47,894 nt of DNA, taken from assembly GCA_023128895.1 (NCBI GenBank), contig JAGMDC010000001.1, forward strand, positions 1 through 47,894, written 5' to 3'. Source of the DNA: Candidatus Parcubacteria bacterium. Its GTDB lineage: Bacteria; Patescibacteriota; Minisyncoccia; Minisyncoccales; JAGMDC01. The position numbers and the translations under genes are program-made. Numbering within the stretch: the first letter of the stretch is position 1; every line of letters starts with the position of its first letter. The notes beneath the pieces are model-generated. The model was not told the DNA's origin. It saw nothing but the letters and a program-made list of their open reading frames with translations, and made no database searches. Shown here one piece after another: positions 1 to 47,894 of the stretch.

Positions 1-48
1 TCGCTCGGTCAAAATACAAAAACAAGTTTTTGTATTCTTCCCTCGCTC
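1..48. repeat. REP-like palindromic element (truncated at window edge)
   Basis: TCGCTCGG..AATACAAAAAC-AA-GTTTTTGTATT..TCGCTC; same end motifs as the element at about 42159-42216. Confidence 0.5.
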
Positions 49-152
49 TCAATTATACTACAAATCAAATCAAGTTTCAATAACTGATTATTTTCCTCTT
101 GTAAATTATTGAAATATGTTGTAAATTGATAATGTAAGGTAACATAAAAAAT

Positions 153-1268
153 ATGACAGCGATTGCTCCCATAGAGAAAAAAAATATAAATATAGATATT
201 AAATCAAGGCCTCTGAAAATAGAAGAAACCGTAGAAGGCACAATAATAGGCGTTGGACGATCCAGCGTATTTTTAGATTTGGGAATACAAGGAGTCGGAA
301 TAATTTTTGGAAAAGAATTTATTGACGCAAAACAAAAATTAGAAAAACTCAAAAAAGGAGATAAAATTCTGGCAAAAGTGATAGAATTGGAGAACGAAGA
401 CGGATATTTGGAGCTTTCTGTGTCTAAGGCGAGCAGAGAGATTGTCTGGAAAGATTTGCAAAGAAAGAAAGAACAAGGCGAAACCATAGAAATAAGAATT
501 ACAGGAGCCAATAAAGGAGGATTATTAGCAAATATTGATGACATTCCGGCTTTTCTTCCTGTCTCCCAATTATCTTCTTCTCATTATCCGCAGGTGAAAG
601 ACACTGACCAGTCAAAAATTTTTCAAGAACTTCAAAAATTTATTGGACAGGTGCTTGAAGTGAAAGTACTTGAGTTCACGCCGAAACAAGGGAAACTTGT
701 TCTTTCCGAAAAAGCGAAAGAATTTGAAAATATTGAAGAAATTTTGAAAAATCACCATGAGGGCGATATAGTGGAAGGCATTATTACTAAAATAGTGAAT
801 TTCGGAGTGTTTATGAAATTTTCAACAGGAATTTCAGATAAAGACGAAAAGGAGATTCCAAAAGAAATAGAAGGGCTTATCCATATTTCAGAGATTGATT
901 GGGAATTAGTTGATGATGTGAACAAACTTTTTAAGGTTGGACAGAAAGTTAAAGCAAAAATTGTTAAAATCGCGCAGGGTAAAATTTCTTTATCAATAAA
1001 AGCCTTAAAGCCGAATCCTTGGGAAAAAATCAATGAGGAGTATAAAAAAGGAAATAAAGTAAAAGGCGAAGTAGTAAAATTAAATCCTTTTGGCGTTTTA
1101 GTCAAACTTCCATCAAAAATTCAGGGTTTGTGCCATATTTCCGAATTTGCGGCAAAAGCGGAAATGGAAGATAAAATGAGAATTGGGCAAACTTATGATT
1201 TTGAAATTTTATCTTTTGAGCCAGCGGAGCATAAAATATTGTTAAGACCTTATGCCGAAAAAAATTAA
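153..1268 (+). CDS. rpsA: 30S ribosomal protein S1 (4 S1/OB domains)
   Basis: Repeated S1 motifs (ANKGGLL..AFLPVSQL; FGVF..EGLIHISEIDW; FGVLV..GLCHISE). Confidence 0.85.
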   Translation: MTAIAPIEKKNINIDIKSRPLKIEETVEGTIIGVGRSSVFLDLGIQGVGIIFGKEFIDAKQKLEKLKKGDKILAKVIELENEDGYLELSVSKASREIVWKDLQRKKEQGETIEIRITGANKGGLLANIDDIPAFLPVSQLSSSHYPQVKDTDQSKIFQELQKFIGQVLEVKVLEFTPKQGKLVLSEKAKEFENIEEILKNHHEGDIVEGIITKIVNFGVFMKFSTGISDKDEKEIPKEIEGLIHISEIDWELVDDVNKLFKVGQKVKAKIVKIAQGKISLSIKALKPNPWEKINEEYKKGNKVKGEVVKLNPFGVLVKLPSKIQGLCHISEFAAKAEMEDKMRIGQTYDFEILSFEPAEHKILLRPYAEKN

Positions 1269-3108
1269 AAAAATAAACGGACTTGTTAAAAATTTTGCTA
1301 TTGTTTTGATTGTATTTTTGATAATATCAGGAATTTTTGCTTTGTTTTCCGAACCAACTGATGAGCGAAAAGAAATATCTTTAAGTCAGCTTGCTGATGA
1401 CATTCAAGAAGAAAAAATTAAAAAAATTACGGTTTTTTCCGACAATGAACTTTTGATTATTTACAAAAACGAAGAAAAAGCCGTATCCCGGAAAGAACCT
1501 GAACTTGGTTTATCGGAAACATTAATAAGCTTTTATAAAGTAGACCCGGAAAAATACAAAAAAGTAAATGTTTCGCCGGAAGAAAGAAAAGGGTTCTCTA
1601 CTATACTTACTCTGTTTTCTATCTTATTGTTTCCCATATTGATTTTTATTATATTTTTCTGGATGATTTTTCGCCAGGCGCGCAGCGGCGCGATGCAGGC
1701 GTTTAACTTTGGCAAGGCAAGGGCGCGGCTTTTTGGCGCGGAAGGCGCTGATAAGGAAAAAACCACATTCAATGATGTGGCTGGATTAAAAGAAGCCAAA
1801 GAAGAACTTAAGGAAATTGTTGACTTTTTGAAAAATCCAAAAAAGTACCTCCGGATGGGAGCAAAAATCCCGAGAGGCGTTCTTTTAATGGGACCTCCGG
1901 GCACCGGCAAAACATTATTAGCGCGCGCGGTCGCGTCTGAAGCCGGGGTTCCATTTTTTTCCATTTCCGGGTCGGAGTTTATTGAAATGTTTGTCGGTGT
2001 CGGGTCATCGCGGGTGAGGGATTTATTCGCTACTGCCAAGAAGCAGCAGCCAAGCATTATTTTTATTGACGAATTGGACGCCATAGGCAGGACAAGAGGC
2101 ACGGGAATTGGAGGCGGACACGATGAAAGAGAACAGACCTTGAATCAGATATTGGTTGAAATGGACGGATTTGAGAGAGATTCCACAACTTTGGTTTTCG
2201 CCGCTACTAATAGGCCGGACGTTTTGGACCCGGCTTTATTAAGGCCGGGCAGGTTTGACAGGCGCGTGATATTAGACCTTCCCGACATTGACGGCAGAGA
2301 AGAAATCTTAAAAATCCATAGCAGAGGAAAACCCATAGCAGATAAAGTTGATTTAAGAGAAATTGCTGAGCGCACGCCTGGATTTTCCGGCGCTGATTTG
2401 GCAAATGTTATGAATGAAGCCGCGATTCTTGCGGCAAGAAACAATAAACAACAAATTATCCAGCATGACTTTCTGGAATCAATTGAAAAGGTTTTATTAG
2501 GCCCTGAAAGAAAATCGCATATTTTGTCAAAAAAAGAGAAAAAAATAACCGCGTACCACGAAGCAGGACATGCCTTGGTTTCTTCTTTGCTCACCGGCGC
2601 CGAGCCGGTAAGAAAGGTTTCCATTGTGGCGCGCGGAAGAGCAGCCGGCTACACGCTTAAAGTCCCGACTGAAGAAAAGAGAATGATGACAAAAACAGAA
2701 TTTTTGGCAGAGATGGCGGTTCTGCTGGGCGGTTACTGCGCTGAACAATTAAAATTCAACGAAATAACCACTGGCGCGGCAAACGACCTGGAAATAGCGT
2801 CTAAAATGGCAAGGAAATTAGTAAAAGAATATGGGATGTCTTCTCTAGGCCCTGTTTCATGGGGAGAGAAAGAGGAATTAGTGTTTTTAGGAAGAGAAAT
2901 ATCAGAGCAGAGAAGCTATTCTGAAAAAATCGCGGGAGAAATTGACAATGAAGTGAAAAAATTTATCAAACAGGCAGAGGACAAAGCAAAAACGATTTTA
3001 AGAAAAAATAAAAAAGCCTTGGAAAAAATCGCCAAAACTTTAATTGAAAAGGAAACAATAGAAAGGCAGGAATTTGAAAAATTGATTAAAAATACTAAAT
3101 TAAAATGA
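1252..3108 (+). CDS. ftsH: ATP-dependent zinc metalloprotease FtsH
   Basis: Two N-terminal TM segments, Walker A GPPGTGKT, Walker [36 protein letters not shown] zinc motif. Confidence 0.97.
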
Positions 3109-3543
3109 ATCCATTTTGACTGTTTGCGCGTCTAACGCCTGATTTACCAGTTTATCCGCTTGTTTATTTTGTTCTCTTGGGATATGTTTGAATTCCACTT
3201 TGCCAAAATCCAGTTTGGCATTCCAAACAGTCAAGAACAACGGTTGTATATTTGCATTAAGAATTTTATATTTCCCCTGCAATTGTTTTACGAGCAATTC
3301 TGAATCGGAATTGATTTCTATTTCCAACGCTCTTATTTTCCCTTTGCCGAAAAGGGCTTTTATTTTTTTTAACGCGAAAATTACTGCTTGATACTCGGCT
3401 TCATTGTTGGTAAAACGAGGACCCAAAAATTCCCCGTATTCTTTGATAACCTTTCCACTATCATTACGAATCACAATCCCTATTCCCGACGGCCCGGGAT
3501 TTCCCCTTGACCCGCCGTCTGTATAAACAATCACCTTTTCCAT
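3100..3543 (-). CDS. rnhA: Ribonuclease HI (archaeal/actinobacterial-like subtype)
   Basis: YTDGGSRGNPG, TNNEAEY, SDSELLVKQ, HIPREQNKQAD; start moved to MEKVIVY (ATG 3543). Confidence 0.9.
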   Translation of the reverse strand: MEKVIVYTDGGSRGNPGPSGIGIVIRNDSGKVIKEYGEFLGPRFTNNEAEYQAVIFALKKIKALFGKGKIRALEIEINSDSELLVKQLQGKYKILNANIQPLFLTVWNAKLDFGKVEFKHIPREQNKQADKLVNQALDAQTVKMDSF

Positions 3544-3586
3544 ACTATTATAGCAATATACCATTTTTGCTTATATTATGCAAAAA

Positions 3587-3649
3587 TTGTAAAAAAAATC
3601 CGCTGGAGAAAATTCAAGAAAAATTCTCTCATTTCTTCAGCATAATTTT
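3587..3649 (-). terminator. Terminator-like block of accessory cassette 1
   Basis: Minus strand TTATGCTG...CAGCGGA followed by T8; 19 bp identical to 5198-5216. Confidence 0.65.
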
Positions 3650-3907
3650 TCATTCTGGCATAGGATAGTCAATACTGCCGTCTTTCGCAACATTAAAAGT
3701 ACTTCCGCCGGTTGTTAGCGTCATAAAACCGCTTTTCCTCTTTAACACCACATCGCCGTCCTCGTCTTTCCAGCGTATAATATCCCCATCTATCTCTACA
3801 TCTTCTTTTTTTCTGATACACACTAATATTCCAAAACGTGTTATCTTGAGATAGTTCCCTGTTTTTTCCAACTCCGCATTATCCTTTCTTCTTCTTCCTC
3901 CTTTCAT
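3650..3907 (-). CDS. Small orphan protein (accessory cassette)
   Basis: 85-aa ORF with its own promoter, purine-rich leader (AGGAAGGT) and terminator; no recognisable family. Confidence 0.6.
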   Translation of the reverse strand: MKGGRRRKDNAELEKTGNYLKITRFGILVCIRKKEDVEIDGDIIRWKDEDGDVVLKRKSGFMTLTTGGSTFNVAKDGSIDYPMPE

Positions 3908-3946
3908 TCTTTTTTTACCTTCCTGTTTTTCTATATTTTTTTACCT

Positions 3947-3993
3947 TATGTACTGTACTAAAAAAGTAGCACAAGCGCGCTATTTTGTCAAAT
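3947..3993 (-). promoter_or_regulatory. sigma70 promoter overlapping the MFS stop codon
   Basis: TTGACA(3991-3986)-N17-TACTTT with extended TGn; 41/47 identical to 6151-6197. Confidence 0.75.
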
Positions 3994-5167
3994 ATTTTCC
4001 AATCAGCAAAACAACTAATACAAAAAGACCAGCGAAGATAAATAAATTATTGAAGCCGAGGAAGCCAATGATTAAACCTGAAACCAAAGAACCAAGCGCC
4101 ACGCCTAATGGTGAAAAAATCGTATCCAGAACACTTGCTTCTTCTGGATATTTTTTCAATTTTTGAGACAATAATCCGCTTCGCCCTGAACCGCACATTA
4201 AGCCAGACATGCCCTGCCCTAATTTTATTAAAAAAATAACAAAGAAATTAGCGCAAGATCCGAAAATACCCAACGCGATCGAAAATCCGCTCGTTAATAA
4301 AGCGCCATGAAAAATGCTTTTTTCACTCGCCCTATCCCCTACTCTTTTGATTATAAGCAGAGAAAGGGGCAGGAATATTAAGGAAAGCGAAGAAACAAAA
4401 AATAAAATCAAATTCTGGGACCAGCCAATATCTTTTAAAAACAAAACAAAAAAGGCGCGATAAAATCCAGCCAAAATCAGAACAGAAAAACCAGCAACAA
4501 CAGGGAATAATATGGCTTTCTGCTTTAATATCTTGAAAACTTTTTCATAATTTTGCGCGTATTCCTTGAATTGGAACTTCTTGTCTAAAGCAATAGGCTT
4601 TTGCTTTTTGATCTGAGAAAAACAAAAAATCCCGTTAAAGAATTGTATGATTAAACTTAAAGCAAAAACACCGAAAAAACCAAATTTCCAAATTATCAAG
4701 GCGCCAATAACAGGCGCTACAACATTAGCGTAAAGCGGCGACGAGTAAAACCAGGCAAAAGCCCGATTATGGTTTTCCAGTTTAGCCGCCATTAAAATTC
4801 CACGCATACTGACAAAAAACATTGCAGCGGAAATTCCCAAAAAAATCTGGAAAGTGTAAAACAAAATCGGCATCTGGACTGGATGAATTAAAATCATCGC
4901 CAGAGAATAAAATCCATACCCAAAAATTCCCAATCCAGCCAGAATTAATGGATTTATTCTATGATTTAAAAAACCTATTACTGGCGAAAAAACAGCAATA
5001 GGAAGATAAATTAAAAGATATGTATAACCAACTTGCGACAACGACAATCCCCGAGCGACTAAAAACAAAGGAAAATACAGAGAAAAAAGTTTGTATCCAA
5101 ACATCAGCAGGAAATGAGACAAACTCGCGTCAAAAGTAATTTTTTCAATTTTTGGGAAAATGGACAT
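3980..5167 (-). CDS. MFS transporter
   Basis: 395 aa, about 12 hydrophobic helices in two 6-TM halves with a central hydrophilic loop. Confidence 0.8.
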   Translation of the reverse strand: MSIFPKIEKITFDASLSHFLLMFGYKLFSLYFPLFLVARGLSLSQVGYTYLLIYLPIAVFSPVIGFLNHRINPLILAGLGIFGYGFYSLAMILIHPVQMPILFYTFQIFLGISAAMFFVSMRGILMAAKLENHNRAFAWFYSSPLYANVVAPVIGALIIWKFGFFGVFALSLIIQFFNGIFCFSQIKKQKPIALDKKFQFKEYAQNYEKVFKILKQKAILFPVVAGFSVLILAGFYRAFFVLFLKDIGWSQNLILFFVSSLSLIFLPLSLLIIKRVGDRASEKSIFHGALLTSGFSIALGIFGSCANFFVIFLIKLGQGMSGLMCGSGRSGLLSQKLKKYPEEASVLDTIFSPLGVALGSLVSGLIIGFLGFNNLFIFAGLFVLVVLLIGKYLTK

Positions 5168-5197
5168 ATTCCCCTATTCTACCAAATCCCAAAATTT

Positions 5198-5249
5198 TTG
5201 TAAAAAAAATCCGCTGAAAAAAATTTATTTCTAAATTTTCCCAGCATAA
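5198..5249 (-). terminator. Terminator-like block of accessory cassette 2
   Basis: TTATGCTG...CAGCGGA-T8-ACA; the TTTACA also fits as a -35 (N17-TAGAAT) for the MFS gene. Confidence 0.65.
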
Positions 5250-5264
5250 CTTTTTTATATCTGC

Positions 5265-5912
5265 TTATAGTCTTTCTCCGCGGCTCAAAGAGATATTAAT
5301 GTCTTCCACGCCTAATTCCTTACGGAAATCGGCAAGCGCTTCTTCGGTGTTGTAAAAAAGTTCTGTCTCCTTCCAGTCAGGTTTCACTTTGGAGAGGTAA
5401 AACTCTGAGAATGCTTTTGTGTCGGGACTGAACAGATAAAGAGCGGCCATTGCCATTCTATACATCCGCTTCTTTCCGGAAACAATCAGATCTATATCGC
5501 CTAAAACATCCAATTGTCTCGGGTCGACATCCACGGTTTTGGCTCCTTTGAGCATCTCTGCGTTTTCGAGCCAGTAACTTGAAGGAATTGCTATCATAAA
5601 TGACCAATCCTCTTTCTTGCCGTCTGGGAAATGATATACAGTCCTATAAATCGGTTCACCTATTGGCAATCCTTGCACTATAATTCCCAGTTCCTCTTTT
5701 ACTTCTCTGCGCCCTTCCGCGAATAATGCTTCAGGTGTCAAGAGTTTGCTCAAATCCTTTTCCTCTACTCCGCCTCCTGGCAGTTCAAAATCTCCCCTAT
5801 ACGACACATTCTCGCCGAACATTGACCCTCTTTCAGTCCGCATTCGCAGACGCACATTGCCTTCTCTCGTCACAAGCCCAAGAACCACTCCCACGGTTAT
5901 TTCCTTTTCCAT
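5265..5912 (-). CDS. NUDIX-fold hydrolase (divergent)
   Basis: FELPGGGVE....RREVKEELGI Nudix box with lengthened spacer; GAGGTGAGG RBS upstream. Confidence 0.7.
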   Translation of the reverse strand: MEKEITVGVVLGLVTREGNVRLRMRTERGSMFGENVSYRGDFELPGGGVEEKDLSKLLTPEALFAEGRREVKEELGIIVQGLPIGEPIYRTVYHFPDGKKEDWSFMIAIPSSYWLENAEMLKGAKTVDVDPRQLDVLGDIDLIVSGKKRMYRMAMAALYLFSPDTKAFSEFYLSKVKPDWKETELFYNTEEALADFRKELGVEDINISLSRGERL

Positions 5913-5928
5913 TTTTCCTCACCTCATC

Positions 5929-6111
5929 TTATACATTTTCCCATCGATTTCCCTCTTCGTCATAACCATCAACTTGGCCATCACGACCCTTGACAGTCAT
6001 AACTATTCCTTTCTTATCGACGCCCACATCTTGCGAGAAAAGACGCGTAGGATCTAACTCCAGCATCTTTCCACCTCTATTTTTGACACTACTATTTTTC
6101 TTTCCTTTCAT
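5929..6111 (-). CDS. Small orphan protein (start may be the internal Met after GAGGTGG)
   Basis: Lies between the cassette promoter and the NUDIX gene; leader and N-terminus (MKG..) resemble 3650-3907. Confidence 0.45.
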   Translation of the reverse strand: MKGKKNSSVKNRGGKMLELDPTRLFSQDVGVDKKGIVMTVKGRDGQVDGYDEEGNRWENV

Positions 6112-6150
6112 TCTTTCTTTTTGTCACCTTTTTCCTATTTTTTGCCTTAA

Positions 6151-6197
6151 TATGTACTGTACCAAAACAATAGCACAGACGCACTATTTTGTCAAAT
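6151..6197 (-). promoter_or_regulatory. sigma70 promoter overlapping the recJ-like stop codon
   Basis: TTGACA(6195-6190)-N17-TATTGT with extended TGn; paralogue of 3947-3993. Confidence 0.75.
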
Positions 6198-7344
6198 TTT
6201 CAAAGTATTTTTTGAGGCATTCTTCAAACTTTTTCAAGTTTTTGTTTTGTATTGAAAATCCAGCCGCAGGAGGATGACCGCCGAAATTTATTAAAAGTTT
6301 GCCGCAGGACTCCATTGCTTTTACAGCGTCAAATCCTTGTGGCATTCTCACTGCTCCGATGCTTCTGCCTCGCATTTTATTATATATAAACGTGGGTTTT
6401 CTATACTTGTTGCAAACGCGCGAAGCAACAGCGCCGATAAGAACATTATACCATTCAGAGTCGCCTTCAAAAATAATGTCGCTGTCTGAATTTTTATATG
6501 CCCTATCCCCTGCTTCCTGCGCGGCTTGTTTAATCCTGAGCTGCCTTTCTTGCGTTTGTTCCAATAATTTTTTAGCCAAAATTTTCGCGCGTTTTTCATC
6601 TTTACTGGTTAAAAGAAAATACGCGCCTGTTTTATTTTTTTCAATGCCGCTAACGTTGAGACAAGAGATAATTTTTCGCGCCAATTGGTTTATATCCAAA
6701 TTTTTAAGAACTTCTATTTCAGAAAAGACCTTTAGTCCGACACGCGATGTATATTCCAATGAATAAATCCCCTGCTCAATATAGAATTTGTTCTCGTCTT
6801 CCTGGGGCATCATATCAGCCAGAGTTGCCAGACCGGTTAATTCCAAAAATTCAGTGTCTAAATTCGGCGGCAGATTATTTTCATAAAGAATTTTTACCAA
6901 GCGATAGACAATCCCTGCATTAGCCAAATCCTTAAACGGGTATTTATCTGTTTTCTGTTTTGGGTCAACAACAATATCCGCGTTTGGAATATTGCCGACT
7001 ATTGCGTGATGGTCAACAATAATTATTTCAAATCCCATTTTTTTCGCTGTTTTCACTTCTTCAAAATTCGTTATACCAAGGTCTAATGTTATAAACAAAG
7101 CCGGCGCGTATTTTTTTAGATGCGCCAGAGCGCTTTTGTTTATACCGTATCCCTGCTTTTCCCTGTCAACAAAATAGACAATTACATTGCCTTCTAAATT
7201 TTTGATTGCTTCTTCTAACACAACAACAGACGCTGTTCCGTCTAAATCAGCGTCGCCGTATAAAATAATAGTTTCCTGATTTTTGATTGCTTTCAAAATC
7301 CTTTTTGCTGTTTTTTTAAGATTTTTAATTTCAGGGGTTGACAT
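6184..7344 (-). CDS. recJ: RecJ-like DHH/DHHA1 ssDNA exonuclease (short form without C-terminal OB domain)
   Basis: YGDADLDG, GYGIN, ITLDLG, IVDHH, ATLADMMP, FGGHPPAAG; start moved to MSTPE (ATG 7344). Confidence 0.8.
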   Translation of the reverse strand: MSTPEIKNLKKTAKRILKAIKNQETIILYGDADLDGTASVVVLEEAIKNLEGNVIVYFVDREKQGYGINKSALAHLKKYAPALFITLDLGITNFEEVKTAKKMGFEIIIVDHHAIVGNIPNADIVVDPKQKTDKYPFKDLANAGIVYRLVKILYENNLPPNLDTEFLELTGLATLADMMPQEDENKFYIEQGIYSLEYTSRVGLKVFSEIEVLKNLDINQLARKIISCLNVSGIEKNKTGAYFLLTSKDEKRAKILAKKLLEQTQERQLRIKQAAQEAGDRAYKNSDSDIIFEGDSEWYNVLIGAVASRVCNKYRKPTFIYNKMRGRSIGAVRMPQGFDAVKAMESCGKLLINFGGHPPAAGFSIQNKNLKKFEECLKKYFENLTK

Positions 7345-7672
7345 AATTTTGTAATTGAGTAATATTAAGGTATGGTAAAAGAGAGAAAGAAAGAAAAAGC
7401 GAAAATTAGAAAAATAGATAAAATACGGAAAACCGGAACCTGGCATGCGACCCATAGCACCCGCTGATCGTGCGGCTTCGCCGGGAAAAAAAGAGAGGCA
7501 GTCCGCTATAAACAGCGGCTTAGGAGTGAGAAAAGCAAACCTCTCTTCTCCCATTTTGGGGACACAGCATTTTTACAATTTCATATATCAGTTTTAATCA
7601 TTATCACCATAGCATTACAGCATCACCGTATCACATTTTTTTTTCATTAGGGCGCTCATTAGCGTCTCTTTT
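7338..7672 (+). ncRNA. Candidate structured ncRNA A (promoter to terminator)
   Basis: TTGACA-N16-TAATAT, several GC stems, 3' segment homologous to 10149-10219, hairpin plus T-run at the end; only a 31-aa uORF. Confidence 0.4.
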
Positions 7673-7715
7673 AATTTCTTATAATAGCACAAAAATAATC
7701 AAATCACAAAACATC

Positions 7716-7750
7716 TTGAATAAAAGCCAAAATTAGGATAAAATAACACA
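7716..7750 (+). promoter_or_regulatory. Leaderless-type promoter
   Basis: TTGAAT-N17-TAAAAT, 6 nt upstream of ATG 7751. Confidence 0.55.
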
Positions 7751-9208
7751 ATGACGCAAAAAATCAGAAAATACATTGTTTGTTTTCTAATACTTTTGTT
7801 TCTTCTTATCACTCCCTTAACAATCCTTTATTCACAGGGTTATCGTTTTGATATTATAAATAAAAAGGTCTGTTTAACAGGAGGATTGTTTATAAAAGGA
7901 CTGCCAAAAAGCGCTAATATTTATCTTGACGAAATTTTAGTTGATAAAACCGATTTTTTGTTTGGTTCTATTTTGATAGATAATCTTTTGCCAAAACAAT
8001 ATAAAATTTCAGTAAAAAAAGACGGATATTATTCTTGGAATAAAACTTTGGATGTGCAAGAGAAACAAGTTATTGACGCGAAAAATATCACATTAGTGCC
8101 GAAAAATTCTGAATTTTTTATCAGCAATAAAAACGTTGAAAATTTTTGGCCTTTCCCGGAACAAGAAAAAATCATAATTCAGGAAAAGGAATATAATAAC
8201 AATAATTCTACTTTGACTGACTGGTCGTTAAAACTTCTTGATTCAGAAAAAAATATAAAAAGCCATTTGATTAGCGCTAAAAAAATTCTTGGATACAGGG
8301 CAACGAGCGCGCCAATATGCTTGCTCACTCTTGATTTTTCTCCTGACGCTGCTCTGGTTCTTGTAAAGACAAAAACAGACGAACAAACGCAGTATTTTAT
8401 AATTGATTTATCAAAAACAAATATTAAGTCCATTGAACTCGATTTTTCAGAGCAAACAATAGATAATATATGGTTTCATCCCAAAAATTCTGAAAAAATA
8501 TTATTTCTCGCGAACAATCAATTATTTGAAAAAAATGTTTCAGAAACAATAAAAACTCAAACAGAACCTATTTTACGCGACATTCTCGCCTGCGCTTTTA
8601 CTAAAAACAACATCTATTATTTGGACACAAAAGGCGCGCTGATAAAAACAAATTTTTCTTTACAGGGAAAAGAGAAATTACTAAAAGAAAATTTTGTCTT
8701 AAATCCCAACAAAGCATATAAATTAAAAGTTGAACAAAATTTTGTTTTTCTTTTCGAAGGCAAGACATTGTACTGGCTGGACACAAAATCTAAAACGCTT
8801 GAAAAACTTTTAGACAGAGCGGAAGATATTAAACTCGCTCCTGATTTTAAAAAAATTTGCTATTTCAACAATTATGAAATCTGGATTTTATTCTTAGACA
8901 ACCAACTGGAACAGCCGAAAAGAAAATCAGGGGAAAAGGTTTTTCTTACCAGGTTTTCAAAAAAAATCAGCGATATTTTTTGGTGGACTAACCATTATTT
9001 GATTTTTACAACAGAGGAAATAAGTTCCGCGCCCCTTGAAGACAAGAGGCGCGAAATAAAAATTATGGAAATTGACAATCGCGATAAAATAAACAGTTAT
9101 ATCCTTACAGAATCCCAAAATCCAAAAATATTCTGGAACTCTTTCAATAAAAAACTTTATGTGCTAAATAATGAAATTTTATATTGTTCTGAAAAATTGA
9201 TTAAGTGA
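7751..9208 (+). CDS. Membrane-anchored PEGA-domain protein with probable beta-propeller C-terminus
   Basis: N-terminal TM, GYRFD..TGGLFIK..P..ANIYLD..NLLPKQYKISVKKDGYYSW PEGA-like pattern; FSPD/WFHP-type repeats. Confidence 0.7.
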   Translation: MTQKIRKYIVCFLILLFLLITPLTILYSQGYRFDIINKKVCLTGGLFIKGLPKSANIYLDEILVDKTDFLFGSILIDNLLPKQYKISVKKDGYYSWNKTLDVQEKQVIDAKNITLVPKNSEFFISNKNVENFWPFPEQEKIIIQEKEYNNNNSTLTDWSLKLLDSEKNIKSHLISAKKILGYRATSAPICLLTLDFSPDAALVLVKTKTDEQTQYFIIDLSKTNIKSIELDFSEQTIDNIWFHPKNSEKILFLANNQLFEKNVSETIKTQTEPILRDILACAFTKNNIYYLDTKGALIKTNFSLQGKEKLLKENFVLNPNKAYKLKVEQNFVFLFEGKTLYWLDTKSKTLEKLLDRAEDIKLAPDFKKICYFNNYEIWILFLDNQLEQPKRKSGEKVFLTRFSKKISDIFWWTNHYLIFTTEEISSAPLEDKRREIKIMEIDNRDKINSYILTESQNPKIFWNSFNKKLYVLNNEILYCSEKLIK

Positions 9209-9221
9209 TTGGCTGCGGCTG

Positions 9222-9848
9222 CTACTGGATTTTCTGGCACTCCTCGCGATATTCGCAATAATCGCAGCGCCAGGACTCAATATTTTCTGGAATAGCGGGC
9301 AGAATATCTTTATCAATCTGCTCTTTCAACTGCTTGAAATTTTTCAGAACATCCTGAATTATAAAAGGATCGTATTTGACAGAAAATTCTTTCAAAGTTT
9401 GTTTGTCTTTGTCCTCGTAAAGCAAAATTCCGTCTGGAATTTTGAAATAATGCATATAAAGCTGAACCTGCTTTATGTGGTCTGGTTCCGGATTTTCCAA
9501 TTTTTGAAATTTATAACTTGCGATAGATTTAATTTCTAATACATACGGCTTGCCTTCAATATCAATAATAGCGTCCGCCCTCCCTGAAATAATCTCCTGG
9601 GGAGGGATTTTTATTTCCACTGCCCTTATAATCCCCAAGCCGAACAAAACAGTCGCAATCCTCATATGCGTATAGTCCCCATTGTCAAAAATGCGAAGAA
9701 CCCTTGGTTCAGGGTCTTTCTTGGGATATTTTTTAAACTTAAAATAAAGCGCGCGAGGACACTTGGCTGAATCAGTGACATAGAATTTTTCCTGCCCCCT
9801 GTCTTTGAAATTATCAGTATAAAATTGGTCAATAAGATTTGTAAGCAT
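9222..9848 (-). CDS. Solo Cas4-like PD-(D/E)XK Fe-S exonuclease
   Basis: CPR..GDYTH..GRAD..LEIKS..QVQLY..CDYC....C: RecB-like motifs plus the 1+3 Cys Fe-S staple. Confidence 0.8.
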   Translation of the reverse strand: MLTNLIDQFYTDNFKDRGQEKFYVTDSAKCPRALYFKFKKYPKKDPEPRVLRIFDNGDYTHMRIATVLFGLGIIRAVEIKIPPQEIISGRADAIIDIEGKPYVLEIKSIASYKFQKLENPEPDHIKQVQLYMHYFKIPDGILLYEDKDKQTLKEFSVKYDPFIIQDVLKNFKQLKEQIDKDILPAIPENIESWRCDYCEYREECQKIQ

Positions 9849-9879
9849 ATATTATGATATTGTTCTACACCCTCATTAG

Positions 9880-9888
9880 TTATCCACA
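9880..9888 (+). promoter_or_regulatory. Perfect DnaA-box match
   Basis: TTATCCACA immediately upstream of a TTGACA -35 box. Confidence 0.4.
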
Positions 9889-9889
9889 G

Positions 9890-10242
9890 TTGACAAAATT
9901 TTCAATTTTGTATAATATTAAAATTGCCATGAGAGAAAAGGATGTGGAAAAAGTGAGAGTTGTTGCATAGATGTAACGGTGCGAAAACATTAATACAGTG
10001 ATATAACGATTTGGCGGTTTCAACAAAAGGGATTGCACCGGTCTCAGGCGGAAAGGAAGATAAGGGTGAATCACCCGGATATTTATTTCAATACCACTGT
10101 ATTGGACAAGGGCGATTACCCTACATTTCTGCTGTTATAGCACATTTTAATTTAATACATCAGTATTACCATATTACCATCAATTTTTCAGCACCACTGT
10201 TTCACATTTATCATAGAGCAATAGTAATATTGCTCTTATTTA
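9890..10242 (+). ncRNA. Candidate ncRNA B (promoter to terminator)
   Basis: TTGACA-N17-TAATAT; long-range AATACAGTG/CACTGTATT pairing; 3' segment homologous to locus A; AGAGCAATA-gtaa-TATTGCTCT hairpin. Confidence 0.4.
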
Positions 10243-10247
10243 ATTGA

Positions 10248-10411
10248 GCGAGGCAACAAGTCCTCAATGGCAAACATCGGAGGCGCCTGAGCATGGTCCG
10301 AGCCCCCACACCTAATTTAGGTGTGGGGGCTCGGACAGGCGCTGAGATATTAGACCCCAAAACCCCGCTGGGGTTTTGAGGGTCGGTGCCTTGAGGGCTT
10401 CGTTGCTTCGC
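10248..10411. repeat. Nested palindromic (REPIN/MITE-like) element
   Basis: Outer IR GCGAGGCAAC..CCTCAA/TTGAGG..GTTGCTTCGC; inner 20-bp perfect IR at 10296-10336 and a second IR at 10353-10384. Confidence 0.75.
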
Positions 10412-10424
10412 GAGATTCAACACA

Positions 10425-10919
10425 TCATCGCTTCTTCCACTGCGGCGCGCGACGGGCGCGTTTTAACCCGAATTTCTTTCTTTCTCTCATCCTTGAATCC
10501 CTTGTTAAATATCCGTGCTTTTTCAACCGTTTTCTGAATATAGGATTAATTTCAACTAAAATCTTGGCAATAGCGTGCCTCACTGCTTCTGCCTGCGCGT
10601 GCATTCCGCCTCCCTTCACTATTGCTTGAATCCTAAATCTTTCACAAAGTTTCATTTTATCCAAAGACGAAGAAGCAATCTTCTGAAGCTCTAAAATAGG
10701 AAAATATTCGTTATACGGTTTGTTATTAACTAAAAAAACTTTTTCCCCGCGAGTAAACAAACGAACTCTTGCCTTTGCTGTTTTCCTCTTGCCCATTTCC
10801 TCAAAATACCTGTTGTTGTTTTTTTCTTCAATTTCTATCTTCTCTTCAGCGGCTTCAGTAACCGGGCCACTGATTTTTTTTACCGCTGGTTTTTTAGTTG
10901 TAGGTTTTTCTTTTTTCAT
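10425..10919 (-). CDS. rpsI: 30S ribosomal protein S9
   Basis: GKRKTAKARVRL, GGGMHAQAEAVRHA, TRDSRMRERKKFGLKRARRAPQWKKR. Confidence 0.96.
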   Translation of the reverse strand: MKKEKPTTKKPAVKKISGPVTEAAEEKIEIEEKNNNRYFEEMGKRKTAKARVRLFTRGEKVFLVNNKPYNEYFPILELQKIASSSLDKMKLCERFRIQAIVKGGGMHAQAEAVRHAIAKILVEINPIFRKRLKKHGYLTRDSRMRERKKFGLKRARRAPQWKKR

Positions 10920-11263
10920 TTAATTTTTAATCTCTTTAATTGTTCCGGCCGTAGTTTATTCACCGGAAGCATTCCGTAAACCGCTTTTTTTAATATCTCA
11001 AACGGATTTTCTTCAAGAAGTTTTTTCATAGATGTTTCCTTTAGATTGCCTAAATAGCCGGAATGGTGAAAATATTTTTTTTGCTCCAATTTTTTCCCAG
11101 TGATTTTTATTTTGCGAATATTTTCAACAACCACAAAATCCCCTACATCCTGGTTCAAAACAAAATCTGGTTTATGCTTGCCGCGCAAAAGCAAAGCAAT
11201 CTCGCTTGCCAGCCTGCCTAAAACTTTTCCATCCGCGTCAATTGTATGTGTTTCTCTTTTCAT
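10916..11263 (-). CDS. rplM: 50S ribosomal protein L13
   Basis: IDADGKVLGRLAS, LRGKHKP, DVGDFVVV, HHSGYLG, AVYGMLP. Confidence 0.96.
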   Translation of the reverse strand: MKRETHTIDADGKVLGRLASEIALLLRGKHKPDFVLNQDVGDFVVVENIRKIKITGKKLEQKKYFHHSGYLGNLKETSMKKLLEENPFEILKKAVYGMLPVNKLRPEQLKRLKIK

Positions 11264-11271
11264 TCCATTGA

Positions 11272-11622
11272 TTATTTAACTAACTCAATTATTGCCATTT
11301 TGGCGCTATCTGATTTTCTTGAACCTAATTTAATAATGCGGGTATATCCTCCCTGCCGTTCTTTGTATCTGGGTCCTATTTCATCCACTAATTTTTTTAC
11401 CGCTGTCTCGGAAAGAACTCTGGCTAACAACCTTCTCGCTGGAATATCCCCTTTTTTTGCTCTCGTAATAAATTTTTCCGCAAATTTAGAAAGCGCTTTT
11501 GCTTTTATCTCTGTTGTTTTTATTTTTTCCTCAAAAACAAGGGCGGTAGCCAATGCCTTCAAAAGCGCTTTTCTCTGACCTCGTTCTCTTCCAAATTTTT
11601 TGCCTTGTTTTTGTTTTTTCAT
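11272..11622 (-). CDS. rplQ: 50S ribosomal protein L17
   Basis: RKALLKALATAL..IKTTEIKAK, RQGGYTRIIKLGSRKSDSAKMAIIELV. Confidence 0.96.
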   Translation of the reverse strand: MKKQKQGKKFGRERGQRKALLKALATALVFEEKIKTTEIKAKALSKFAEKFITRAKKGDIPARRLLARVLSETAVKKLVDEIGPRYKERQGGYTRIIKLGSRKSDSAKMAIIELVK

Positions 11623-12401
11623 TATTTTACTTTACTTTTTTTGGGTTGAGCTTGTTTCTTTGTTTTTTTGAACTTTGGTTTTGCGGTCTTTTGGGATTCT
11701 TTCTTTGGTTCTTCTTTTGTCTTAAACTTTTCAACAAATAAAGAAAAATGTTTAACTAAAATTTCTGACGCGGAAAATATTGCCTGTTCAGGCGTTATGG
11801 TTCCATCTGTCTCAATTTCTATTTTTAACAAATCGTAATCTGTTCTCTCCCCTACTCTCATATTTTCCACAACATAATTTACTTTTCTCACTGGAGTAAA
11901 AATTGCGTCCACGGCAATCTCTCCAACCTCTAATTTTTCTTTCTTCTTCCTTTCCGCTGGTTCATACCCAAGCCCTTTTTCCACTAAAATTTCCATTTCC
12001 AATTCTGCTGATTTTTTAGTCAAATCAGCGATATGCGCGTCTTGGTTTACTAATTCTATTTGAGAAGGAATTTTGAAATCCTTTCCCTTTATTTCTTTCT
12101 CGCCTTTTGCTGAAAGTGATATTTTTATTGGTTCGTCACTGTAAACTCTGAATCTCAACTGTTTCAAATTTAATAAAATAGAAACCACATCTTCATAGAC
12201 CCCTGGCAAAGTTGAAAATTCATGCGAAACATTTTTGATTTTTACCAAAGTGACCGCGGTGCCTGGTAAAGAAGAAAGTAAAACTCTCCTCAAAGCGTTG
12301 CCGACAGTAACTCCATAACCGGGATACAATTCCCTAAGTTCAAATCGTGCCGTGTTTTTCTCTTTTTCAATAATTTTTGGAGAAGTTGGAAAAGAAAACA
12401 T
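11622..12401 (-). CDS. rpoA: RNA polymerase alpha subunit (NTD only, Lys-rich tail)
   Basis: LYPGYGVTVGNALRRVLLSS, HEFST, DAIFTPVRKVNY, RTDYDLL; no alphaCTD. Confidence 0.95.
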   Translation of the reverse strand: MFSFPTSPKIIEKEKNTARFELRELYPGYGVTVGNALRRVLLSSLPGTAVTLVKIKNVSHEFSTLPGVYEDVVSILLNLKQLRFRVYSDEPIKISLSAKGEKEIKGKDFKIPSQIELVNQDAHIADLTKKSAELEMEILVEKGLGYEPAERKKKEKLEVGEIAVDAIFTPVRKVNYVVENMRVGERTDYDLLKIEIETDGTITPEQAIFSASEILVKHFSLFVEKFKTKEEPKKESQKTAKPKFKKTKKQAQPKKSKVK

Positions 12402-12404
12402 AGA

Positions 12405-12468
12405 TTTTTGAAACTTGAAACTTGAAATTTAAAACATTAAATGTTTTAAATTTTAGGTTTCAAGTTTT
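12405..12468. repeat. Short heptamer tandem repeat (TTGAAAC) with internal palindrome
   Basis: TTGAAAC TTGAAAC TTGAAAT, then TTTAAAACATT-a-AATGTTTTAAA and inverted TTTCAAG. Confidence 0.5.
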
Positions 12469-12471
12469 AGA

Positions 12472-13104
12472 TTATTTTGAATAATATTCAAAAATTGCCG
12501 ACATTTCAACAGGGGCTCCAGCGTCGTCCAAAGACGGCTCTTCGACAACCTTGCCCTGTATTTTTTTAATATCTAAATCAAGCCATACTGGCGCCTGATA
12601 TTTTTTAATATTATTGGAAAGATTCTGAAAAACAGGTTTTTTTAAAGAAGATGGCCGAATATTTATTTGATCTCCTTTTTTAACTTGATATCCTGGCAGA
12701 TTATTTGATTTGCCATTAACTAAAAAATGTTTATGCGTAAGCAATTGCCTTGCCTGAATTCTAGAAACGGCAAAGCCAAGCCGAAAAATCACATTATCTA
12801 ACCGTTTTTCTAATTTTTGTATTAATAAAACAGAAGCGTCCTCTTTTCTGCTTTTTTTGTTCAAAATGTCTTTTACGTATTTTCGGAATTGCGTTTCCTT
12901 CAAATTATACCAGTTTTTAAGTTTCTGTTTTTCTTTTAACTCTTTACCATATTCGGAAATAGAAACGCGCCTGGCTTTTGCTTTTTGTCCAGGAGGATAA
13001 GGTTTTTTTATCATAGCGCATTTAGGAGACATACAACGTTCTCCTTTTAAGAACAACTTAACGCCAGCTCTCCGACAAATTTTACATTTTGCGTTTAAAT
13101 TCAT
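12472..13104 (-). CDS. rpsD: 30S ribosomal protein S4 (zinc-binding type)
   Basis: CKICRRAGVKLFLKGERC..KC, LEKRLDNVIFRLGFA; start moved to ATG 13104. Confidence 0.96.
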   Translation of the reverse strand: MNLNAKCKICRRAGVKLFLKGERCMSPKCAMIKKPYPPGQKAKARRVSISEYGKELKEKQKLKNWYNLKETQFRKYVKDILNKKSRKEDASVLLIQKLEKRLDNVIFRLGFAVSRIQARQLLTHKHFLVNGKSNNLPGYQVKKGDQINIRPSSLKKPVFQNLSNNIKKYQAPVWLDLDIKKIQGKVVEEPSLDDAGAPVEMSAIFEYYSK

Positions 13105-13111
13105 AATATTA

Positions 13112-13564
13112 TTACACCCTGCGCGCTTTAGGCGGCTTGCATCCATTATGCGGAATGGGTGTCACATCTTCTATAGAAATAATTTCTAAACCTTTGTTCG
13201 CCAACGAACGCACGGCAGAATCTCTGCCGCTGCCAATGCCTTTCACAAAAATTTCCACTTTTTCTATTCCTATTTTTCTGATTCTTTGGATTATTGCTTC
13301 CGCAACTTTTGAAGCGGCAAAAGCTGTTGCTTTTTTCGTTCCTTTAAAACCGATATTGCCAGCGCTCGCCCAGGACAAAACATTTCCCTTAAGGTCCGCT
13401 AATGTGATAATAGTGTTGTTATAAGACGAAGCAATATAAATTCTCCCCTCTTTTATTTTTTTAGAGGATTGTATTTTTCCTTCTTTTTTTACTGCTGCTT
13501 CTATTTTATCTCCTTCTTCCACCAGCTCTTTTTCAGTTTTTTGAATAATACGTTTTTTACCCAT
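13112..13564 (-). CDS. rpsK: 30S ribosomal protein S11
   Basis: SSYNNTIIT, GFKGTKKATAFAA, KGIGSGR, DVTPIPHNGC; start moved to MGKKR. Confidence 0.96.
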   Translation of the reverse strand: MGKKRIIQKTEKELVEEGDKIEAAVKKEGKIQSSKKIKEGRIYIASSYNNTIITLADLKGNVLSWASAGNIGFKGTKKATAFAASKVAEAIIQRIRKIGIEKVEIFVKGIGSGRDSAVRSLANKGLEIISIEDVTPIPHNGCKPPKARRV

Positions 13565-13577
13565 AATGTTAATATTG

Positions 13578-13967
13578 TCACTTGGGGGATGGAGCCGCGT
13601 GTCTGCCGCTGCCAACTGTTCTTCGGACATTGCCCCGCACCGTTCTACTATTGGTTTTGGTTCTTTGCCCTCTTACTGGAAGCCCTTTAATGTGCCTTGC
13701 GCCTTTCCAGCAATTAATATCTCTTAACCGCTTTACGGATATCATTATATATTTATGTAATTCGCCCTCAATTTTGTATTTTTTCTCAATAATTTCTTTG
13801 AGCTCATTAATTTGTTCTGGTTTTAGTTCTGACGCTTTTATAAATGGGTCTATTTTTGTTTGTTTCAAAATCTTTTTTGCCAGCGACAAACCAACCCCAT
13901 AAATATAGGTTAAAGAAGTTTCTATTTGTTTGTTTTCCGGGATGTTTACCCCTGCAATTCTTGGCAT
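13578..13967 (-). CDS. rpsM: 30S ribosomal protein S13
   Basis: MPRIAGVNIP, LTYIYGVG, GLPVRGQRTKTNSRT. Confidence 0.97.
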   Translation of the reverse strand: MPRIAGVNIPENKQIETSLTYIYGVGLSLAKKILKQTKIDPFIKASELKPEQINELKEIIEKKYKIEGELHKYIMISVKRLRDINCWKGARHIKGLPVRGQRTKTNSRTVRGNVRRTVGSGRHAAPSPK

Positions 13968-14084
13968 TTATCCTTGTCGCTGTTTATGTTTCGGATTTTT
14001 TTTACAAATAATAAAAATACGCCCTTTTCTTCTAACGGATTTGCAATCTTTGCACATTTTTTTTACTGACGCTCTAACTTTCAT
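13968..14084 (-). CDS. rpmJ: 50S ribosomal protein L36 (not in ORF track)
   Basis: Hand translation [38 protein letters not shown]. Confidence 0.96.
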
Positions 14085-14152
14085 ATTTTAGACAACAAAA
14101 AAATCCACAAGTTTTATAATTACAAACTTTGAATCTTTGAATCTATGATATA

Positions 14153-14413
14153 TTATTTTCCTCTGTATACTATTCTGCCTTTGGTTTCGTCATATGGGCT
14201 CATTTCCACTGTTACTTTGTCTCCGGCTAAAATTTTTATCCTATACAGCCTCAATCTACCAGCAAGATGCGCGAGTATTTCCCTCCCATCCTCGTTCATT
14301 TTTACCTTAAATTTCAAACTTGGCAAAGTTTCCAACACTATACCTTCTTTCCTAAATTCCTGCCTTGCCTGGTCTCTCTTTTTTTTCTTATCAAATTTAT
14401 CAAATTTTTTCAT
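14153..14413 (-). CDS. infA: Translation initiation factor IF-1
   Basis: [45 protein letters not shown]. Confidence 0.95.
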
Positions 14414-14422
14414 CTGTAATTA

Positions 14423-14451
14423 ACAGTAGCAAAATATACTAAATTAGTCAA
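14423..14451 (-). promoter_or_regulatory. Promoter for infA; -35 inside the upstream gene's last codons
   Basis: TTGACT-N17-TACTGT (extended TGn). Confidence 0.55.
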
Positions 14452-15679
14452 GATTTAGTTTCACATCAATCTTTTCTAAATTATTAGGCACTCTTTTAAC
14501 CCAGAACGGCCACAATTCAAACTCAAATTTATCAATTTTATCCTCGCTTTCTAAAATAATTTTCACTTCTCTGGAAGATTTTTCCACCAGTGCCTTTTTT
14601 AAAAATAAAATATCAACGTCAGAATAAACAGCGCCTGAAAATTCTAAGTCCAAAACCATTTTATTATGTTCAAAATCCATAGATTTTAGAAAATAATTTG
14701 TTTTTAAGCTTGGTTTATGTAATTTTTCTCCTTCAAGGATTTGCGAATCAAAAAAATTTTCAATATAATTTTCCAAATCATGCTCTGGCAAAGTTATTGC
14801 AGTAAAACTGGCTTTAACCTTGTAATTAAACTGTTCTTGTTCCGCGCCCGCTTGAGCCAAAGAAAACGCATCTGTAATTTTCTGGGACACGGCATCGTCA
14901 AATAGAATAAGATTCTCTTCCTGCGCTCTTGTTCTTATTTTTTCCCAGCACTTTTCTTTTGCCTGCGCTGATAATATTTCTTTTGCCCTGTTCAAATCAT
15001 TATCATTTACCTGCGGAAATCTGCCTCCGCCTTTCATTTCAGAAAACGATTTAGCGTAAAAAAGAGTGAATTTGCTGGTTCCGGCAAAACCGGGAATAGA
15101 AAAAGTGGTTGGCTCAATATTATATTTTTCTCCTGCTTGATCCGCAACCACTTCAATATCAATAAAACCAGGGACTAATTTTCCTTTTTTGTAATGTTTA
15201 CCTGGAATTACTACTCTCACAGGAGTTCTGAATAATTTTCCAGAAGCGGAAACAAATCTTGTTGTTGCCAGTAATGGCTGGTCATAAGTAGAATAAGCGT
15301 TGTAAACGCGAATAATTCCTTTGGCTTTTTTATCAATAAAACCAGTAGAATTAAGTTGTTGGGAAACTTCTTTTTCTATCTGAATTGTCTTACCGGCAAT
15401 AATATTCTGCGAAAAATCAGAATCAGCGATTCCCGCTTTTACAACAATAGTTTCTTCAAAAATTAAAGCGCGTGTTTTGGGCCAAATTTCTATTTTTGCC
15501 GAGCACAAAACAACCCAGCAAAACAAAAATAAACCTATCAATCCTATTCCGATATAAACAAACCTAAAATCAAATTTAGGACAAGTTAAGGGCGCAAAAT
15601 CTCTTTGCGGTTTCATCTTTTCAATAATTTTCTTTGCTTGTATTGTAGGCGGCCTTATGTCTATTATTCTCTTTGGCAT
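14444..15679 (-). CDS. Membrane-anchored hypothetical protein with baseplate J-like beta region
   Basis: Single TM; KAKGIIRVYN, TRFVSASGKLFRT, VVADQAGEKYNI, PFW pattern recalled from CPR baseplate-J-like proteins. Confidence 0.55.
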   Translation of the reverse strand: MPKRIIDIRPPTIQAKKIIEKMKPQRDFAPLTCPKFDFRFVYIGIGLIGLFLFCWVVLCSAKIEIWPKTRALIFEETIVVKAGIADSDFSQNIIAGKTIQIEKEVSQQLNSTGFIDKKAKGIIRVYNAYSTYDQPLLATTRFVSASGKLFRTPVRVVIPGKHYKKGKLVPGFIDIEVVADQAGEKYNIEPTTFSIPGFAGTSKFTLFYAKSFSEMKGGGRFPQVNDNDLNRAKEILSAQAKEKCWEKIRTRAQEENLILFDDAVSQKITDAFSLAQAGAEQEQFNYKVKASFTAITLPEHDLENYIENFFDSQILEGEKLHKPSLKTNYFLKSMDFEHNKMVLDLEFSGAVYSDVDILFLKKALVEKSSREVKIILESEDKIDKFEFELWPFWVKRVPNNLEKIDVKLNLD

Positions 15680-15734
15680 AATATTATTTTAGATTTATAA
15701 GCGAGCCAGTAAGGGTTTCAATTTCGCTTAATAG

Positions 15735-17561
15735 TTACTCTATTGTTGCTTTGATGCGTCGGATTCCGGCGCTTGATGATTGTTCTTTAATAATCTTAAA
15801 CTTTCCTATCTCCCCTGTTTTCTCAACATGCGGACCAGCGCAAATTTCTTTGGAAAAGTCCCCAATAGAATATACTGTTACTATATCTGGATATTTTTCC
15901 TTAAAGAACGCCAGCGCGCCCTGGATTATTGCCTGTTTGTATTCCATTTTTTGCTTTTTTACCTCTAAATTTTCTGAAATTTTTTGATTAACCAAATCCT
16001 GCGTTTGTTTGATTTCCTGAACAGACATTTTTCTATCAAAACTAAAATCAAATCTCAATCGCTCCTCGTTTATATTAGATCCCATTTGTCTAATCTCGTT
16101 TCCCAGAATTTGCCTCAACGCGGAATGGAGCAAATGAGTCGCAGTATGCAGTTTTATAATCTTATCATTTTTGATTTTTGACCCTTCTATCCCATGCCCT
16201 CCAAATTTCTTTTCAACCCCTGCGCGCGAAATATCCTGATGTTCTACTAAAGCGCGCCGAAAATCTTTTTCATCTATTTCAAACCCTTCTTCCTTTGCCA
16301 GTTCTTTAGTTAATTCTATTGGAAATCCATAACTTTGGTAAAGGGTAAAAGCGTCTTCTCCTGAAATTATTTTAGAATTTCCTGTTTGCTCAACGGAAAT
16401 CTTGGAAATCAATTTTCCGAATTGCTTCAAGCCCTTTTCCAATGTCTTGTTAAACTTTTCTTCTTCGCCCTGAATAACAGAGATTATATTATCCTGTTCA
16501 TCCCCAAGTTCGGGATAGATATCTTTATAGCCCTCAATCACTTTTCGCGCCAAAGGAATCAAGAAATCAGAGGACAAATTCAATACCCTTCCATAACGGA
16601 TAGCCCTTCTCAAAATCCTTCGCAGGATATATCCCTTGTCCAGATTAGAAGGAACAATCCCATCAGCAATAAGAAAGCAAGCGCCTCTGATATGGTCCGC
16701 GATTATCCTGTACGGCTTCGGATTTACATCATACAAGCCAGCAATTTGCTTGTCAATTTGCTGAATTATCGGAAAAAATATATCTGTTTCATAAGCAGAG
16801 GGCTTGTTCTGCAAAATTGCCAAAACCCTTTCAAATCCCATTCCAGTGTCTATATTCTTATATTTTAATTGTTTGTATTCATATTCACCATCCCTTGCCA
16901 ATTGTTTGTCATATTCAGTAAAAACCAAATTCCAAATTTCTACAAATCGTCCGCATTCGCAATTAGGCCCGCATCCCTTAATAGTGCATTTATTTTTAGA
17001 AAATTCCTGCCCGTTGTCATAATGTATTTCAGAACCGGGACCGCAAGGCCCTGCTCCCGATACTGGTCCCCAAAAATTATCTTTCATACCGAATTCTTTA
17101 ATTCTCTCCTGCCTTATTCCTATTTTTTCCAGCCATATTTTTTTCGCCTCCTCGTCCTTTGGAACCAATTCATTACCCTCAAATATGGTTATGTGCAAAC
17201 GTTCTGGGTCTAATCTTAATTTTGTTGTTAAAAATTCCCATGCAAACTCTATTGCTTCTTTCTTAAAATAATCATTGAAACTGAAATTTCCCAGCATCTC
17301 AAAAAAAGTATGGTGCGATGCGTCTGAAACATCGTTAATATCTTTGACTCGGAAGCATTTTTGGCAAGTAGCGATTTTTTTGGCTCCAAAGTCTTTTTGC
17401 GGATCTTTTTGTCCGATAAAATATTCCTTAAACTGCTGCATTCCGGCAGTAGTGAGCAAAACGCTCGGGTCAGACGGCAGAAGCGAAGACGACGGCACAA
17501 TCTTATGCCCTTTGCTTTCAAAAAAATCCAAAAACTCTTTACGCAATTCCATTGATGTCAT
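15735..17561 (-). CDS. alaS: Alanine--tRNA ligase (short form, no C-Ala domain)
   Basis: LLTTAGMQQF, HHTFFEMLGNFS, EIWNLVF, IDTGMGFER, HTATHLL, EICAGPHV. Confidence 0.96.
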   Translation of the reverse strand: MTSMELRKEFLDFFESKGHKIVPSSSLLPSDPSVLLTTAGMQQFKEYFIGQKDPQKDFGAKKIATCQKCFRVKDINDVSDASHHTFFEMLGNFSFNDYFKKEAIEFAWEFLTTKLRLDPERLHITIFEGNELVPKDEEAKKIWLEKIGIRQERIKEFGMKDNFWGPVSGAGPCGPGSEIHYDNGQEFSKNKCTIKGCGPNCECGRFVEIWNLVFTEYDKQLARDGEYEYKQLKYKNIDTGMGFERVLAILQNKPSAYETDIFFPIIQQIDKQIAGLYDVNPKPYRIIADHIRGACFLIADGIVPSNLDKGYILRRILRRAIRYGRVLNLSSDFLIPLARKVIEGYKDIYPELGDEQDNIISVIQGEEEKFNKTLEKGLKQFGKLISKISVEQTGNSKIISGEDAFTLYQSYGFPIELTKELAKEEGFEIDEKDFRRALVEHQDISRAGVEKKFGGHGIEGSKIKNDKIIKLHTATHLLHSALRQILGNEIRQMGSNINEERLRFDFSFDRKMSVQEIKQTQDLVNQKISENLEVKKQKMEYKQAIIQGALAFFKEKYPDIVTVYSIGDFSKEICAGPHVEKTGEIGKFKIIKEQSSSAGIRRIKATIE

Positions 17562-17620
17562 TTTATGTTATATTGTAGCAGAAAAAAATAATTCACACAA
17601 ATCCAAAGTAAAAAAAATTA

Positions 17621-17645
17621 GTCCGTTCGCAAACTGCGAAAGGAC
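17621..17645 (-). terminator. Terminator hairpin after the cassette ORFs
   Basis: GTCCGTTCGCA-aac-TGCGAAAGGAC with adjacent A8 (T-run on minus strand). Confidence 0.6.
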
Positions 17646-17650
17646 ATATC

Positions 17651-18013
17651 TTAAAAATTTGGGGATTCCAGAATTTCTTCAAACCATAATAGTTTCTTAT
17701 GAAATTCAAATGACTCTTGTTCTGCCTCAATAGATCTTCCCGTAATCACTTTTCCTCTCGGCGTGTCATCCATTTGTATAACTTTCAAATGTTCCATCTT
17801 TTCTATCACATTTCTTATCATCGCTTTATTCTTGTATCTTATCATTGGAGCGCATTCGGCTATTCTCCTAAGAATATCTTTCAGTGTATCTCCGTTCTCT
17901 CCTCGCGTAAGCACCAAGTAAGCGATAAAGACCTCTTCCTGCCTTAAGGGTTTTCCGTTTCCGTTAATACCCAAATTTTCACCAGATAGCCTGGTTTGAA
18001 TATTTTTTTTCAT
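17651..18013 (-). CDS. Orphan protein, possibly winged-helix
   Basis: 120 aa; helix-helix-beta-hairpin-like pattern; AAGGTGG RBS; fold is a guess. Confidence 0.5.
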   Translation of the reverse strand: MKKNIQTRLSGENLGINGNGKPLRQEEVFIAYLVLTRGENGDTLKDILRRIAECAPMIRYKNKAMIRNVIEKMEHLKVIQMDDTPRGKVITGRSIEAEQESFEFHKKLLWFEEILESPNF

Positions 18014-18028
18014 CCCGTTTCACCACCT

Positions 18029-18247
18029 TTACATTGTTGTTTTCTCTTCCCATTTCTTTTCCCATCTTCTTAGCTGATTCAAAAAAAGAAAACTCATTAT
18101 CGCTGTTACTGCTATTATCAACGCGCAAATCTCCCATTCTACTGTTATCTCTACTGTCGCTGCCGCTCCCATCGCATAACCGAGTAAACAGGAAACAGCA
18201 AACGCTGTCCACACTAGCAAAAATACCAATCTTTTTCCTTTATCCAT
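18029..18247 (-). CDS. Small two-TM orphan protein
   Basis: 72 aa, two hydrophobic helices, AGGAGGG RBS, promoter upstream. Confidence 0.55.
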   Translation of the reverse strand: MDKGKRLVFLLVWTAFAVSCLLGYAMGAAATVEITVEWEICALIIAVTAIMSFLFLNQLRRWEKKWEEKTTM

Positions 18248-18288
18248 TTTTCTTCTTCTTCCCTCCTTTTATATTGCGAACTATAATT

Positions 18289-18317
18289 CATATAGCACAA
18301 TTATTCCAATTTGTCAA
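18289..18317 (-). promoter_or_regulatory. Cassette promoter
   Basis: TTGACA-N17-TATATG with the same GTGC-TA junction as the promoters at 3947 and 6151. Confidence 0.65.
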
Positions 18318-18593
18318 GAATTTTACCAAGAATTTGTAAAAAAAATGAAGGGAATTGCATGATTCCCCTATTTTTAAATCTGGCTTTTACAATAATGTTA
18401 CTATGCAGCAAACAAAAAAAACCAGAAGTCCGCAAATTATCACTGGCATAATTTTATCTACGGCATATGTTTTTTTTGTTTCTATCTTTCCCGTTTTTTC
18501 TCACCTCCTTTTTTTTTGATATAACGAGCTACAACTTCTATTATAGAATAACACAATCATTTCATTTTGGAAACCTTACGCCTTTTACTATCA

Positions 18594-18621
18594 CCGCATG
18601 CCTTTTATTAAAGGCATGCGG
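18594..18621. repeat. Strong inverted repeat between divergent units
   Basis: CCGCATGCCTTT-tatt-AAAGGCATGCGG. Confidence 0.6.
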
Positions 18622-18686
18622 GCAAAGGTTTTACGCAAAATTCAGGTAAAATTTGCTGGAAAGTAAGAAAGTGATATAATACAACA

Positions 18687-21600
18687 ATGAAATTCACGCA
18701 TTTACATATGCATACTCACTATTCTTTGCTGGACGGATTGTCAAAGATTGACGAACTTTTGGATTATGTCAAAGAATTAGGAATGGATTCCTGCGCCATA
18801 ACCGACCACGGCGTTTTGTACGGCGCCGTAGAATTTTATCAAAAAGCAAAAAAACGCGGCATAAAACCAATTATCGGCTGCGAGGTCTATATGGCTTATG
18901 GGCGGATGGACCAGCGCCGCTCCAACATAGATGATAAAAGGTATCATCTTGTTTTGCTGGTTAAAAATGAAACCGGGTATAAAAACTTGGTGAAACTGGT
19001 TACAAAAGCCCATTTAGAGGGCTTTTATTACAAACCAAGAATTGACGATGAACTTTTAGCCCGGCACTGCGACGGCCTTATCGCGATGACTGGGTGCGTC
19101 CAGGGCAGGATTCCAAGATATATTCTTTCCGACAAAATAGATGAGGCGGAAAAGTTGGCTCTGAAATATCAAAATATGTTTGGCCAAGGAAATTTTTATT
19201 TAGAACTTCAATGCCATCCTAATTTGTTAAAACAGAAACAAGCAAATCAAGGATTGATTGCTTTGTCAAAAAAATTAAACATCCCTTTAGTTGCCACTAA
19301 TGACTGCCATTATCTTCGCAAAGAAGATAATGAGGCGCAAGATGTTCTAATGATGATAAGCACTGATACAAAATCAGACAACTCTGACCGCAAGACAATG
19401 AAATTTGACGATTATTCCGTGAAGTCTCCTGAAACAATGATTGCTGATTTCAAAGACACGCCAAGCGCGATTGAAAACACCCAAAAAATCATGAAGCAAT
19501 GCAACTTTGATTTTAAGTTAGGCGAAATCAAACTCCCTTATTATCAAGTTCCAGACAATAAACAAACAGATGAATATTTGAGAGAACTTTGCGAGCAAGG
19601 GTTGGAAAAACGATTTGAAAAAAACCACCCGAATATTCAAACAATTAAAGAGCGTATGAATTACGAATTATCAGTAATCCATAAAATGGGCTTTGATTCG
19701 TATTTTTTAATTGTCCAGGACTTTGTTAATTGGGCAAAGCAAAACAGAATTGTCGTTGGTCCGGGCAGGGGAAGCGCCGCTGGGTCAATAGTTTCGTATT
19801 TGTTGAACATCACTGACATAGATCCAATAAAATATAATTTGTTGTTTGAAAGATTCTTAAATCCTTCGCGCGTATCAATGCCTGATATTGATTTGGATTT
19901 TACTGATTGGAGAAGGGACGAAGTAATAAATTATATCAGACAAAAATATGGGGAAGACAAAGTCGCGCAAATTATCACTTTTGGAACAATGGCTGCTCGC
20001 GCTGTTATCAGGGATGTTGGAAGGGCCTTAAATTATCAATACAGTTATTGCGATGTCCTGGCTAAAAAAATCCCTTTTGGCTTTACCCTTGACCAGACCC
20101 TAAAAAAAGTGAATGAATTTAGAGAAGTGTATGAATCAGACGAACAAGCCACGCGCCTGATTGACTTGGCTAAAAAGTTAGAAGGCGTGGTGAGGCACGC
20201 GTCCACGCACGCTTGCGGAGTTGTAATGTCAAAAGAACCTTTAACTGATTTGGTTCCTTTGCAGCATCCTACCCAAAATGACGACACTATTGTGACGCAA
20301 TACGGAATGCATGCTATTGAAGATTTAGGCCTGTTAAAAATGGATCTTCTCGGCTTAAAAAATCTTACTATAATAGAAGATACGCTCACGCGCGTTTACA
20401 AAGTGCAAAACAAATCCCTGAATATAGAAAACATTCCTCTAGACGATGAAAAAGTTTATGAAATTTTGCAAAAAGGAGAGAGTACATCTATTTTTCAATT
20501 GGAATGTTTAGCAGGAGATACTAAAGTTTCCACTACAACAATCAAAAAATTATACGAACAAAGAAATAAAAAAAATTTACACTCATTATATCTTGACGAA
20601 GGAAAAATTCATAAAAACAAAATTTTAGATGTTGTTTGTTCCGGAAAAAAGGAATTATACACTTTAGTAGTAGAAAATAATTGGTATATCAAAGCCACGA
20701 AAAATCACTATTTTTTAACCGAAAGTGGCTGGAAAACATTGGGAGAAATAAAAATCGATGAAAAAATTTTAATAAAATCCAAATACGATCATCTTGTTTA
20801 CAATATTTGTAAGACCTGCGGAAAACAGATCAGCGGGCGAAGAGAAGGAAAAAGTAATTTTTGCTATAAATGTTCAGCGAGTTTTTATAAAAATCCAAGT
20901 AAAAAGGAGGTTAGAGAAAAAATCAAAGCGTCAAGAATAAAATTTTATCAACAAGGAGGAAAACCTTGGAATCTTGGATTAAGTAAAACAAATAATAAAA
21001 TCCTTGAGAATACTGGGAAAAAAATATCTAAAGCGTTGAAAGGTAGAAGCCTTGAAGAATTATGGGGGAAAGAAAGAGCGGTAAAATTTAAAAAAACGCA
21101 CTCTGCAAAAATGAAAGGGGAAGGAAACCCAATGTTCGGAAAACCATCTCCACATAGGAAAGGAGGTTTTAGGGAAGACTTAAATCATTATGTTCGATCT
21201 AATTGGGAAGCAGATTTTGCGAGAATTTTGAAACTACATAATCTAAAATATGAATACGAGCCTAAATCTTTCGAATTAATAAAAACAAATAATGAAATTC
21301 TTCATTATACTCCGGATTTTTATGTAAAATCAAATAATACATTTTATGAAATTAAAGGATGGTTGCATGATTTAGACGAGCAAAAAATGGAATTATTTCA
21401 AAAACAATACCCTCAATATAATTTTGTTTTGATAAGCGCTACTAAATTCGCTGAGTTTGCGCTAAAATATAAAAATTTAGTCAAATGGGAATGCCCGAGA
21501 CTTCCAGCCAAAAACCGATACAAATTTATAAAAGTGAAAAAAAAGATTTATAGCGGAAAAGAAGAAACTTACGATATCACAATGGAGTCTCCCGGAAATA

Positions 21601-23006
21601 ATTTTATAGCCAATGGTTTTGTAGTTCATAATTCAGATGGAATGAAAAGATATCTAAAACAATTAAAGCCAACAGAGTTTGAGGACATTATCGCAATGGT
21701 CTCCCTATACAGGCCGGGACCTATGGCATTTATCCCTGAATATATCAAAGGCAAAGAAAATCCTGATAGCATCAAATATCTTAATCCAAAATTAGAGCCA
21801 ATCCTAAAAAGCACTTATGGAATAATGATTTATCAGGAGCAATTAATGCAGATTGCGCAGCAATTCGCGGGATTCAGTTTGGCTGAAGCAGATATATTAA
21901 GAAAAGCAGTGGGCAAAAAAATAAAAGAACTTTTATTCCAGCAAAAAGAAAAATTTATTCAAGGCGCTGTGAATCAAGGCGCAAGCAAAGAAATCGCGCA
22001 GAAAATCTGGGAATGGATTTTGCCTTTCGCGAGTTATGGGTTTAATCGCTCGCATGGGGCGTCTTACGCAATGATAGCGTATAGAACCGCTTATTTGAAA
22101 GTTCATTATCCGGTAGAGTTTATGGCGGCCGTATTAACTTCTGAAAAAAACGATGTTGAAAAAATCGCTTTTCTGATTGACGAATGCAATAGAATGAAAA
22201 TTGAAGTTCTGCCGCCTGATATTAACGAAAGTTTCAGAAATTTCAGCGTGATTCCAGACGTACACAAAATAAGATTTGGCTTGCTGGCGATTAAAAATGT
22301 TGGAGAAAATGTAGTTGAAGCAATAGTGGAGGAAAGAAAGCAGGGAGGAGAATTTTCGTCTATTGCTGATTTTATGGAAAGAATTCCTGTAAATAACCTT
22401 AATAAAAAATCAATGGAAAGTTTAATCAAAGCAGGGGCTTTTGACAAATTTGAAGAAAGAAACAAACTTTTGCAAAATTTGGAAAGATTGTTGGAATGGG
22501 CGCGCGAAACCCAAAGAAATAAAGAAAACGGGCAAAAAGGACTTTTTGAGTCAATGGCACAGGATGGCGGTACGAATCACAACACGCCTACGCTTGTAAA
22601 TGTGTCTCCTATTCCGGAAAAAGAAAAACTGCTCTGGGAAAAACAACTTTTAGGACTTTATATCAGCGGCCATCCATTAGAAAGCTTTAAAAAAGTTTTT
22701 GCAGGAGTAACGGTTCCCTTGAAATATGTTTGCGAAAATTCGCGCATTACTGGAAAAAAAGTTAAAGTCGGCGGCATAATTTCTTCAATCAAAAAAATTA
22801 ACACTAAAACAGGCAGGCAAATGCTGTTTGTCAAATTAGAAGACCAGACAAGTAAAATTGAATTAGTCGTTTTCCCAACTATTTTGGAGCAAAGTCCGAT
22901 TATTTTTGAAGAAAACAAAATTATTATGGTGGACGGACGGGTTGACAATCGCGGAGGCGTTCCAAAAATCATCTGCCAGAGTGTTGAAGAGGTGATAGAA
23001 TCATAA
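18687..23006 (+). CDS. dnaE: DNA polymerase III alpha subunit containing an intein
   Basis: PHP HLHMHTHYSLLDG, PGRGSAAGS, MPDIDLDF, HACGVV, YGFNRSH; intein inserted at FQLE|SDGM. Confidence 0.97.
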   Translation: MKFTHLHMHTHYSLLDGLSKIDELLDYVKELGMDSCAITDHGVLYGAVEFYQKAKKRGIKPIIGCEVYMAYGRMDQRRSNIDDKRYHLVLLVKNETGYKNLVKLVTKAHLEGFYYKPRIDDELLARHCDGLIAMTGCVQGRIPRYILSDKIDEAEKLALKYQNMFGQGNFYLELQCHPNLLKQKQANQGLIALSKKLNIPLVATNDCHYLRKEDNEAQDVLMMISTDTKSDNSDRKTMKFDDYSVKSPETMIADFKDTPSAIENTQKIMKQCNFDFKLGEIKLPYYQVPDNKQTDEYLRELCEQGLEKRFEKNHPNIQTIKERMNYELSVIHKMGFDSYFLIVQDFVNWAKQNRIVVGPGRGSAAGSIVSYLLNITDIDPIKYNLLFERFLNPSRVSMPDIDLDFTDWRRDEVINYIRQKYGEDKVAQIITFGTMAARAVIRDVGRALNYQYSYCDVLAKKIPFGFTLDQTLKKVNEFREVYESDEQATRLIDLAKKLEGVVRHASTHACGVVMSKEPLTDLVPLQHPTQNDDTIVTQYGMHAIEDLGLLKMDLLGLKNLTIIEDTLTRVYKVQNKSLNIENIPLDDEKVYEILQKGESTSIFQLECLAGDTKVSTTTIKKLYEQRNKKNLHSLYLDEGKIHKNKILDVVCSGKKELYTLVVENNWYIKATKNHYFLTESGWKTLGEIKIDEKILIKSKYDHLVYNICKTCGKQISGRREGKSNFCYKCSASFYKNPSKKEVREKIKASRIKFYQQGGKPWNLGLSKTNNKILENTGKKISKALKGRSLEELWGKERAVKFKKTHSAKMKGEGNPMFGKPSPHRKGGFREDLNHYVRSNWEADFARILKLHNLKYEYEPKSFELIKTNNEILHYTPDFYVKSNNTFYEIKGWLHDLDEQKMELFQKQYPQYNFVLISATKFAEFALKYKNLVKWECPRLPAKNRYKFIKVKKKIYSGKEETYDITMESPGNNFIANGFVVHNSDGMKRYLKQLKPTEFEDIIAMVSLYRPGPMAFIPEYIKGKENPDSIKYLNPKLEPILKSTYGIMIYQEQLMQIAQQFAGFSLAEADILRKAVGKKIKELLFQQKEKFIQGAVNQGASKEIAQKIWEWILPFASYGFNRSHGASYAMIAYRTAYLKVHYPVEFMAAVLTSEKNDVEKIAFLIDECNRMKIEVLPPDINESFRNFSVIPDVHKIRFGLLAIKNVGENVVEAIVEERKQGGEFSSIADFMERIPVNNLNKKSMESLIKAGAFDKFEERNKLLQNLERLLEWARETQRNKENGQKGLFESMAQDGGTNHNTPTLVNVSPIPEKEKLLWEKQLLGLYISGHPLESFKKVFAGVTVPLKYVCENSRITGKKVKVGGIISSIKKINTKTGRQMLFVKLEDQTSKIELVVFPTILEQSPIIFEENKIIMVDGRVDNRGGVPKIICQSVEEVIES
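20505..21632 (+). mobile_element. Intein (376 aa) with homing-endonuclease-like insert
   Basis: Starts CLAGDTKV, block B ATKNHYF, ends YDIT..NNFIANGFVVHN|S; central CxxC..CxxC, NPMFGK motif and YTPDF..EIKG nuclease. Confidence 0.92.
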
Positions 23007-23045
23007 TTTATTGCTTATTTTTTAGTTTGAGGTATTATAAATACA

Positions 23046-24767
23046 ATGGAGATTGATACAATAAGGCATTCATTGGCTCATATACTGGCTATGGCGGTGC
23101 AGGAACTCTATCCAGGGGTTAAATTTGGCATTGGACCAGCAATAGACCAGGGTTTCTATTATGATTTTGATTTGCCTAATCCCCTCTCACCTGCTGATTT
23201 GCCAAAGATTGAGAAGAAAATGAGACAGCTCATAAAACAAAATTTGAAGTTTGAAAAAAAAATAATTTCTATTACGGAATGTAAAAAACTTTTCAAAGAC
23301 CAGCCATATAAATTAGAACTCATCAAAGAACTTAAAAAAATCACGATTTATCAATCTGGAAATTTTGTGGATTTATGCAAAGGCCCGCATATTAAAACAA
23401 CAAAAGAAATAAATCCTGACGCGTTCAAACTTACGAAGATCGCTGGAGCATATTGGAGAGGCGATGAAAAAAATCAAATGCTCACGCGTATTTACGGCAT
23501 TGCTTTTAACACAAAAAAAGAACTCGCGCAATACATTAAACAACTGGAAGAAGCTGAAAAAAGAGACCATCGCGTTTTGGGCAAAAAATTGGACTTGTTC
23601 ATCTTTTCTGATTTAATTGGAAAAGGGTTGCCGTTATTAACTCCAAAAGGCGCTGTTATCAGGCAGGAATTAGAAAAATTCATTATTAACGAAGAAACAA
23701 AAAGAGGATATTCGCGTGTTTATACGCCTGATTTGGCAAAAATTGACTTATACAAAAAATCCGGACATTGGCAGCATTATAAAGAAAGTATGTACCCTCC
23801 GATTAATGTTGACGGCGAGGATTATGTTTTGCGGCCAATGGCTTGCCCCCATCATTTTGCGCTCTATAATTCCAAACCAAGAAGTTACCGCGACCTTCCT
23901 ATAAGATACGCGGAAATCGTAAAACAATACAGAAAAGAACAGTCAGGAGAACTGTCAGGATTGGTGCGAGTTATGTGCTTTTCGCTTGTTGACGCGCACA
24001 TTATCTGCACACAAAATCAGGTTGAACAAGAATTCAAAAATGTTCTGGAATTAATCCAATATAGTATGAAAGTTCTTGGCATTAAAGATTACTGGTATAG
24101 ATTTTCAAGATGGGACCCAAAAGACAAAAAAAAATATATTGACAATCCAAAAGCGTGGAGATTAACACAATTTTTGATGAAAAGAATTTTGGATAAATTA
24201 AAATTAAAATACATATCAGCAGACGGAGAAGCCGCGTTTTACGGTCCAAAACTGGATATTCAGATGAGAAATGTCAATGGGAAAGAAGATACCGCGTTCA
24301 CGGTGCAGATAGATTTTGCCCTGCCTGAAAAATTTGGGTTAACTTACACAAACGAAAAAGGGAAACAGCAAAGACCAATGGTTATCCACCGTTCGTCTAT
24401 CGGATGCATTGAGCGGACAATGGCGTTTCTAATAGAACAATACGCCGGCGCGTTTCCATTGTGGCTGTCCCCTGTCCAAATTTGGATAATCCCTATTGCT
24501 AATCGTCATAATAAATATGCTAATGAAATTGGCAAAATGTTTCAAAATTCAGATTTCAGGTTTCAAATAAGAGATGAAAATGAAACAGTTGGAAAAAAAA
24601 TTCGCGAAGGAGAAATCCAAAAAATTCCTTATCTATTGGTCGTCGGCGACAAAGAACAAAAAGCAAAATCCATCAGTGTCCGCAAACGCGGTAAAAAAGA
24701 CATCGAAGAAACAAAACTTGACAAATTTATTGAAAAAATCACCAAAGAATATCAATCTCGCCTTTAA
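23046..24767 (+). CDS. thrS: Threonine--tRNA ligase (no N-terminal TGS domain)
   Basis: RHSLAH, DLCKGPH, RDHRVLG, RPMACPHH, FYGPKLD, IHRS..GCIER. Confidence 0.96.
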   Translation: MEIDTIRHSLAHILAMAVQELYPGVKFGIGPAIDQGFYYDFDLPNPLSPADLPKIEKKMRQLIKQNLKFEKKIISITECKKLFKDQPYKLELIKELKKITIYQSGNFVDLCKGPHIKTTKEINPDAFKLTKIAGAYWRGDEKNQMLTRIYGIAFNTKKELAQYIKQLEEAEKRDHRVLGKKLDLFIFSDLIGKGLPLLTPKGAVIRQELEKFIINEETKRGYSRVYTPDLAKIDLYKKSGHWQHYKESMYPPINVDGEDYVLRPMACPHHFALYNSKPRSYRDLPIRYAEIVKQYRKEQSGELSGLVRVMCFSLVDAHIICTQNQVEQEFKNVLELIQYSMKVLGIKDYWYRFSRWDPKDKKKYIDNPKAWRLTQFLMKRILDKLKLKYISADGEAAFYGPKLDIQMRNVNGKEDTAFTVQIDFALPEKFGLTYTNEKGKQQRPMVIHRSSIGCIERTMAFLIEQYAGAFPLWLSPVQIWIIPIANRHNKYANEIGKMFQNSDFRFQIRDENETVGKKIREGEIQKIPYLLVVGDKEQKAKSISVRKRGKKDIEETKLDKFIEKITKEYQSRL

Positions 24768-24781
24768 TTCTCAAAAATTTT

Positions 24782-26368
24782 ATGCTATCTCAACAAACCC
24801 AACAATTAATTTCCAAATATCAAAAATTGCAGGAATTATCTGAAATTAGCGAAAATGTTCCATTAATTCATGTTGATGAAGTCGCTTCAAAAGTAGCGGC
24901 TTTTTATGAAAAAATGAAAGGAATAGTTGATTGGAAAGAAGAGCATCTTTTAAGAAAAAGAATGATTGAAAGAACATTAAAAAGAAAAATTATTTTTCAA
25001 AAAGAAAATAAGGAAATGGCTGAATCCTTGATATATGAACTTATCCGTTCAGGGCATTTTCCAAATGACAGCATTCCAGAGTCCAAAATTGATGAAATTC
25101 AAAAAATTATAAACAAATACTTTTTTATATTTGAAAAATCGCCTGGACAAAATCAAAAAGAAAAAGCGCAACTCCAAAGTTGGCTTATAGATATTGAGAG
25201 TTATGAAATAGAAAAAACTTTGTCGCCTTCTATGGAAGAAGAAACCCTGATTGAGTATATGACCGGCTTAATGACAGAAAAAATTAAAATACAGGGCAGA
25301 AAAGAAAAATTGAACGAAGATGAAAAAAATACTCAAATTTATATCGCTGTTCAAAGAGCGCTTTTCAAATTTGACGAATCCACTATCATTTATTATCTTT
25401 TGTGTAAAAAATATTCAGAATGGCAGAATTTTTCTTCATCCTCTCCCCTGCTTTTGAAAATCGCTGAAAATATTTATCTTGTGAAAGAAAATATTGAAAA
25501 AAAACTTAACCATCCATTATCTATAAAATTTTTGAAAATTTGCGAAAAATATAATACTCCTTATTTGATTTTAGGGGACATTATATCAGAAAAACCCAAC
25601 AATGCAAAAGAAAATTTAGAAAATACAGAAATCTTAGAAAATAAGATTAAAGAGTCATACAACCAGCGGTTAAAAAAATTAAAAGGCCGTTTGAAAAGAG
25701 CCGCAATTTACAGCACTCTTTCTATTTTTATAACTAAAGTTGCGTTAGCATTAGCAATAGAAATCCCTATTGATAAATTAATCGGCGATTTCAGTTCTTT
25801 AAGTTTGGGAATTAATATCTTATTTCCGCCGTTTTTAATGTTTCTTATAGTGGCGAGCATCAGGCCGCCAAAAGAAGAAAATTTTGAACGAGTAATGATG
25901 GAAGTGACAAAAATTGTTTATCAGCGCGAAAAACAAGATATTTATACTTTAAAAATTCCCGAAAAAAGAGGGAAAATGTTAAATTTTGTGATTTTCTTTA
26001 TTTTTGGATTGGCGTTCCTTGCTTCTTTCGGCATAATAATAAAAATTTTGGGAAAATTAAATTTCGGAATCCTTTCAATGCTTATATTTATCTTTTTCGT
26101 TTCTATAATAAGCTTTTTGGGCGTAAAAATCAGAGAAAGAAGCAAAGAACTTACTATAAAAGAGAAAAAAGATACTTTTATTAGTTCATTATTTGATTTT
26201 TTTACTCTTCCGGTGATAGAAATGGGCGGATGGCTTTCAGAAAAATGGTCGCGCTTGAATATAGCGCTAATCATATCCGCTCTAATTGATATGCCTCTTC
26301 TGGCTTTTGTTCAATTTCTGGAACAGTGGCGTTATTTCTTAAAAGAAAAAAAAGAAGAAATACATTGA
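24782..26368 (+). CDS. Large hypothetical integral membrane protein
   Basis: 528 aa; helical N-terminus (AAFYEK..EEHLLR) and several C-terminal TM segments. Confidence 0.75.
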   Translation: MLSQQTQQLISKYQKLQELSEISENVPLIHVDEVASKVAAFYEKMKGIVDWKEEHLLRKRMIERTLKRKIIFQKENKEMAESLIYELIRSGHFPNDSIPESKIDEIQKIINKYFFIFEKSPGQNQKEKAQLQSWLIDIESYEIEKTLSPSMEEETLIEYMTGLMTEKIKIQGRKEKLNEDEKNTQIYIAVQRALFKFDESTIIYYLLCKKYSEWQNFSSSSPLLLKIAENIYLVKENIEKKLNHPLSIKFLKICEKYNTPYLILGDIISEKPNNAKENLENTEILENKIKESYNQRLKKLKGRLKRAAIYSTLSIFITKVALALAIEIPIDKLIGDFSSLSLGINILFPPFLMFLIVASIRPPKEENFERVMMEVTKIVYQREKQDIYTLKIPEKRGKMLNFVIFFIFGLAFLASFGIIIKILGKLNFGILSMLIFIFFVSIISFLGVKIRERSKELTIKEKKDTFISSLFDFFTLPVIEMGGWLSEKWSRLNIALIISALIDMPLLAFVQFLEQWRYFLKEKKEEIH

Positions 26369-27648
26369 AATACTATATCATTACTTTTGGCTGCCAGATG
26401 AATGTAAGTGATTCATGCAGAATCGCTGCTGAAATGGAAAAAATTGGATACTCTTCAGCCCTAAATATAAACAGGGCTGATTTAATTGTGGTTAATATGT
26501 GTTCTGTGCGCCAGACAGCCGTTGACAGAGTGTACGGTCAAGTGAAAAATTTCAAAAAATTAAAAAAGAAAAATCCGCGATTGAAAATTATTCTAACCGG
26601 CTGCATTTTGAAATCAGACATTAAAAAACTCCGAAAAAAGCAAGAATACGACTTTATCCTTCCAATTAAAACACTCGCTTTTTGGCGCAAAATTTTGAAG
26701 CAAAAACAATATGTCGGTTCATTTAAGGCAAGAGATTCCGAAAATTGCGATTATTTAAAAATCAAGCCAAAATACGCGTCTAAATTTTCCGCGTATATTC
26801 CAATCATTATTGGGTGTAATAATTTTTGCTCCTACTGCGTTGTTCCTTATACTCGAGGTCAGGAATTTTCCAGACCGGCATATCATATTGTTAAAGAAAT
26901 AAAACAATTAGCAAAAAATGGATACAAAGAGATATGGCTTATTGGGGAAAATGTTAATAGTTATAGATACAAACAAATGAACTTTCCTAAATTATTAAAA
27001 ATGATTGATAAAATATCCGGAAATTTCTGGATTAGATTTACATCTTCGCATCCAAAGGATTTTTCAGATGAGTTGATTGACACAATCGCTAAAGCGAAAA
27101 AAATCACAAAATATATTAGTTTGCCTGTGCAATCCGGAGACGATGAAATCCTGAAAAAAATGAACAGGCCGTATACAATCAAGCAGTATAAAGATTTAAT
27201 TCGAAAAATACGCAAAAAAATTCCAGATGTTATGTTGTCCACTGATGTAATTGTGGGCTTCCCGGAAGAAACAAAAAAACAATTTGAAAATACTGTAAAA
27301 CTTTTCAAAGAAATTAAGCCTGATATGGCTTATATCGCGCAATATTCGCCTCGCGCCGGGACCGCTGCGCTTGAGATAGGAGACACTGTTCCCCAAAAAG
27401 AAAAAATTAGGAGGGACAAATATATCACAAAAATTCTTGAACAAACCGCTTTATTCAACAACAAAAAATACATTGGAAAACAAGTAGAAATGCTTGTGGA
27501 ATACGAAAGAAAGGGATGGCTTATTGGCAAGACAAAAGAATATAAAACAATAAAAGTAAAAGGCGCTAAAAATTTAATTGGGAAAATTGTTAAAGCGAAA
27601 GTAATTGACGCTATTCCTTGGGGATTAAAAGGTGAATTAATAAAATAA
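26365..27648 (+). CDS. miaB: tRNA methylthiotransferase MiaB
   Basis: TFGCQMN, NMCSVR, TGC, radical SAM CNNFCSYC, TDVIVGFPEET, TRAM tail; probable TTG start overlapping the upstream TGA. Confidence 0.9.
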   Translation: MKYYIITFGCQMNVSDSCRIAAEMEKIGYSSALNINRADLIVVNMCSVRQTAVDRVYGQVKNFKKLKKKNPRLKIILTGCILKSDIKKLRKKQEYDFILPIKTLAFWRKILKQKQYVGSFKARDSENCDYLKIKPKYASKFSAYIPIIIGCNNFCSYCVVPYTRGQEFSRPAYHIVKEIKQLAKNGYKEIWLIGENVNSYRYKQMNFPKLLKMIDKISGNFWIRFTSSHPKDFSDELIDTIAKAKKITKYISLPVQSGDDEILKKMNRPYTIKQYKDLIRKIRKKIPDVMLSTDVIVGFPEETKKQFENTVKLFKEIKPDMAYIAQYSPRAGTAALEIGDTVPQKEKIRRDKYITKILEQTALFNNKKYIGKQVEMLVEYERKGWLIGKTKEYKTIKVKGAKNLIGKIVKAKVIDAIPWGLKGELIK

Positions 27649-27652
27649 AAAA

Positions 27653-27674
27653 GAATAGTGGAAATCCACTATTC
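27653..27674. terminator. Hairpin between convergent miaB and cassette ORF
   Basis: GAATAGTGG-aaat-CCACTATTC with flanking A-run. Confidence 0.6.
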
Positions 27675-28037
27675 ATAAGCGCATAAAAGGGCAGAAGGAG
27701 ATATGGCTTTTATTTCTAATTTTGTGATATGGGCTATGTTGTTTCCAATATGATTTTTGAGCCATTCGCGCGACCATTCTTCTATTGTCTTCAACGAACC
27801 GAACAAAGCGACTAAAATCTGTATTTCTATTCTTGTTTTTTTCCCCATTTCAATCTTTAAAAACTCTATTTCTGCTTGAAACGAGTCATCGATTTCTTGA
27901 GTTTTCGTTTTAATAAAATATTCTATTTCCTCTTTCTCGCAATACTCTAACTTGAAAATCCCGTTTATCATTATTAGATGGCTCGCCATTACTCCAATCT
28001 TCCCTATTGTTATTGCATAACTCCCTTTTTTTTCCAT
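27669..28037 (-). CDS. Orphan protein (cassette downstream of the gatB remnant)
   Basis: 122 aa, AGGAG RBS, promoter TTGACA-N17-TACTCT at 28105-28077. Confidence 0.6.
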   Translation of the reverse strand: MEKKGSYAITIGKIGVMASHLIMINGIFKLEYCEKEEIEYFIKTKTQEIDDSFQAEIEFLKIEMGKKTRIEIQILVALFGSLKTIEEWSREWLKNHIGNNIAHITKLEIKAISPSALLCAYE

Positions 28038-28096
28038 CTTTCTTCTCCTATTTTTTATTTCTTAGTTTCTACTTTTAGAGTAGAAATATTTTTCGT

Positions 28097-28150
28097 TTAT
28101 GTCAAGTTTTTCTTTAATAATTGAGCAACGGTTTCTGGGTCTGCCTTGCC
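28097..28150 (-). repeat. Direct-repeat copy of the gatB 3' end (att-like)
   Basis: 51/54 identical to 28698-28751; encodes GKADPETVAQLLKKNLT*. Confidence 0.92.
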
Positions 28151-28152
28151 AT

Positions 28153-28174
28153 AAAAAAAAGCGGATTCCTCCGC
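28153..28174 (-). terminator. Intrinsic terminator of the 145-aa cassette
   Basis: GCGGA-ggaa-TCCGC followed by T8 on the minus strand. Confidence 0.7.
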
Positions 28175-28199
28175 ATCTGTTTCGTCGTTTGTTATACTG

Positions 28200-28637
28200 T
28201 TATTTTGCTGCCAAAAAATTGTTTGACAGTTCAATAATCTCGTCTCGCGCTACCAAATTTTCCACTGCTTCTGCCGCGCGCTTTTTAACTGAGTCTAGAT
28301 TGGACTCGCATGCTGCCCAAAAAAGCATCGTTTTAATGTCGCTTTTTTCTTTTGTAGTCGCGTCGTTCCAGCGTTTTTCCAATAACGCTATTAAGAATAG
28401 CGAAAAATTTTTATCAACGTAAAAAATATCTTTATCGCTGGCGACCTCAATCAGCATCGCTATTGTTATTCCCTTTACTCTTTCGTCTTCTACTGCCTGA
28501 AAAAATTCTATTTTGGTGAAGCCCGAATTTTGTAAAGACATCACTTTTTCAAGCATTGCGACAACATCTTTCCTTGTTTTTTCTTTTTCTTCTTCCGCTT
28601 CTATTTCCTTGTTCCCTCTTTTTTTCAATATTATCAC
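28200..28637 (-). CDS. Orphan helical protein (cassette; start may be TTG about 28628)
   Basis: AGGAGGTG RBS, promoter TTGACA-N17-TACTAT at 28706-28678. Confidence 0.65.
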   Translation of the reverse strand: MIILKKRGNKEIEAEEEKEKTRKDVVAMLEKVMSLQNSGFTKIEFFQAVEDERVKGITIAMLIEVASDKDIFYVDKNFSLFLIALLEKRWNDATTKEKSDIKTMLFWAACESNLDSVKKRAAEAVENLVARDEIIELSNNFLAAK

Positions 28638-28697
28638 CTCCTATTTTTTTTAATAAAAAATATTATCTACTAATGAAATAGTAGTATAAAACAAAAA

Positions 28698-30179
28698 TTA
28701 TGTCAAGTTTTTCTTTAATAATTGAGCTGCAGTTTCTGGGTCTGCCTTGCCTTTGCTCTCTTTCATCACCTGTCCTATTAAAAATTGGAGCGCGTTTTCT
28801 TTGCCTTTCTTAAAATCTTCTACCGGCTTTAGATTCTTTGAAACAACTTGCTTGATAATTTTTTCAAGAGATGCTTTATCTGTTATCTGGCTCAACTCGT
28901 CTTTTTTAATAATATGAGACGGATCTTTGCCGTTTTTGAACATTTCATATAAGACGGTCTTAGCGATTTTTGACAAAATTTCTTTTTTATGAATCAAAGT
29001 GATAAATTCAGCAAAATTTTCCGGAGTTATTAGAAATCTCCTGTCATTCACAGACATATTTTTAAGCAATCCCTGCAAATCCGTAATCATATAATTTGAA
29101 CAAATTTTTGCTAATTTTACAAACTCGTTTCTTTCCACTTTTTCCTTCATATCCGCTGACTTTACCCAGTCCCTTAATTCTGACATTGTTTTTTCAAAAT
29201 ACTCGCCTAATTCTTTATTTTGCGTAAAAATTTCTATTTCTCTATCTGACAATCCATATTCCGCTGAAAACCGCTCTCTCCTTGCCTGCGGCAATTCCGG
29301 AATCCCTGATTCAATAATCTTGACTTCCTTTTCTTTTATATTAAGCATTGGCAGGTCTGGTTCCGGAAAGTATCTGTAATCATGCGATTCTTCCTTTTCT
29401 CTCTGGCTTAGAGTTTTTTGTTTTAAGTCGTGCCATCCGCGCGTTTCCTGAACAATTTTACCTCTTTGCTCTAAAACCTGTGTTTGTCTTTTAATTTCAC
29501 ACTCAATCCCCTTCTCCACAACGCGAAAAGAATTCAAATTTTTAATTTCTACTTTTGTTCCTAATTTTTTGGGATTTTTACTCAAAGAAATATTCACTTC
29601 GCACCTCATCTGCCCTTTCTCCATATCCGCGTTTGATACATTGAGATACCTTAAAATTAAACGCAATTCTTCGGCGAATTTCCTCGCTTCCTTAGCTGAA
29701 TGAATATCCGGCTCTGTAACTAATTCCATTAAAGGAATTCCTGCGCGGTTAAAATCCACCAAAGAGCAGTCATCTTGAGCAGAATGGATTAAACGCCCGG
29801 TATCTTCTTCTAAATGAATTCTCGTTATTCTAATTCTCTCGCCATTAACCTCTAAATAGCCGCCTAAACATAGAGGCATATCATATTGCGATATCTGGTA
29901 GCCTTTTGGCAGGTCCGGATAAAAATAATTTTTCCTGTCAAATTTAGAATGCTGGGGAATCGCGCTTTGCAAAGCCAGTCCTGTTTTTATAACCTTGCTC
30001 ACGGCTTCTTTGTTTATCACTGGAAGCGTGCCGGGATGGCTCATACAAACAGGACAAACATTTATGTTCGCTCGCTGTTCGTCAGGGTCATTCGCGCAGG
30101 AGCAAAACATTTTGCTTCTTGTGTTTAGTTCCGCGTGAATCTCAAGCCCTATTGTCACATAATATTTTTTTTCTGCCAT
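28698..30179 (-). CDS. gatB: Asp/Glu-tRNA amidotransferase subunit B
   Basis: IGLEIHAEL, FDRKNYFYPDLPKGYQISQ, HLEEDTG, RCEVNIS, YRYFPEPDLP; start moved to MAEKK. Confidence 0.96.
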   Translation of the reverse strand: MAEKKYYVTIGLEIHAELNTRSKMFCSCANDPDEQRANINVCPVCMSHPGTLPVINKEAVSKVIKTGLALQSAIPQHSKFDRKNYFYPDLPKGYQISQYDMPLCLGGYLEVNGERIRITRIHLEEDTGRLIHSAQDDCSLVDFNRAGIPLMELVTEPDIHSAKEARKFAEELRLILRYLNVSNADMEKGQMRCEVNISLSKNPKKLGTKVEIKNLNSFRVVEKGIECEIKRQTQVLEQRGKIVQETRGWHDLKQKTLSQREKEESHDYRYFPEPDLPMLNIKEKEVKIIESGIPELPQARRERFSAEYGLSDREIEIFTQNKELGEYFEKTMSELRDWVKSADMKEKVERNEFVKLAKICSNYMITDLQGLLKNMSVNDRRFLITPENFAEFITLIHKKEILSKIAKTVLYEMFKNGKDPSHIIKKDELSQITDKASLEKIIKQVVSKNLKPVEDFKKGKENALQFLIGQVMKESKGKADPETAAQLLKKNLT

Positions 30180-30183
30180 AAAT

Positions 30184-30723
30184 TCAAACTTGTTTTTCTT
30201 TTTTCGCAGTTGAAACGCGGCCGCCCTGCCATTGCCCGCGATATAAATTTGTCTTTCCTTTAACTTCATGGAACATAGCGTAAACTACTCTTGCTCCAAG
30301 TTCTATTTCTATGTCGCAGGGACCTAAATTTATAATTCCAAAAATTAGCTCTCCTTGATATCCTGGAGAAACATTCGCGGTAAAAATCATTATCCCCGAC
30401 CTGTGCAAAGTTGACCTTTGCCGCATTAAACATAAAATATTTTCAGGTAAATTTATTTTTTCAATAGTTTTTATTAAATAATATTTGCTTGTCTTAAAAA
30501 CAAAACTTTGTTTTTTGTTTGAATCATACTTAACCAAAAGTTTTGTTTTAGGCGTTTCTCTCTCTTCAATCCCTAAAAATCCCTGCCCGAAAATTTCGTG
30601 AATTTCGCCCAATCTTAAATCAAAGCCAGCCCCTTCTGGATTTTGCAATTCGCGCTCTGAAAGATTTTCTACCAATTTTTTCTCTTTGACTAATTTTAAT
30701 AATTCTTCTGCTCCTAATATCAT
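30184..30723 (-). CDS. dcd: dCTP deaminase / dUTPase-family protein
   Basis: GFDLRLG, TIEKINLP, RSTLHRSG, PGYQGEL, YRGQWQG. Confidence 0.75.
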   Translation of the reverse strand: MILGAEELLKLVKEKKLVENLSERELQNPEGAGFDLRLGEIHEIFGQGFLGIEERETPKTKLLVKYDSNKKQSFVFKTSKYYLIKTIEKINLPENILCLMRQRSTLHRSGIMIFTANVSPGYQGELIFGIINLGPCDIEIELGARVVYAMFHEVKGKTNLYRGQWQGGRVSTAKKEKQV

Positions 30724-30812
30724 AATATTTCATCTTACCATATTCCAAAACAAAAAAAAAGCGACTTTTGATTTTTTCACAGTTGTGGAATAAATCAAAA
30801 GTCATAAATTTT

Positions 30813-31166
30813 TCATTTTATTAAACTCGCGTTTTCTTCTTCTCCTTTCTCTTTTTTATTTCTCGTGGTTTTCACTGCTTCATCAAGTGTGAAGATAATC
30901 GCGTGCGCGATTTTGTCGCCTTTTTCAATTTTTGCCTCGCCGCTAAGTAAAAATTCTATGGTTAAACGCCCTTTCCATCCAGGATTTAATACGCCTCCCT
31001 GCATAAAAATTCCTTTATGATGATGGCTCCGTTTTCCCTCTAAGAGTCCTATTTCGTTCTCTGATAAATCAAATTCTTCGTTTGATTCAACAATAAGTGT
31101 TCCTGACCCGACTACTTTCACACTGCTACTCGCAGTTACATCCACTATTCTTGCTTTTGCTGCCAT
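30813..31166 (-). CDS. Divergent, truncated dCTP deaminase/dUTPase-fold protein
   Basis: ESNEEFDL, GLLEGKRS..KGI, LNPGWKGRLTIE, GDKIAH; AGGAGGT RBS. Confidence 0.65.
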   Translation of the reverse strand: MAAKARIVDVTASSSVKVVGSGTLIVESNEEFDLSENEIGLLEGKRSHHHKGIFMQGGVLNPGWKGRLTIEFLLSGEAKIEKGDKIAHAIIFTLDEAVKTTRNKKEKGEEENASLIK

Positions 31167-31173
31167 TGTTTTT

Positions 31174-32049
31174 TTACCTCCTTGGTTTTATTACCTCTTC
31201 TATGCTTGAAAAATCCCTGGGATATATCTGCATTGCCATATTGTGCTCATAATAGTATCCAACTTTTACGGGAATACCAAATCTTTGTTCAATCATTTTC
31301 GCTATATATTCTTGCTGAACAGCCATCGCGGCAGCATTGTCTAAAAAACCACTGCCAATATCATGATTTCTCCATATGCCAGTCATATCCAATGTCAGAA
31401 AAAATTTCCTGTTGTTTGCGTAATGGTCTCTAAGCCTCTCTTTCATAAGCCCAAGTAAATCAATGTATTTGGTTGTTTTATTCTGGCGGTAAAAATCCGC
31501 TATTTCCTCTCCTTCTTCCTTAAACGCATACGTATCCCATCCAAGCCAGCACCATAACACTACTAAACACGGCTGATCTCCCCCTGTTAAATCTCCTTCG
31601 TTGTCTTGAGGAATTCTCCAGGTTGTTGCTTGATACGACCTCTTAAACGGCATTATCAAATCAATTATTGCCTTAATTTGGTCATATCCTCCCTGCTCCC
31701 AAGGAAATTTTACCCCGAAGTGTCTTAATAGCTGGTGGTAAGTGTACTTAAATGGAGATTCTTTCCCAAGATTGTGTGAACCTTCGCCTACCACCTGGTC
31801 AATATAGGTTTCCAGGGCCTTGCCTTCATGACTAGCAAGTCCGCCATATAACGGATGTGTTCTGGGCTTTTTGGGAGGTATCTTTAGCGAGACGCTCCTC
31901 AACTCTTTTCCCATTCCTTCATCTTTGGGCGTAATGGCTGGGTATCCAAAAAGGAAAATTTTCTCTACTAAATTCTCCCAAACATTAGCAATGTTTTTCC
32001 CGGTTACTGTATTGCTTATTTCTCCTCTCTTATAAAATTCATATACCAT
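31174..32049 (-). CDS. Thymidylate synthase superfamily protein, archaeal-like
   Basis: FKYTY, DQI, ATTW..P.D, catalytic PCL, RNHD (RSxD), specificity Asn, QIY..DF; AGGAGGT RBS. Confidence 0.8.
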   Translation of the reverse strand: MVYEFYKRGEISNTVTGKNIANVWENLVEKIFLFGYPAITPKDEGMGKELRSVSLKIPPKKPRTHPLYGGLASHEGKALETYIDQVVGEGSHNLGKESPFKYTYHQLLRHFGVKFPWEQGGYDQIKAIIDLIMPFKRSYQATTWRIPQDNEGDLTGGDQPCLVVLWCWLGWDTYAFKEEGEEIADFYRQNKTTKYIDLLGLMKERLRDHYANNRKFFLTLDMTGIWRNHDIGSGFLDNAAAMAVQQEYIAKMIEQRFGIPVKVGYYYEHNMAMQIYPRDFSSIEEVIKPRR

Positions 32050-32052
32050 TTT

Positions 32053-32196
32053 TTACCTCCTTGTTTTTCCTTTCACTTTTCCAAAACACACTCGCCAGAT
32101 TGTTTTAGCCGACGCTTTCATATTTGCTATTGCGTCTTTGCTCTGCTCTTCGCTGCTTATATCTCTTCTGTCACTATCTTCATGCTTTTCGTACAT
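32053..32196 (-). CDS. Possible small leader ORF (47 aa)
   Basis: AGGAGG upstream; stop overlaps the RBS of the TS gene. Confidence 0.3.
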   Translation of the reverse strand: MYEKHEDSDRRDISSEEQSKDAIANMKASAKTIWRVCFGKVKGKTRR

Positions 32197-32307
32197 TTCA
32201 ATTCCATGTCCTCCTTTTTTTTCATTTTTTCGTCCTCTTGCCAACACCTCTTAATTCATAAATCACAATTCTTAAATCGCTTATTCTATTGTGAGGTGCT
32301 ATTTTCA

Positions 32308-32335
32308 ATATTACCAAAACAAAAACAGATGTCAA
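32308..32335 (-). promoter_or_regulatory. Promoter of the TS-dcd cassette
   Basis: TTGACA-N16-TAATAT with extended TGn. Confidence 0.6.
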
Positions 32336-32366
32336 ACATCTGTTTCATAAAATACAAAATTTGAAC

Positions 32367-32786
32367 TTATTCTACTTCTATTCCCATATTTTTGGCTGTG
32401 CCTTCAATGATTTTCATTGCTTGGTTTATATCAGTGGTATTCAGGTCCGGCATTTTCTTTTCTGCCACTTGCTTTAATTGTGATTTGGTGATTTTCGCTA
32501 CTTTGCTTTTGTTCGGTTTGCCGGAGCCCTTTTCTATTGCCGCTATTTTCTTGAGAAGTTCTGACGCGCATGGCTGTTTTACAATAAAATCATAAGTTCT
32601 GTCTTCAAACACTGTAATATCAACAGGGAGCTTAAAACCCTGCTGGTCTTTTGTAGCGTCATTAAATTTTTGGCAAAATTCAGCGATATTTAATCCATGC
32701 TGGGCCAATGCCGGGCCTGTTGGCGGAGCTGGATTTGCTTTGCCTGCTGGTAATTGAAGTTTTATAATAGCAATTATTTTTTTCAC
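32367..32786 (-). other. rplK: 50S ribosomal protein L11
   Basis: [39 protein letters not shown]. Confidence 0.96.
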
Positions 32787-33328
32787 AATTTTTTTATTTG
32801 CAGAGAGTCCAGTTCCACTGGCGTGTCTCTGCCGAACATATCAACCAAGACCTTTACTTTTCCGCGCGTTTCGTCAATTTCCGAAACCCTGCCGTTAGAA
32901 TCCTTAAACGGACCGTCAGTAATTTTTACCGAGTCCCCTATTTTGAAATCAATCTTATACTGCGGCTCCTCAACTCCCATTCTTTTCTTCAAAATATCTA
33001 TCTCTTGCGCGGAAATAGGCACAGGAGTGGTGCCGGCGCCCACAAACCCGGTAACATTAGGCGTATTTCTAACCACATACCAGGAATCGTCGGTAACTAT
33101 CATTTCAACTAAAACATATCCCGGGTAAATTTTTTCTTCAACAATTTTTCTTTTGCCGCTTTTAATTTTAATTTTTTTTTCTTTTGGAACAATAACGTCA
33201 AAAATTTTATCTTCCATTCCCAAACTCTCCACTCTTTGTTTCAAGCTTTTGGCCACTGCGTCCTCATAACCGGAATAAGTATGAAGGACATACCAATTTT
33301 TTTGCTGGGAAATCTGCTGTTTAGCCAT
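32783..33328 (-). CDS. nusG: Transcription termination/antitermination factor NusG
   Basis: [56 protein letters not shown]. Confidence 0.97.
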
Positions 33329-33335
33329 TCTTTAA

Positions 33336-33536
33336 TTACAAAATAAATTTATTGAGCAAAGTGGTGAATACAACATCAAGACCGCCCAAAAAAGCAGCGG
33401 TTACCACAGAAATTCCAATCACGATTAAAGTATATTTCAAAGTTTCCTGGCGCGTAGGCCAATTAACTTTTTTCAATTCCAGATGGACTTCTTTCAAAAA
33501 AATTATAATTTTTGCTGGTAAATTTTTAATCTCCAT
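33336..33536 (-). CDS. secE: Preprotein translocase SecE
   Basis: ELKKVNWPTR plus single TM, upstream of nusG. Confidence 0.93.
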   Translation of the reverse strand: MEIKNLPAKIIIFLKEVHLELKKVNWPTRQETLKYTLIVIGISVVTAAFLGGLDVVFTTLLNKFIL

Positions 33537-33569
33537 TTTCTTAAAACAGCCCCACGGGGCTATTACCTT

Positions 33570-33598
33570 ATGATAAAGTAATTAAATTTATATGTCAA
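33570..33598 (-). promoter_or_regulatory. secE promoter; -35 inside the gyrB last codons
   Basis: TTGACA-N17-TATCAT. Confidence 0.65.
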
Positions 33599-35639
33599 GG
33601 TTCCTCACCTTTTTCGCGTGGATTTGGATAAACTTTTTCCTTGGCATAACTTCGTCTCCCATTAGAATATCAAAAATCCTATCCGCATTTTTAGCGTCTT
33701 CAATATTAACTTGAAGTAAAATCCTGTTTTCCGGATTCATAGTTGTTGTCCAAAGCTCATCGGGATTCATTTCTCCCAATCCTTTATATCGCTGGATGCT
33801 TATTCCGCTGATTTTCTCCTCTGTTTTAATTTCTTCTTTTCCTTCTTCTATTTCCTCTGCCTTTTGCTTTATCGCAGGAATTTTTTTCTTTTTCTCCTTG
33901 CGGAATTCTGAAAGAATTTCAGCTTTGTCTGCGTCTGTATAAGCGTATTCAATCCTCTTACCCGACTGTATTTTGTAAAGCGGGGGCTGCGCTATATAAA
34001 GAAAACCCTGCTCAATTATTGGCTGAAAATATCTGTAAAAAAGCGTTAAAAGCAATGTCTTAATATGGTTGCCGTCTGAATCCGCGTCAGCCATCAGCAC
34101 TATGCGGTGATACCTTAATTTTGCTATATCAAAGTCCTCGGAAATAGCGGTTCCCATCGCGATAATCAATGACTTGATTTCTTTTGAAGACAAAATCCTG
34201 TCTAATCGCGCTCTTTCCACATTCAAAATTTTGCCTTTCAGCGGAAGTATTGCTTGAAACCGGCGGTCTCTTCCCTGCTTACTGGAACCCGCGGCTGATT
34301 CGCCTTCTACAATATACAATTCTGATTCCTCCGGATCTCTTGACGAACAATCAGCCAATTTCCCAGGCAATGCCAGACCCTCTAACGCCCCTTTTCTTAA
34401 AACTGTCTGGCGCGCCGCTTTCGCGGCTTTTCTGGCTTTTGCGGATAAAAGGCAATTTTCAATAATCGCTTTCGCGTCCAGCGGATTTCTTTCCAAGTAG
34501 TCGGCTAATCCGTCTAATACAACCGATTCTACTGCGGCTTTTGCTTCTGGATTTCCTAATTTTGCCTTTGTTTGGCCTTCGAATTGCGGCTCTTTTATTT
34601 TTAGTGAAATTACTGCTGTCAATCCTTCTCTAATGTCGTCGCCGGTAAGTGTTTCCTCGCTTTCCTTAATAAGCCCGTTTTTCTTGGCATAATCATTAAG
34701 ACCCCTGGTCATAGCGCTTCTAAAGCCAGTTAAATGGGTTCCTCCTTCTCCTGTATGAATATTATTGACAAACCCTTCTTCATAATGCTCATATTCCTGC
34801 GTGCATTGAAAAGCGGCTTCCACTAAAATTTCATCTTTCTTACCGGATGTATAAAAAATGTTCTCGTGGCGAGGTTCCGCGCCCCTTACTAAATGCCTTA
34901 CATAAGCAGTCAAGCCGCCTTCAAAATAAAAAGTATAATTTTTTATTTCTTTTTCCCTTTGGTCGGAAACAATAATTTTTATTTTTGGAGTTAAATACGC
35001 TTGCTGGCGCAAATGGCTTAAAATCCGATTTAAATTAAATTCAATATCTTTAAAAATCTCCTGGTCTGGCTCAAAAACAACAGTGGTGCCTGTCTTTCTG
35101 CACTTCCCGTCTTTTTTAAGTTTTGTCTTTACTATGCCTTTAGAATATTCTTGGGTATATTTTATTCCATCTCTGCAAATTTCCGCTTTGAGCCAAATAG
35201 AAAGCGCGTTAACAACTGAAACGCCTACTCCATGAAGACCGCCAGCCACTTGATACGCCTTGCCTCCGAATTTTGCGCCGGCGTGCAAAGTTGTCATCAC
35301 GGTTTCTAAAGCCGATTTTTTGGTTTGCGAATGAATGTCAACCGGAATACCGCGGCCATCATCCTCACACTTCACCCTGTTATTTGGAAGAAGCGTTAAT
35401 TTTATTTCCTTTGCAAATCCTCCAATACATTCGTCAATTCCATTATCTAAAACCTCCCAAATTAAATGGTGTAAACCGTCCGGACCAGTGGAACCAATAT
35501 ACATTCCAGGCCTTTTCCTCACCGGCTCCAGGCCTTCTAAAACATAAATATCTTTTGCGCCATAAGACACGCCCTTTGTTTCGGACTTTGTCTCACGCTT
35601 TTTCTCCATATTTTTTTGAGTATTTTTTTCACGCGTCAT
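33588..35639 (-). CDS. gyrB: DNA gyrase subunit B
   Basis: LEGLEPVRKRPGMYIG, GGLHGVG, PQFEGQTK, VEGESAAGS, PLKGKILN, QRYKGLGEMN; start could be 35609. Confidence 0.95.
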   Translation of the reverse strand: MTREKNTQKNMEKKRETKSETKGVSYGAKDIYVLEGLEPVRKRPGMYIGSTGPDGLHHLIWEVLDNGIDECIGGFAKEIKLTLLPNNRVKCEDDGRGIPVDIHSQTKKSALETVMTTLHAGAKFGGKAYQVAGGLHGVGVSVVNALSIWLKAEICRDGIKYTQEYSKGIVKTKLKKDGKCRKTGTTVVFEPDQEIFKDIEFNLNRILSHLRQQAYLTPKIKIIVSDQREKEIKNYTFYFEGGLTAYVRHLVRGAEPRHENIFYTSGKKDEILVEAAFQCTQEYEHYEEGFVNNIHTGEGGTHLTGFRSAMTRGLNDYAKKNGLIKESEETLTGDDIREGLTAVISLKIKEPQFEGQTKAKLGNPEAKAAVESVVLDGLADYLERNPLDAKAIIENCLLSAKARKAAKAARQTVLRKGALEGLALPGKLADCSSRDPEESELYIVEGESAAGSSKQGRDRRFQAILPLKGKILNVERARLDRILSSKEIKSLIIAMGTAISEDFDIAKLRYHRIVLMADADSDGNHIKTLLLTLFYRYFQPIIEQGFLYIAQPPLYKIQSGKRIEYAYTDADKAEILSEFRKEKKKKIPAIKQKAEEIEEGKEEIKTEEKISGISIQRYKGLGEMNPDELWTTTMNPENRILLQVNIEDAKNADRIFDILMGDEVMPRKKFIQIHAKKVRNLDI

Positions 35640-35649
35640 TATTTTAAAA

Positions 35650-37728
35650 TTACTTCCTTACTTCCCACTCTGGCTCGCTTTCCAGAGCATTAATTATTTT
35701 TTCTTGAATTTCGTCTATTTCTTTTGCCAAAAGCGTGCGGGTTTTTGACTGATAAACAATATGAAAAGCGAAATTTTTCTTTCCGGCTGGTAATTCCCTG
35801 CCTTCATATATGTCAAACAAATCAACATCTACAACTATTTTCGGGCCAACATTATTTATCTTATTCAAAACATCAATAACTTTCACGCCCTTAGGGACTA
35901 AAACCGCCAAATCTCTAACAGACGAAGGATAGCGGGATACTGGCTGGTATATCTGTTCTTCCGAGCATTGTTTCATTAATTCCTCAAAATTTATATCAAA
36001 CACAGCTAATTCATTTTCAATTTCTCCTAAAAATCCAATTTCCTTTCCGCTTATTTTAATTTCAGCGCATCTCCCCTGTTCCCAAATTTCTAATTTTGAT
36101 TCTTCCGGGGACGGTTGATGTTCGTCATACCATACATCGCTAATTCCTAATTGGTTCAACAATGAATCAATAACTCCTTTTAATTCATAAAATCCCTGGT
36201 TGTTGTTTTCTTTGGCTATTACGGCACACAGCATTGTTTTTTCCTTGTTTGGAGAATTAAAAATTTTACCAATTTCAAAAATTTTAATTTCATCAAAATT
36301 TTTGAAATTATTCTCCACATTTTTTATTAAATTCGGCATTAAACTGTTTCTCAAATATTTCTGCTCTATACTCATAGGATTTTCCACTTCAATCAAATTT
36401 GTATTATTCGCCTGCCTGCTCGATAAAAAGGAATAATTATATACTTCGCTGAATCCTATTTCTTTCAATATATCTCTTATTTTATTGGCCCAAAAAATTT
36501 TCTCGTTTTTCTCTGGAGGAATCAAAACAGCTGAGGGAAAAACTGGATTAATTTTCTCATATCCATAGATTCTCGCGATCTCTTCAATTACATCCTCTGG
36601 GATAGAAACATCTCGTCTGAATGTAGGAACCGTAACTTGAAACTTGCCTGCCTGTCCGGTAGGCGGGCCTGCCTGTCCGGTAGGCAGGAATTCTAAAGAT
36701 TTGAGAATCTTCACAATCTCTTTTTGCGGAATTGCCGCGCCTAATAATCGCTCTACATAATCCAAATCCAATTTGATTTTTTTAGGCAAAACCTTTTTTG
36801 GATAATAATCTATTATATCTTTCGCTATTTTCCCGCCCGCGATTTCTTGAATTATTGCCGCTGTCTTATCAATAGCGATTTCAGTCAGATTAGGGTCAAT
36901 TGTATGCTCAAAACGCCACGAAGCGTCTGTTTTCAAACCCAATTTTTTAGACGCTTTTCTAATTGTATGATAATCAAAATTTGCGGCTTCCAGTACTATA
37001 TCCTTTGTTTCAGAGTCAATTTCCGCTTTTTTACCTCCTTTAATTCCCGCTATTGCTAACGCGTCATTTCCGTCCGCGATAACTAAAACATCCTCGTCTA
37101 ATTTATATTTCTCATCATCTAAACTAACAATCCCCTCCCCTTTTCTTGCTTTCCTCACAATAATCTTTTTTGTTTGCGTGCCTGAAACCTTTCCAAAATC
37201 AAAAGCGTGCATTGGTTGTCCTGTTTCCAGCATTACATAATTTGCCGCGTCCACTATATTATTTATTGCGTGAAGCCCGCATACAGCCAGCCTCTCCTGA
37301 ATATATTTTGGCGACTTCCCTACTTTAACATCTGTGATAACTCTTGCCGTATATCTTGAACACAACTTTGGCTCTTTCACTTCTACTTTAATATAGTCCT
37401 TTGCTTTTGTGCTTTTATCTTCTTTCCTGCCTACCGAGCAGGCAGGTAATTTGACACTCGTATTTTTAAGCCCTAAATTCAAAATCGCGGAAATCTCGCG
37501 CGCGATGCCCAAATGCGAAAAACAATCCGATCCCCTGTTAGACAAAACATCTATATCCAATGCCCAATCCCCGCCTGCATCGCTACGCGAAGCATTGCGG
37601 GCAGGCCTGCCTATTTTCTTTAATCCCTCAACTTCAAAACTATGCATAGTTAAAACCTCTGCCAGCTTGTCTGGTTTCGGCAGTTTTTTAATAAAAAATG
37701 ATTGTAGCCAATTATATGAAAATACCAT
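35650..37728 (-). CDS. pheT: Phenylalanine--tRNA ligase beta subunit (lacks B2 OB domain; in-frame palindromic inserts)
   Basis: NRGSDCFSHLGIARE, INNIVDAANYVMLETGQPMHAFD, DVIEEIARIYGY, FDX-ACB tail. Confidence 0.95.
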   Translation of the reverse strand: MVFSYNWLQSFFIKKLPKPDKLAEVLTMHSFEVEGLKKIGRPARNASRSDAGGDWALDIDVLSNRGSDCFSHLGIAREISAILNLGLKNTSVKLPACSVGRKEDKSTKAKDYIKVEVKEPKLCSRYTARVITDVKVGKSPKYIQERLAVCGLHAINNIVDAANYVMLETGQPMHAFDFGKVSGTQTKKIIVRKARKGEGIVSLDDEKYKLDEDVLVIADGNDALAIAGIKGGKKAEIDSETKDIVLEAANFDYHTIRKASKKLGLKTDASWRFEHTIDPNLTEIAIDKTAAIIQEIAGGKIAKDIIDYYPKKVLPKKIKLDLDYVERLLGAAIPQKEIVKILKSLEFLPTGQAGPPTGQAGKFQVTVPTFRRDVSIPEDVIEEIARIYGYEKINPVFPSAVLIPPEKNEKIFWANKIRDILKEIGFSEVYNYSFLSSRQANNTNLIEVENPMSIEQKYLRNSLMPNLIKNVENNFKNFDEIKIFEIGKIFNSPNKEKTMLCAVIAKENNNQGFYELKGVIDSLLNQLGISDVWYDEHQPSPEESKLEIWEQGRCAEIKISGKEIGFLGEIENELAVFDINFEELMKQCSEEQIYQPVSRYPSSVRDLAVLVPKGVKVIDVLNKINNVGPKIVVDVDLFDIYEGRELPAGKKNFAFHIVYQSKTRTLLAKEIDEIQEKIINALESEPEWEVRK
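36647..36688. repeat. Tandem pair of 21-bp palindromes in frame in pheT
   Basis: CCTGCCTGTCCGGTAGGCGGG + CCTGCCTGTCCGGTAGGCAGG (LPTGQAG PPTGQAG). Confidence 0.85.
37426..37446. repeat. 21-bp palindrome in frame in pheT
   Basis: CCTGCCTACCGAGCAGGCAGG (LPACSVGR). Confidence 0.8.
37570..37612. repeat. Palindromic insert in frame in pheT
   Basis: GCCTGCATCGCTACGCGAAGCATTGCGGGC core plus adjacent AGGCCTGCCT (RPARNASRSDAGG). Confidence 0.8.
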
Positions 37729-37729
37729 A

Positions 37730-38752
37730 CTAAAATTGTTTCAAAAAGCGTAAATCGCTGGAATAGAATAAGCGTATGTCGTCTATTTTGTATTTCATCA
37801 TTGCTAACCTATCTAAACCTATTCCAAAAGCAAATCCTTGCCATCTGCCAGTCATTGAATTGGAAATTATTCCTGAATTTTTTAACACACTAGGATGCAC
37901 CATTCCGGCACCCAATGTCTCCACCCAGCCAGTCCTTTTGCACACGCTGCAACCTTTGCCCTGGCAAACTATACAACTGATGTCTATTTCAAATCCCGGC
38001 TCTACAAACGGGAAGAACCCCGGCCTCAACCGTATTTTAATGTCTTTATTAAAAAATTTCTGAAAAAATTCTCCTATTATCGCCCTAAAATTAGCAACTG
38101 AAACATCCTTGCCTATCATCAAACCCTCTAAATGGTAAAATTGAACATCATGTGAAGCGTCTGTTGCTTCGTGTCTGAAAACCCTTCCCGGAACAATAAT
38201 TCTGAACGGCGGGTGATGCTTTTGCATATAGCGAATCTGGACAGGGGATGTATGAGTGCGGAGCAATAACTTGTTTTTCAGCCAAAGCGTGTCCCACGCG
38301 TCCCTTGCCGGATGGTCTTTTGGAATATTCAAAGCGTCAAAATTATACCATTCTGTTTCAATTTCCGGACCTTCAACTACTGAAAATCCCATATTTTGAA
38401 AAATTTCCTCTGTTTGCCTTCTTACTAATGTCAATGGATGAAGATGCCCTATCGTAATTTTCCTGCCCGGTGCGCTGATGTCAATGCTTTCCTGAAACTT
38501 GCCTGTACTGCCGGAAACCTGTAGCCTTTGTTTTTGATTTTGGAGCTCTGTTTCTATTTCCTGCTTAATTTTGTTTGTTATTCTCCCCTGCTCTTTTCTC
38601 TGCTTATCTGGCAAATTTTTTAATGAACGCAAAATTAGGGTAAGCTCCCCTCGCTTGCCCAAATATTTCTTAAAAATTTTGTTTAATTCGTCTAAATTTT
38701 GCGCGGATTTTATATCTTCCTGCGCTTTAATTCTTAATTCTTTAATATCCAT
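37730..38752 (-). CDS. pheS: Phenylalanine--tRNA ligase alpha subunit
   Basis: NFDALNIPKDHPAR, LLRTHTSPVQ, FFPFVEP, GFAFGIGLDRLAM. Confidence 0.97.
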   Translation of the reverse strand: MDIKELRIKAQEDIKSAQNLDELNKIFKKYLGKRGELTLILRSLKNLPDKQRKEQGRITNKIKQEIETELQNQKQRLQVSGSTGKFQESIDISAPGRKITIGHLHPLTLVRRQTEEIFQNMGFSVVEGPEIETEWYNFDALNIPKDHPARDAWDTLWLKNKLLLRTHTSPVQIRYMQKHHPPFRIIVPGRVFRHEATDASHDVQFYHLEGLMIGKDVSVANFRAIIGEFFQKFFNKDIKIRLRPGFFPFVEPGFEIDISCIVCQGKGCSVCKRTGWVETLGAGMVHPSVLKNSGIISNSMTGRWQGFAFGIGLDRLAMMKYKIDDIRLFYSSDLRFLKQF

Positions 38753-38757
38753 ATTAT

Positions 38758-38872
38758 TAGACCTGTTATTTAATAAGCCGCTACTGCAATTTCCATATTT
38801 TGGCTAAATTTTCCAAAAATTTATCTCAAAATCTAAAAATTTCGCTACGCGGTTTATTAAGTAACATGTCTA
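38758..38872. mobile_element. MITE-like element (115 bp, 24-bp TIRs)
   Basis: TAGACCTGTTATTTAATAAGCCGC versus reverse complement TAGACATGTTACTTAATAAACCGC (21/24); TA at both ends; no ORF. Confidence 0.65.
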
Positions 38873-39153
38873 TTTCTCTTTAATCTCTTCTAAAATTCTT
38901 GGTTTCTCTTTTGTTTCTACCTTAATTTTACCTTAATTTATCATAAAAATCAACCGTATCTATGTGGATAAAATCAATCAAAAACAAAAAGACCAGAAGT
39001 GCTCCCACAAAGGAGAGGAGAGAGAGTTTCTTTCCCTTTGCGAAAGCGCTTTTGGCCCCTTTTTCATTTTTAAACCCGCAACCTTTTTGTGGACTTAAAA
39101 ATGAATAGGAGGAAGGAATGAGCATCTTCCTCCAATTTTTTATTTTTTGCCTA

Positions 39154-39666
39154 TCATTTCAGATAGGGATACAAATCATAATAGTAAATATTACGATTTA
39201 TATCTATTGCATCTCTGCCAGCAATATCAGTTTTGCTAGAAGAGACGAAAACGATACCTCGATACTTATCGTAGCCTTGTTTTGCGGCAAGACTCACTAG
39301 CTGTTCCTTTGTCACGTCCTCATCTATTCTTACCCAACCATTTTTTCCGGTTGGAAAGAATAAACTCTGCGTTAGATATATCACGTTGATGTCACTACTC
39401 TCATCGTAGTTGTCTATCTCAAATTTCTCTGGTATCTTATCTTCTCTTCTCGCTTCCGCTTGCTTAAAGCCTTCGTCGCTAAGCAAAAGAGCCTTAAACT
39501 CTCTCACCACGATGATCCCGAAAGACCCCCATGGTAACAAATCCAAATCAACTCTCCGAATTGACTCTTCCGCGTTCCTCAACACAGCATCCTCTTCTGC
39601 TCCGAAATCATCGCTCCGGACACTCTTCTCATGACCGCTCTCGCGGTCTCCGTCTCTCCCTTCCAT
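39154..39666 (-). CDS. Orphan acidic protein
   Basis: 170-aa ORF, AGGAAG upstream, downstream hairpin at about 39108-39133. Confidence 0.6.
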   Translation of the reverse strand: MEGRDGDRESGHEKSVRSDDFGAEEDAVLRNAEESIRRVDLDLLPWGSFGIIVVREFKALLLSDEGFKQAEARREDKIPEKFEIDNYDESSDINVIYLTQSLFFPTGKNGWVRIDEDVTKEQLVSLAAKQGYDKYRGIVFVSSSKTDIAGRDAIDINRNIYYYDLYPYLK

Positions 39667-39883
39667 TTTATCTATCTTCCTAATGGGTTTTTAGCCCACC
39701 CTTGTTCTGATAGACGACTTTGCAACTAACCTGTATTTGATTTTTAAATGTGCAATTTTTCCCTTTTTTCAATCCACAAATTGAATTTATGAACTGAAAA
39801 AAAAGAAGAGGAAAAGAGAAAATGCCTGCTCTTCCCCTCAAAAATCTTAAAGATTTTTTGAGCGTCATTTTCTGAAATTCTTT

Positions 39884-39994
39884 TTAATGAAGCATTCCAG
39901 AAACAAACTCTCTTGCCTCTTCCACAGAGTGAAAGAGACCTCCTTGGATAGCCACAAAGTCACAGTGGCTGTCACTTTCGTCATCGGGGTCCAT
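39884..39994 (-). CDS. Possible 36-aa peptide (not in ORF track)
   Basis: GAGGTG RBS; MDPDDESDSHCDFVAIQGGLFHSVEEAREFVSGMLH; promoter upstream and terminator-like hairpin downstream. Confidence 0.4.
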   Translation of the reverse strand: MDPDDESDSHCDFVAIQGGLFHSVEEAREFVSGMLH

Positions 39995-40126
39995 TATCAT
40001 CACCTCTAAATCCAGAAAAGTTTAATTCTGAACTCAAAGCTAATGACAAATTGTTATTACTCTCTCCTTTAATAACCTTTATATTATTTATTTTTTTAAA
40101 AAAACTTTTTTATTCTTTCTGGCTGA

Positions 40127-40155
40127 AGTATAACATACTATCTAAATCTTGTCAA
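40127..40155 (-). promoter_or_regulatory. Cassette promoter
   Basis: TTGACA-N17-TATACT with extended TGn. Confidence 0.7.
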
Positions 40156-40232
40156 GAGTAAGCCGGCAATTTTTAACCAAATCCTCTTTTCTTGAAAATA
40201 GGTTCGGATTTTGTTCAATACGCACCGCCAAT

Positions 40233-40265
40233 AAAAAAACAGCGCCTGCGGCGTTGTTTTTTTTT
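40233..40265. terminator. Terminator after the MFS gene
   Basis: A7-CAGCGCC-tgc-GGCGTTG-T9. Confidence 0.75.
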
Positions 40266-40298
40266 GCGCGGACGGTATCGAGACATTTTAATTCTATC

Positions 40299-41657
40299 TC
40301 AAACCGGGGCGTTATCTCCCAGACCAGAAATAGTATTTTCAAACTTCCAAGTTAAAAACCAGAAAATAAGAGGAACAAAGCCGAGAATCAAAAACCACGC
40401 TTTAGCTACCTCCATATCTGTACCAAACCTTAGAAATAGAAGAAAAGCTAAAACACCAATTATCCTGCCTAAAGCTAAAGGCATTTCTCGAGCTATCATA
40501 TATTCAAAAAATTCTTTTTGATGTTTATGGCTTTGATCTATCGCATGATAAAAGGTAGGCGCTAAGCCAATACCAAAGAAAGGCTGAGCAAATATTTTTA
40601 TTATTGAACTAGTTATTATCCCCGCCACATTAAAAAACGCGATGTATATTACTCGAGCCATTGCTATTAAACTGGCTCCAACAAACCCGAAAATCAATCG
40701 GTCACGATTACCCTCAATGACTGTCAACGCGCCACCGACCAAAAGAGATATCACGGCACTTAACAAAGCAAAAAAGCTAATAAATATGCCTAAATTCAAT
40801 TCACTGCTGTTAAGCACGGTAAACGCAAGAATACAAGCAAGAAAACCCACCGAACCTCCTTTCAAGCCGTCAAGAAATTCTCGAGCGCTTATTAAGCGCC
40901 ATATTGAAGAACGCCGGGCAATAAACAAATGAGATCCGTCTACTCGGGGCGGCAGAAGACGGGGTAATCGAAAGATATACAAAATACAGGCAACAAATAT
41001 GAAAACAACAGCAGAAAATAAAATGTAATAATTAGCAAAAGAATTTTGAGGTAAAAAGGGAATCCAATTTTGAAAAATAATGAGACCACCGAGAGCAGGA
41101 AAAATAATAGAGATGAGACAACCTAAAGAAGCCTTTAATCCAAAATAGATATCTCGATTACTATCGTCTGTTGAAAGATACTCAAATATATTATGACCCG
41201 CCCAATATAATCCCCCGCCTAGTCCGCTCAAAAATCCCAAATACCAAACCATCTGTGAGGCATTTTCTTGAAATATAATAAATAGAAGGTATTGTGACAC
41301 CAAAACAAGCAACCCTATTTGCATCAAAAGGCGCAAATGTATACGATAGAGTACAAATCCAATTAAAAAGAACACGGCTAAAGTGATAATGTGACTAATC
41401 AAATTATATTTAATCAACACTAAAAAATTATGAGATTGTTTCCAGAGAAAAATATTTATAAAAAGCCCGCCTAGAACACCTGTTGCTCCGTAAAGAAAAT
41501 TAACAAAGACAATATGGCGAGCTTGCTTAGGCAGCCGTTCTTTAACTGATATAAACAATTTACTTAATTTAGCCACCCGTGATATATCAAAAACTGTATT
41601 TTTAATTGAATGATGACGACTATGAAGTTGATGATGGTAACTGTGGAAAAAAGGCAT
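40299..41657 (-). CDS. MFS transporter with His-rich N-terminus
   Basis: About 12 TM helices; GLYWAG..ST...RD.YFG, REMPLALGR pattern. Confidence 0.8.
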   Translation of the reverse strand: MPFFHSYHHQLHSRHHSIKNTVFDISRVAKLSKLFISVKERLPKQARHIVFVNFLYGATGVLGGLFINIFLWKQSHNFLVLIKYNLISHIITLAVFFLIGFVLYRIHLRLLMQIGLLVLVSQYLLFIIFQENASQMVWYLGFLSGLGGGLYWAGHNIFEYLSTDDSNRDIYFGLKASLGCLISIIFPALGGLIIFQNWIPFLPQNSFANYYILFSAVVFIFVACILYIFRLPRLLPPRVDGSHLFIARRSSIWRLISAREFLDGLKGGSVGFLACILAFTVLNSSELNLGIFISFFALLSAVISLLVGGALTVIEGNRDRLIFGFVGASLIAMARVIYIAFFNVAGIITSSIIKIFAQPFFGIGLAPTFYHAIDQSHKHQKEFFEYMIAREMPLALGRIIGVLAFLLFLRFGTDMEVAKAWFLILGFVPLIFWFLTWKFENTISGLGDNAPV

Positions 41658-41707
41658 AATATTTTTACTATATCATTAAATCATCAAGACTAACATACAG
41701 CGCTTCA

Positions 41708-42026
41708 AAATTTATATGCGGAGGGTGCAGGATTCGAAGAGTTGCCCGAAGGCGGTGTTTCGCCTCACTCCGCTCGGCGAAACGCGGGAGGAGGTTCTCG
41801 CCACACACCCATCCCAATATAAATTTATAAACACCTGCGGTGTTTGAAATTTATTTGCGGAGGGTGCAGGATTCGAAGAGTTGCCCGAAGGCACCGCCGT
41901 CTTATCCTCGCTTCGCTCGGATAAGCCGCGGTTCGGGAGGAGGTTCTCGCCACACACCCATCCCAATATAAATTTACAAATGCCTGCGGCGTTTGAAATT
42001 TATATGCGGAGGGTGCAGGATTCGAA
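41708..42026 (-). repeat. tRNA-linked tandem repeat array (periods 139 and 149 bp)
   Basis: Three copies of AAATTTAT(A/T)TGCGGAGGGTGCAGGATTCGAA at 41708, 41847 and 41996; the last belongs to the tRNA. Confidence 0.9.
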
Positions 42027-42090
42027 CCTGCGCGGGGAAAACCCCACTAGTTTTCAAAACTAGCGCCATAAGCCACTCGACCAACCCTCC
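42007..42090 (-). tRNA. tRNA-Ser(TGA)
   Basis: GGAGGGT/ACCCTCC acceptor stem, CTAGT-tt TGA aa-ACTAG anticodon arm, long variable arm, GGTTCGAATCC T-loop; CCA not encoded. Confidence 0.95.
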
Positions 42091-42158
42091 ATCACATTAA
42101 ATGTAGCAAAAAATACCCTAAAAATAAAGCCCCAAAATCTGTGGCTGTATTTTCTGCG

Positions 42159-42216
42159 TTCGCTCGGAAATACAAACAAACTCGCTTTGCTTGCTTGTTT
42201 ATATTTCTCTCGCTCA
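42159..42216. repeat. REP-like palindromic element
   Basis: TCGCTCGGAAATACAAACAA..CTCGCTTTGCTTG..TTGTTTATATTTCTCTCGCTC; resembles 1-48. Confidence 0.55.
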
Positions 42217-42236
42217 CTTGAAAATCAACTGAAAAC

Positions 42237-42268
42237 AAAAATTCCGAGAAATATTCTCGGAATTTTTG
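42237..42268. terminator. Terminator after rplL
   Basis: AAAAATTCCGAGAA-ata-TTCTCGGAATTTTT. Confidence 0.7.
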
Positions 42269-42292
42269 ATTTTCTCGTAATAAAACTCGCGA

Positions 42293-42892
42293 TTACTTAA
42301 GTTCCACTGTTGCTCCGGCGTCTGTCAATTTTTTCTTTATCTCCTCTGCCTCGTCTTTCTTGACATTTTCCTTGACTACTTGAGAAGCGCTTGCCGCGGC
42401 GTCAACCAAATCCTTTGCTTCTTTCAAACCCTTTTCAGTAATGTCGCGAACCGCCTTAATTACTTCAATTTTCTTATCCCCTACTCCAGTAAGTTCAATG
42501 TTGAACACAGATTTTTCCTCGCCAGCGCCAGCTTCGCTGCTCGCCACGGCTCCAGCAGGAGCCATTGCAACAGGCGCTGCGGCGGAAACGCCGAATTTCT
42601 TTTCTAAAATTTTGACTAATTCCGCTAAATCTAAAACAGACATTTTTTCTATTTCTTCCACTAATTTCTCAAATTTTTTCGGCACTTCTACTTCCTCTTC
42701 TTCCTTTTTTTCTGGCTCTGGTTTTGGTTCTGGTTTTTTCTCCTCTTCTTTTGGAGCTTCCTCTTTCTTCGGCTCTTCTGGTTTTACTTCTTCATCTTTT
42801 TTTTCTTCTGTTGGTGTTCCCTCTGTCTTTACTTCCTCAGAAGATTCTTCCTTATTTTCTTCAGAAGTTTGATTTGTTTGTTCTTCTGCCAT
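42293..42892 (-). CDS. rplL: 50S ribosomal protein L7/L12 with acidic N-terminal extension
   Basis: [49 protein letters not shown]. Confidence 0.95.
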
Positions 42893-42918
42893 AATTTTAA
42901 TTTTCAAATGAAATATTC

Positions 42919-43440
42919 TTAACGACCTTTAATCGCGTTTAATACATATACTAAATTTCTGATATTCCCCTGCAGCGCGTTCACAAATCCTGATATTGGC
43001 GCGCCAATACTGCCTACCATTTTCGCTAAAAGTTCCTGTTTGGTCGGCAATTCAGACAAAGTTTTCGCTTGTTCATTTCCAAAAATTTCTTCATCAATCA
43101 AACCTCCCAAGAGCTTAAAATTCTCATTTGTTTTGGAAAAATCCCCTGAAATCTTAAATGGAGCAACTTCGTCGGAATAGCCAAAGCCCAAACCTATCTC
43201 GCCTTGTAAATCTCTTACGCTGTCCCCCATTTTTGGATTAGAATCCTGAAACGCCTTTTGAATCAATGTTTTCTTAGCAACCTTAAACTCGCAGTCGCTT
43301 TCCCCCATTTTTTTTCTCAATTCCGTAAGGTTTTTGACTTTTATTTTTGAAAAATCCACAAAAACAATAGATTTCTGTTTCTCTATTTTCTCCTTCAAAC
43401 TATTAAGTATTTCTTGTTTTTGCTCTTTTGTCTTTGCCAT
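42919..43440 (-). CDS. rplJ: 50S ribosomal protein L10
   Basis: [28 protein letters not shown]; upstream of rplL. Confidence 0.94.
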
Positions 43441-43450
43441 ACTTTTATAA

Positions 43451-43545
43451 TAAAAAATCCGCGTTGCCGCAGATAAAACAAACCAATAACAAATTATTGT
43501 TTGCTCCTAAACAGGTCTTACAAACGCCTGCTGTCTGCGGATACT
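43451..43545 (-). promoter_or_regulatory. L10 leader (rplJ autoregulatory RNA)
   Basis: CCGCAGACAGCAGG...CCTG..TAGG motif like the L10_leader family, ending in a hairpin plus T-run before rplJ; promoter TTGACA-N17-TAATAT at 43582-43554. Confidence 0.7.
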
Positions 43546-43561
43546 ATTATTTTATATTAAT

Positions 43562-44098
43562 CTATTCCAACATTTCTGTCAACCTTTTTGCGAACTCCTC
43601 TGCAGATGTAGGCCCGTTTGCCGTAATAATATTGCCGTCAATCACTACTGGCTCGTCTGTGAAAACCGCGCGGTTATCTTCCAAAATCTTGATTGTTGTT
43701 TTATCCATCTCGCTGTGCCAAGCAGTTGCTTTCTTATTTTCCAAAATACCTGCTTTAGCCAAAATACAGGGCGCGATACATATTGCTCCTAAAATTTTTC
43801 CGGCGCGCAACGCGCCTTGCGCTGTTTCATGAAAAATCGGGTCGTCTATATGCCTTGCTATACCCTGACCTCCAATAAACACAATCGCGTCAAAATTTTC
43901 TGCATCTAAATCCTGAATTAAAATATCAACATCCGCTTCAGCGCCAAAAACCCCTTTTGCTTGCCCTTTTGAAGTGCTCACAGTCAAAACCTCTGCACCG
44001 CGCGCTTCAAAAATCTGTTTAGGAATCAAATATTCCTCGTCCCTAAAATCTTTATACGCGATAATGAGCGCGATTTTTTTATCTTGTAAATTAATCAT
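43562..44098 (-). CDS. DJ-1/PfpI family protein
   Basis: FRDEEY, FDAIVFIGG, nucleophile elbow GAICIAP, VVIDGNIITANGP. Confidence 0.9.
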   Translation of the reverse strand: MINLQDKKIALIIAYKDFRDEEYLIPKQIFEARGAEVLTVSTSKGQAKGVFGAEADVDILIQDLDAENFDAIVFIGGQGIARHIDDPIFHETAQGALRAGKILGAICIAPCILAKAGILENKKATAWHSEMDKTTIKILEDNRAVFTDEPVVIDGNIITANGPTSAEEFAKRLTEMLE

Positions 44099-45027
44099 CT
44101 CAAATATTTTGCTATATTCACATTATGTTCTTTTAATGTTCTCGCAAACATTGTTTCCCCTTCTGGAGTTGAAATATAATACCAATAATTGCTGGGTTCA
44201 GGATATATCGCGGCTTTTATGCTTTCTAATCCTGGATTGCAGATTGGCCCTATTGGCAATCCCCTATTTTTATAAGTATTATACGGCGAATTAATCTTTG
44301 TCTCCTCTATGGAAACTTTAGTTGATTTTTTGTCGGTAATATATGTAATAGTAGCGTCAACCTGCAATGGCATATTCACTTCTAATCGCTTCCATAAAAT
44401 TCCAGACACTATTTTCTTGTCTTCCAGTGTTTGGACTTCTTTTTCCAAAAGCGAAGCCATTGTAATAATTTCGAAAATTGTTTTGCTTTGATTTTTAATT
44501 TCCTGCCTTAATTTTGGATTTAATTTTTTGTCAAAATTATCCAAAAATTCCTGCGTTATTTCATCCGCGCTTACAAAAGGAAAAAAATAATACGTGTCTG
44601 GGAATAGGAATCCCTCTTGCGACGGGTCTAAATCACACGGCTCAATCAATCCGCCTTCAGCTAGCCGCTCGTCAATTTGCTGGACGGTAAACCCTTCCGG
44701 GATTGTGATTTTTATAGTGTATGTCTCGCCTTTAATAATTTTATCAGCAACACTCAAAAAATCATCTTCTTGATTAAATTGATAAACACCGTATTTTAGA
44801 TCCTTTTCTTTTTGCTTATACATCACATAAGCGCAAAATGGAAATTCTGTCTGGACAAAACCCTCTGCTTTCAAATTTTCAGCGACAACAAGCAAACTCT
44901 GACCTTTTTCGACCTCAAATAATCCGTGTTTATCGCAGGGCAAAACCCAATTCCAATACAGTGCGCTTGATAATACACAAACACCAATCACTATCACAAA
45001 ATTTTTAACAAATTTTTTAATATTCAT
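44095..45027 (-). CDS. mltG: Endolytic transglycosylase MltG
   Basis: TIPEGF, EGFLFPDTY, MASLLEKE, PLQVDAT, SPYNTY..GLP.GPICNPG. Confidence 0.93.
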   Translation of the reverse strand: MNIKKFVKNFVIVIGVCVLSSALYWNWVLPCDKHGLFEVEKGQSLLVVAENLKAEGFVQTEFPFCAYVMYKQKEKDLKYGVYQFNQEDDFLSVADKIIKGETYTIKITIPEGFTVQQIDERLAEGGLIEPCDLDPSQEGFLFPDTYYFFPFVSADEITQEFLDNFDKKLNPKLRQEIKNQSKTIFEIITMASLLEKEVQTLEDKKIVSGILWKRLEVNMPLQVDATITYITDKKSTKVSIEETKINSPYNTYKNRGLPIGPICNPGLESIKAAIYPEPSNYWYYISTPEGETMFARTLKEHNVNIAKYLR

Positions 45028-45038
45028 TATATTGATTT

Positions 45039-45650
45039 TTAAACCAAAGGAACAAAAACAAAATCCGGATATTCGCGCTCTTTAAACTCTTTTTCCGATG
45101 TCTTTTCAAAAACCCAGATAGACGATGCAATTGGAACAACAATCCTGCCGCTAATTTTCAATTGGTCTTTCCATTCTTGCGGAATATTATTTTGAATCGC
45201 GGCCGAAACCAAAATTCTATCATAAGGCGCTTGCCCCTGAAACCCTTTTGAGCCGTCAGCGCATATAAACTCCACAATTCCCTTCTTAATAAAATTATAC
45301 TCCGAAACATTTTTTTCTCCAAACTCTTTTAGCCCTGGAATTACTTCAATTGCAATCACTTTGCCCTTCTCCCCTACTATGTGAGCCAAAAGGGCTGTTG
45401 TCCAGCCCGAACCGCTCCCAATATCCAGAATTTTATCACCCTGTTCCGGTTGGAGTTTTTCCAGCATAAAAGCAACTGTCAAGGGCTGGGAAATTGTCTG
45501 TCCATAGCCAATGGGAAAAGCCAAATCCTCTTTCGCTAAATTCTTCATATTTTCCGGCATAAAATCCGCTCTTTTAATATCCTGAAAGGCCTTAATAATC
45601 CTCGGCGTCTCCAGCCACCCATCTTCAATTAAATTATTTATTAAATTCAT
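45039..45650 (-). CDS. pcm: Protein-L-isoaspartate O-methyltransferase
   Basis: PIGYGQTISQP, LDIGSGSGW, DGSKG..APYDRILVSAA, FVPL. Confidence 0.93.
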   Translation of the reverse strand: MNLINNLIEDGWLETPRIIKAFQDIKRADFMPENMKNLAKEDLAFPIGYGQTISQPLTVAFMLEKLQPEQGDKILDIGSGSGWTTALLAHIVGEKGKVIAIEVIPGLKEFGEKNVSEYNFIKKGIVEFICADGSKGFQGQAPYDRILVSAAIQNNIPQEWKDQLKISGRIVVPIASSIWVFEKTSEKEFKEREYPDFVFVPLV

Positions 45651-45730
45651 TGTGAATATTTCAATACTATCTAGAAATCATTTTAGTATAACAAAAATTA
45701 TCTGACTCAACAATATCTTAATCAAAAAAT

Positions 45731-45770
45731 GGGGAGGTTTCTGATTTTCGCGAAAATCAGAAACTTCCCC
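45731..45770. terminator. Long palindrome / terminator after the surface-protein gene
   Basis: GGGGAGGTTTCTGATTTTCG-CGAAAATCAGAAACTTCCCC with flanking A/T runs. Confidence 0.6.
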
Positions 45771-45793
45771 ATTTTCCTTGCCGTTCTCTTCAC

Positions 45794-47893
45794 TTATTTA
45801 TTGCAAACTTCATTTAATTTATCTCTGGTTCTTCTGCCCACATAGCCATGTCCATGTCTCACGCCCAGAGAAGCTAAAATCTCATCAGCATACTGCTCTT
45901 GAAAAGCTATTACTGCCTTGGATGTCTCTGAATCAAAATTCCAGTTAATCAGTCCTTTGTAAAAACCTTGATCTTTCAAACATTGCTTAAGTTCTATTAT
46001 TTGTGTTCTATGGTCATATCTCGTGTCTCCATAACATAAATCTTGAGTAAAATTATACACTTTTTGTTCTTTTTGTTCTTTCTCCTCGCATACATCTATT
46101 CTGCTGTCCTGCCCGTATTTCTCTCCTACGTCAAACGCGCAATAGCCGGTATGGCAATCATCATTGCTGTCGCAGTCGCCTTCGCCTGCATAACATTTGC
46201 AATTAGTAGCGCAGTAATTCCAGCTCCATAAAGGAGAAGTATGGCAAGTTTCCTCCTCTTCTTGTTCTTCCTCTGGTTCCTCTGGTTCCTCTGGCTCTGA
46301 AGGGGACACAATACTAAAGAAATCATCGCTTCTGTCATAGTAAAGATTTCCGTCTCTTAGATGAACTATAACAAAAATTTTGTATTTACTTCCTAAAGCA
46401 TATGATTCAGGAACTTTCCAAAAAATGCCCTTAGAAACATATCTGTGATATCCAAGAAATTTCGATCCATAGCAAGGATTACCAGGACGACATCGTAGAT
46501 TGCCCGAATGGTCTTCTAAATAAACATGTGTTCCTACGACACCATAATTTCCTGTAATAATACCAAGTTTCCATTTAATATCATATCCTTGTCCCTGCTT
46601 CCATTGTTCTCCTTTATTAGGAGAAGTGATAGTTAGGGTGTTAGCGCGCGGCATCCTCTCTGGTTGTTCTGGCTTTGAAGGGGACACAATACTAAAGAAA
46701 TCATCGCTTCTGTCGCAATATTCAAAACCGGGACCGGCTGCTTTGACGAAAATCTTGTATTTAGTTCCTAAATCCTGGTCTGCTGGAATTCTCCAAGAAT
46801 AACTTGAAGAGGATCTGCTAATTGTAAGAATCTTATTGTCACCGCAGGGCTTGTCAGGAAAACATTTTGGATTGTTTGAATGGTCTTCTAAATAAATATA
46901 TGTTTGTCTGGCTCCAATAACCTTACTCCATTTAATATTATATGTTTGTGTTTTTTGCCATTGCTCTCCCCCGTTAGGAGAAGTGATAGTTATGCCTGGA
47001 TCTTCTGGCTCTTCTGGCTCTTCTGGCTCTTCTGGCTCTTCTGGCTCTTCTGGCTCTTCTGGCTCTTCTGGCTCTTCTGGCTCTGAAGGGGACACAATAC
47101 TAAAATAGTTATCGCTTGTATCGCAGTAATATATATAGTTCCCTGAATCTTTTGCTTTTAAGCTTACCCTAATGAAAACTTTGTATTTAGTTCCTATTTC
47201 ATCTGCTGGAATTTGCCAGGAAAAACTGTCCATAGAGGAATTACCTGCTCCAATATATCTACATCCTTTACATAGCTGATATGACTGGTCAGGAGAACAT
47301 TTTGAATTCCCAGAATCATCTCCTAAATAGATAGATATTGTTTGGACATTATTATTTCCTGAATCAAGTTTCCATTTAATATCATATACTTGTCCCTGCT
47401 TCCATTGTTCTCCTTTATTAGGGGAAATGATAGTTATGCCTGGCTCTTCTGGCTCTTCTGGCTCTTCTGGCTCTTCTGGCTCTTCTGGCTCTTCTGGCTC
47501 TTCTGGCTCTTCTGGCTCTTCTGGGGACACAATATTAAAAAAATCATCGCTTCTGCCATAGTAAAGATTTCCGTCTCTTAGATGAACTATAACAAAAATT
47601 TTGTATTTACTTCCTAAAGCATATGATTCAGGAACTTTCCAAAAAATGCCCTTAGAAACATATCTGTGATATCCAAGAAATTTCCACTTACCACAGGCCT
47701 TACCAGAAGAACATCGTGGATTGCCCGAATGGTCTTCTAAATAAACATGTGTTCCTACGACACCATAATTTCTTATATTCTTACCAAGTTTCCATTTAAT
47801 ATCATATCCTTGTCCCTGCTTCCATTGTTCTCCTTTATTAGGGGAAATGATAGTTACAGTGTCAACGCGCGGATCCTCTGGATCCTCTGGATC
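45794..47893 (-). CDS. Large surface protein (5' end outside window): at least 4 Ig-like ITSPN(K/G)GEQW repeats, EEP linkers, Cys-rich module, C-terminal peptidoglycan-binding-like domain
   Basis: Frame stays open from 47530 to the window end (hand-translated); C-terminal LKQCL..GFY.G..FDSETSKAVIAFQ..G.VGRRTRDKLN. Confidence 0.8.
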   Translation of the reverse strand, partial: DPEDPEDPRVDTVTIISPNKGEQWKQGQGYDIKWKLGKNIRNYGVVGTHVYLEDHSGNPRCSSGKACGKWKFLGYHRYVSKGIFWKVPESYALGSKYKIFVIVHLRDGNLYYGRSDDFFNIVSPEEPEEPEEPEEPEEPEEPEEPEEPEEPGITIISPNKGEQWKQGQVYDIKWKLDSGNNNVQTISIYLGDDSGNSKCSPDQSYQLCKGCRYIGAGNSSMDSFSWQIPADEIGTKYKVFIRVSLKAKDSGNYIYYCDTSDNYFSIVSPSEPEEPEEPEEPEEPEEPEEPEEPEEPEDPGITITSPNGGEQWQKTQTYNIKWSKVIGARQTYIYLEDHSNNPKCFPDKPCGDNKILTISRSSSSYSWRIPADQDLGTKYKIFVKAAGPGFEYCDRSDDFFSIVSPSKPEQPERMPRANTLTITSPNKGEQWKQGQGYDIKWKLGIITGNYGVVGTHVYLEDHSGNLRCRPGNPCYGSKFLGYHRYVSKGIFWKVPESYALGSKYKIFVIVHLRDGNLYYDRSDDFFSIVSPSEPEEPEEPEEEQEEEETCHTSPLWSWNYCATNCKCYAGEGDCDSNDDCHTGYCAFDVGEKYGQDSRIDVCEEKEQKEQKVYNFTQDLCYGDTRYDHRTQIIELKQCLKDQGFYKGLINWNFDSETSKAVIAFQEQYADEILASLGVRHGHGYVGRRTRDKLNEVCNK
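46997..47083 (-). repeat. 9-bp tandem repeat (EEP)n linker
   Basis: (TGGCTCTTC)8 plus variant flanking units. Confidence 0.95.
47441..47524 (-). repeat. 9-bp tandem repeat (EEP)n linker
   Basis: (TGGCTCTTC)9. Confidence 0.95.
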
Positions 47894-47894
47894 C

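What the first reader, a model, noticed from the sequence alone, without database searches (positions are those of the whole stretch)
7338..10242. Two homologous ~300-nt candidate ncRNAs, each divergent from a nuclease gene
Seen: loci A (7338-7672) and B (9890-10242) both begin TTGACA-N16/17-TAATATTAA and have a purine-rich 5' part with a short uORF (31 aa and 13 aa) and a GC-richer foldable core. They end in clearly homologous G-poor segments: A 7577 AATTTCATATATCAGTTTTA..ACCAT..CAGCATCACCGTATCACATTT..CATTAGGGC and B 10149 AATTTAATACATCAGTATTA..ACCAT..CAGCACCACTGTTTCACATTTATCATAGAGC, each followed by a hairpin. Stems in A (CCTGGC/GCCGGG, GGGCGCT/AGCGTCT) need G-U pairs, favouring a + strand RNA. 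A is head-to-head with recJ-like and B with cas4-like. No tmRNA, RNase P or SRP signature was recognised. Inference: an undescribed sRNA family; the CAU/CACC-rich tail could pair with GGUG/AUG translation starts. Alternatively they are minus-strand leaders of the nucleases (a TGcTATTAT -10 lies near 7681-7689).
Basis: partly seen in the sequence, partly recalled or inferred. Interest (0 to 1): 0.7.

Follow-up and report, generated by a model that had tools for sequence, protein, structure and literature searches.

The report
Two paralogous candidate small-RNA genes
Two related stretches of about 320 bases in a very small bacterial genome look like independently transcribed non-coding RNA genes of an undescribed family confined to a few related genomes, and what the RNA does is still unknown.

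Summary
A (about 7338-7680) and B (about 9890-10246) each carry the best sigma-70-like promoter and a + strand intrinsic terminator of the region. They are alike well above shuffles and are the only two copies in the 741-kb genome. No Rfam family matches. No ORF is shared, and no ORF has a Pfam family. Homologous units of 268-396 nt lie in sister genera at the same two sites. The sites are the spacers upstream of the recJ-like gene (G003, G004, G006, probably G001) and between rpsI and the cas4-like gene (G005). Between relatives only the promoter, a 5' purine block, a G-poor CAU-rich 3' tail and the terminator stay alike; the interior cannot be aligned. I read them as a new, narrowly distributed stand-alone ncRNA family on the + strand, with function unknown. 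My best guess is a trans-acting regulator or sponge working through its G-poor tail. The nuclease neighbours are probably incidental, because both sites are operon junctions that are tight in most relatives and also take other insertions. SRP RNA, 6S and CsrB-like readings were tested and not supported. No expression data could be obtained.

The parts
7338..7365 (+). Unit A promoter: TTGACA, 16 nt, TAATAT. The TTGACA overlaps the start codon (7342-7344, minus strand) of the recJ-like gene.
   Evidence: 10 of 12 matches
7372..7680 (+). Unit A, the predicted RNA of about 310 nt. The start is inferred from the -10 box and the end from the terminator.
   Evidence: no experimental ends
7389..7402 (+). 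A: 5' strand of the predicted long-range helix P2 (purine block)
7439..7485 (+). A: hairpin domain Pa (CCUGGC...GCCGGG, one U-G pair)
7491..7547 (+). A: hairpin domain Pb (purine-rich 5' strand, pyrimidine-rich 3' strand). Relatives have a helix at the same place with different sequences.
   Evidence: read by eye across relatives, not statistically tested
7562..7648 (+). A: G-poor (5 G in 87 nt), CAU-rich tail. It holds the conserved blocks UACAAUUUCAUA and CAGCAUCACCGUAUCACAUUU, and the 3' strand of P2 at 7631-7644.
7650..7677 (+). A: intrinsic terminator, 7-bp stem with two G-U pairs, then CUUUUAAUUU
9890..9918 (+). Unit B promoter: TTGACA, 17 nt, TAATAT
9922..10246 (+). Unit B, the predicted RNA of about 325 nt
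9943..9956 (+). B: 5' strand of P2
10133..10216 (+). B: G-poor (6 G in 84 nt), CAU-rich tail. The 3' strand of P2 lies at 10202-10215.
10215..10246 (+). B: intrinsic terminator, 9-bp stem, then UAUUUAAUUG
6184..7344 (-). Flank: DHH/DHHA1 (recJ-like) gene, 386 aa
9222..9848 (-). Flank: PD-(D/E)XK / Cas4-like gene, 208 aa
10246..10424 (.). Flank, not part of the RNA: one copy of a GC-rich palindromic repeat with at least 8 copies in the genome, lying between B and the stop of rpsI (10425-10919, minus strand)

Best explanation
A and B are two paralogous stand-alone genes for a non-coding RNA of about 310-325 nt. Each is read on the + strand from a near-consensus sigma-70 promoter to an intrinsic terminator. 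They belong to a fast-evolving family confined, as far as I could see, to one family of ultra-small genomes.

The common plan is:
- a purine-rich 5' part;
- GC-richer hairpins (Pa, Pb);
- a 50-90-nt G-poor, CAU-rich tail that is mostly predicted to be open;
- a terminator;
- a long-range helix (P2) that ties a conserved 5' purine block to the 3' end of the tail.

Shown: two copies only, homologues at two syntenic sites, no Rfam match, no shared ORF, promoter and terminator signals on the + strand, and conservation limited to the promoter, the 5' block, the tail and the terminator.

Inferred: the RNA is made and abundant, and it acts in trans. I take the unstructured G-poor tail to be the working part. 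It would either pair with AUG-containing start regions of mRNAs or hold a single-strand RNA-binding protein.

The nuclease neighbours are most likely not partners. The units sit antisense in two operon junctions (pgk to recJ-like, rpsI to cas4-like) that tolerate insertions.
For: Signals:
- The two best promoter matches and + strand terminators of the region lie at the units' ends.

Paralogy:
- A against B scores 44, reached by 0 of 200 shuffles.
- They are the only two tail copies in the genome.

Family (Smith-Waterman against 200 dinucleotide shuffles; alignments):
- A-G003, B-G004, G003-G006, G004-G006 and G003-G112 are each reached by 0 of 200 shuffles.

Positions:
- Units lie next to the recJ-like gene in G003, G004, G006 and G001.
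- A unit lies at the B site in G005.

Selection:
- Between G004 and G006 only the promoter (94% of 32 nt) and the 3' 110 nt (76%) are found by BLAST.
- The 5' strand of the long-range helix is also kept.

Structure:
- The + strand MFE z-score is -2.4 or lower in 7 of 8 units.
- Helix P2 in A and B pairs 22 of 22 cells, against 54-68% in slid controls, with 3 pairs changed on both sides.
- The analogous 12-bp helix is kept in G004 and G006.

Strand:
- P2 and the stems contain G-U pairs.
- U tracts follow the hairpins only on the + strand (by eye).

Non-coding:
- 6 of 6 ORFs from the units have no Pfam family at E<=1.
- The small ORFs differ in length and frame among A, B, G003, G004 and G006 (read).

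Tail:
- G makes up 5-7% of the tail.
- CAU occurs 2.3-3.2 times more often than in composition shuffles in 5 of 5 tails: A 1 of 2000, B 31, G003 66, G004 150, G006 45 of 2000 shuffles reach the observed count.

Not a known RNA:
- Searches find no Rfam match.
- RNase P RNA and tmRNA lie elsewhere in the genome.
Against: - There are no expression data of any kind.
- A's own fold is no better than shuffles (z -0.95 or -0.96).
- The fold z-scores do not favour the + strand over the - strand.
- With two sequences, the P2 covariation is reached by 59 of 500 shuffles, so it is only suggestive.
- The interiors cannot be aligned, so Pa and Pb rest on single-sequence folds read by eye.
- The tail is not clearly open in all units. 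Mean pairing probability is 0.31-0.32 in A and G003 but 0.58-0.60 in B and G006, the same as the rest of the RNA.
- The distribution is patchy. The closest recJ-like relative (G002, 63% identity) has no unit at the site.
- None of the 24 metagenome loci examined has a unit.
- A covariance model of the 3' part finds only A, B and G005 in 141 genomes of the order.
- Such patchiness also fits a dispensable or selfish insert.
- Membership of G001 is marginal (12 of 200 with A). Membership of G005 and G020 is not shown by sequence statistics.
Confidence: 0.5

Rival explanations
1. The units are dispensable or selfish insertion cassettes. A promoter module and a terminator module bracket variable filler that lands in the few permissive spacers of a compact genome. 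The RNA made from them has no function for the host.
For: Both sites are insertion hot spots.
- The rpsI to cas4-like spacer is 62 nt or less in 18 of 26 loci that have both genes.
- It is 467 nt or more in 5 of those 26. Two hold the RNA unit (G000, G005), one holds a 110-aa ORF with a similar promoter and a similar motif before its terminator (G004), and two hold another ORF flanked by ACGAAT repeats.
- The pgk to recJ-like spacer runs from -12 to 492 nt. It is filled in other families by GC-rich palindromes.

Other points:
- Presence is patchy among close relatives.
- The interior evolves beyond alignment.
- The same promoter module recurs in front of unrelated genes in G003 and G004.
- The terminator module is shared between different families: G003 against G112, 0 of 200 shuffles.
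Against: - No transposase, terminal inverted repeats or target duplication were seen. The 10-nt TTTTAATTTC on both sides of A lies in conserved recJ-like codons on one side and in the terminator U tract on the other.
- The tail and the 5' purine block are conserved where the interior is not. Filler would not show that.
- Only two copies exist in the genome.
Confidence: 0.2
2. The units act in cis on their operon. They are inserted antisense between pgk and the recJ-like gene, or between rpsI and the cas4-like gene. Their strong convergent transcription and the RNA itself would block or cut read-through, uncoupling the nuclease gene from the highly expressed upstream gene.
For: - pgk lies co-directionally and directly upstream of the recJ-like gene in 55 of 63 loci (14 of the 55 are rows my script labelled 'elsewhere' although the genes abut).
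- rpsI lies directly upstream of the cas4-like gene in 26 of 34 loci.
- Six of the seven units counted here lie antisense in one of these junctions, with the promoter next to the nuclease start and the terminator next to the upstream stop. They are G001, G003, G004 and G006 at the first site and G000-B and G005 at the second.
Against: - Unit A itself is not in an operon junction. Its other neighbour is a divergent PEGA-like gene, as in G002, which has no unit.
- A cis effect needs no conserved tail or long-range helix.
- Most genomes do without the unit.
Confidence: 0.12
3. The units encode small lysine-rich peptides, such as the 31-aa ORF at 7372-7467 or a 33-aa ORF behind a strong Shine-Dalgarno-like sequence in G006.
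For: - ORFs of similar size and composition start near the 5' end of A and in G006.
- The G006 ORF is preceded by AAGGAGGUGAU.
Against: - B has only 13 codons there, G003 has 8 and G004 has 9.
- A and G006 cross the shared CGGAAA(A)CCGG block in different frames.
- The ATG of A has no usable spacing to a Shine-Dalgarno sequence.
- No Pfam family is found.
Confidence: 0.05
4. The regions are long 5' leaders of the recJ-like and cas4-like mRNAs on the minus strand.
For: - A TG-extended TATTAT lies at 7681-7709 on the minus strand.
- The nuclease genes need a promoter somewhere in these regions.
- Minus-strand folds score about as well as plus-strand folds.
Against: - The cas4-like gene follows rpsI within 1-2 nt, with no leader, in G001, G003 and G006.
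- The recJ-like gene follows pgk within about 30 nt in many genomes.
- The conserved consensus promoter and the hairpin-plus-U-tract signals are on the + strand.
- The G-U pairs of P2 and of the stems become A-C on the minus strand.
Confidence: 0.04
5. They are very divergent copies of a known housekeeping RNA, either 6S RNA or SRP RNA. Neither is found in this genome by the Rfam models.
For: - RF00013, RF00169 and RF01854 find nothing in G000.
- The units have strong promoters, and two paralogues recall the two 6S RNAs of Bacillus (recalled).
Against: - No match at E<=10 over 7200-10500.
- G000 has no SRP54 M domain and no SRP-type GTPase at all, so no SRP RNA is expected.
- The units are about 1.5-2 times the usual 6S length. 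They are missing in close relatives, whereas a housekeeping RNA should be universal.
Confidence: 0.03

Closest known systems
Protein-sequestering sRNAs with repeated single-stranded motifs (CsrB/RsmZ with GGA motifs; CrcZ with A-rich CA motifs); recalled, not tested by sequence
   Same: - Stand-alone genes of 300-400 nt with a strong promoter and an intrinsic terminator.
- A repeated short motif in an open region (here CAU/YCAY in a G-poor tail).
- Fast sequence turnover and paralogous copies.
   Different: - No Rfam match.
- No CsrA gene in G000.
- The repeated motif is different, and no partner protein is known. A KhpA-type KH protein exists in G000, but nothing links it to the RNA.
Base-pairing sRNAs whose G-poor, C-rich open regions pair with Shine-Dalgarno or start regions (RsaE/RoxS type); recalled
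   Same: - A G-poor unstructured segment next to a terminator.
- Motifs complementary to translation start signals (CAU is the complement of AUG).
   Different: - Three times longer.
- The tail is A/U-rich with CAU, not C-rich.
- Part of the tail is predicted to pair inside the RNA.
- No targets were tested.
6S RNA (RF00013)
   Same: An abundant-looking stand-alone RNA whose 5' and 3' parts pair (P2). Two paralogues in one genome, as in Bacillus (recalled).
   Different: - No model match.
- About 310-400 nt.
- No evident central bubble.
- Patchy distribution.

Membership tests
Any Rfam 15 family | Covariance-model score at or above the family's gathering score | tested here: not met
   - Window at gathering threshold: only one tRNA, at 42007-42090.
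- Region 7200-10500 at E<=10: nothing on A. On B only STnc50 (E 5) and DapZ (E 6.5), far below their thresholds.
- Relatives' loci L021, L022, L030, L045 and L056 at E<=1: nothing on the units.
SRP RNA (RF00169 / RF01854) | Match to the domain IV model | tested here: not met
   also 0 of 41 genomes of the order
SRP RNA (RF00169 / RF01854) | Partner protein Ffh with an M domain encoded in the genome | tested here: not met
   - PF02978 gives no hit.
- PF00448 gives no hit.
- No DT[AS]GR pentapeptide occurs in any of the six frames (the motif is recalled).
6S RNA (RF00013) | Model match | tested here: not met
6S RNA (RF00013) | Rod of about 180 nt with a large central bubble that binds RNA polymerase holoenzyme | tested here: inconclusive
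   - A 5'-3' closing helix is predicted.
- The lengths are 268-396 nt, and the folds show multi-hairpin cores rather than a bubble.
- Binding cannot be tested with these tools.
CsrB/RsmZ-type sponge | CsrA encoded in the genome | tested here: not met
   PF02599 gives no hit in G000, which is 96.6% complete
Stand-alone bacterial sRNA gene (generic) | Own promoter and own intrinsic terminator, and no gene downstream on the same strand | tested here: met
   - Promoter and terminator signals.
- B, G003, G004, G006, G001 and G005 are convergent with the next gene.
- A is followed at 70 nt by a + strand ORF, but after a terminator.
Stand-alone bacterial sRNA gene (generic) | Detected transcript | not testable with these tools
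   No RNA run was listed as holding the stretch, and nothing was laid

The most novel reading that the evidence does not exclude
This would be a duplicating ncRNA gene cassette that settles antisense in operon junctions in front of dispensable nuclease genes. Its G-poor tail carries repeated anti-start-codon (UUUCAU-type, YCAY) motifs. Through that tail it would act as a global modulator of translation initiation, or as a sponge for a KH/S1-type single-strand RNA-binding protein. The lineage uses very short leaders poor in Shine-Dalgarno sequences and seems to lack the SRP pathway.
Probability: 0.08. Interest if true: 0.75.

Novelty: new member of a known kind. Interest (0 to 1): 0.4.

Why it matters
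Very few non-coding RNAs beyond rRNA, tRNA, RNase P RNA and tmRNA are described for ultra-small, uncultured bacteria; this rests on my recollection and on two paper searches that listed nothing relevant.

If real, this family would give such genomes a lineage-specific regulator. It has a clear anatomy: a conserved promoter, a 5'-3' closing helix and a G-poor CAU-rich platform. It also shows an instructive genomic habit, with the same unit at two alternative operon junctions. It could serve as a handle for RNA-protein pull-downs in enrichment cultures.

If it is only a tolerated insert, it still marks which junctions of a compact genome are permissive.

Tried and rejected
**Ideas tested and dropped**
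- SRP RNA. Some stretches of B looked SRP-like by eye, but no model matches and the genome has no Ffh or FtsY.
- 6S RNA: no model match.
- CsrB-like sponge: no CsrA.
- The tail as antisense to the recJ-like mRNA. BLAST of A against the family hit the antisense of the YGDAD codons of the recJ-like gene in G004 and G006 (84% of 32 nt, E about 0.003). In G000's own gene the match is weaker and went unreported. G004 and G006 tails lack the segment. I treat it as chance.
- Minus-strand small ORFs in the tail: A and B are in different frames (read).
- Target-site duplication around A (TTTTAATTTC): explained by conserved codons on one side and the U tract on the other.
- Likeness of Pb to the genome's repeated leader motif: the motif is absent from the fetched loci of other genomes, so it cannot explain the relatives' Pb.

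**Expression**
- No RNA holder was listed. Three metatranscriptome runs of related samples held next to none of the words and laid nothing.

**Searches for more members**
- BLAST of B in the family: only itself, 1 of 8 genomes.
- Metagenome scan with the recJ-like protein: 27 loci. I examined 24 and dropped L082-L084, which are partial or only 29-39% identical. None had a consensus promoter in the first 200 nt upstream.
- Covariance model R1 of the 3' part: hits in 2 of 141 genomes, all of them training sequences.
- G095 (L039) has a promoter-terminator unit at the site, but no similarity to any member, so I left it out.
- G005 against G020 is reached by 0 of 200 shuffles, but the match is only the U tract.

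**History and earlier notes**
- Pairwise identities of the 3' parts do not resolve whether A and B are old paralogues or recent copies.

Full report
**Setting**

The window is contig C1 of a 741-kb genome in 11 contigs, 96.6% complete.

- Unit A lies between a DHH/DHHA1 (recJ-like) gene (6184-7344, minus strand) and a 485-aa PEGA-like ORF (7751-9208, plus strand).
- Unit B lies between a PD-(D/E)XK/Cas4-like gene (9222-9848, minus strand) and rpsI (10425-10919, minus strand).

- Both units start with TTGACA, 16 or 17 nt, then TAATAT. These are the two best of 20 promoter-like sites in 7200-10500.
- Both end in + strand hairpin-plus-U-tract sites at 7650-7667 and 10215-10236.
- With promoters excluded, A against B scores 44 by Smith-Waterman. 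Dinucleotide shuffles give mean 19.2 and maximum 31, and 0 of 200 reach 44.
- A profile of the two tails finds only these two places in the genome.
- Identity is 65% in the promoter block, 55% in the next 40 columns and 62-68% at 7557-7636 / 10130-10207. It is 25-50% in between.
- The purine-rich 5' part is low-complexity and by itself adds little.

**Not a known RNA**

- At Rfam gathering thresholds the window holds one tRNA (ARAGORN agrees).
- At E<=10 nothing lies on A. Only two chance-level rows lie on B's terminator.
- RNase P RNA and tmRNA are elsewhere in the genome.
- The 6S, small-SRP and large-SRP models find nothing in the genome.
- I took the SRP idea seriously because some stretches of B looked SRP-like. 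The genome has no SRP54 M domain and no SRP-type GTPase, so no SRP RNA is expected.
- There is no CsrA either.

**A family exists**

BLAST with A led me, through a chance hit in the recJ-like coding region, to the orthologous loci of G004 and G006. There, right upstream of the recJ-like gene and on the opposite strand, is a unit with three features:
- a consensus promoter (TTGACA, 17 nt, TATAAT);
- 367-396 nt without a shared ORF;
- an intrinsic terminator, convergent with pgk.

G003 has one too, of 268 nt.

Sequence statistics (alignments):
- A-G003, B-G004, G003-G006, G004-G006 and G003-G112 are each reached by 0 of 200 shuffles.
- B-G006 is reached by 5 of 200.
- A-G001 is marginal, at 12 of 200.
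- G005-G020 is reached by 0 of 200, but the match is only the U tract.
- G095 has no similarity to any member and is left out.

The best conserved stretch is a tail block, roughly UAUAGCACAUUU-ACAAUUUCAUAGAUUUCAUUU. It is followed by an AUCAUAG(G/A)G motif that runs into the terminator stem.

G005 is in the same genus as G003, G004 and G006. It lacks a unit at the recJ-like site but has a 244-nt promoter-to-terminator unit at the B site, followed, as B is, by a GC-rich palindromic repeat. By eye it shares a GGUAGGACCUUUUGU stretch with G006. The statistics do not establish its membership.

**Conservation pattern**

- Between G004 and G006, BLAST sees only the promoter (94% of 32 nt) and the 3' 110 nt (76%).
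- The alignment also keeps a 5' purine block.
- A against B shows the same pattern.
- So the interior turns over beyond alignment while the ends are held. I take that as the main sign of selection on an RNA or on its signals.

**Structure**

- Plus-strand folds beat shuffles in 7 of 8 units (z -2.4 to -4.8). A is the exception at -0.95.
- Minus-strand z-scores are similar, so energy does not choose the strand.
- RNAalifold on A and B predicts a long-range helix, P2, between 7389-7402 and 7631-7644. In B it lies between 9943-9956 and 10202-10215.
- P2 pairs 22 of 22 cells, against 54-68% in slid controls, and 3 pairs change on both sides. With only two sequences, 59 of 500 shuffles do as well.
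- G004 and G006 have an analogous 12-bp helix between the conserved 5' purine block and the tail.
- Single-sequence folds place hairpin domains (Pa, Pb) between these strands. The Pb helix is present in each member with different sequences. This is read by eye and not tested statistically.

**Tail**

- The tails have 5-7% G.
- CAU is 2.3-3.2 times more frequent than in composition shuffles in 5 of 5 tails. The tails are related, so these are not independent tests.
- Mean pairing probability is low in A and G003 (0.31-0.32), 0.46 in G004, and no lower than the rest of the RNA in B and G006 (0.58-0.60).

**Strand and coding**

- The consensus promoters and U tracts are on the + strand.
- P2 and the stems need G-U pairs.
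- The small ORFs are 31, 13, 8, 9 and 33 codons in A, B, G003, G004 and G006. They agree neither in length nor in frame.
- 6 of 6 ORFs tested have no Pfam family.

**The nuclease neighbours**

- The recJ-like gene is found in 114 of 121 genomes of the order, and the cas4-like gene in 86 of 121.
- pgk lies co-directionally and directly upstream of the recJ-like gene in 55 of 63 loci. Spacers run from -12 to 492 nt (14 of the 55 are abutting pairs that my script labelled 'elsewhere').
- Only 6 of those loci show a + strand consensus promoter in the spacer. The other long spacers are GC-rich palindromes.
- rpsI lies directly upstream of the cas4-like gene in 26 of 34 loci, with 62 nt or less in 18 of them.
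- Five spacers are 467 nt or longer. Two hold the RNA unit (G000, G005), one holds a 110-aa ORF cassette (G004) and two hold another ORF (G070, G071).
- The closest recJ-like relative (G002) has the G000 gene order, recJ-like gene next to the PEGA-like gene, but only about 80 nt between them and no unit.
- Thus the units are insertions into two permissive junctions in front of the nuclease genes. I see no evidence of a functional tie.
- Whether the B site was filled once or twice, and whether A and B are old or recent paralogues, is not resolved.

**Reach**

- A covariance model of the 3' part (121 positions, 8 pairs) found only A, B and G005 in 141 genomes of the order. The tool scored at most 23 candidates per genome.
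- 24 metagenome loci with recJ-like relatives had none.
- The family is therefore narrow, or changes too fast to follow.

**Verdict**

This is a real, previously undescribed, narrowly distributed candidate ncRNA family on the + strand, with two paralogues here.

The mechanism is inferred, not shown. I favour a trans-acting RNA whose G-poor, CAU-rich tail is the working surface. A dispensable insertion cassette and a cis-acting antisense insulator are the main rivals. Expression could not be examined.

Noticed in passing
G000 whole genome and its order (outside the window): The SRP pathway seems to be missing.
- G000 has no SRP54 M domain, no SRP-type GTPase (neither Ffh nor FtsY), no SRP RNA and no DT[AS]GR motif in six frames.
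- In samples of the order, RF00169 matches 0 of 41 genomes.
- PF00448 gives only 5 weak, P-loop-only hits in 61 genomes, one of them barely over the cut-off.
- Two paper searches listed nothing on this (listings only).
- If it holds, this would be unusual for bacteria.
   Followed up: partly
window 10246-10424: A GC-rich palindromic repeat of about 175 nt lies here, with at least 8 copies in the genome. This copy sits between B's terminator and the stop of rpsI. Related palindromes fill the pgk to recJ-like spacers of other families and follow the unit in G005. It is probably a MITE-like or terminator-like element.
   Followed up: partly
window 9857-9875 (+): This is a partial copy of a motif, ATATTGTYCTACACTCTCA, that occurs about 30 times in the genome.
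- The motif often forms the outward ends of a two-armed intergenic element of about 250 nt.
- Start codons follow within about 5-20 nt.
- One arm lies just upstream of tmRNA.
- It looks like a lineage-specific promoter or leader module.
- Here it lies 15 nt upstream of B's TTGACA, so B may have a second start.
- It was not seen in the fetched loci of other genomes.
   Followed up: partly
G000:C2:21651-21840 (+), outside the window: A consensus promoter is followed by a long hairpin of about 150 nt (20-bp closing stem) and a U tract, convergent with the next gene. This is another candidate ncRNA, possibly 6S-like.
   Followed up: no
G000 C4:34939, C5:221740, C6:15547, C9:35506 (outside the window): AAGGTCG recurs about 30-40 nt upstream of start codons, just after consensus promoters. 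Its meaning is unknown.
   Followed up: no
window 9025-9056 (-): A 14-bp GC-rich hairpin with a T-rich tail, terminator-like on the minus strand, lies inside the 485-aa + strand ORF.
   Followed up: no
L091:2216-2548 (+) (G004): A 110-aa ORF without a Pfam family occupies the rpsI to cas4-like junction in G004. It has a consensus promoter, a strong Shine-Dalgarno sequence and a pre-terminator motif like that of the RNA units.
   Followed up: partly
L029:3176-3540, L050:364-841, L039:630-990: RNase P RNA lies within about 1-2 kb of the recJ-like gene in three relatives (G005, G072, G095), on the side away from the units.
   Followed up: no
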